From: Chlamydiales bacterium
GTDB taxonomy: Bacteria > Chlamydiota > Chlamydiia > Chlamydiales > JAAKFR01
Reading direction: 5' to 3'
NCBI GenBank assembly: GCA_049281295.1
Contig: JBAPRV010000187.1
Span: forward strand, 1-45,759
Length of the DNA stretch: 45,759 bases
The position numbers and the translations under genes were made by a program. Of the stretch, positions 1 to 45,759 are shown piece after piece (the first letter of the stretch is position 1; every line of letters starts with the position of its first letter). Below the pieces are notes generated by a model. It made no database searches and was not told the DNA's origin. It saw nothing but the letters and a program-made list of their open reading frames with translations.

Positions 1-1
1 A

Positions 2-328
2 TGCTGGCTTTTAAAATGCGGTTTTTCGTTTGTAGCAAATTTTGGAGGTTCTCTAATTTATTCATCTCTGCACAATGATTCCAATATTCGAGCAGAAATA
101 CTTGGCAGTACATTGCGGTTATTAAGTAAAAATAACTTTCACAAGTCTCATCCTACTATAGACTCTTTTATTGGACTGGAGTATCTAAATACATTTTGCA
201 GGTTTGGTGTAGAAGCACATATAGGCTGGGAAAATCATTTGTTTTTTCATACCAACCAATTCTCTTTAACGACTAACGGTAATTTAACTTCGCAAGGGTT
301 AACCTTAGGCGGCTCTATTATTTTCTAA
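2..328 (+). CDS. Outer-membrane beta-barrel protein, C-terminal fragment (5' end lies outside the window)
   Basis: Frame 2 is open from the window edge to TAA at 326-328. The sequence is aromatic/Gly/Asn/Thr-rich with alternating polarity, and the terminal ...GLTLGGSIIF ends in Phe, the classic OMP C-terminal signature. Confidence 0.45.
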   Translation, partial: CWLLKCGFSFVANFGGSLIYSSLHNDSNIRAEILGSTLRLLSKNNFHKSHPTIDSFIGLEYLNTFCRFGVEAHIGWENHLFFHTNQFSLTTNGNLTSQGLTLGGSIIF

Positions 329-349
329 AATAACGGGTCTTGCAGCAAG

Positions 350-652
350 TCACTCCCCAAAATGGGCATTCCAAAATAGACAGCCGGAAATACAATCCAA
401 AATAAGACTCGTTCCTAATAATATCGGAGCATATATATGTTTATTAGCAAGGCAAGCATCGTTGTGCTCGCTTTCACAATCTCTAACACTTAGAACTCCC
501 CCGGCTGCCACGCATACCATGGCGACAACAAGGCAGCAGCAAGCCCCGCCGGTTTGTTTCCACCTTCTGCCTCTGTTTAGTGTCCGTTGGATCTGGGGAG
601 GTGCAATGAGATTTCTATTGGCTTCACTTAATTCAATTGAACTCGGTATCAT
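350..652 (-). CDS. Small Cys-rich membrane protein (two hydrophobic helices), hypothetical
   Basis: The ATG at 652 lies 4 nt after the ftsH stop (TAG 659-657). Two hydrophobic stretches are present (GGACCCLVVAMVCVAAGGVLSV and IYAPILLGTSLILDCISGCLFW) with 8 Cys. There is no obvious SD and I recognise no homolog. Confidence 0.3.
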   Translation of the reverse strand: MIPSSIELSEANRNLIAPPQIQRTLNRGRRWKQTGGACCCLVVAMVCVAAGGVLSVRDCESEHNDACLANKHIYAPILLGTSLILDCISGCLFWNAHFGE

Positions 653-656
653 TTTG

Positions 657-3422
657 CTAAGTTGCACTAAGGCCGAGATCTCGACCATCATCTTTTTTCA
701 AATCTGGGGGGCGTATTGCCTCTTCTTGGGTTCTTTTAAAGAGGTTATCCTGCTCTAAAAGTCGCTCCCGTTTTACTGCGGGGTCCCATTTATTTTCAAG
801 AATGTCATTAATGTCTCTTGAATCTAGTGTTTCAAACTCGATCAACATTTGGGTCATCAGTTCCACTTCTTTTTTTCGAGCTAAAATAATGTCAGTAGCC
901 CTTTTGTGCGCTTCATCCAAAATTTGCCGCACTTCATCATCAATCGCTTTGGCTGTCTCTTCCGAGTAGTTCTTTTCATGTGGATATCCCATATGTCCCA
1001 CATTCTCTTCCCGCTCATCATACACAACAGTTCCTAGATTTTCACTCATGCCCCACTCGCAGGTCATGCTCCGGGCTATGCGTGTAGCTTGCACAATATC
1101 TTGCCGAGCCCCGCTGGAGATATCTCCAAGGAAAATTTCCTCTGCTGCACGCCCTCCCATCAAAACAGCTAACTGGTCGAGAAGCTCTCTTTTCCAATAG
1201 CTAAGTCGATTCTTTTCAGGTAAAAAGTGGGTGGCTCCAAGTGAAAGCCCTCGAGGAATAATGGTGACTTTATCCACGGGATCCGAGTGCTCTGCAACCA
1301 AACCTACAATTGCATGGCCCGATTCATGATAGGCTGTAGTGCGGCGCTCATTCTCGTCGAGCTCTAAGCTGCGGCGCTCTTTCCCGTAGAGGACCTTGTC
1401 TCGCGCTTCGGCCACATCTTGAGCAGTCACTGCAGTGCGCCCTTTTCGTGCCGCTAAAAGAGCCGCCTCATTGAGCAGATTCTCTAAATCTGCTCCTGAT
1501 GCTCCGGGGGTGCTGCGCCCTACAGCTAAAAGATCCACCGAAGGATCAATCTTGATTTTACGAGCATGTACTTTTAATATTTCGTACCGGCCTTTGATAT
1601 CAGGCAAACCAATGACAACACGCCTATCGAACCGCCCAGGTCGAAGGAGCGCTTTGTCGAGAACATCCGGCCGGTTTGTGGCCGCCATTAAAATAACCCC
1701 TTCGTTCGTGTCAAATCCGTCCATTTCTACCAAGAGCTGATTGAGGGTCTGTTCTCTCTCATCATGCCCTCCACCGATCCCGGCGCCTCGATGCCGTCCT
1801 ACTGCATCAATCTCATCAATAAAGATAATGCAAGGGGCGTTTTTCTTGGCTTGATCGAACATATCTCGTATTCTACTCGCTCCCACACCGACAAACATCT
1901 CTACAAAATCAGAACCGGCGATTAAGAAAAAGGGGCGGTCAGCTTCTCCTGCAACCGCTTTTGCCAATTGAGTTTTTCCGGTTCCCGGAGGCCCTATCAG
2001 CAGCACCCCTTTTGGAATGCGCCCTCCCAACACGGTGAATTTGGTCGGGTTTTTAAGGTAATCTACAATCTCTACCAACTCCTCTTTTGCCTCGTCAATT
2101 CCTGCCACATCCTTGAAGGTCACTTTATTGCTGCCCTTCTGCATCAGTTTTGCAGGCGACTTCCCGAAATTCATGGCGGTGCCCCCTACCCCTTTCATTT
2201 GACGAGAAAAAACGAAGTAGAGAAGCAAAGCTATCAGAGCAATCGGTAAAATCGTGAGGATGTAGCTCATGTAGTTTGGAGCCGGCTCTTCACTTTTAAA
2301 AGTTTTTTCTAAAACAAGGTTTCGAGGCTGGTCGGGGGCTTTAAAAGCGAGTCCTTTGTTTATTTTAAAGCTTTCCCACTCCTCTTTTGCATTGGCAAAC
2401 CAGTGGCTGAAGGTCTCAGGATCCTGCCTTTCAAGAGCACGGGTAGAGAGCTCTTTGTTGTTGAAAAACCAAATCATCGAAGTGGCGGTTTGGCGCGCTT
2501 TTTCGAGCTGTGCCTCATTGTGCTCTAGTTGTTGCGATAGGTGTGCATACTGCTGCATTTCCTCTTTATATTGACGGACAGATCGAAGCTCGCTTAAACG
2601 GATGTTTTCAACAGGCTGATTAAGAGTATCAACTATTGATTGAAGCTGAACTAAAACCCCCTCATAGATCCCAATTTTGGTCGCAATAGGGACCGAGGGC
2701 CCTTCCGTATCGTTGATCTCTTTTGCTAGGGTTTTGAGCCTTTGTTTCATCGACTCTGCTCCAATCCCAAGCACCGGAGAGCGGAAATTACCTAGCAAAA
2801 CGAGAAGATCGGCTTCAAAATCAGCGAGTGAATCTCGTATTTGACCGCTGCTGACTCCCCCTGTTGTTAAATTTGAATTGATTTGGGCTAAACGGCGGCG
2901 CATCGAGACAAGACTAATCATAGCCTTATCCGGGGTCTCTTTAATGACAACTGCATTTTGCCTTTCCGGAAGATCATAGGTCTCTTCTACCACACGGTAG
3001 CCGCCAACCGGCATAGGGACGCCGCTAATTTCTAAAAACAGGGAGGCGGCTTCGTGAATGTTTTGGTCGAGGTGATTGAGGCTGCTTGCCAACTCCTCTT
3101 GCCTACTTTTTAGCTCATGATTCGTTTCAAGAAGCTCCAAATACTTATAACGCCTTCTTCCCTCTTCGGTTTCACGCTCTCGAAATTTACCGCTAAAGGT
3201 AACCAAATTGTCGTTAAGCGACACTTTGCGGCTCTCCTCAGGAAGCACCAAATTCAAATTGACAAGATGCTCCACTTGGTGGCTAAAAGCTACCTTAGCT
3301 GACTTCGTCGTCATAAAGTTTTGTACCGCGATTACGACTAAAATGACGGCAAGAAGAAATAGAAAAAAAGTAGCTGGAAAGCTTTTTTTTGGTTCTGGTT
3401 TAAATTTTTTATCGTAGGCCAT
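657..3422 (-). CDS. ftsH: ATP-dependent zinc metalloprotease FtsH, long form with a ~300-aa coiled-coil-like insert between TM1 and TM2
   Basis: Walker A GPPGTGKT, Walker [13 protein letters not shown] region, and zinc site HESGHA. The N-terminal TM ([15 protein letters not shown]) and a second TM ([19 protein letters not shown]) are separated by a long helical segment. Confidence 0.97.
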
Positions 3423-3555
3423 ATTAAAAAATAAATTTACTTATCTTCACTAATTATAACAGATATGAGTAAACCCGTGAACAGTTACTACTTAACTTTG
3501 ATTCTTTATCATATAACATTAAGGGTTTCTCCATCAACAAATAAACAATAATATT

Positions 3556-4521
3556 TTACTTACTATATTTTTCTTTTTTTATGTGGATAACTCCTTGATT
3601 TAGAATAACCTTACTTTTACCTATCCGAAGTTCCTTATTCTTACTTCTTTTCTGCAGATGAGATATAACACTCTCTAAGGTCGAATGAGATAGGCACATA
3701 CCCTCCTGATCGAAGAGATCGCGCAGGATGGCCTTCCATAAAAAGGGCATTTCGGGCCATTGCGGAGTTAAATCCAGAGTAACCCCTTCTTCGTGAGCGA
3801 TTTTTGCTCGACGATAGGGCTCTAAAAAAAAAATTAAAAATTCTTCCAATTCCTCTGCCTGCTTTCCTAAACGGCAAAGGCTTGTTGAAATCGTTTTTCC
3901 AAAGCTTTTAGTAAGAATAGGAAACAGCTCTGTCCGACATCTGCCTCTCAGAAAACGGGGATCGTTATTGGTGGGATCTTGAAAATATGAAATATTGTGC
4001 CTATCAAGCCAAAACAGGATCTCTTTTTTGGAGGTGTGCAAGAAAGGGCGGAGCAAAAAGATGCCTTCTACGAATGATTTAGCTTTGAGCCCTTTGAGCT
4101 TGGGCAGACTGGCTCCCTCAAAAACCCGCTTAAGCACTGTTTCTGCTTGGTCATCTGCATGGTGGGCCAACATAACCCCTTGAAGCTGATGCTTTTTGCA
4201 TATTTCACGAAAGAAAGCCAATCTCTGTCGCCTCCCTCTCTCTTCTAAATTGCTCCTTCCCTTCTCGGCGGAAAGCTCTTGAAGATGGAAGGGGATTGCA
4301 TATTTCTCGCAAAGGGCGGCTAGATAACGGGCCTCCTCCCCGCTCTCAGGGCGCCAGCGATGATCAACATGGGCGACTTGAAATTCCCTTTTATGGGCTA
4401 TAAGAAGGTGGAAGAGGGCCATAGAATCGGGTCCTCCTGAGAGCCCCAGAAGGAGGGAAGAGCTGTCGCAGTGCCGGCGAAGAAAGTGTGAAAATAAATT
4501 TTCTATATCGTTTAATTTCAT
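3556..4521 (-). CDS. tilS: tRNA(Ile)-lysidine synthase
   Basis: PP-loop motif LGLSGGPDS near the N-terminus and an HVDHRWR block. The gene is adjacent to ftsH. Confidence 0.9.
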   Translation of the reverse strand: MKLNDIENLFSHFLRRHCDSSSLLLGLSGGPDSMALFHLLIAHKREFQVAHVDHRWRPESGEEARYLAALCEKYAIPFHLQELSAEKGRSNLEERGRRQRLAFFREICKKHQLQGVMLAHHADDQAETVLKRVFEGASLPKLKGLKAKSFVEGIFLLRPFLHTSKKEILFWLDRHNISYFQDPTNNDPRFLRGRCRTELFPILTKSFGKTISTSLCRLGKQAEELEEFLIFFLEPYRRAKIAHEEGVTLDLTPQWPEMPFLWKAILRDLFDQEGMCLSHSTLESVISHLQKRSKNKELRIGKSKVILNQGVIHIKKEKYSK

Positions 4522-4685
4522 CGTAACTGTTAGAAGTTATGCAATGAGAGAAAATAAATTCATAAAATTGAGCTTGATAGCCTAGCTGATTTAACCCTCT
4601 GGCGAGTTATTTAGTCTAAATTTATAAATTTATTTCTGAAAGTTGTATTGTACAGGCAAGATTCAATTTTGAACACCTAGAAATT

Positions 4686-5819
4686 ATGCCAATATTCGGG
4701 CTGTATCTACTCAAAAATTATCTTAAGGTTTTATTTCTTTCGCTTTTTTCATTTATCGCTATTTTACTTGTCAGCCGCCTTGAAGAGATTGCCCAGCTCG
4801 CTTCTATGGGGGCTAAAATTTCCTATATTGCGCTATTTGCCCTTTATCAGATCTCCTATCTTATGCCTGTTGCCATTTCGATCTCTTGCGTGATTTCGGC
4901 TATCCTCCTTTTCCAGCGCCTTTCCCGAACTCATGAGCTGACAGCCCTTCGTTCAAGTGGAGTTTCTCTCTACTTGATAATCTCCCCCGTCTTGATGGCA
5001 GGTGCTGTATTGGCTCTTATAAATTTTTATTTTACCTCGGAGATAGCCACAGTCTCCCATTTAGAAAGCCGGAAAAAAGTCTATAATCTAGTCTCCGTCA
5101 ATCCGCTTCTTCTTTTGCAAAACGCCAAGATCGCCAACTTGCAAGGGGCCTATATTCAAATGGATCCTATACGAAATGGAAAAGAGGTAAAAGACCTCTT
5201 AATTGTGCTCAATAACAGACCAAACAAACGTTTAAATCTCTGCCTAGCCGGTAAGGTAGTCACACATGGAGAAAAGCTTCAAGCAGAGCAAGTCAGTTTT
5301 ATTTCAAGCCTCCCTTCGGCGCAAAAAGAAGATTTTGATCCACTGATCATCGAAAACCAACAGATGCTCTCTACCTCAGCGACTGAATTAGCCTCGATAA
5401 TTGGGAAAAAAGGGTGGAAAATCACAAATGATCATCTTAAGTTCAGTCTTCTCCGAGTCCGCCAAAATGTGCTTAAAAAAGAGATTGCTATCGAAAAAGA
5501 CCCTGTCAAAAAAAGAAAGCTCAAACGGTATCTGAAAAAAAGCTACACTGAAATCGCGCGTAGAGTTTCTCTCGGTCTGGCGGCTTTCACCTTTACGCTG
5601 ATGGGAACAGCATGTGGCATGGAAATCAGCCGCAATCACACCAATCGAGGGGTTATCTCTGTGTTGATTTTAGCATCGCTCTCATTAGTATCCTTTTTTA
5701 TGGGCAAAGAGTTTGATCATCTTTTTTGGATTGCAAATCTTTTTTTTCTCCTTCCCCATCTGCTTATCACCCTCTTTTCTACATGGACATTAAGACGAGT
5801 GAACAAGGGGATCGAATAA
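4686..5819 (+). CDS. lptF: LPS export ABC permease, YjgP/YjgQ (LptF-like)
   Basis: Multi-TM protein with the N-terminal LxxYLxKxxL pattern typical of the family and a central soluble domain. Paired with a second family member through a TAATG stop/start overlap. Confidence 0.75.
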   Translation: MPIFGLYLLKNYLKVLFLSLFSFIAILLVSRLEEIAQLASMGAKISYIALFALYQISYLMPVAISISCVISAILLFQRLSRTHELTALRSSGVSLYLIISPVLMAGAVLALINFYFTSEIATVSHLESRKKVYNLVSVNPLLLLQNAKIANLQGAYIQMDPIRNGKEVKDLLIVLNNRPNKRLNLCLAGKVVTHGEKLQAEQVSFISSLPSAQKEDFDPLIIENQQMLSTSATELASIIGKKGWKITNDHLKFSLLRVRQNVLKKEIAIEKDPVKKRKLKRYLKKSYTEIARRVSLGLAAFTFTLMGTACGMEISRNHTNRGVISVLILASLSLVSFFMGKEFDHLFWIANLFFLLPHLLITLFSTWTLRRVNKGIE

Positions 5820-6904
5820 TGATGCAAATTTGGCAACGTTACCTCTTAAAAGAGCTGGCTAAAATTTTTATCCTATTTATGGGATGCTTTTATTTTCTCT
5901 ACGTATTAATCGACTATTCGGTCCACAGCAAAGCGTTTCAACAAAATGGAATCGGCCTTTTCGAGATCGCTCTTTACTACTTCTATCAATTCACCAAACG
6001 GGCCGACGTTTTGATCCCTATCGCTCTCCTCATTTCTGTTATCAAGGTGCTTACTACCTTGACACTACGCAACGAAATCGGAGCTATGGTAGTAGGAGGA
6101 CTCTCTCTTAAGCGCTTGGTGCAGCCCTTCTTGCTAGCCGCTTCTCTGTTGACTTTTTTGCTCTATATAAATTTCCACTTCTTACAACCTCGTTTTCTAA
6201 GCCGACTCCATGATTTTGAGAAAAGCTTCTTTAAAGACGCTTCTAAAGAAATGAAAACAACGAAAGTCCACTCTCTTCTTCTCAAAGATAACTCCCTTTT
6301 TGTTTATCAAAGCTTTGATTCTCAGGACAATATTTTTTTTGATTCCTATTGGTTTAAAAAAGAAGATCAATTCTATCGCATTAAAACTCTCCAGGTATCC
6401 AATCCCATTGCTGTTGGAAAGTATGTCGATACTTTAGAGCGTTCCCCTTCAGGAGAGATCGTGCGGCAAAGAAGAGATATTGAAGTCTCTTTCCCGGAGA
6501 TGCTTTTTGACAAAAAAACCCTTTTCCAGGCGGCACATCCACCTAAATGGCAATCCCTTACTCAACTTTTTCGTAATATGAACTGGACACGGGCGACATT
6601 CGGCATAGGAAAATTGAGTGACAGGGAGGCAGAAGTAGCTGTTTCTCTCTTCTATAAACTGACTATTCCGTTAACTTGTCTCTTAATTGTGATAGGGTCC
6701 GCTCCCTTTTCCGTACGTTTCGGGCGTGGATTTTCTGTCTTTAAAATATATGCCTTAGCCCTCTTCAGCATAATTACCTTTTTTACGATCTTGAACTCTT
6801 GTATGATCCTTGGAGAAAGCCAGGTGATCCCTCCTTTTGCGGCGATTTTTGGACCGCAAGTATTAGCTTTTCTTGGGTTTGGGTGGAAATATGCCAAGCT
6901 GTAG
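5819..6904 (+). CDS. lptG: LPS export ABC permease, YjgP/YjgQ (LptG-like)
   Basis: The ATG at 5819 overlaps the lptF stop (TAATG). The N-terminus MMQIWQRYLLKELAKIF is typical of the family, and the protein has 6 TM segments plus a periplasmic domain. The 5726 start in the ORF track would overlap lptF by 94 nt and is less likely. Confidence 0.75.
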   Translation: MMQIWQRYLLKELAKIFILFMGCFYFLYVLIDYSVHSKAFQQNGIGLFEIALYYFYQFTKRADVLIPIALLISVIKVLTTLTLRNEIGAMVVGGLSLKRLVQPFLLAASLLTFLLYINFHFLQPRFLSRLHDFEKSFFKDASKEMKTTKVHSLLLKDNSLFVYQSFDSQDNIFFDSYWFKKEDQFYRIKTLQVSNPIAVGKYVDTLERSPSGEIVRQRRDIEVSFPEMLFDKKTLFQAAHPPKWQSLTQLFRNMNWTRATFGIGKLSDREAEVAVSLFYKLTIPLTCLLIVIGSAPFSVRFGRGFSVFKIYALALFSIITFFTILNSCMILGESQVIPPFAAIFGPQVLAFLGFGWKYAKL

Positions 6905-7991
6905 CCAATTGTTCATCGATTTAAATCAAATCCATCAAAACTTGAATGCCATTGAAAAGAAAAAGGTTCAGGTGATGCCAATGGTGAAAGCCAATGGATA
7001 TGGAACCGATGCTCTTTTACTCTCCCGATTCCTGCAATCCTGTCACGTCCCTTTTGTGGGAGTATCTCATGTTGAAGAGGGCGTTTATTTGCGCAAAGAG
7101 GGGATCTCACTGCCTATTTTTGTGATAAACGCCCCTCCTTTTGAGGCTGAAAAAGTGGTGCGGTATCGACTGGAAGCTGCTATTAGCTCTTTTGAAGAGG
7201 CCAAAGCTTTGAATAGAGCTGCCAAACAGGCCCCCATAAATGTACATCTGTTTATCAACACAGGAATGAACCGATTCGGCGCCTCTTGTGAAAAGGCTCT
7301 TTCACTTGCCCAATATATCCAATCGGCTCGAAGCCTTAAAATGGAAGGGGTCATGACCCATCTTGCCACGACCGATTCGTCTGCTTTCAAACAAATCGCT
7401 AGATTCAAAAACGTGATTGATCACCTTTCCTCCCTCCCCCGCTGGATTCATGTAGCTAAAAGCGGCACAGTTGATTTCAATCCTCCCTTTTGCAATTTGG
7501 CACGCATCGGCTTAGGCCTATTCGACAAAGCTCTCTGTTTGCACTCTCATTTAGTCACCATCACCTCGGGAAAAAAAGGAGAAAGGGTAGGTTATGATGG
7601 AACTTTTCTAATCGAAAAAAAAGAAGCTAAAATAGGAGTCGTTCCTCTAGGGTACCATGATGGAATCCATCGCCACTATGCAGGAAAGGGATATGTCTTG
7701 ATTCATGGGAAAAAAGCACCTATGATAGGACAAATCTGCATGGATTTTATGATGGTTGACCTCACTCAAATCCCTGAAGCTAGGGTAGGAGACTTGGTCG
7801 TCTTTTTCGACTCTACCCACAGTGTTCAACGCTTTGCCGAATGGGGAAATACTAACGTACGGGAAGTAATAGCCTGCTTAGGACCACGTATTCAAAGAAT
7901 TTTTATCAAAACTGAGGACAATGATGAGTCAAGCCCAACAAGACTACAAAGCTCTTTTCAATCTCTCAAAAAAGAGTCGATTGCTCAATAG
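6891..7991 (+). CDS. alr: Alanine racemase
   Basis: PLP-lysine motif VKANGYG(T), the tail shape ...YHDG...G(Q)ICMD, and ATG 6891 preceded by GGTGGA. The last 71 nt overlap the next gene. Confidence 0.85.
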   Translation: MPSCSQLFIDLNQIHQNLNAIEKKKVQVMPMVKANGYGTDALLLSRFLQSCHVPFVGVSHVEEGVYLRKEGISLPIFVINAPPFEAEKVVRYRLEAAISSFEEAKALNRAAKQAPINVHLFINTGMNRFGASCEKALSLAQYIQSARSLKMEGVMTHLATTDSSAFKQIARFKNVIDHLSSLPRWIHVAKSGTVDFNPPFCNLARIGLGLFDKALCLHSHLVTITSGKKGERVGYDGTFLIEKKEAKIGVVPLGYHDGIHRHYAGKGYVLIHGKKAPMIGQICMDFMMVDLTQIPEARVGDLVVFFDSTHSVQRFAEWGNTNVREVIACLGPRIQRIFIKTEDNDESSPTRLQSSFQSLKKESIAQ

Positions 7992-9453
7992 CATCTCGTA
8001 CCTTCTAGAATGGGATCAAGAAACCTACATGCCGAAAGGCGCCTCTTCGATTCGCTCAGAGCAAATAGAACTGATGGCAAGCCTTATCCATAAAGAGAAA
8101 ACAAGCCGCCGTTTTGCAAAAGCTCTCGGTCGATTAATCGATCTTGATACAGGAAAAGTCATCGCCGACTCTCTCTCAACCTCGCAAAAAGCGGCCCTTA
8201 GAGAGTGGCGCCATGATTTTCTTCAAGCAGTTGCTCTTCCTGCGAGATTTGTAAAGCAATTTGCAAAACTCACCTCCCAAGCCATGGTAGCTTGGAGTCT
8301 AGCTCGCAAAAACAACACCTTCACGACATTCTCCCCTTTTCTCGAAAAAATTGTCGCTATGAGTCAAAAAAAAGCAGAGTATCTCGGGTATCAGGACCAC
8401 CCTTATGATGCTCTTCTCGATTATTTTGAGCCTGGCATGACGACAAAAGAGATCGCTCCCCTATTTGAAAAAATGAAAAAAAAGATTCAAAAGCTGCTCG
8501 AAAAGATAAAAGAGGCTCCTCCCATCGATGACAGCTGTATTCATGGCCGATTTTCAGCAGATAAACAAATGGAATTTGGACGTCATATTCTTAAAGCCAT
8601 GGGCTATGACCTTGAAAAAGGGCGGCTTGATCTATCGGAGCACCCTTTTTGCACCTCTCTGCACCCCTCAGATAGCCGCATCACAACCCGTATCCATGCC
8701 ACCTCTCTTTTCGAGTCGATCTCTGCTGTACTCCACGAAGGAGGGCATGGACTTTATGAAGCAGGATTGGTGCCTGAATATTATGGTTCCCCTCTATGTG
8801 AGGCGATCTCTTTGGGTATTCACGAAAGTCAATCTCGGCTATGGGAGACCCGCATTGGACAAAGTAGAGCCTTTTGGACAAAGTATCTTCCCGAATTGCA
8901 AAAAACCTTTCCAAAGCAATTAGAACATGTAAGCTTGGATCAATTTTATAAATCTATCAATAAAGTCACACCCTCTTTTATTCGGGTAGAGTCCGATGAG
9001 GTGACCTATTCCCTGCATATTATCTTACGCTTTGAGATCGAAACGATGTTGATCGAAGGGAAGCTTAAAACCGCCCAACTGCCCGAAGCCTGGAATGACT
9101 TAATGCAGCACTATCTCGGCATCTCCCCTCCAACCGACCGAGAGGGGTGCCTTCAAGATATTCATTGGTCTATGGGTGCATTCGGTTATTTCCCTACCTA
9201 TATACTCGGCAATCTCTATGGGGCTCAATTTTTCGAAACCTTTGAGAAAGCCTACCCCAACTGGGAAAAGGAGATAACTAAAGGCAACCTTCTTTTCCTT
9301 CGAGACTGGTTAACACAAAATATCCATCGACATGGGAGAGAGTACCGCCCTACCGAGCTTGTAAAAAAATTGACCGGCAAAGAGCTTACGGAATCTGCTT
9401 ATCTCTCCTATCTTAACAACAAGTACAAGGAGATCTATCAGTTTAGCTCTTAA
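7921..9453 (+). CDS. Carboxypeptidase Taq-type (M32) metallopeptidase
   Basis: M32 signature set: HEGGHGLYE (HExxH), HESQSRLWE, IRVESDEVTY (IRxxAD-like), GCLQDIHWS (GxxQDxHW). Confidence 0.9.
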   Translation: MMSQAQQDYKALFNLSKKSRLLNSISYLLEWDQETYMPKGASSIRSEQIELMASLIHKEKTSRRFAKALGRLIDLDTGKVIADSLSTSQKAALREWRHDFLQAVALPARFVKQFAKLTSQAMVAWSLARKNNTFTTFSPFLEKIVAMSQKKAEYLGYQDHPYDALLDYFEPGMTTKEIAPLFEKMKKKIQKLLEKIKEAPPIDDSCIHGRFSADKQMEFGRHILKAMGYDLEKGRLDLSEHPFCTSLHPSDSRITTRIHATSLFESISAVLHEGGHGLYEAGLVPEYYGSPLCEAISLGIHESQSRLWETRIGQSRAFWTKYLPELQKTFPKQLEHVSLDQFYKSINKVTPSFIRVESDEVTYSLHIILRFEIETMLIEGKLKTAQLPEAWNDLMQHYLGISPPTDREGCLQDIHWSMGAFGYFPTYILGNLYGAQFFETFEKAYPNWEKEITKGNLLFLRDWLTQNIHRHGREYRPTELVKKLTGKELTESAYLSYLNNKYKEIYQFSS

Positions 9454-11596
9454 TGACAACCTCCGAGGCTAAAGTCTCTTTTTGGAACAAGCGAACAAAC
9501 TCTTTAAAGTAGCCTTTTTTCTTTTCAAGCAAATGGATGAATGCTATGAGACGATCAAAACGTTCGGGATGAATAACCCGCTCTCTATGCATGAGTGTGG
9601 GTCCAAACAGCAGGGTATTAAGTCTATCAACCTCTTCATCCGACCACTCATGTTTATGGTCAGTTGCTAAAAGAGCCATCAATCCCACTGTCGATGTCCC
9701 TCCAATATCCAAGCTATCTTTTGATAAAAGAACTAAGAACGAAGGATTTACAAGTTCAATTAATTTCAATTCAATAAAATGATAAACCAATTGGATAAAA
9801 TCGAGCCGCTCCAGAAATAAAAGCCGCTTTTTATTCTCAAAAAAGGTCTTGTGAACTTGATCTAACAACTGACTGATAAAGTTAGGAAAGAGGTCCTGTT
9901 TAATCCATCCGGGAAAATAGTATCCTGTGCTTTCATCTCCTAAATGCTCCCGAAAATGATCGATAAAGGCTTGGGCCTCATCAAGGTTATGATATATCCC
10001 TGATTGGTTGTAAAAGTCAGTATCTTTTGATAAAGTAACCACTGTAAGACGATCTGAAAATTCAGCTTGGTTGGCCAACTCTTCAATAGCTACGCTTCTT
10101 GCATGCTCCTTCCAGGAAGTTCGATCCTGAAAATTAATGATGAGTATATTTTCCTCTTTTTTTAACGCCCGGAGAAAAGCTTTAAACTCCTCGGTGATAT
10201 GAGCCTTGTTGATCCATTCTTGCCAAATTGGGCAGGGCATTCGAATTAACTTTAGCTCTTTCTCCTTGAATTTCAAAAGCCCCTCAAGATTAGGGACATT
10301 GCCTAAAAGAATCGGATCAAAAAAAGAAAATTCTTCCTCTCGAATAATATCAAATGCTTTGAAAACCGGTCCATTCGGGTGTTTTTTCAAAGCCTCAGTT
10401 AATGCATCATTGGCGCCGGCAAGCTTTTCCGATAGCGTCTTTCTCTTTTTGGGTTTGATTCGTTCAATCAATTGCTTCAATGCCTCTTGAAGCTCTATTT
10501 GATCGGATCTTTCTGTGAAGAGGGCATAGCAAACTGCATCTACCAAATCGAGAAGACTCTGAAAAAAGCGATTGGGTAGAGGGCGGGAGTGGAGCAGAAG
10601 TTTTTGATATTCCATACTATTCACACTTTCTCGAAGAAACATCAGAAAATCAAAAAAATAGAAGTGACACCCTTTGGGAGCAAACTGTCGGATTAAATTT
10701 CGAGGATTAGCAGCTAACATAAGTGCCATCATAGCATTATGCATTGAGATCGCCAAATCGACTCCCTTATATTTCATAGCCTCCTTGTAAAACTTCTCAA
10801 TTCTAGGTTTACAACTTTTCAATATCTTCTGAGCGAATAGATGGAGGTCTTTGTCTTCCCAGTTTTTGATTTGAAGCAAGGGGTCATCTCCAAAATATTC
10901 CTTTGCGTACTCTCCAAAGTCGCAGGAGAGCTTAATATTACGAGCCAGCGCATAGGTATAGAAAGTGTGTCCGGCTTCATTTTTGAGATGAAAAAGCTCA
11001 TAGATATGATCGCGCTTAATCACCTCAAGATCGTTGAGAATATGTGCCCCTCCAACTTCTTCAAGCTCCTCCTTTTCCTCTAATAGATATTGAAGCTCTT
11101 CTTCTAAGTATTGATCTTCAGTTGCTTCTTTTTTCTTTTGAGGAAGCGGCCTTTTAGCAAATTCTCGATATGATTCTTTGATAACCGTATTGTGATAGAA
11201 GTCTTGAAGATTTCGATACTCTTCAATGCCGTTTACCCTTTCCCTAAAAAGCCGTCCAAACCTTTCCAATTTTTCTGAGGCTTCATCTACAAGAATCATG
11301 ATCGTATTCATCCCCTCCAGGAGCTGCTCTCTCTGCCCCCGTTTAACGTGAGTTGAATAAAATCGTTTGAGGTAGGTGAGAAGTGATTTAAAAGTCTCTC
11401 TAATCACTTCCAACGTCTGATCATCGACCGAAGCGCGCATCCAGTAAATTTCCCGTATTTCACCTTGAATTTCTCCTCTGTGAGAAATTAACCTACCCTC
11501 TTCGGTCACCTCAATCTCACTTAAAGAGTCTGCTTCGACAAGCGCGTTAAGATTTTCTACAGCCTCTAAAACACTTAAACCTTCCTTGGGGACCAT
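9443..11596 (-). CDS. Large (717 aa) soluble hypothetical protein, no motif recognised
   Basis: Long uninterrupted ORF with backbone-like composition and no TM or signal peptide. It has an acidic coiled-coil patch (EEELQYLLEEKEELEE), and its 3' end overlaps the M32 gene by 11 nt (convergent). Confidence 0.7.
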   Translation of the reverse strand: MVPKEGLSVLEAVENLNALVEADSLSEIEVTEEGRLISHRGEIQGEIREIYWMRASVDDQTLEVIRETFKSLLTYLKRFYSTHVKRGQREQLLEGMNTIMILVDEASEKLERFGRLFRERVNGIEEYRNLQDFYHNTVIKESYREFAKRPLPQKKKEATEDQYLEEELQYLLEEKEELEEVGGAHILNDLEVIKRDHIYELFHLKNEAGHTFYTYALARNIKLSCDFGEYAKEYFGDDPLLQIKNWEDKDLHLFAQKILKSCKPRIEKFYKEAMKYKGVDLAISMHNAMMALMLAANPRNLIRQFAPKGCHFYFFDFLMFLRESVNSMEYQKLLLHSRPLPNRFFQSLLDLVDAVCYALFTERSDQIELQEALKQLIERIKPKKRKTLSEKLAGANDALTEALKKHPNGPVFKAFDIIREEEFSFFDPILLGNVPNLEGLLKFKEKELKLIRMPCPIWQEWINKAHITEEFKAFLRALKKEENILIINFQDRTSWKEHARSVAIEELANQAEFSDRLTVVTLSKDTDFYNQSGIYHNLDEAQAFIDHFREHLGDESTGYYFPGWIKQDLFPNFISQLLDQVHKTFFENKKRLLFLERLDFIQLVYHFIELKLIELVNPSFLVLLSKDSLDIGGTSTVGLMALLATDHKHEWSDEEVDRLNTLLFGPTLMHRERVIHPERFDRLIAFIHLLEKKKGYFKEFVRLFQKETLASEVVIKS

Positions 11597-11754
11597 AAGT
11601 CCCTCCTTTGCCTAAGTAAGGCGTTGTGATTCAATCTACTATTTCTATTATCCTCCTTTCCAAGGATATAGGGCAAAATATTTTTAAATCACTGATATTT
11701 AGTGAAATACGACTAATAAAGAGGGTCTTAAACAGGCCTTGATAAGAAGAGGGT

Positions 11755-12081
11755 CTAGCTCACTAAAAAGAGCTGGAGGCTTTTAACATCACTGAATAGT
11801 TTTTCGAGTTTTTCCTGATCGGGCATCTCCCGGAAGTTTCGATAATCCGTAATCAGTTTCTCAACAAGAAAAGAGAATTCTTGTCCAAGCTCTGCGGCCG
11901 AATTGGAAAGATTTTCGAAATCTCTCTCAATGCCTGCCGACACCTGAAATTGGCGAGGGAGGTTTTGTTGAAAGACGGCATCAATTTTGCTCAAATCGTC
12001 TTCAAATTGATCGAGCAATAATTTCAGACGACGTTGAGCGATCACAGTTTCATCATCATAACCGGGAGGAGGATAGCTCAT
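11755..12081 (-). CDS. Small acidic helical hypothetical protein (108 aa)
   Basis: ATG start 8 nt downstream of the mscS-family stop, rich in D/E. I recognise no motif. Confidence 0.5.
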   Translation of the reverse strand: MSYPPPGYDDETVIAQRRLKLLLDQFEDDLSKIDAVFQQNLPRQFQVSAGIERDFENLSNSAAELGQEFSFLVEKLITDYRNFREMPDQEKLEKLFSDVKSLQLFLVS

Positions 12082-12088
12082 TTATCAC

Positions 12089-13150
12089 CTATTTTGGAGA
12101 TTCGGGGATTTTAAGGTATCGGACACAAGGTAGCACATGAGGGTATTGTTGTTGTAAAAATTCTATGAGTTTTTCACGAACATAAGCGCGAAGCTCAAAG
12201 GCTTTCGGGGCATCATCTGCTGTCATAACAATTCTAATTTCTACAGTTTTTTCAGTACAATCTGTCATATGCACCGCCCAAACTTTTCCATTCCAGTGAG
12301 GGCTTGATTGAACTAATTCCTTTACTTTTTTACGTATGACCTCTACCGGCACGGAATAATCGCAGTAAAGAAGCAAAGAGCCCAAGAGTTCTTGACTTTT
12401 TGTATCCCAGTTTTGAAACGGTTTATCGATAAAATAAGAAATCGGCAAAATGATGCGCCGCATATCCCAGGTTCGAGCTATCACATGAGTGAGATGAATG
12501 GTTTCAATATAGGCAAAATCCCCTTCTAACAAGACCGCATCGCCAATTTTGATTGTTTTTGTCATGGCGACCTGAAAGCCGGCTATCACATTCAGTAAAA
12601 CAGGACGAGCGGCAATACCAAGGGCTATACCTGCGATACCGGCCGATCCCAGAATCCCGATTCCCACATTCTTAATATAAGGGAAAGTCATCAAAATAGC
12701 TGCGACGGTCACGATAAAAATCGCAAACATAACAATGCGATAGACAAAGAGCAGCTGTGTGAGAATAGAGCGGCGAGCTATATTTATCGTCATTTCTTTT
12801 GTTAATTTCTCAGTAAAATAGAGATATATCGCATGTGTAAGACTCCCCAGCAACCAACCTAAAGTGGCAATAATAAGAATGACGAAGGTGTGCTCGAGCA
12901 TGCTTTCAAAATTTTCGTGCAAAGGGGCAATACTGGTAGAAATGATAGCGGCGAGTTCAAATAAAATAACGAGCGCAGGCCATCTTAATGCTTCAATCAA
13001 CCTTCTGCCTAAACTCTCCTTCTTACGAAAAATTTTACGAAAGATGATTATAGAGATCAGATAGATGACATAGGCAAGCAAGAAAAGCGAAACCGCAACC
13101 CCTGCCATATAGAGAGCCGGAATACAGTAACAAGTGAGCCAATCTTCCAT
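12089..13150 (-). CDS. Mechanosensitive ion channel, MscS family
   Basis: N-terminal TM helices followed by the MscS core ...GIALGIAARPVLLNVIAGFQVAMTKTIKIGDAVLLEGDFAYIETIHLTHVIARTWDMRRIILPISYF. Confidence 0.85.
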   Translation of the reverse strand: MEDWLTCYCIPALYMAGVAVSLFLLAYVIYLISIIIFRKIFRKKESLGRRLIEALRWPALVILFELAAIISTSIAPLHENFESMLEHTFVILIIATLGWLLGSLTHAIYLYFTEKLTKEMTINIARRSILTQLLFVYRIVMFAIFIVTVAAILMTFPYIKNVGIGILGSAGIAGIALGIAARPVLLNVIAGFQVAMTKTIKIGDAVLLEGDFAYIETIHLTHVIARTWDMRRIILPISYFIDKPFQNWDTKSQELLGSLLLYCDYSVPVEVIRKKVKELVQSSPHWNGKVWAVHMTDCTEKTVEIRIVMTADDAPKAFELRAYVREKLIEFLQQQYPHVLPCVRYLKIPESPK

Positions 13151-13508
13151 TTTTTACTAAAGAAGTAACATTATCTAAATTATCGCTTATTAAAACCTTA
13201 AAAACAAGATCAATAAGGTTTTCAAAACACCCCTTGGGAGCATATATTACCCAACTCCTTTACATGAAAGCTAATCCATTTTCCATGGGGAAAGGTGGAT
13301 ATCATATAGGGCGGTTATTCCTCCAGATTGCAATTATTTTATTGTCAGCCATTTGTATTGGAAGGATAACTATGCAGTCTGCTTTAAAATTCAACTTGGC
13401 TCCCCTCTCTTTCTGAGCCAAGAAAACTTAAAAGGCCTTAAAAATTGCATAATGATTTAATTTGTGATACATAATCAACAATAACTATTAACTCATCTAT
13501 TAAGTAAT

Positions 13509-14828
13509 TTGAAAAAAAATGAAACCAAAAAAGGCTATTATCTTTATCAATCTCCCTATGTGACAAACTGTTGCGTCATCGCTCTTGTCGCATTCATTTT
13601 AGGAGCATGGATATGGGCGGCGAAACATTCATGGGGTATTGAACCCATTTCAAAAGGAATTGGCTCTGGAGTTGGCATTCTTGGATATACACTTTTGGCA
13701 TTTTCTCTCTTTTTATCCTCGCGTTGGAAAAAATTAGAGGATTGGATTGGTGGATTGGACCGGGTCTACCACCTGCATCATAAGGTAGGTCTTTGGGGGT
13801 TTTACTTGCTATTGGCTCATCCCTGGATAAATGCCATGAAATGGCTTCCCCAGCGATTAGACCATTTTTTTCTGTTTATTTTTCCCTTTCATCATAGGGT
13901 TTCAGTTAACTTAGGATCGTATGCCTTCTGGCTGATGCTTATCATCATTGTAATAACCATCTTCAAATTACTGCCTTACGATAAATGGAAGCTAACGCAC
14001 AAGTTTATGGCTCTTGTATTTGTATTAGCTTCTTTGCATTTTTTACTATCTTCCAGGCGATTTAATCCCTCCTTTTTATCCCTGACCCCTCTTTTTATAC
14101 CCATGTGCCTGGGTCTTTTTGGAATTGGCTATAAACAAATATGGATGCCCTTCTTTTTTCATTATTCGAAATATGTGGTTACAGATGCTCAAAAAATCAA
14201 CGATAATACCATGATGGTTACACTTAAACCTAAGGAGCGGCCTCTAAATTTTATCCCTGGGCAATATGCTTTTTTTTCCTTTAGAGAGAACCTGTCAAAA
14301 GAACAACACCCTTTTACTACTTGTCATTTTCAAAATTCATCTATTTTCATTTTAGCGAAAGTTCGAGGAGATTTTACCCGTTCTCTCTATGAAAAACTCT
14401 GTAAGGGGACATCTGTACTTCTTGAGGGGCCATATGGGAGATTTGATTACAGATGCTGCATAGAAAACCAAATCTGGCTTGCAGGGGGTATTGGCATTGT
14501 TCCCTTTCTTGCTTGGAGCCAGTCATTTGAGAAATGGCCAGGAAAAGTTGACCTCTTTTATTGCGTGCATCGGGAAGTTGATGTACTTTTCCTAAATGAA
14601 CTCCAATCCTTGCAAAAGAAAAAACCTCTTTTTAATTTACATATTTACTGCACTGAAAATAAACAACGCTTAACAATAGAAAACATAGTAGGCGTAGTAA
14701 GCGATTTGAATAAAAGAGACATTTTTATGTGTGGACCGAAGAGACTAACAAGCCACTTCTTAAGAGAGTTTCAAAACAAAGGAATAAAAAGAGCGAATAT
14801 CCATTTTGAAGATTTTGAATTCTTTTAA
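13509..14828 (+). CDS. NOX/FRE-type flavocytochrome (ferric-reductase TM domain fused to an FAD/NAD(P)H-binding FNR-like domain)
   Basis: Two His pairs with 13-residue spacing in TM helices (HKVGLWGFYLLLAH and HKFMALVFVLASLH). FAD motif HPFT, NAD(P)H motif GGIGIVPF, C-terminal CGP motif. The only in-frame start before TM1 is TTG 13509, and GTG at about 13560 is an alternative. Confidence 0.8.
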   Translation: MKKNETKKGYYLYQSPYVTNCCVIALVAFILGAWIWAAKHSWGIEPISKGIGSGVGILGYTLLAFSLFLSSRWKKLEDWIGGLDRVYHLHHKVGLWGFYLLLAHPWINAMKWLPQRLDHFFLFIFPFHHRVSVNLGSYAFWLMLIIIVITIFKLLPYDKWKLTHKFMALVFVLASLHFLLSSRRFNPSFLSLTPLFIPMCLGLFGIGYKQIWMPFFFHYSKYVVTDAQKINDNTMMVTLKPKERPLNFIPGQYAFFSFRENLSKEQHPFTTCHFQNSSIFILAKVRGDFTRSLYEKLCKGTSVLLEGPYGRFDYRCCIENQIWLAGGIGIVPFLAWSQSFEKWPGKVDLFYCVHREVDVLFLNELQSLQKKKPLFNLHIYCTENKQRLTIENIVGVVSDLNKRDIFMCGPKRLTSHFLREFQNKGIKRANIHFEDFEFF

Positions 14829-14958
14829 CTTATAAAGAGAACATGCTTATAAATATTTTAATCAAAAATAAACAGGACAAAAGTACTTAAAACTATATTC
14901 TGTATAAATATTTTCTCTTTTCGACAGTAATTAAAAACTTATTCGATTATTATAGGAA

Positions 14959-15543
14959 TTAATAGGATTTAAGATTCTGGCAATGAGTCCCTTTGAAAAA
15001 GTTATACCACTCGTTACATTTATCCTCAGTATGGATACCTAATATTTTCAGAATTTCTGCAGCAAATTCAAGACTTCCTAACCCGGAAGCGGTGATAATA
15101 TTATTATCTGTAACAGCGAGTTGTTCTAAATACTGATCGCCACGATAATGTTCTTTGGAATAGTTCTGAAGGTATTCTTTTACATTACTAGTATGCTTGC
15201 AATCATTCAATAACCCTGCTCTTGCAAGTGCGATTGTTGCTCCACAGATAGCAGCGATTGTTTTTTTTTTATTATTAAATTTTTGCAGAATCTCAGAGAT
15301 TTCATCAGCAAGCTCCTTACTATGCCAACGTTTACCTCCAGGAATAATCAAAAGATCTGCTTCGTCTACATCAACCTTTGCTAGCACAGTGTGAGGCACT
15401 ACGTTTAGCCCACCCATGGATTCTACCGCATCTGGACTAAAACCCACGGTGACGATGTCCACTCCATTATTTTTTAATTCTGGAAGAATATAACCTATTT
15501 CCCAGTCAGAAAACCCATCGAATACAAGACAATACACCTTCAT
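14959..15543 (-). CDS. DJ-1/PfpI family protein (class I glutamine amidotransferase-like)
   Basis: Nucleophile-elbow motif IAAICGATIALARAGLL, an upstream LLIPGG block, and the ~190-aa size typical of the family. Confidence 0.85.
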   Translation of the reverse strand: MKVYCLVFDGFSDWEIGYILPELKNNGVDIVTVGFSPDAVESMGGLNVVPHTVLAKVDVDEADLLIIPGGKRWHSKELADEISEILQKFNNKKKTIAAICGATIALARAGLLNDCKHTSNVKEYLQNYSKEHYRGDQYLEQLAVTDNNIITASGLGSLEFAAEILKILGIHTEDKCNEWYNFFKGTHCQNLKSY

Positions 15544-15594
15544 AATTTTATAAACCTTTATAACTTAAAGGCGAAACACAATCAAAGAGATATT

Positions 15595-15777
15595 TTATAA
15601 TTGATTGTAATTCTTGTATAGTCGATTCAATAAAGCATTTGTCGACTGTCGTATATGGTGTTTCCGATCTACCCAAAAACCTTTGGCTTGTTTCAATACG
15701 CGTTTTCGACGTCGACGCAAGGAGATGAAAGAGCAGGTGCTCATCATGATGTGCGCAAGTTTCCTTATTTTTGGCAC
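15595..15777 (-). pseudogene. Truncated duplicate of the 5' part of rplT (L20)
   Basis: 15633-15718 aligns with 17962-18048 inside the intact rplT, including a 46-nt perfect core (15673-15718 matching 18003-18048). Translated, SLRRRRKRVLKQAKGFWVDRKHHIRQSTNALLN matches ASRRRRKRVLKQAKGFWGDRKNHIRQSTNAVMK. The rest of the 60-aa ORF is unrelated to L20. Confidence 0.8.
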
Positions 15778-15817
15778 GACATACCCATGAGATAAGGATT
15801 CTAAAGTGGATTTTTAA

Positions 15818-16183
15818 TTAGGCACGTCCGAAAGTCACATCGGGTCCCGCAATTTTTCTCCTCATGAGGCTGCTGATTCCTTCTGCAATGCCTTGAAGGA
15901 CTGCTTGCAAGAGCACTTGAGCAGCAAGTTGACTCATGCCAGCAATGCCGACGCCAAGATGGTCTTGAAATGATAAAAAGTACTCTTGAGCCGTCTTATT
16001 CTTTGTGTCTATCCAGGCGGTAATGGATGCTATGGATGCTCCTCCTGCAACCACAGCAAGAACGCCCAGCGCAACTGTAGCAGTTGTTGAAGCAACAACC
16101 GCAGCGCCAACAGCAGATCCAGCTGTTATAATAGCTAGTCCAGTTGCTGTCGCAAAAGCGGCTTGATTTGCGCCAATTTCCAT
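15818..16183 (-). CDS. Inc-like membrane protein (bilobed hydrophobic domain), hypothetical
   Basis: Residues ~14-57 (GLAIITAGSAVGAAVVASTTATVALGVLAVVAGGASIASITAWI) form two adjacent hydrophobic lobes with a short polar turn. The 5' region (16184-16330) is very AT-rich and the gene body is Ala/Gly-rich. Confidence 0.6.
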   Translation of the reverse strand: MEIGANQAAFATATGLAIITAGSAVGAAVVASTTATVALGVLAVVAGGASIASITAWIDTKNKTAQEYFLSFQDHLGVGIAGMSQLAAQVLLQAVLQGIAEGISSLMRRKIAGPDVTFGRA

Positions 16184-16422
16184 AATAAAACTCCTATTTT
16201 TTAATATAGTAGGTTAATTTTTAAATTTAATATACTATAGTTAATTATTAGTTATAACGAAAGCAAGTTTATGAAATTCAATAAAAAATAGAATAAATAA
16301 AAAATATTAAGATCTTATAAAGATTTTCACAGTTTTGAAAGGGGTAGTGCGCCAAGCGTACTCGAGGAGAGATCGCTCAAAGGTGTTGCCAAAAAAACGG
16401 AAGAGGAGGACATTGAATACTT

Positions 16423-16447
16423 AAAAGGCCTCCGGGGGAGGGCTTTT
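16423..16447 (-). terminator. Rho-independent terminator ending the pheS-tRNA-Ser transcription unit
   Basis: On the minus strand the sequence AAAAGCCCTCCCCCGGAGGCCTTTT is followed by AAGTATT. It forms a GC-rich stem (CCTCC/GGAGG plus flanking pairs) with A/T-run arms. Confidence 0.6.
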
Positions 16448-16588
16448 AAGAGAAATGTCCGAGAGTGAGCTTGAGCGCGCCGAGGCGAGCCTTTCGGGCT
16501 GGATCTTGCTGCCTACCCGGCATCGCTCGACCCTTCTCATCCCCCACGCGAGTGAAACTGTTCACTCGCTCTCTTCTCTCACTTCGTT

Positions 16589-16673
16589 CGGAAGAGGAGG
16601 GATTCGAACCCCCGGAACCTTGCGGTTCTCCTGTTTTCAAGACAGGTGCAATAGGCCACTCTGCCACTCTTCC
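16589..16673 (-). tRNA. tRNA-Ser (anticodon UGA)
   Basis: Cloverleaf read by hand: acceptor GGAAGAG/CTCTTCC, anticodon arm CCTGT-CTTGAAA-ACAGG, long variable arm GAACCGCAAGGTTCC, T-arm GGGGGTTCGAATCCCTC. CCA is not encoded. Confidence 0.95.
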
Positions 16674-16680
16674 AATTAAA

Positions 16681-17706
16681 CTAAAATTGCTGTAGAAAAT
16701 GTAAATTGTTATCCCAAAAAAGACGTATGTCGGGGATGTCGTATTTCAGTAAAGCAAGCCTCTCTATGCCAATGGCCCACGCATACCCTGTATATTTTTC
16801 GGGATCAATCCCTCCAGATTTTAAAACTTCAGGATGTACCATTCCGGCTCCCGCTACCTCAAGCCACCCCGTCTGCTTGCAAATAGAGCACCCCTTCCCC
16901 TCGCAAAGAAAGCAATGAATATCCACTTCCATGCCCGGCTCGACAAAGGGAAAATAACTAGGTCTGAAACGCATCTTCACCTCTTCTTGGAAAAATTTTG
17001 AAAAAAACTCTTCCAAAGTCGCTAATAGATCGGCAAAGGTCGGGTTGTCATCGATATAAAGCGCCTCTATTTGGTGAAAAACCACGTGGGAACGCGCGGA
17101 AATATCCTCCTTGCGATAACATTTTCCAGGCGAAATAATGCGAATAGGAGGAGGACACGATTCCATCACCCTTACTTGAGTGTTTGAGGTATGAGTGCGA
17201 AGCAAAATGTCAGGTGTGATGTAAAAGGTGTCGTGCATGTCGCGGGCTGGATGATCCTTTGCAAAATTCAATGCTTCGAAATTATAATAATCAGTCTCAA
17301 TATCAGGGCCATACTGCACTGAAAAGCCCATCCCAACTAAAATATCTATCGCTTCATCAAGGGTTCTAAGGGTGACATGCGTTCTTCCAAGAAAACGTTG
17401 ACGCCCAGGTAGGCTCACATCCAGCTTCTCACGCTCAAGCCGCTTTTCAAGCTCTTGTTTTTCAAAGTCAGCCAAAGCTCGCTCAAAATTATCGGAAATT
17501 GTGGTTTTAAGGTCGTTGATCAATTTCCCTATCTGAGGACGGCTTTCAGGAGGACACTCTTTTAATAACAACATGAGCCTCTGAACACTCCCCTTCTTCC
17601 CCAGATACTTGACCTTTAAAGCTTCAACGTGCTTGGCTTCTCGACTCTGTTGAAGTTCTGAGATCGCCTGCTCTTTGAGGTTTTGAACTGCGCTCTCAAT
17701 TTCCAT
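16681..17706 (-). CDS. pheS: Phenylalanine--tRNA ligase alpha subunit
   Basis: Class II aaRS motifs ([30 protein letters not shown]...[11 protein letters not shown]) and position directly downstream of rplT. Confidence 0.97.
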
Positions 17707-17715
17707 CGCTGTCTA

Positions 17716-26164: not shown

Positions 26165-27402
26165 TCCTTCTTCATCTCCTCCGCATGAATCTGCCGCGGC
26201 ATCTGTTCAATGGGTTCAATCAGATCGATCTCTTTTTCTCCCCCTATTTGCATAAAACGTCTTGCAGAGACTAATACCCGTGACTCTAAAGAGCCTACAG
26301 CTCGATTGTAGCTTTGGACGGCGCTTTCAAGTCCTTTTCCTACCTTTATCCAGTGGCCTCCCATATCGGTGATTCTTTTGTACAGCTCTTGCCCTAATTT
26401 TTTAACCTGCTGCACATCCTGGGTTAATTTTTCCTCTCTCCATTGATTGGCGACAGCTCTCAAAAGAGCAATCAGGGTAGTCGGCGTGGCTAAAATAACA
26501 TTTTGATTCACTCCCGCTTCAATAAGGGTAGGGTCTTGCTCAAGGGCTGCGCTAAAAAAAGACTCCGCCGGTAGAAAAAGGACTACAAAATTAGGAGCCG
26601 GTTGAAACTGCTCCCAATACGATTTACGGCTTAACTGCACGATGTGGTTTCGAATCTGTTCGGCATGCTCTTTCATTTTTCGACGGTGCTCTTCTTCCGT
26701 TTGACTCTCCATCGCCTGCAGGTAAGCTAACAGAGGAACTTTGGCATCAATGACAATATTTCTCTTCCCAGGCAATTTAACAATAAGATCAGGGCGGTAT
26801 CTCCTCTCCTCCCCGCTTATGGTTTTTTGCTCAAAAAAATCGCAATGATTCACCATCCCAGCCATTTCAACTACGCGCTTGAGTTGCATCTCGCCCCATT
26901 GCCCTCGCACGCCCGGAGTGCGGAATGCTTTGACTAAATTAGACGTTTCGAGCCGGAGCTCTCTTTGCGTCTCTAGAAGAGATTGAACCTGCTCTTTTAA
27001 TGCCACATAAGCACCTATTCGGTTCTTTTCAAGATCTTCTATCTTCCCGTCAAACTTTTTCAAAGACTCCTGAATGGGGTGAATAAGCTCGTTAAATGTT
27101 CTACTTCTTTTTTCAAATTCCCCCTTATTTTTTTCATGAAATTTTTCAAAGGTTTCCCCGGCCATCTGCAAAAAGTTTTCATTACTCTGCTTGAGCGCCT
27201 CTGCCGAAACCCCTTTAAATTGCTCATTAAAAGCGACTTGTTTTTTTTCGAGCCAGTCCAACTTATCTGTGATCAATTTATTTTCAAACTTGACTCGGAA
27301 ATAGGCAAATAAGCACCCTCCAATGATTAAGAGAGCAAAAAAGAAAAACAAGAGTTCCATGTGAAAAACTATATCGGAAGAAGAAATTCTATGAAACAGC
27401 AT
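26161..27402 (-). CDS. rmuC: DNA recombination protein RmuC
   Basis: N-terminal TM, a coiled coil, then the RmuC core RPDLIVKLPGKRNIVIDAKVPL...FVVLFLPAESF. An alternative start at ATG 27360 would place the TM right at the N-terminus. Confidence 0.9.
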   Translation of the reverse strand: MLFHRISSSDIVFHMELLFFFFALLIIGGCLFAYFRVKFENKLITDKLDWLEKKQVAFNEQFKGVSAEALKQSNENFLQMAGETFEKFHEKNKGEFEKRSRTFNELIHPIQESLKKFDGKIEDLEKNRIGAYVALKEQVQSLLETQRELRLETSNLVKAFRTPGVRGQWGEMQLKRVVEMAGMVNHCDFFEQKTISGEERRYRPDLIVKLPGKRNIVIDAKVPLLAYLQAMESQTEEEHRRKMKEHAEQIRNHIVQLSRKSYWEQFQPAPNFVVLFLPAESFFSAALEQDPTLIEAGVNQNVILATPTTLIALLRAVANQWREEKLTQDVQQVKKLGQELYKRITDMGGHWIKVGKGLESAVQSYNRAVGSLESRVLVSARRFMQIGGEKEIDLIEPIEQMPRQIHAEEMKKD

Positions 27403-28134
27403 CTAAAATGGCTTCTTCCCATTTTTTTATTTGGGATTGCCGCCCCGTTTACCCCCACTATCGACCTGTACGTCTCTGAATGGTTTTACGCTCCTTCTTC
27501 GGTCGGCAGAGGGACTTTTTACAATAATGCAATGATGCAGTTTCTTTTTCGCTACGGAGAAATATTTGGTTTTTTTTCAGGAGGTGCGGCAGGTCTCACT
27601 TTTGTCCTTTCGTTTCTGCTCCCCAAATTCAAAAAATGGCGCCAAGGTGCTTTAGCATGCAGCCTAACTCTCCTTTTAGGCGCCGGGATTATTACCAACT
27701 CCATATTCAAGCAATATTGGGGGCGCCCCCGCCCCAAGCAAATCGTTGAATTTGGAGGACATTCTGTTTACCGTCCTTTTTGGCGTCCTGATTTCAATAG
27801 AACGCATGAGCCGCAAAAATCATTTCCAAGCGGTCACGTAGCCATGGGTTTTTATTTTCTCTCGCTTTGCTTAGCCGGGAGGCGCTACCGAAACCCTCTT
27901 TTATTTAAAGCAGGGCTTTTTTTCACCCTGGCTTTGGGGGGCGGCCTTATGCTAACACGAGTGGCGCAAGGGGGTCATTTTGTCTCGGATGTTTTAGCCT
28001 CAGCACTTCTAATGTGGCTCGTTGCCCTCATCATAGATGCACTCGTTTTTAGATGGGGGGAATGGGAGAGGGCGGCTCTCTATTCAAAACAGCGCGGCAT
28101 TTCTCAAGAACCTGACGAGCTTTCAAAGGTTTAA
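27391..28134 (+). CDS. PAP2-family lipid phosphatase
   Basis: The three PAP2 motifs are present: KQYWGRPRP (Kx6RP), PSGH, TRVAQGGHFVSD (S/TRx5Hx3D). The protein has several TM helices. Confidence 0.85.
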   Translation: MKQHLKWLLPIFLFGIAAPFTPTIDLYVSEWFYAPSSVGRGTFYNNAMMQFLFRYGEIFGFFSGGAAGLTFVLSFLLPKFKKWRQGALACSLTLLLGAGIITNSIFKQYWGRPRPKQIVEFGGHSVYRPFWRPDFNRTHEPQKSFPSGHVAMGFYFLSLCLAGRRYRNPLLFKAGLFFTLALGGGLMLTRVAQGGHFVSDVLASALLMWLVALIIDALVFRWGEWERAALYSKQRGISQEPDELSKV

Positions 28135-28408
28135 GCATCACATCCTTATCCTTTGGATAAGGGTCATCCCTATGACACATCAAAACAATACGCACCCCTT
28201 CATGAATCCACTCTTCTTCATTTTCTCCTATGAGAGCAAAATCAAGAAAAACAAGCTGCGGAAGCTCCTTGTTAAGAATCTCCAAGCCGCTCTCCCTATT
28301 TTGAGCAAAAAAGAGCTCCCCTCCCTCTTCGGCAACTTCGAGAAGCATCATTTCTAATTCCCTCTGCTCTTTTGGATCCATTTCAACAACAAGCACTTTA
28401 TTACGCAT
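28049..28408 (-). CDS. Stand-alone CheY-like receiver domain protein
   Basis: VLVVEMD near the N-terminus, LVFLDFAL (putative phospho-Asp), LKPL (conserved Lys), 119 aa, no output domain. The 3' end overlaps the PAP2 gene by 86 nt (convergent). Confidence 0.65.
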   Translation of the reverse strand: MRNKVLVVEMDPKEQRELEMMLLEVAEEGGELFFAQNRESGLEILNKELPQLVFLDFALIGENEEEWIHEGVRIVLMCHRDDPYPKDKDVMLKPLKARQVLEKCRAVLNREPPSPIPPI

Positions 28409-28450
28409 ACTTTTTTCTCCAACTTATTCAATTGAGCAATAGTGCGTTTG

Positions 28451-28462
28451 CAACTATAGTTG
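28451..28462. promoter_or_regulatory. Perfect 12-bp palindrome CAACTATAGTTG, candidate operator of the LexA-like gene
   Basis: The palindrome lies 31 nt upstream of ATG 28493 in the divergent 84-bp intergenic region. Its architecture xAAC-N4-GTTx resembles the Gram-positive SOS (Cheo) box GAAC-N4-GTTC. Confidence 0.35.
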
Positions 28463-28492
28463 ATTAAATTTAGTCTACTATATTCTGTCAAG

Positions 28493-29107
28493 ATGCAAGG
28501 CCTAACCCGACGCCAAAGAGAAATCCTCGACTTTATTGAAACTTATGTAAACGAGCGGCGACACAGCCCTAGCTACCGGGAGATTCAAAAGCATTTTAGT
28601 TTCTCCTCGCTCGGGTCAGTCTATAACCACATTCAAGCCTTGAAAAAGAAAGGAGCTTTAGAATGCAATAATAAAGCGAGCCGCTCTCTTTTCTTAAAAT
28701 CCCACGCCGCCCCGCCTGCCTCAGCCATTCCTTTGGTAGGTAAATTATGCGATAAAAGCGGCATTGAAACCTTTGCCGAGAGCGTAATGATTCCTCTCCC
28801 CCCCCAAATGGTTCCCGAGGAAGGAGAGTGTTATCTACTTCAGATTGAAGGAAACACACTTAAAGAGGAGCTCATGCTAGAGGGCGATTTTCTCTTAGTG
28901 CAGCCGCGTCCCTCCTTTGAAGAGGGGGAGACAGTTATTGCTCTGGTGGGCGGGCATACGACGATAGTCAAACGCGTTTATCACGAAAACGACCACCTTC
29001 GATTTGAATCTATCAATCCCCTTGTGCAGCCCCTGATATTGCGAAAAGAGCATGTACAGATTCAGGGGGCTATTATTTCTTTATTCCGACACTATACTGC
29101 CAGTTAA
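28493..29107 (+). CDS. lexA: LexA-family repressor, probably non-autocleaving variant
   Basis: The N-terminal winged helix LTRRQREILDFIETYVNERRHSPSYREIQKHF is canonical LexA. In the S24-like C-terminal domain Lys is retained (TIVKRV), GNTL replaces GxSM (Ser to Thr), and LCDKSG replaces the VAAGEP cleavage loop. Confidence 0.75.
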   Translation: MQGLTRRQREILDFIETYVNERRHSPSYREIQKHFSFSSLGSVYNHIQALKKKGALECNNKASRSLFLKSHAAPPASAIPLVGKLCDKSGIETFAESVMIPLPPQMVPEEGECYLLQIEGNTLKEELMLEGDFLLVQPRPSFEEGETVIALVGGHTTIVKRVYHENDHLRFESINPLVQPLILRKEHVQIQGAIISLFRHYTAS

Positions 29108-29132
29108 GCAGAAGTAGAATAAGTTCAAAACT

Positions 29133-30926
29133 TTACAAATTGAAGGAAAAGTAAAAATTCCAAAATAAATTGGTTAGAGCCGTTGTTTCTTTTGGATTCA
29201 ATTCCTCAAGGAAATCTGAAGTAAGTATTTTAGCGACCTTTTTTCTGTCCAACTGTGAAATAAGGCTGATAAAATTCCCTGCCCGAATACCAAGGTCACG
29301 AAGTGCTTGCCTATGTTTTTTTTCTATTTCTTGGTAAAACTCTTCAGACAAAATGAAATTCAGATCATAAACAGAAAGCGGCGGAAATTTTTTTTCTTCA
29401 CTTTGTTTTTCGTACAAGGTAACAATCGCTTTAATCCAACCTCCTTTTTCTAAAGATGTATATAGTCCATATCCAACCGCTGGGTGAATATATATTTCTC
29501 GAGTTTCATTGATTCGCATTCCTTTTAATCCATGCGCAAACCCAGAAATTGTCTCTGTTAAGTGAACAGTAGAATGTGTGTTTTGTGTTAGGAGATGGTC
29601 ATGGTGATCATAAATTGCATAATCAATCACAACTTTAGTTTGATCATTTAACTTTCCACCAGTACCCGGCAAAGAAGTTTTATAATAAAGCAAATTTTTT
29701 ACAACCGGAACAAAGTCTTTATTTTTGTGAAGCTTTGAAAAGAATCGGTTTGAGTTCAAAAGATTCTGCTTTACGTGTTCAATATTAGCTATAGCGCTTG
29801 GGAAGCCTTCTGGATCATTAGCATAGGACTCTTTTTCAATATCAGCATTAATAATTCCTTCAATATGACTATTTAGATAATGTATATTAAATTTTTGATC
29901 TTTAAAACTCTGCTTGAGATATTTTGCAAATAGCGTGTTGTAATCTATTTGTTCAAGGGGAATTTTATTTTCAATAATATCGGGTATCTCTATTGTTTCT
30001 CCTATAGTTTTATAAAGGATATCTTTAATAAAAGTTGGAGACTCCAATTCATTTTGAATGTTTGCTTGAGTTTTTTCAAAATCTTTTATCTTTTTTGAAG
30101 TTTCAGCATCGCGGGGTACATGACCAAATACAAATTCTGGTTTATTGTTTAGAAGCATCTCAGAAGATGTTTTTATCATTTTTGATAAAAACTCCGACTC
30201 TTCACTTAAAGTTGAAAATCCAAAACTAGGTTTTTGGGTTGTATATAATTGTATTCCCCTATTCTCTTGGAAACTTTCCGAAGGGGAAAAAAGAAAAAAC
30301 CTGTAATCCTCTTCTTTGGGTTTGAGGGGAGGCAGGGAGGGTTGCATCATATTAGAAATATATATTTCTTCTTCTCTAGCAACATATAGCGAATTTTGTA
30401 CTCCATAGCCTAAAATTATTCCAATCAATGCACTATCATTCTTCAGTGTATTCAAAAAACCATCTTTTAATATGGCTGCTAATAGTGACTCAGATTCAAT
30501 ATTTGGACCAAGAACGTATTGAAATAACGAGATGTTATCTTGTATTGTTTGCAAAAATAGATCTTTATTAATTACAAGAATTAGATCAGCCTTAGCATCA
30601 AAGCTAATAATAATTTTTCTATTCTTGAAGCAAGGCTTCTCTATGACTTCTTTAGCAGCTGCTATAGCTACAGAAGTTTTGTGAAACCTTGAACAGTTGA
30701 ACATAGTATCAGCTAAACTATAAGGCTGAATGGCCATTGGTTTTTCATCATAAAAAACATATCCACACATTGTTTCTTTGAAAAGGCATTGAAATAACTT
30801 TTCTAATAAAATAATTTCTTGATTGGTAAAACTGAGGCTTGCAAAAGTTATAGAGGAGAGAAAAACAAAAAAAGGTATTAAGATTTTTAAAAAAAACATA
30901 CTAAAAATCCATTCCTTATATAACAT
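29133..30926 (-). CDS. Secreted protein with a C-proximal FKBP-type PPIase domain (Mip-like fusion)
   Basis: N-terminal signal-like segment FFLKILIPFFVFLSSITFASL. An FKBP-like block VVIDYAIYDHHDHLL...ISGFAHGLKGMRINETREIYIHPAVGYG...AIVTLYE. The gene is AT-rich, and an alternative start is ATG 30899. Confidence 0.7.
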   Translation of the reverse strand: MLYKEWIFSMFFLKILIPFFVFLSSITFASLSFTNQEIILLEKLFQCLFKETMCGYVFYDEKPMAIQPYSLADTMFNCSRFHKTSVAIAAAKEVIEKPCFKNRKIIISFDAKADLILVINKDLFLQTIQDNISLFQYVLGPNIESESLLAAILKDGFLNTLKNDSALIGIILGYGVQNSLYVAREEEIYISNMMQPSLPPLKPKEEDYRFFLFSPSESFQENRGIQLYTTQKPSFGFSTLSEESEFLSKMIKTSSEMLLNNKPEFVFGHVPRDAETSKKIKDFEKTQANIQNELESPTFIKDILYKTIGETIEIPDIIENKIPLEQIDYNTLFAKYLKQSFKDQKFNIHYLNSHIEGIINADIEKESYANDPEGFPSAIANIEHVKQNLLNSNRFFSKLHKNKDFVPVVKNLLYYKTSLPGTGGKLNDQTKVVIDYAIYDHHDHLLTQNTHSTVHLTETISGFAHGLKGMRINETREIYIHPAVGYGLYTSLEKGGWIKAIVTLYEKQSEEKKFPPLSVYDLNFILSEEFYQEIEKKHRQALRDLGIRAGNFISLISQLDRKKVAKILTSDFLEELNPKETTALTNLFWNFYFSFNL

Positions 30927-30968
30927 GGAATGGATACATTATTAATAGGGTTCTTTTCAACGAAAAAA

Positions 30969-31334
30969 CTACTCATTGCAACGGCATCTATAGGGACAAT
31001 TGCCTGCACCGCATCCAAAACATCTAGGGCATACGCAGGGATGAAAATTTGGGCAGCGCATTACAAAGCGAGTATCTTCTGAGGATATATTTGACTCAAA
31101 AATATATAACCCATGTTCATCAGAATTTAGCTGTGAAACAGCGATTTTTTTTAGGCTGTTTTCTGAGGAAGGGAGCAAAATATAAATCCCGGAATCAGAA
31201 ACAATAATATTATCAGCAGATAGAGCGATTCTTCCTTCGTGGCCGGAACCCGAGTAGTTAGAATCATAACTGTAAGCAATGCTTTGAAAAATGACAACAC
31301 ATACAGCTGCAAAGGTTAAAAAAAATTTCTTCAT
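30969..31334 (-). CDS. Small secreted protein with a C-terminal Cys cluster
   Basis: GGAGG sits 8 nt upstream of ATG 31334. Signal peptide MKKFFLTFAAVCVVIFQSIAYS. The last 29 aa contain 10 Cys (RCPNFHPCVCPRCFGCGAGNCPYRCRCNE). Confidence 0.6.
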   Translation of the reverse strand: MKKFFLTFAAVCVVIFQSIAYSYDSNYSGSGHEGRIALSADNIIVSDSGIYILLPSSENSLKKIAVSQLNSDEHGLYIFESNISSEDTRFVMRCPNFHPCVCPRCFGCGAGNCPYRCRCNE

Positions 31335-31507
31335 ATCAAATTCCTCCATTTTTAGAAATTTCTTTATATTTCAAAAATAAAATCTTATTCGTATTTTAAT
31401 TTTTATTAAAGACTTTTATTGCTGTAAGCATGAAAAATTTTTCAAAAGATTTGGATAGAGCGAGAAGCTACGTAGGAGAGAGGCGATTTTCGATATCACT
31501 ATTTTTA

Positions 31508-31538
31508 CGATTCAATTGTGAAATTCTCAATTGAATCG
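31508..31538. repeat. Palindromic hairpin just downstream of pssA, related to the palindrome next to the IS at 44.2 kb
   Basis: CGATTCAATTG (31508-31518) and CAATTGAATCG (31528-31538) form an 11-bp stem with a 9-nt loop. 31512-31539 is about 90 percent identical to 44274-44302, including the 13-nt exact match TCAATTGAATCGA. Confidence 0.7.
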
Positions 31539-31548
31539 AGTATAATGC

Positions 31549-32382
31549 CTATTCCTCCTCATCATACGGTTCAAAATCTGCCAAGGTTTTGGACCGTTTC
31601 CCTGCAACCAGCCGAATAATCGATAATGTCCAAGAGATCAGTAAATAGAGCCATGAGGCGATAAAAAATGCCTCGGCGAAGAAATCGAGAATGCCGTAAA
31701 GAAATAAAACCGCAACAACCCCGGTGGCAATCACCAGATAAAAAGAGGGAACTCGGAAATGAAGGGCTTTAATGCTTGGAAATTTCCACCGGCTCACCAT
31801 AAAGTAACCTAACACTAAAAGCACCCCAATTAGAATAAGCGCTCTCGTTTTTGTGCTCAGTGCAAAGGTCTCTTCTACAAAAGGGGAGACCATAATCAAG
31901 GCTGTCGAAACAGCCCCTGCCGCTGCAGCAGGAATGGGAAGCCCTACAAAATGTTTATTTTTTACAAGCGCAGCCTCTGGCTTATCTACCCCCTGAGCCC
32001 GTATATTATACCGAACTAAGCGAAGCACCCCACAAAGGGCGTAAATCATCGATGCAATAATGACAAAAAAAGTCAAAAGACGCCCCAAATCTTCATTTGC
32101 AAAGCTCTTCAATACTAAAAGAGGCGGGGCTACTCCAAAAGTGACACAGTCGGAAAGAGAATCAAACTGTCCTCCAAACTCACTCTCAGCTCGTATCAAT
32201 CTAGCGATCGCTCCGTCGGCCAGGTCTGCAATCGCCGCAATTAAAAGCAAAATCGCTGAAGCCTGAAGAATTGAAAACAAATCGCGCGTCGGATCTACCA
32301 GGCTTGTCTTAAAAATTACAAATAGCCCGCAAGAAAGGCCGAAAGCAGTAATCGCGTTGGGGATAAGATAAGGCTTTTTCAT
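31549..32382 (-). CDS. pssA: CDP-diacylglycerol--serine O-phosphatidyltransferase (CDP-alcohol phosphatidyltransferase family)
   Basis: Exact family motif DLADGAIAR-x8-G-x3-D-x3-D (DLADGAIARLIRAESEFGGQFDSLSD) in a multi-TM protein. Confidence 0.88.
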   Translation of the reverse strand: MKKPYLIPNAITAFGLSCGLFVIFKTSLVDPTRDLFSILQASAILLLIAAIADLADGAIARLIRAESEFGGQFDSLSDCVTFGVAPPLLVLKSFANEDLGRLLTFFVIIASMIYALCGVLRLVRYNIRAQGVDKPEAALVKNKHFVGLPIPAAAAGAVSTALIMVSPFVEETFALSTKTRALILIGVLLVLGYFMVSRWKFPSIKALHFRVPSFYLVIATGVVAVLFLYGILDFFAEAFFIASWLYLLISWTLSIIRLVAGKRSKTLADFEPYDEEE

Positions 32383-32537
32383 AACAGGCTTATTTTAAGC
32401 AAAAATTAATAAAAGAGCTATATCTATTAACTTATTTATTAACTAAATTTTAAAAAATATAGGAAAGTTTCTAATTTTCTGGATCTAGCATCTTTTTCGA
32501 AAATCAGATTCCAATTTCCATAGACAATATCCCAATG

Positions 32538-32553
32538 ATACTATATATAGTGT
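32538..32553. promoter_or_regulatory. NrdR box overlapping a putative nrdAB promoter
   Basis: ATACTATATATAGTGT matches the NrdR consensus acaCwAtATaTwGtgt at 15 of 16 positions. A possible -35 TAGACA (32521-32526) and -10 TATATA (32544-32549) are spaced 17 nt apart, about 100 nt upstream of nrdA. Confidence 0.55.
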
Positions 32554-32649
32554 TTCAGGATGACTAATGGTACAACCGGTAGTAGTTGCCCGCTCAATCA
32601 GCAATTTTTTGCAACCGATATTTCCAAAAAAAGTGAGAATAAATAAGGT

Positions 32650-35600
32650 ATGAAAGAAGATCAAACTACAGCCACACTCGTCTCTGATTCAGAAGAGGCC
32701 CTGGCAGATATAACAACAAGTGAGATAGAAGAGAATATGCAAAAATTGGAAACGCAATCCTACACCATTGTTAAGCGCAATGGCATGCTAGTTCCCTTCC
32801 AAAGGGAGCGGATTGCCAATGCCGTGGAGGCCGCTTTTCGTGATACTAAAGCCATTGCCTCTCCCCAACCTCTTCCCGGTGATATGCAGCAGGCAATGAT
32901 CCGTGTGATCGATCTCGTGGTGGAAGAGGCTTCCCATATGGCTGAGCTTGGCGCTCTTCTAACGGTTGAAAGTATCCAAGACATTGTTGAAATGAAATTG
33001 ATGGAGATGGGTTACCACGATGTAGCTCGCGACTACATCATTTACCGCGACCATCACAAACAGCTTCGAACAGACTCTCCTCAAGCGCTGAAAATTTTAC
33101 GCCGCGATAAAACTACCTTTGTCCGTTTCAATCCGATGAAAATCGCTTCCGCTCTTGAACGCGCTTTTCGCGATACTTTAAAAAGTGTAGGCCCCACTCC
33201 CCAAGAGGTCATTGAATCGGTCAATCTCATCACTCAAAAGATCGTTGATTTTGCCCTACAAACAGCTCAAGCAAAAACCATCCTTCACGTTGAAATGATT
33301 CAAGATCAAATCGAACATCAATTAATGACGGAAGGGCATTACAATGTCGCCAAAGATTTTATTCTCTATCGCGCTCAAAAGGCGGCCGAAAGAGAAAAGC
33401 AAAAACCTCCAATCCCTGCTGAAGAGAAAGCTGCTGAAAAAGAGCAGTTCTTTACGGTTACCAGAGCCGATGGCTCTCAATACACACTCGGAGAAAAGGA
33501 GCTTTATCAAAAAATGGCTTTTGCTTGTAAAGGTTATGAATCGCTCGTTTCCGTTGACGAATTGGTCGATCAAGCCATTGCCAATTTCTACGATGGTATC
33601 AAAGAGCGCGAGATTGACCTGGCAAATATCATGGCGGCAAGAGCTAAAGTTGAAAGCGAGCCCGCCTATACCTATGTGGCTGCAAATCTCCTTCTCGATG
33701 TGATCTATCGGGAAACGATGGGGATACAAGCAGCTACCCCTCACCTAAAGCAGCGGTATCAAAGCTATTTCAAAGAGTATTTCCAACATGCTATCTCTTT
33801 AGGGCGCCTCGACCCTGCTCTTTTGGACTTCGATCTCGAAAAATTATCAAAAGCTCTAGATATTACACGAGACCATCAATTCACTTATTTAGGACTGCAA
33901 ACCCTTTACGATCGTTATTTTATTCACCACAGAGAGCGCCGCCTCGAAACGCCGCAGATCTTTTGGATGCGAGTGGCTATGGGGCTTGCTTTAAATGAAG
34001 GGAATGAGAAAAACGATCGAGCCATTGAGTTTTACAATGTCCTTTCGAAATTTCTCTACATATCGAGCACCCCTACCCTGTTTAACTCCGGAACCGTTCA
34101 CTCTCAACTCAGCTCTTGCTACCTTTCCACTGTGATGGATGATCTCTCCCATATTTATAAAGTTATTTCAGATGATGCCCAACTTTCAAAATGGGCAGGA
34201 GGCCTTGGCAACGACTGGACAAATGTGAGAGCAACAGGGGCATTTATTAAAGGGACTAATGGAAAAAGTCAGGGAGTAATCCCCTTCTTGAAAGTAGCGA
34301 ACGATACAGCTGTAGCTGTCAATCAAGGGGGAAAACGGAAAGGAGCGCTCTGTGTCTATTTAGAGACGTGGCATCTTGATATTGAAGATTTTTTAGAATT
34401 GAGAAAAAACACAGGAGACGAAAGACGGCGGACTCACGACATCAACACGGCTAATTGGATCCCCGATCTTTTCATCAAGCGGGTGATTAATAATGAATCA
34501 TGGACTCTTTTTAGCCCTCACGAAGTACCCGATCTACACAACCTTTATGGAAAAGCATTTGAAGAAAAATATGTCGAATATGAAAAGCGGGTTGAAAAAG
34601 GAGAGATCACTCTATTTAAAAAAGTAGAGGCCGTCCAGCTTTGGCGTAAAATGCTCGGGATGCTCTATGAAACGGGCCACCCGTGGATTACCTTTAAAGA
34701 CCCCTCCAACCTCCGTTCTCCTCAAGACCATGCAGGAGTAGTCCATAGCTCAAATCTATGCACTGAAATTCTGCTCAACACTTCAGCAGACGAAACCGCT
34801 GTGTGCAACCTCGGTTCGATCAACCTTGTGGCCCACCTTACAGAAAAAGGGATCCATCGAGAATTATTGGCTTCGACCATTCAAACGGCTATTCGGATGC
34901 TCGATAATGTGATCGATATCAATTTTTACCCCACAGAAGATGCTAAACGGGCTAATTTGCGCCACCGCGCTGTAGGGTTGGGTTTAATGGGTTTTCAAGA
35001 TGCGCTATACAAGCTCGGCATAAGCTATGCGAGCCATGAAGCGGTTGAATTTGCCGATAAAAGCATGGAGCTGATTGCCTATCATGCTATTTTAGCATCC
35101 AGCCAACTCGCTAAAGAACGAGGGCCTTACTCCACCTATAAGGACTCAAAATGGGATCGAGGTATTTTGCCGTTAGACTCTATCGAACTGCTTGCCGATC
35201 AAAGAGGAGAAAATTATGTCGAAATGGACACCTCCTCCCATCTCGACTGGACTGAGGTGCGCGACTCCATCAAAAAATATGGAATGCGAAACTGCAACAC
35301 CATGGCAATTGCTCCAACAGCCACTATTGCCAATATTTCAAATGTGAGCCAATCTATCGAACCTATGTACAAGCATCTATTTGTGAAATCAAACCTTTCC
35401 GGTGAATTTACTATTCTTAACGCCTGTCTCGTTGAAGCTCTTAAAAAAGAGAATCTATGGGATGAAGAGATGATTGATGATTTGAAATACTTTGACGGAT
35501 CGCTGCATGAAATAGAGCGTATACCCGACTCGATCAAAAAACTCTTTCCTACCGCGTTCGAAATTGAACCCGACTGGTTGATCGAGTGTGCCAGCCGACG

Positions 35601-35883
35601 TCAGAAATGGATTGACATGGGCCAATCGCTCAATCTCTATTTAGCCGAACCAAGCGGTAAAAAATTAAATAAAATGTATATCATGGCATGGAAAAAAGGA
35701 TTGAAAACGACCTATTATCTCAGAGCACTTGGAGCGACTCATATCGAAAAAGCAACGACGGATATCAATAAAAGGGGGCTGCAACCCCGCTGGATGAAAA
35801 GCCGCTCCGCTTCAAGTCGTATTGTAGTTCAAAGAGAAAAGAGCTCTTGTCCTGTTGATGAGCCATGTGAAAGTTGTCAATAA
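32650..35883 (+). CDS. nrdA: Ribonucleoside-diphosphate reductase alpha subunit with three N-terminal ATP-cones
   Basis: Three ATP-cone starts (VKRNGMLVPF..., RRDKTTFVRFNP..., VTRADGSQYTL...). Catalytic core blocks include SSCYLS, NLCTEI and ATIANI, and the C-terminal redox pair is CESC. Confidence 0.97.
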   Translation: MKEDQTTATLVSDSEEALADITTSEIEENMQKLETQSYTIVKRNGMLVPFQRERIANAVEAAFRDTKAIASPQPLPGDMQQAMIRVIDLVVEEASHMAELGALLTVESIQDIVEMKLMEMGYHDVARDYIIYRDHHKQLRTDSPQALKILRRDKTTFVRFNPMKIASALERAFRDTLKSVGPTPQEVIESVNLITQKIVDFALQTAQAKTILHVEMIQDQIEHQLMTEGHYNVAKDFILYRAQKAAEREKQKPPIPAEEKAAEKEQFFTVTRADGSQYTLGEKELYQKMAFACKGYESLVSVDELVDQAIANFYDGIKEREIDLANIMAARAKVESEPAYTYVAANLLLDVIYRETMGIQAATPHLKQRYQSYFKEYFQHAISLGRLDPALLDFDLEKLSKALDITRDHQFTYLGLQTLYDRYFIHHRERRLETPQIFWMRVAMGLALNEGNEKNDRAIEFYNVLSKFLYISSTPTLFNSGTVHSQLSSCYLSTVMDDLSHIYKVISDDAQLSKWAGGLGNDWTNVRATGAFIKGTNGKSQGVIPFLKVANDTAVAVNQGGKRKGALCVYLETWHLDIEDFLELRKNTGDERRRTHDINTANWIPDLFIKRVINNESWTLFSPHEVPDLHNLYGKAFEEKYVEYEKRVEKGEITLFKKVEAVQLWRKMLGMLYETGHPWITFKDPSNLRSPQDHAGVVHSSNLCTEILLNTSADETAVCNLGSINLVAHLTEKGIHRELLASTIQTAIRMLDNVIDINFYPTEDAKRANLRHRAVGLGLMGFQDALYKLGISYASHEAVEFADKSMELIAYHAILASSQLAKERGPYSTYKDSKWDRGILPLDSIELLADQRGENYVEMDTSSHLDWTEVRDSIKKYGMRNCNTMAIAPTATIANISNVSQSIEPMYKHLFVKSNLSGEFTILNACLVEALKKENLWDEEMIDDLKYFDGSLHEIERIPDSIKKLFPTAFEIEPDWLIECASRRQKWIDMGQSLNLYLAEPSGKKLNKMYIMAWKKGLKTTYYLRALGATHIEKATTDINKRGLQPRWMKSRSASSRIVVQREKSSCPVDEPCESCQ

Positions 35884-35895
35884 AAGGAAATAAAT

Positions 35896-36927
35896 ATGTT
35901 TACAGCTGAAGAAAACCGAGTTCAAGTGAACAAAAAAAAATTGATCAATTGCAACACCATTGATCTCAATCAATTAATGCCTCTTAAGTACAAATGGGCC
36001 TGGGAGCACTATCTCAATGGGTGCGCAAACAACTGGCTTCCCACAGAAGTGCCTATGGCCAAAGACATTGAATTGTGGAAATCAAACACCCTTTCAGAGA
36101 CAGAAAGGCATGTGATCATGCGCAATCTAGGATTTTTTAGCACAGCGGAGAGTCTCGTCGGCAACAATATTGTCTTGGCTATTTTCAAACATATTACAAA
36201 TCCGGAAGCGAGACAGTACCTTTTGCGCCAAGCCTACGAAGAGGCGGTGCACACTCACACTTTCCTCTATATCTGCGAATCTTTAGGGCTCGACGAGGGA
36301 GAGGTGTTTAACATGTACAATGAGATTTCGGTTATCAAAGAGAAAGACACCTTTGAGATGCAGCTGACCGGCGATGTGATGCAGGATGGATTTTCAACGA
36401 ACACTGTAGAAGGGGCTCAAAAGCTTCTTGAAAACCTGATCGGCTACTACATCATTATGGAAGGGATCTTTTTCTACAGTGGTTTTGTGATGATTTTGTC
36501 GTTTCATCGACAGAACAAAATGACCGGAATCGGTGAGCAATATCAATATATCCTTCGAGATGAGACCATTCACCTCAACTTTGGCATTGATTTGATCAAT
36601 GGCATTAAGGAAGAGAACCCGCATCTTTGGACCCCTTCTTTTCAGGCCCATGTTGTCAAGTTGGTTCGAAAAGCTGTCGAGCTTGAGATTGCTTACGCTG
36701 AAGAGTGCCTTCCGCAAGGCATCCTGGGCCTCAGAGCGCCCATGTTTCATGATTATGTTCAACATATTGCAGACCGCCGCCTTGAGCGGATTGGTTTAAA
36801 AGCCGTCTACCATTCAAAAAACCCCTTCCCCTGGATGAGTGAAACCATCGACTTGTTTAAAGAGAAGAACTTTTTTGAAACACGCGTCACCGAATATCAA
36901 ACGGCAGGGAATCTTATCTGGACCTAA
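35896..36927 (+). CDS. nrdB: Ribonucleotide reductase beta subunit, class Ic (Mn/Fe, no tyrosyl radical site)
   Basis: Metal ligands are E85 (Glu in STAES where class Ia has Asp) and E116-x-x-H119. Phe123 (TTC 36262-36264) sits at the H+4 position where class Ia has the radical Tyr. A second pair lies in EGIFFYS...DETIH. Confidence 0.95.
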
Positions 36928-36958
36928 AAAAACAGCATGTTTTACGATTTGCAGAAAG

Positions 36959-38221
36959 ATGCAGCACAAACATTCCTCCCTTTTTGCCGCTTATTTTATC
37001 CTCTTTTTGGACAATTTGGGCTATGCTATTTTATTTCAAATTCTCCCACTTATTTTTATCGACCCTTCCTACCACTTTCTGCCCCAAGAGACGATTATTT
37101 CGACGCGAAATATTCTCCTCAGCCTGCTTTTAGCAATCTTTCCTTTAGCTCAATTTTTCGCGGCTCCTATATTTGGAGATATTGCCGATCGGTGTGGAAG
37201 AAAAAAAGTCCTTTTCTGGCTGCTTCTCGGCAGCTTTATCGGCTATTGTTTCACCGCAGCCGGCCTAGCCTTTAAGCTTTACTATCTCCTTTTTTTAAGT
37301 CGTTTATTTTCAGGTATTTTTGGATGCTCATTAGCTATATCCATGGCAATAGTTGCCGATCTCTCTCCTTACAAAAGCCTACGAGGGAAGAGGTTGGGAA
37401 CGGTCGCTGCTTTGATCGGTTTGGGCTGGTTGATAGCGCTGCTTTTGGGAACTGTTTTCACAAATCCCCTCTTTTTTGCTTTTGTTAATTCCTCTCTTCT
37501 CTTTTGGATCCTACCTGCTTTTTCGATCCTGAATATGATTGTGCTCTTCACCTGCTATAGAGAACCAGAGAAAACCAATCTCCCTCCCAATTTATTTAAG
37601 GGAATCCATCGAATTGTTCATCTGCTTGAAATGAAGCATCTGCGCACCTTTTATCTGGTGTTTTTCTTCTGGTTTTTAGGTTACTTGATCTCCTTACAAT
37701 GGATTTTCCCTGTTTCCATTGAAAAATTTCAGGTATCGGAGGGACAAATCATTGCTCTCTTGCTCAGTTGGGGATGTATATGGGTTTTTTCAAGTGGTTT
37801 TCTGAATCGCTGGCTTATCAATCGACTCTCATTATGGCCTCTTAACCTTTGGACCCTGTTTGGGCTGAGCCTTTTTTTATTTTTTTCAGGCGTCTCAAAC
37901 TTCTTTCTTTTTTTTGCGATCACCTATGTTGTGGGAGGGATGTTTGCAGCCCTAACTTGGGGAAACACCTTGAGCTTAATCTCGCTTGCCATTCGACAAG
38001 AGGAACAGGGAAAGGGGATGGGTATTGCCCTTTCGATGTTTTCTCTCACCCAAATTTTCGGCCCTTTCCTGGGAGGAACCATTGCCGGTTTTTCCATAGG
38101 CCCGCTATTTTACGGATGCTCTCTTCTCGCTTTTATCAGCTTTCTCCTGCTTCTTATCTATGTCGTTCGCCCTAGAAGACCTTCTACGAAAAAATTCTTT
38201 ATAGAGCCTATACGAAGGTAA
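36959..38221 (+). CDS. MFS transporter
   Basis: About 12 TM helices and the MFS loop motif GDIADRCGRKKV. Start placed at ATG 36959, because the ORF-track start 36839 overlaps nrdB. Confidence 0.85.
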   Translation: MQHKHSSLFAAYFILFLDNLGYAILFQILPLIFIDPSYHFLPQETIISTRNILLSLLLAIFPLAQFFAAPIFGDIADRCGRKKVLFWLLLGSFIGYCFTAAGLAFKLYYLLFLSRLFSGIFGCSLAISMAIVADLSPYKSLRGKRLGTVAALIGLGWLIALLLGTVFTNPLFFAFVNSSLLFWILPAFSILNMIVLFTCYREPEKTNLPPNLFKGIHRIVHLLEMKHLRTFYLVFFFWFLGYLISLQWIFPVSIEKFQVSEGQIIALLLSWGCIWVFSSGFLNRWLINRLSLWPLNLWTLFGLSLFLFFSGVSNFFLFFAITYVVGGMFAALTWGNTLSLISLAIRQEEQGKGMGIALSMFSLTQIFGPFLGGTIAGFSIGPLFYGCSLLAFISFLLLLIYVVRPRRPSTKKFFIEPIRR

Positions 38222-38284
38222 AATCTCTAGAGAAAAAAACTCAAAGCCTTTAACATCCCTACTCCACCAAACAGGATTTGCCGC

Positions 38285-41224
38285 ATGTCTATTATTGCAA
38301 GTGGAAAGAAGTATCGCAACTTCCTCATCACACGGGTCACCGAAATCTCGGAAATCCAAAACACCCTTATCGAATTGGTACATGAGCCCACAGGAGCTCA
38401 GATTATGCAACTTGCCAACGAAGATGAGGAAAATCTTTTTAATCTCTCTTTTAACACTTGGCCCCAAACATCAAATGGAGTTGCGCATATCCTAGAACAT
38501 ACTGTCCTTTGCGGCTCAGATAAATTCCCTATTCGAGACCCTTTTTTCGCGATGACTCGACGAAGTTTAAACACCTTTATGAATGCCATTACCGGCCCGG
38601 ACTTCACCTGTTATCCCGCCTCCTCTCAGGTCCCTAAGGACTTTTATAATTTGCTGGAGGTCTATCTTGATGCCGTATTTAAACCGAAACTTTCCGAGTT
38701 GAGTTTTTTCCAAGAGGGATGGAGGCTCGAGTTTTTAAAAGGGGATGATTCAAACTCCCCTCTTCTTTTTAAAGGCATTGTCTTCAATGAGATGAAAGGA
38801 GCTATGGCAAGTGGACCCGCCCGCCTCTCGGAAGCTCTTATGCAGGCTCTTTTCCCCGATGTAACCTATGGGATAAACTCGGGAGGCGATCCTAAAGAAA
38901 TTCCAAACTTAACCTACGAAGAGTTAAAAGAGTTTCATGCTCAATTTTATCACCCCAGTCGCTGCCTCTTCTTCTTTTATGGAAATCTTCCTTTAGAAAA
39001 GCATCTCGATTTTTTGGAAAAGCATGCCTTTGAAGGCGTTAAACCGCTCCCTCCCCTCTCCCCTCTACCCAAGCAATCCCGTTACAAAAACAAGGCCTAT
39101 CACACAAAGAAATATCCAGTCATGCAAGAGGAAGCCTCTGAGGCAACTTTAGTGGGCATGGGGTGGCTCACCTGTTCGATTTTAGAACAAGAAGAACTTT
39201 TGGCTCTCAATGTTCTAGATGTCGCCTTAACGGGGACAGATGCAGCCCCATTGAAAAAAGCTCTACTTCGCTCTAATTTATGCAAGCAGGTCGATTCGAT
39301 TCTTGACAATGAAATGAATCAAGTTCCCTTTGTTATTATCTGCAGAGGGTGCCAAGAAGAAGGGGGAGCTCCCTTAGAAGCGGTCGCCTACTCTGCTTTA
39401 TCCAAGATAGCAAGCGACGGGCTGCCGGATCATTTGATTGAGGGAGCCATCCATCAATTAGAGATCTCTCGAACTGAAATTAGCCGAGGCTCAGCACCCT
39501 ATGGTCTCTCTCTTTTTTTTCGCTCGGCTCTTCTAAAACAACATGGAGGCAATCCCGAAGACGGCCTTAGAGTACATACCCTGTTTCATAAACTTCGAGA
39601 AAAAGTGAAAGATCGCTCTTATCTCCCCCAGCTTATCCAGAAACACTTTCTAAACAATTCCCACTTTGTGCGCGTGGTGATGCAACCCGATCAAGACTTG
39701 GCCAAAGAGGAGATAATCGAAGAGCAAAACAAACTGGAAAAGATACATAAATCATTCGAAGAGAAAGATGTACGTAAATTGATCGAAAGAGCCGCACAGC
39801 TTGTCTCCTATCAGGAAGAAGAAGACAAGGTCGAGCTATTGCCTAAGGTCACTCTTGCCGATGTCCAACGGGAAGGGAAAGAATTTGCTCTCTCTCAAGA
39901 GCGGCTAGGCCCTTTTGAACTGTGGCATCACAGCTGTTTTACCAATGATTTTCTCTATGCCGATCTCGTGTTCGACCTGCCTCATATTGACGAGACAGAT
40001 CTTTCCCTTTTCTCACTTTTCACCTTTTTACTCCCCCAAATGGGATGTGGTCATCGCAATTATCAAGAGCACCTTGAGTATGTCATCGAGCATACCGGCG
40101 GCATAGACGTCTCTGCAGATTTGGGCATCCAAGCTGAAAATCCCAATCATATGAGACCTACCTTGAGTGTTCGGGGAAAGGCTCTTGATCGAAAGCAGGA
40201 CAAATTATTTTCTCTTTTCCAGGACCTCATCACCACGGCCGATTTTACAGATATAGCCAGATTAGACGAGCTTCTCAATCAGCACCTCCGAAGTTTAGAA
40301 GATAGCATTAACTACAAACCGATGCACTATGCTATTAATCTAGCTGCCAGAGGATGTTCTATCCCCTCCATGATATACAATGCTTGGCACGGCCTGGATT
40401 ATTATTGGACTCTCAAAGCCACGCTCTCGGCATTTGAAAACGACCCTCAGTATCTCGTTGAAAAGCTTAAAACCTTCCAAGAGCAATACCTCGGCCTTCA
40501 AGGAGCCCGTTTAATATTGAGTACGGACGAGAAAAACTATGAGCAATTAAAACAGAGTGATTTTTACGGCCTATCAGCCCTTCCAGCCAAATCTTTCCCC
40601 AAATGGAAGGGAGACTATAGCCTCACTCAAACCCCCTCTCAAGGGAGAGTGATCCCCGCACCGGTGGCTTTCACCTCTTTTCTCTTCCCCTCTTGCTCTT
40701 ACGTGCATCCTGATACGCCCGCTTTAAGTGTTGCCTCAGAGATTATGAATAATAAAACACTTCATAAGCGAATCAGAGAACAGGGAGGCGCTTACGGCTC
40801 TGGAGCAGTAAACGCTGTCACTTCGGGCCATTTTTATTTTTACGCCTATCGAGACCCGCATCTTGCTAACACGCTCAGCGCTTTTCAAGAGGGAGTGGAT
40901 GATCTTGTAAACGGGCGATTCGAAGAAGAAGATTTAATCGAGGCCAAGTTAAGCCTTTTCCAATCCCTCGACTCCCCCATCTCTCCTGGATTGCGTGCTT
41001 TGACCGCTTTTCATCGGCTTTGGGAAGGAAGAGACCCGGTTAGGCGTCAACAGTTTCGAGACAAACTATTCTCTCTTGAAAAAGAAGAGGTCCAAAGCGC
41101 AGCCAAGCGCCACCTGCTCGATGGGCTGGCCAAAGGGACACTGGTCTCTTTTGCAGGTAAAGAGATGCTTGAAAAGGAAAATCACTTGTTAAAAGAACCC
41201 CTTCCACTTTATCCTATTAGCTAA
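38285..41224 (+). CDS. M16-family zinc metalloprotease, PreP/M16C-like (979 aa)
   Basis: Inverted zinc motif HILEH (HxxEH) followed by FNEMKGA. The ~1000-aa four-domain size is typical of presequence-protease-like enzymes. Confidence 0.9.
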   Translation: MSIIASGKKYRNFLITRVTEISEIQNTLIELVHEPTGAQIMQLANEDEENLFNLSFNTWPQTSNGVAHILEHTVLCGSDKFPIRDPFFAMTRRSLNTFMNAITGPDFTCYPASSQVPKDFYNLLEVYLDAVFKPKLSELSFFQEGWRLEFLKGDDSNSPLLFKGIVFNEMKGAMASGPARLSEALMQALFPDVTYGINSGGDPKEIPNLTYEELKEFHAQFYHPSRCLFFFYGNLPLEKHLDFLEKHAFEGVKPLPPLSPLPKQSRYKNKAYHTKKYPVMQEEASEATLVGMGWLTCSILEQEELLALNVLDVALTGTDAAPLKKALLRSNLCKQVDSILDNEMNQVPFVIICRGCQEEGGAPLEAVAYSALSKIASDGLPDHLIEGAIHQLEISRTEISRGSAPYGLSLFFRSALLKQHGGNPEDGLRVHTLFHKLREKVKDRSYLPQLIQKHFLNNSHFVRVVMQPDQDLAKEEIIEEQNKLEKIHKSFEEKDVRKLIERAAQLVSYQEEEDKVELLPKVTLADVQREGKEFALSQERLGPFELWHHSCFTNDFLYADLVFDLPHIDETDLSLFSLFTFLLPQMGCGHRNYQEHLEYVIEHTGGIDVSADLGIQAENPNHMRPTLSVRGKALDRKQDKLFSLFQDLITTADFTDIARLDELLNQHLRSLEDSINYKPMHYAINLAARGCSIPSMIYNAWHGLDYYWTLKATLSAFENDPQYLVEKLKTFQEQYLGLQGARLILSTDEKNYEQLKQSDFYGLSALPAKSFPKWKGDYSLTQTPSQGRVIPAPVAFTSFLFPSCSYVHPDTPALSVASEIMNNKTLHKRIREQGGAYGSGAVNAVTSGHFYFYAYRDPHLANTLSAFQEGVDDLVNGRFEEEDLIEAKLSLFQSLDSPISPGLRALTAFHRLWEGRDPVRRQQFRDKLFSLEKEEVQSAAKRHLLDGLAKGTLVSFAGKEMLEKENHLLKEPLPLYPIS

Positions 41225-41228
41225 ACGT

Positions 41229-42590
41229 ATGTTAGAGATTGAAAAATTAAAAAAACTCTTTGCCGAAAAGAAAGAGACCATCTTTCATGATTTTTTTACC
41301 TTTTTACGCTTCAAAAGCATCTCTACCGACTCATCTTACCTTGAAGAGAGTAAAAAATGCGCCGATTGGCTAGCTCAATATCTTGAGCAGAGCGGTCTTA
41401 ATGTAGAGCAATGGGAAACCTGCAAGGTGCCTGTTCTTTTTGCAACCGATCCCTTTGCCTCTCAGGAAAAGAAAACCCTTCTTATCTACTGCCACTACGA
41501 CGTGCAGCCGATCGACCCCATCGAAGAGTGGCTCTCCGACCCCTTCGAGCCTACTCTACGAGACGGAGAGATCTATGCACGTGGAGCCTCAGACAATAAA
41601 GGGCAATGTTTTTACACCATTTGGGCGCTTAGAATATTAATCAAAGAGCTCGGCCAGCTGCCTGTGAACATAAAATTCATCATCGAAGGAGAAGAAGAGA
41701 GCGGAAGCACGGGGTTATCACGCATCCTTAACGAGAAAAAAGAGGCCCTTAAAGCCGACTATTTATTGATTGTCGACTGCGGGCTTGAAAAAGCCGATAC
41801 TCCCGCTATCACATTAGGAGCAAGAGGCCTTGTTCTTTTAGAACTCTCCGTTCAAGAGGCTCCATTTGATCTGCACTCCGGCATGATGGGAGGAGTAGCC
41901 TACAATCCCAATCGAGCCCTTGTTGAGATGCTCGCAAAATTGCATACCGAAACGGGCAGAGTTGCCGTCGAAGGATTTTACGACGACGTGATTGAAATAA
42001 GCGAGGAAGAGAGAAAGCACCTTTCGTTCAATCCGAAGGATCAACAAGACTTTGGGTTTGAACCTACTGGTATGGAAAAAGGGTTTAGTCCGCAAGAGGC
42101 CTGCTGGCTTCGTCCAACCCTTGAGATCAATGGAATGAGTGGAGGGTATGCAGGCCCCGGCTTTAAAACAGTTATCCCGGCAAAAGCAAAAGCCAAAATC
42201 TCTTGCCGACTCGTTCCAAACCAAGACCCCTACCATGTCGCTTCCCTTGTTCGAGATTTTTTGATAGCCCGGACACCAAAGGGGCTCAAAACAGAAATTG
42301 AAATCCCTGCCAGTAGTGGAAAAGGGTTTCGTAGCAGCCCCAACTGCTACCTAGCAGAGATCATGGCCAAAAGCTATTCAGATGTATTTCAAAAGCCATG
42401 TCAAAAAACCTTAACCGGGGGCACGATTCCTATTGCAGTCGAGTTAGGACATATTATTGAAGCCGAGCCCATCTTAGTTGGCGTAGCTTTACCGGGTGAC
42501 CGCGTGCATTCCCCTAATGAACACTTTGGCATCGATCGTTTTGAAAAAGGATTTCTAACAATTTGCCACGCTCTTGAACTTTTTTGCTAA
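41229..42590 (+). CDS. M20-family dipeptidase / acetylornithine-deacetylase-like
   Basis: YCHYDVQP, ARGASDNKGQ, IEGEEESGS, and a C-terminal HSPNEH block. Confidence 0.9.
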   Translation: MLEIEKLKKLFAEKKETIFHDFFTFLRFKSISTDSSYLEESKKCADWLAQYLEQSGLNVEQWETCKVPVLFATDPFASQEKKTLLIYCHYDVQPIDPIEEWLSDPFEPTLRDGEIYARGASDNKGQCFYTIWALRILIKELGQLPVNIKFIIEGEEESGSTGLSRILNEKKEALKADYLLIVDCGLEKADTPAITLGARGLVLLELSVQEAPFDLHSGMMGGVAYNPNRALVEMLAKLHTETGRVAVEGFYDDVIEISEEERKHLSFNPKDQQDFGFEPTGMEKGFSPQEACWLRPTLEINGMSGGYAGPGFKTVIPAKAKAKISCRLVPNQDPYHVASLVRDFLIARTPKGLKTEIEIPASSGKGFRSSPNCYLAEIMAKSYSDVFQKPCQKTLTGGTIPIAVELGHIIEAEPILVGVALPGDRVHSPNEHFGIDRFEKGFLTICHALELFC

Positions 42591-42637
42591 AAGCAGTAAA
42601 CTTTCCTTCGCAGGTTTTATTATCTAGGAGTTTAGCT

Positions 42638-44095
42638 ATGAAATTTTCCGTAAAAAAAGGGACAAAATTATTTTTAGGAGCCCTCTTTTTATTCACAACC
42701 CCTCATCCACTCGCTGCTCAAGATGATCTCCCTCAGGCCAATGAAACCTTATTGAGACAAATCTCTCAAGGCTTTGCAAAAGTAGCTAAAAAGGCGATTC
42801 CTGCGGTAGTTTATATCGAAAGTCAAGGGGTTGAAGAGAAAAAATCATCTTCATCTCAATCAAGACGTCAGCCCTATGACTACCCTTTCGATTTTTTTAA
42901 TGATGACTTTTTCAATCGGTTTTTCGGCTTGCCTCGGCAAGAGCAGAACAGACCCCCCGAATTGGTGAGAGGTTCAGGTTTTATCATATCCGAAGATGGA
43001 TACATTCTTACCAATAACCATGTCGTTGAAGAGGCATCAAAGGTCAAAGTAACCCTGCAAAATGGACATAAAGTATTGGCTAAAGTGATAGGGACCGACC
43101 CAAAAACCGATTTAGCCGTGATTAAAATCGATGACACAAATCTTCCTTACCTTTCCCTTGGTGATTCCGACACACTCCAAGTAGGAGATTGGGCCGTAGC
43201 GGTTGGAAATCCCTTCGGACTGCAAGCTACCGTTACGGTTGGCGTAGTCAGCGCAAAAGGGAGAAATCAGCTCCGCATAGCCGATTTTGAAGACTTTATC
43301 CAGACAGATGCCGCCATCAACCCGGGCCATTCAGGCGGACCTCTTCTCAATGTAAATGGCGAGGTGATAGGGATAAATACAGCTATTGTAAGCGGATCGG
43401 GCGGATACATGGGAATTGGTTTTGCCATCCCAAGCAATATGGCCCGCAGAATTACCGATCAACTCATCGATAAAGGATCAGTCACACGAGGGTTTTTAGG
43501 AGTCTCTCTTCAACCTATAGACAGCGATCTTCAAAAATTCTATCATCTCGATTCACCTCATGGAGCTTTAGTCGCAGAAGTGATCGAGGGCTCCCCTGCC
43601 GATAAAGCAGGTCTTAAACAAGAAGATATTATCTTAAGCTATAACGGCACAAAAGTTGAAAGTTTGGGAGCTTTCAGAAACTATGTCTCACTTATGGAAC
43701 CCGGTTCACCTCTCACTTTACAAATCAAACGAGACGGTAAAATCATGAATCTCGAGGTAAAGGTCAGCTCAGCGCCTGAAGAGAAGATGGGCCCTAATTC
43801 TCCCGTTCAGAGACTTGGGATGAAAGTTCAAGAGCTCACTCCGGAGCTAGCTCAAAAAATCGGATATCCATCAGAAACTAAAGGTATTGTGATTTCTGAA
43901 ATCGCATTAAACGGACCTGCTGCGGAAGCGGCTCTCCAGCCTGGAAGTTTGATATTAGCGGTTAACCGTCATAAAGTGACCACAATGGAGGAGTTTTCAA
44001 AAGCCATAAATGAGGCGACTCAAGGTGACAGAGTATTGCTCAGAGTCCGCCAGGGAGATGCCGTTCGCTTTGTCGCTCTACAATTTGAGGATTGA
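42638..44095 (+). CDS. htrA: Periplasmic serine endoprotease HtrA/DegP (two PDZ domains)
   Basis: Signal peptide after ATG 42638 (AGGAG upstream). Catalytic triad blocks TNNHVV, DLAVIKI and GHSGGPL, followed by two PDZ-like repeats. Confidence 0.95.
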   Translation: MKFSVKKGTKLFLGALFLFTTPHPLAAQDDLPQANETLLRQISQGFAKVAKKAIPAVVYIESQGVEEKKSSSSQSRRQPYDYPFDFFNDDFFNRFFGLPRQEQNRPPELVRGSGFIISEDGYILTNNHVVEEASKVKVTLQNGHKVLAKVIGTDPKTDLAVIKIDDTNLPYLSLGDSDTLQVGDWAVAVGNPFGLQATVTVGVVSAKGRNQLRIADFEDFIQTDAAINPGHSGGPLLNVNGEVIGINTAIVSGSGGYMGIGFAIPSNMARRITDQLIDKGSVTRGFLGVSLQPIDSDLQKFYHLDSPHGALVAEVIEGSPADKAGLKQEDIILSYNGTKVESLGAFRNYVSLMEPGSPLTLQIKRDGKIMNLEVKVSSAPEEKMGPNSPVQRLGMKVQELTPELAQKIGYPSETKGIVISEIALNGPAAEAALQPGSLILAVNRHKVTTMEEFSKAINEATQGDRVLLRVRQGDAVRFVALQFED

Positions 44096-44145
44096 CTCCT
44101 TTTGTGCAGACAGAAGAGGTTAGCGGGAAAAAAGAACAGAATTTA

Positions 44146-44304
44146 TAGTCAATTCAGCTGAAAATTTCACAAATTGGACGCAATATTTTTGCGAAAGGCA
44201 AAGCGCAGAGAACGAAACTGACTTGAATAAGTCAGTGAGTTCGAACACAAAGCCACTCGCGAAAAGATGTGGATTAATTTGTGAAATTTTCAATTGAATC
44301 GACA
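44146..44304. repeat. ~160-bp imperfect palindromic (REP-like) element abutting the IS left end
   Basis: The arms 44146-44175 and 44276-44304 are inverted repeats with a 16-bp perfect core (GAAAATTTCACAAATT / AATTTGTGAAATTTTC). The interior carries further hairpins (CTGACTT-GAATA-AAGTCAG, CGCAA-TATTT-TTGCG). Confidence 0.75.
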
Positions 44305-44443
44305 TACTGTAGTCGCGCAAGCTTAAAGCGAGATAGGCAAAAGTTGGTTGCTCCTTAAAAAACGGGATAGTATGACTTCCCAGTGCAAGAGCTTAGCTCT
44401 TTACAATTACCAAGATCGGAAATCTCAATAATAAGGAGCAACC

Positions 44444-45759: not shown

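Follow-up and report, generated by a model that had tools for sequence, protein, structure and literature searches.

What is the DNA that separates a chlamydial tRNA-Ser gene from a second copy of that gene's own 3' end? The question is raised by contig JBAPRV010000187.1 of a Chlamydiales bacterium (assembly GCA_049281295.1), whose 45,759 nt, analysed as a whole, are referred to below as the window. An earlier note, made from the sequence alone, had left two readings side by side: either the repeated tRNA end marks an integrative element that was excised or decayed, or the intervening segment encodes a structured RNA of ~140 nt that is co-transcribed with pheS and tRNA-Ser and released by tRNA processing. 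We weighed both against the window itself and against related genomes.

A copied tRNA tail beside a GC-rich, strongly folding segment

The tRNA-Ser(UGA) gene occupies positions 16589-16673 on the minus strand (ARAGORN; Rfam RF00005, 57.6 bits), does not encode its CCA end, and starts a few bases downstream of pheS (16681-17706; product PheS by Pfam). Searching the whole window for the 12-mer on which the earlier note was built, CGGAAGAGGAGG, returned exact matches at 16398-16409 and 16589-16600 only; with one mismatch allowed there were three matches, compared with 0.18 expected from shuffled sequence, a number reached by 0 of 100 shuffles. The similarity was said to continue for about 21 nt with one indel, and past the 12-mer the two copies indeed read ACATTGAA and GATTCGAA. 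The repeat derives from the tRNA tail, and its start point is the T-loop.

The segment between the copies is as GC-rich as had been described (0.56-0.64 over 16400-16600, against 0.14-0.24 in the adjacent spacer). The proposed folding check gave -83 kcal/mol for the minus strand of 16390-16588 (z = -4.46, equalled by 0 of 200 shuffles), and z = -3.47 for the plus strand of the same segment. We considered whether the segment might be protein-coding and rejected this: the ORFs at 16446-16667 (minus strand), 16455-16679 and 16465-16695 (both plus strand) all overlap the tRNA gene, the one segment-spanning ORF tested had no Pfam match, and the lengths of the modules described below vary by non-multiples of three.

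A family of modules behind tRNA genes of Chlamydiota

Comparison with the region downstream of tRNA-Ser in relatives, which the earlier note had recommended, revealed modules with compensatory changes across genera, and the window sequence past the tRNA matches these relatives piecewise, module by module. The relatives gathered by scanning for pheS are uncultured metagenome-assembled genomes throughout. An intact module of the main type, module A, measures ~95-140 nt, immediately follows a tRNA gene encoded on the same strand and mimics the upper half of that tRNA. It begins with an acceptor-like 5' strand, followed by a hairpin of 9-10 bp (P2) and by a T-stem 5' strand with AUUCGAA or AUGAGAA. 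A conserved inner domain comprises a helix, P4, with a GAGCGA...GCGAG motif, and a small helix, P5. The module closes with (C)GAAUCC, a T-stem 3' strand and an acceptor 3' strand, which together copy the last 17-20 nt of the tRNA.

This structure is well reflected in the alignments. When drawn by hand for nine copies, 91.5% of the proposed positions paired, a value that fell to 45-48% after one strand was shifted by 1-2 columns and to 35-45% after a shift of 3. In alignment A5, with 35 distinct copies, 91% paired (47-50% slid by 1-2 columns, 31-47% slid by 3) and compensatory double changes occurred at 38 of 40 pairs; as A5 was fitted to the model, these pair counts are inflated. Within it, P2 is 100% paired with double changes at 8 of 8 pairs, and the columns of P1, the acceptor-like helix, are 85% paired. 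Read on the tRNA strand, G.U pairs outnumber A.C pairs by 97 to 33. PheS is ~70% identical within the family, compared with 78-88% identity at the DNA level for the modules, which suggests that the module DNA is under constraint relative to PheS divergence.

Matches to a first model, R1, occur in 13 of 300 genomes of the order, and a more general model, R3, finds the modules in 55 of 401 genomes of the phylum, spread over five families, with roughly 95 matches in total. Their occurrence is patchy: 14 of the 29 genomes of the family carry them, and R3 returned no module A in one family of small genomes. At every inspected locus with upstream sequence, the module is co-oriented with a tRNA gene and directly behind it; tRNA adjacency is not seen for one orphan fragment and for three loci that lie at a contig edge or follow another copy of the module. 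The upstream tRNAs are those for Ser (four anticodons), Tyr, Leu and Trp, and the P1 and T-stem strands follow the adjoining tRNA, reading GGAGGAG at Ser-GGA, GGAAAGA at Ser-GCU, GGGGGCG at Tyr and GCCCGGA at Leu. In intact relatives, the 17-20 nt of the closing strand (GAATCC, T-stem 3' strand, acceptor 3' strand and discriminator) are identical to the adjoining tRNA. Nine loci hold tandem arrays of 2-4 units. At many loci the tRNA is separated from the first module by an intrinsic terminator, which transcription would have to read through for the module to be expressed.

The P2 hairpin initially invites comparison with the long variable arm of tRNA-Ser, and thus a reading of module A as a tRNA-Ser mimic for SerRS. 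We dropped this as a general explanation because the modules also lie behind tRNA-Tyr, tRNA-Leu and tRNA-Trp; in the literature on chlamydial tRNA-like RNAs or SerRS mimics, we found nothing relevant. The same observation bears on a plainer account, in which module A is a decaying tandem duplicate of tRNA-Ser, a functionless pseudo-tRNA, and the rest of the segment is there by chance. Two full tandem tRNA-Ser genes do stand at this position at two loci, a partial tRNA-Ser duplicate follows the module at another, and the 5' strand of P2 in the window, GCGAGUGAA, resembles the tRNA D-arm region GCAGAGUGG. Yet five families share the parts that are foreign to a tRNA (P2, P4 and P5), conserved and with compensatory changes, and independent decay would not yield the same core behind tRNA-Tyr, tRNA-Leu and tRNA-Trp. 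We regard this account as very unlikely.

Even less probable, to a degree that makes it nearly negligible, is the first reading of the earlier note, in which an integrative element entered tRNA-Ser, leaving the two tails as its attL and attR, and was later excised imperfectly or decayed to about 180 bp. It draws on the direct repeat being made of a tRNA 3' end and on the unrelated, accessory-looking genes carried downstream (13151-16588). The ORFs flanking the segment encode MscS, a NOX-like reductase, DJ-1/PfpI, an orphan 121-aa protein and PheS (Pfam), but no integrase was present among these neighbours, and the only two tyrosine recombinases of the whole genome (PF00589 matches) lie on other contigs. 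Nor are the accessory genes bounded by a second tail copy, as no additional copy that could delimit a larger island was found in the window. The modules that make up the DNA between the repeats each have homologous, conserved elements behind tRNAs in many genera and families, and those elements show compensatory changes, of which decaying foreign DNA would show none.

The window holds a probable rearranged copy

The minus strand of 16340-16588 consists of three pieces: a partial module A, an element that we call B, and a cut-down trailer hairpin, C. Module A starts 11 nt past tRNA-Ser, on the same strand, and retains its 5' two-thirds (R3 match at 16460-16578, 38.6 bits, E 9e-6). Its P1 5' strand, AGAAGAG (16571-16577), pairs in the minimum-free-energy fold with CUCUUC of the tail copy (16399-16404) and resembles the 5' acceptor strand of tRNA-Ser, GGAAGAG, just as the P1 position in relatives matches the acceptor strand of the adjoining tRNA. 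The perfect 9-bp hairpin that had been pointed out at 16548-16569 is present in the same fold and corresponds to P2, GCGAGUGAA-CAGU-UUCACUCGC. Alignment to R1 and R3 places the T-stem 5' strand, (U)GGGGG, and the AUGAGAA motif at 16534-16546; together they make up one half, the 5' one, of a split T-arm whose 3' partner, (C)GAAUCCCUC, is absent from the window copy. The inner domain follows at 16496-16533, with P4 reading GGGUC-GAGCGA-UGCC-GGGUA-GGCA-GCAAG-AUCC and the first P5 bases, AGCCC, and is homologous to that of three related loci. Shortly after P5 begins, module A ends abruptly.

At the fusion point of A and B, the hairpin AGCC-CGAAA-GGCU (16488-16500) is specific to the window copy. 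The earlier note had singled it out as the cap AGCC-CGAAA-GGCT of a longer helix, GAGCG..GCCGGG / CTCGGC..CGCTC. Both cap and helix do appear in the minimum-free-energy fold, but the cap is absent at the same place in relatives, and the helix bridges the junction of two modules, a copy-specific and unconserved arrangement. Element B proper spans 16408-16487 (match to model R2 at 16396-16498, 86.4 bits, E 2e-19) and contains a CCUCGG box, a decayed hairpin H1 (16464-16481, with 3 of 7 pairs broken) and a long hairpin, H2/H3 (16408-16460). A hairpin is indeed found at 16423-16447, where a terminator had been proposed, and it probably represents the tip of this long conserved hairpin, whose stem covaries in relatives that have no U-run after it. 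A terminator scan listed 16441-16429, with a tail, CCUUUUAAGU, of four U only. The copy of the tRNA-Ser 3' end, CCUCCUCUUCCG (16398-16409), provides the P1 3' strand and the discriminator base. A run of seven U (16391-16397) comes after the tail copy and opens the last stretch, 16340-16397, which holds the remnant of trailer hairpin C as identified in alignment A6, with its 5' arm and apex retained and its 3' arm degenerate.

ARAGORN and RF00005 call the true tRNA only; the module has no cloverleaf, and the single hairpin P2 stands where the D, anticodon and variable arms would be. The window copy is the sole one in its genome, forms a single fused unit, lacks the T-arm 3' strand and has a decayed H1; it is chimeric and looks partly decayed.

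Elements B and C and the question of mobility

Element B, too, is conserved as a structure. It consists of H1, capped by the RNA-type tetraloops C(UUCG)G or C(UACG)G, and the long hairpin, and in the window it ends in the copy of the tRNA tail. Double changes are found at 12 of 28 pairs of B (alignment A3) and at 12 of 23 pairs of hairpin C (alignment A6, with seven intact C hairpins taken from relatives). In most genomes B is single-copy and stands behind tRNA-Ser (R2 found a single copy in six genomes, G000, G001, G002, G009, G017 and G022). In one genus it is dispersed and multicopy, in both orientations. R2 copies number at least 12 in G015; G020 has at least 13 and G024 has 6, and BLAST-type matches give about 5 in G041.

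Such behaviour gives weight to a further alternative, namely that we are dealing with small DNA elements, mobile or duplicative but non-autonomous, which target tRNA 3' ends and are of no use to the host. The hairpins would then act at the DNA level or serve the element's own propagation, the tail copy would have arisen by duplication of the target or would be the distal att site of a miniature element, and the arrays would have grown through repeated insertion or accretion, as in CIME-type elements. Besides the dispersal of B in that genus, this account is favoured by the near-identical units inside tandem arrays and by the patchy distribution across genomes and across tRNA-Ser isoacceptor loci. 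Many copies in the family are shortened, chimeric or broken by nested insertions, which suggests the pattern expected of dispensable or selfish DNA; in G020, the same nested insertion is present at two tRNA-Ser loci, and the shared stretch starts at the TTCGAA box. The repeat also begins in the T-loop, where integrases that target tRNA genes classically cross over. On the other hand, units of ~100-150 bp are too small for any gene, the ORFs checked next to modules include no integrase or transposase, and just the two tyrosine recombinases are encoded in the window's genome. Simple insertion leaves unexplained the internal 5' strands that match the adjoining tRNA; RNA is suggested by the excess of G.U pairs on the tRNA strand and by the UNCG tetraloops; and core motifs are kept across families, perhaps as far as E. 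coli. We judge a purely mobile origin unlikely, while granting it an appreciable chance.

Similarity to the tRNA-linked repeats of Escherichia coli

Comparable repeats, the tRNA-linked repeats (TLRs), have been known in E. coli since 1978. RtT RNA (rttR, Rfam RF00391) lies behind tyrT/tyrV, and RrA, RrB and RrF lie behind 5S rRNA. To our knowledge, no function of TLRs is accepted, and they are generally seen as an enterobacterial curiosity. TLRs are described as gene-less units of unknown function that immediately follow a stable-RNA gene within its operon, with 1-5 tandem units per locus, and the final 18-19 nt of every unit repeat the end of the upstream gene; RtT and RrA/B/F are transcribed with that gene and processed to a discrete RNA (PMC8144298).

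A few short motifs are shared by E. coli TLRs and the chlamydial modules and occur in the same order: GGAUGAGAAG, CGAGCG(A/C)CAGCGAGA (14/15), GAGCG(A/U)UGCC..GGCA(G/A)CGA (20/23), CCCGAAGGG and (U/G)AAUCC. The AUGAGAA motif is likewise common to module A of the window and to E. coli RtT. In a chained alignment to an E. coli TLR, four of seven modules scored above all 400 dinucleotide shuffles. Profile searches returned little across this distance. RF00391, with a membership cut-off of 45 bits, scored the four tyrT units of E. coli at 133-137 bits and gave no match on the window or on one further chlamydial locus (L195; E up to 10), nor on nine module loci (E up to 0.1). Conversely, R3 reached 9.3 bits on the E. 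coli tyrT region (E 0.13) and found nothing on the whole K-12 chromosome, and an nhmmer search of 524 kb of chlamydial loci with the RtT units returned one match, at E 6.5. Judged from these shared motifs and their order, homology of the chlamydial modules with E. coli RtT is at most plausible.

Proposed explanation and significance

Taken together, we think it probable that 16340-16588 (minus strand) is a rearranged copy of a TLR-type module, linked to its tRNA and acting at the RNA level. The anatomy of the module, its conservation and compensatory changes, its position behind tRNAs, the tandem arrays and the match of the closing strands are direct observations. The structure would act as RNA on the tRNA strand. 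A promoter scan found no promoter-like site between the tRNA and the module, and pheS, tRNA-Ser and the module would be transcribed together. The transcript would fold into an acceptor/T minihelix and, by analogy with RtT and RrA/B/F in E. coli, could be excised by tRNA end-processing enzymes. The repeated tRNA tails may drive unequal recombination, through which arrays would expand, contract, homogenise and at times become scrambled, and the A/B fusion in the window may be one product of such events. The second reading of the earlier note, a structured RNA co-transcribed with pheS and tRNA-Ser, thus comes closer to the evidence from sequence, with the amendment that the object is not one unique ~140-nt RNA; it appears to be a chimeric copy of a family of tRNA-linked modules, and the helices that had been emphasised are partly specific to this copy.

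A bolder reading would make TLR-type modules an ancient, cross-phylum class of 'shadow tRNA' that extends from E. coli RtT to Chlamydiota, with a core that is the ligand of a universal tRNA-handling enzyme. This is speculative, and we consider it distinctly improbable. Each module may carry the acceptor and T-stem identity of the preceding tRNA around a core of AUGAGAA and the tandem-GA motif GAGCGA...GCGAG, and RNase P, RNase E, the CCA-adding enzyme or the cognate synthetase, for example, may bind it. If so, the modules would be matured like tRNAs and would report on, or buffer, the processing or charging of the cognate tRNA. As a variant, the core may direct the tail of the upstream gene to be copied in a templated manner, and the module would then belong to a new kind of self-propagating element that carries no gene.

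Now that this arrangement is also seen in many uncultured Chlamydiales, what was the oddity of a single species has become a comparative data set. In the chlamydial set, the tRNA-like architecture is richer, diverged copies number in the tens and compensatory changes are clear; the set yields a consensus structure, conserved motifs and closing strands that track the upstream Ser, Tyr, Leu or Trp tRNA, all of which opens the way to concrete experiments. Annotation, too, can draw a lesson: when a tRNA 3' end recurs as a direct repeat, the copies are routinely called att sites of islands, and at this locus that call would be wrong.

Comparison with known systems

With REP/BIME, ERIC and Correia-type MITEs, element B shares the form of a GC-rich hairpin element of ~100 nt that is, in some genomes, multicopy, dispersed and found in either orientation; we found no sequence relation to them. 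The modules resemble attL/attR-flanked elements and CIME-type arrays in their repeat of a tRNA 3' end from the T-loop and in tandem units split by the repeated site. They differ in the absence of an integrase, the unit size of ~100-150 bp, the covarying multi-helix cores and the internal strands complementary to the tail copy. The tRNA-like domain of tmRNA, YrlA and mascRNA are alike in placing an acceptor/T-arm minihelix without an anticodon arm inside a larger RNA; we know of no other tRNA-like RNA that copies the sequence of the preceding tRNA, as the module does. The Rfam check that had been suggested (window at the gathering threshold; region and module loci in E-value mode) returned only tRNA genes and weak sub-threshold matches, most of which overlap the tRNA gene (sX4, Plastid-psbI-rps4 and mascRNA). 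Neither tmRNA nor YrlA was matched, and mascRNA matched the tRNA gene itself weakly (14.5 bits).

The TLRs of E. coli come closest. As in TLRs, the window module lies behind a stable-RNA gene, tRNA-Ser, on the same strand and with no intervening promoter-like site. Identity to the tRNA tail extends over 17-20 nt in intact relatives, compared with 12 exact nt in the window, and relatives have 2-4 tandem units where the window has its single fused one. Even the internal pairing recurs, since GGGGAAGG within the tyrT units of E. coli pairs with the tail copy CCUUCCCC as the chlamydial P1 and P3 do. In contrast to TLRs, the chlamydial modules possess a full 7-nt acceptor 5' strand and a P2 of 9-10 bp between the acceptor and T strands, and the hosts differ, being Chlamydiota here and Enterobacterales there. 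In conclusion, the closest known counterparts of the chlamydial modules are the TLRs of E. coli, exemplified by RtT RNA, with which they share the same architecture.

A repeat of the tRNA-Ser 3' end brackets a chimeric structured segment

The tRNA-Ser(UGA) gene (16589-16673, minus strand) lies a few bases past pheS, and the 12-mer CGGAAGAGGAGG at its 3' end (16589) recurs at 16398, its only other exact occurrence in the window; allowing one mismatch gave three matches against 0.18 expected, a count reached in none of 100 shuffles. Between the two copies the GC content is 56–64% vs 14–24% in the adjoining spacer, and the minus-strand fold of 16390-16588 reaches -83 kcal/mol (z = -4.46). The repeat, the 9-bp hairpin and the long helix with its CGAAA cap, described in an earlier note made from the sequence alone, are all present, and that observation is confirmed. 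An Rfam search of the window and the segment returned no family for the stretch between the repeats.

The integration scar that the same note had offered as one of two readings of the direct repeat is rejected. The flanking ORFs (MscS, a NOX-like reductase, DJ-1/PfpI, an orphan 121-aa protein and PheS) include no integrase, the genome's only two tyrosine recombinases are both encoded on other contigs, and the window holds no third copy of the tRNA tail that might bound downstream accessory genes. The two recombinase genes, presumably XerC/XerD-like, lie on contigs C54 and C64 of this 94.7% complete genome, which has no further PF00589 integrase match.

Relatives were searched with the tRNA plus trailer as query, and the matching loci were then read. 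Past the tRNA, the sequence matches other genera of the same family piecewise and in varying combinations, and three pieces recur: module A, element B and trailer hairpin C. On the minus strand, the window carries the 5' two-thirds of A alone (16577-16496), a junction hairpin specific to this copy (16500-16488), B (16487-16408), the tail copy of the tRNA-Ser 3' end (16409-16398) and a U7 run followed by a remnant of C (16397 to about 16340). From this order, the 'terminator' previously placed at 16423-16447 corresponds to the tip of the long hairpin in B, and the long GAGCG/CGCTC helix, which bridges A and B, is found only in the window's chimera. Genome-wide model searches found this chimeric copy and no other in the genome. 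The window's copy, chimeric and partly decayed, belongs to a family of the type of the E. coli tRNA-linked repeats (TLRs).

Conserved pairing in the recurring pieces

Module A (about 100–120 nt) starts with a strand resembling the 5' acceptor strand of its tRNA, followed by a 9–10-bp hairpin (P2) and a T-stem 5' strand; ATTCGAA or ATGAGAA stands directly after the latter, then comes an inner domain, and the module closes with (C)GAATCC plus T-stem and acceptor 3' strands, a copy of the last 17–20 nt of the tRNA. With helices P1–P5 hand-drawn on nine copies, 91.5% of cells were paired vs 45–48% when the 3' partners were slid by 1–2 columns and 35–45% when slid by three, and seven pairs showed double changes. 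A covariance model built from this alignment (R1) recovered 37 copies, whose alignment is fitted to the model and thus biased towards the structure in its pairing figures: 91% of cells paired vs 47–50% (slid 1–2) and 31–47% (slid 3), double changes at 38 of 40 pairs, and P2 100% paired. On the tRNA strand, G.U pairs outnumber A.C pairs by 97 to 33, an excess that argues for RNA, or at minimum for one specific strand. In one genome (G006), a 60-nt mini-module (L038:25-84 and L063:18-77) has an acceptor-like strand, P2 and an unbroken T-arm-like hairpin, GAGGGATTCGAAATTCCTC, without an inner domain; it is either a deletion between GAA boxes or a form predating the inner-domain insertion.

Element B (about 100 nt) consists of a CTTCGG- or CTACGG-capped hairpin, H1, with UNCG-type tetraloops (UUCG or UACG), and a long hairpin; RNAalifold on a MAFFT alignment not fitted to the model gave 28 pairs, and 12 of these show double changes. 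Most genomes hold one tRNA-linked copy; in genus g16, B is a dispersed repeat of at least 12–13 copies in either orientation, with many sites in G015 and G020. The G041 copies (L034:1395-1655, L052, L043, L054) are nested in a ~250-nt element bounded by long terminal inverted repeats (GCCATGTGCAACTTTTTTGCCACTCAGGAGCG ... CGCTCCTGAGTGGCAAAAAAGTTGCACATGGC); a MITE and a multicopy structured RNA are both candidate readings. Trailer C is a conserved long hairpin of ~90 nt whose initial T-run directly follows tRNA-Ser genes of differing anticodons (L023, L025, L027, L050, L051, L018). Its apex, CUCCUCGGCCGUGCUACUCGCACUGCC, is kept and its stem covaries, with double changes at 12 of 23 pairs in the alignment of C hairpins (A6); the window's C (16340-16397) lacks a proper 3' arm. 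B and C have a CCUCGG-hairpin-CUCUC arrangement in common.

Modules follow tRNA genes in several families of the phylum

A BLAST-type query had matches in 14 of 29 genomes of family f1, R1 in 13 of 300 genomes of the order (four families), and a general A-type model (R3) in 55 of 401 genomes of the phylum, in families f1, f5, f8, f16 and f31; this phylum search gave no A-type module in the small-genome family f35. Among about 45 loci inspected, the module lay directly behind a same-strand tRNA gene wherever upstream sequence was available. Three (L197, L205, L208) were uninformative, being placed at the edge of a contig or after a further module copy, and L078 is an orphan fragment with no tRNA nearby.

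The hosts are tRNA-Ser with anticodons UGA, CGA, GCU and GGA and, in other chlamydial families, tRNA-Tyr(GUA), tRNA-Leu(UAA) and tRNA-Trp(CCA) (L196:1383-1597, L198:1380-1699, L204:1340-1596, L201:1501-1745). The closing strands are re-tailored to each, reading GGAGGAG...CUCCUCC behind Ser-GGA, GGAAAGA...UCUUUCC behind Ser-GCU, GGGGGCG...CGCCCCC behind Tyr and GCCCGGA...UCCGAGC behind Leu, and the core (P2 and inner domain) is recognisable behind every host type. Given the modules behind tRNAs for Tyr, Leu and Trp, mimicry of tRNA-Ser towards its synthetase is unlikely as a general explanation. Tandem arrays of 2–4 units are common, and neighbouring units are often separated by an intrinsic terminator (L028, L032, L049, L050, L065, L111, L206). 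Within the family, PheS proteins share merely about 70% identity vs 78–88% for module DNA, which points to constraint or recent exchange.

Turnover and possible mechanism

Copies are truncated (L002, L039), chimeric (the window and the third unit of L021) or broken up by nested inverted-repeat insertions (L004, L025, L032). Since such copies occur and the window's genome retains only a chimera, the family is under structural constraint, yet dispensable at any one locus. Insertions inside A modules lie at L025:1587-1860, L032:1890-2060, L083:3720-3880, L022:1010-1140 and, between two A copies, in L004; examples of their terminal inverted repeats are GACCCAGGAGGC...GCCTGGGTC and AACCCCCATTTCTCACC...GGTGAGAAATGGGGGTT. 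In G020, modules behind Ser-UGA and Ser-GGA carry the same ~130-nt nested insertion and differ in their 5' halves, the common stretch starting at the TTCGAA box. At L021:1455-1490 (minus), an A-module tail copy is followed at once by its inverted copy, forming the perfect palindrome TCCCTCCTCTTCCGAAGGAAGAGGAGGGA. L210:1405-1800 holds a tRNA-Ser(UGA), a module, a 5'-degenerate second tRNA-Ser(UGA) that ARAGORN calls, and a further tail copy; this locus is midway between tRNA duplication and module formation.

In the best-supported reading, the module would be co-transcribed with pheS and tRNA-Ser, because a scan of the window found no promoter-like site between tRNA-Ser and module. The tRNA-strand RNA would fold into an acceptor/T minihelix carrying P2 and the inner domain, and tRNA end-processing enzymes would then free the module. 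Unequal recombination between the repeated tails would account for the arrays, the identity of tail copy and tRNA, and rearrangements such as the window's A/B fusion; that the internal 5' strands also agree with the host tRNA would then need selection for pairing. The main rival treats the modules as selfish DNA elements without genes that spread at tRNA ends, and both processes may contribute. The structured RNA of ~140 nt that the earlier note gave as its other reading finds partial support, in the broader form of a TLR-type family to which the window's chimeric, partly decayed copy belongs.

Comparison with E. coli tRNA-linked repeats

E. coli carries 22 TLRs at ten loci, with no known function save that RrA/B/F bind Hfq and CsrA (PMC8144298). 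RF00391 (RtT RNA) gives 133–137 bits for each of four units in the K-12 tyrT region, all closed by GGGGAAGG pairing with the tail copy CCUUCCCC. The chlamydial modules have the same architecture. RtT and the chlamydial modules share, in the same order, GGAUGAGAAG, CGAGCG(A/C)CAGCGAGA (14/15), GAGCG(A/U)UGCC..GGCA(G/A)CGA (20/23), CCCGAAGGG and (U/G)AAUCC, and, for four of the seven modules compared, chained local alignment of the stretch between and including the two T-stem strands scores above all 400 dinucleotide shuffles (z about 4). Profile methods do not link the two sets: RF00391 has no match in the window or in the module-bearing loci searched, R3 scores 9.3 bits on tyrT and has no match across the K-12 chromosome, and nhmmer of RtT against the chlamydial loci gives E 6.5. 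By definition and architecture, we therefore class the modules as TLR-type, outside RF00391, and regard shared descent with RtT as plausible. For Chlamydiota such a family is new, and its structure is richer than that of the E. coli prototype.
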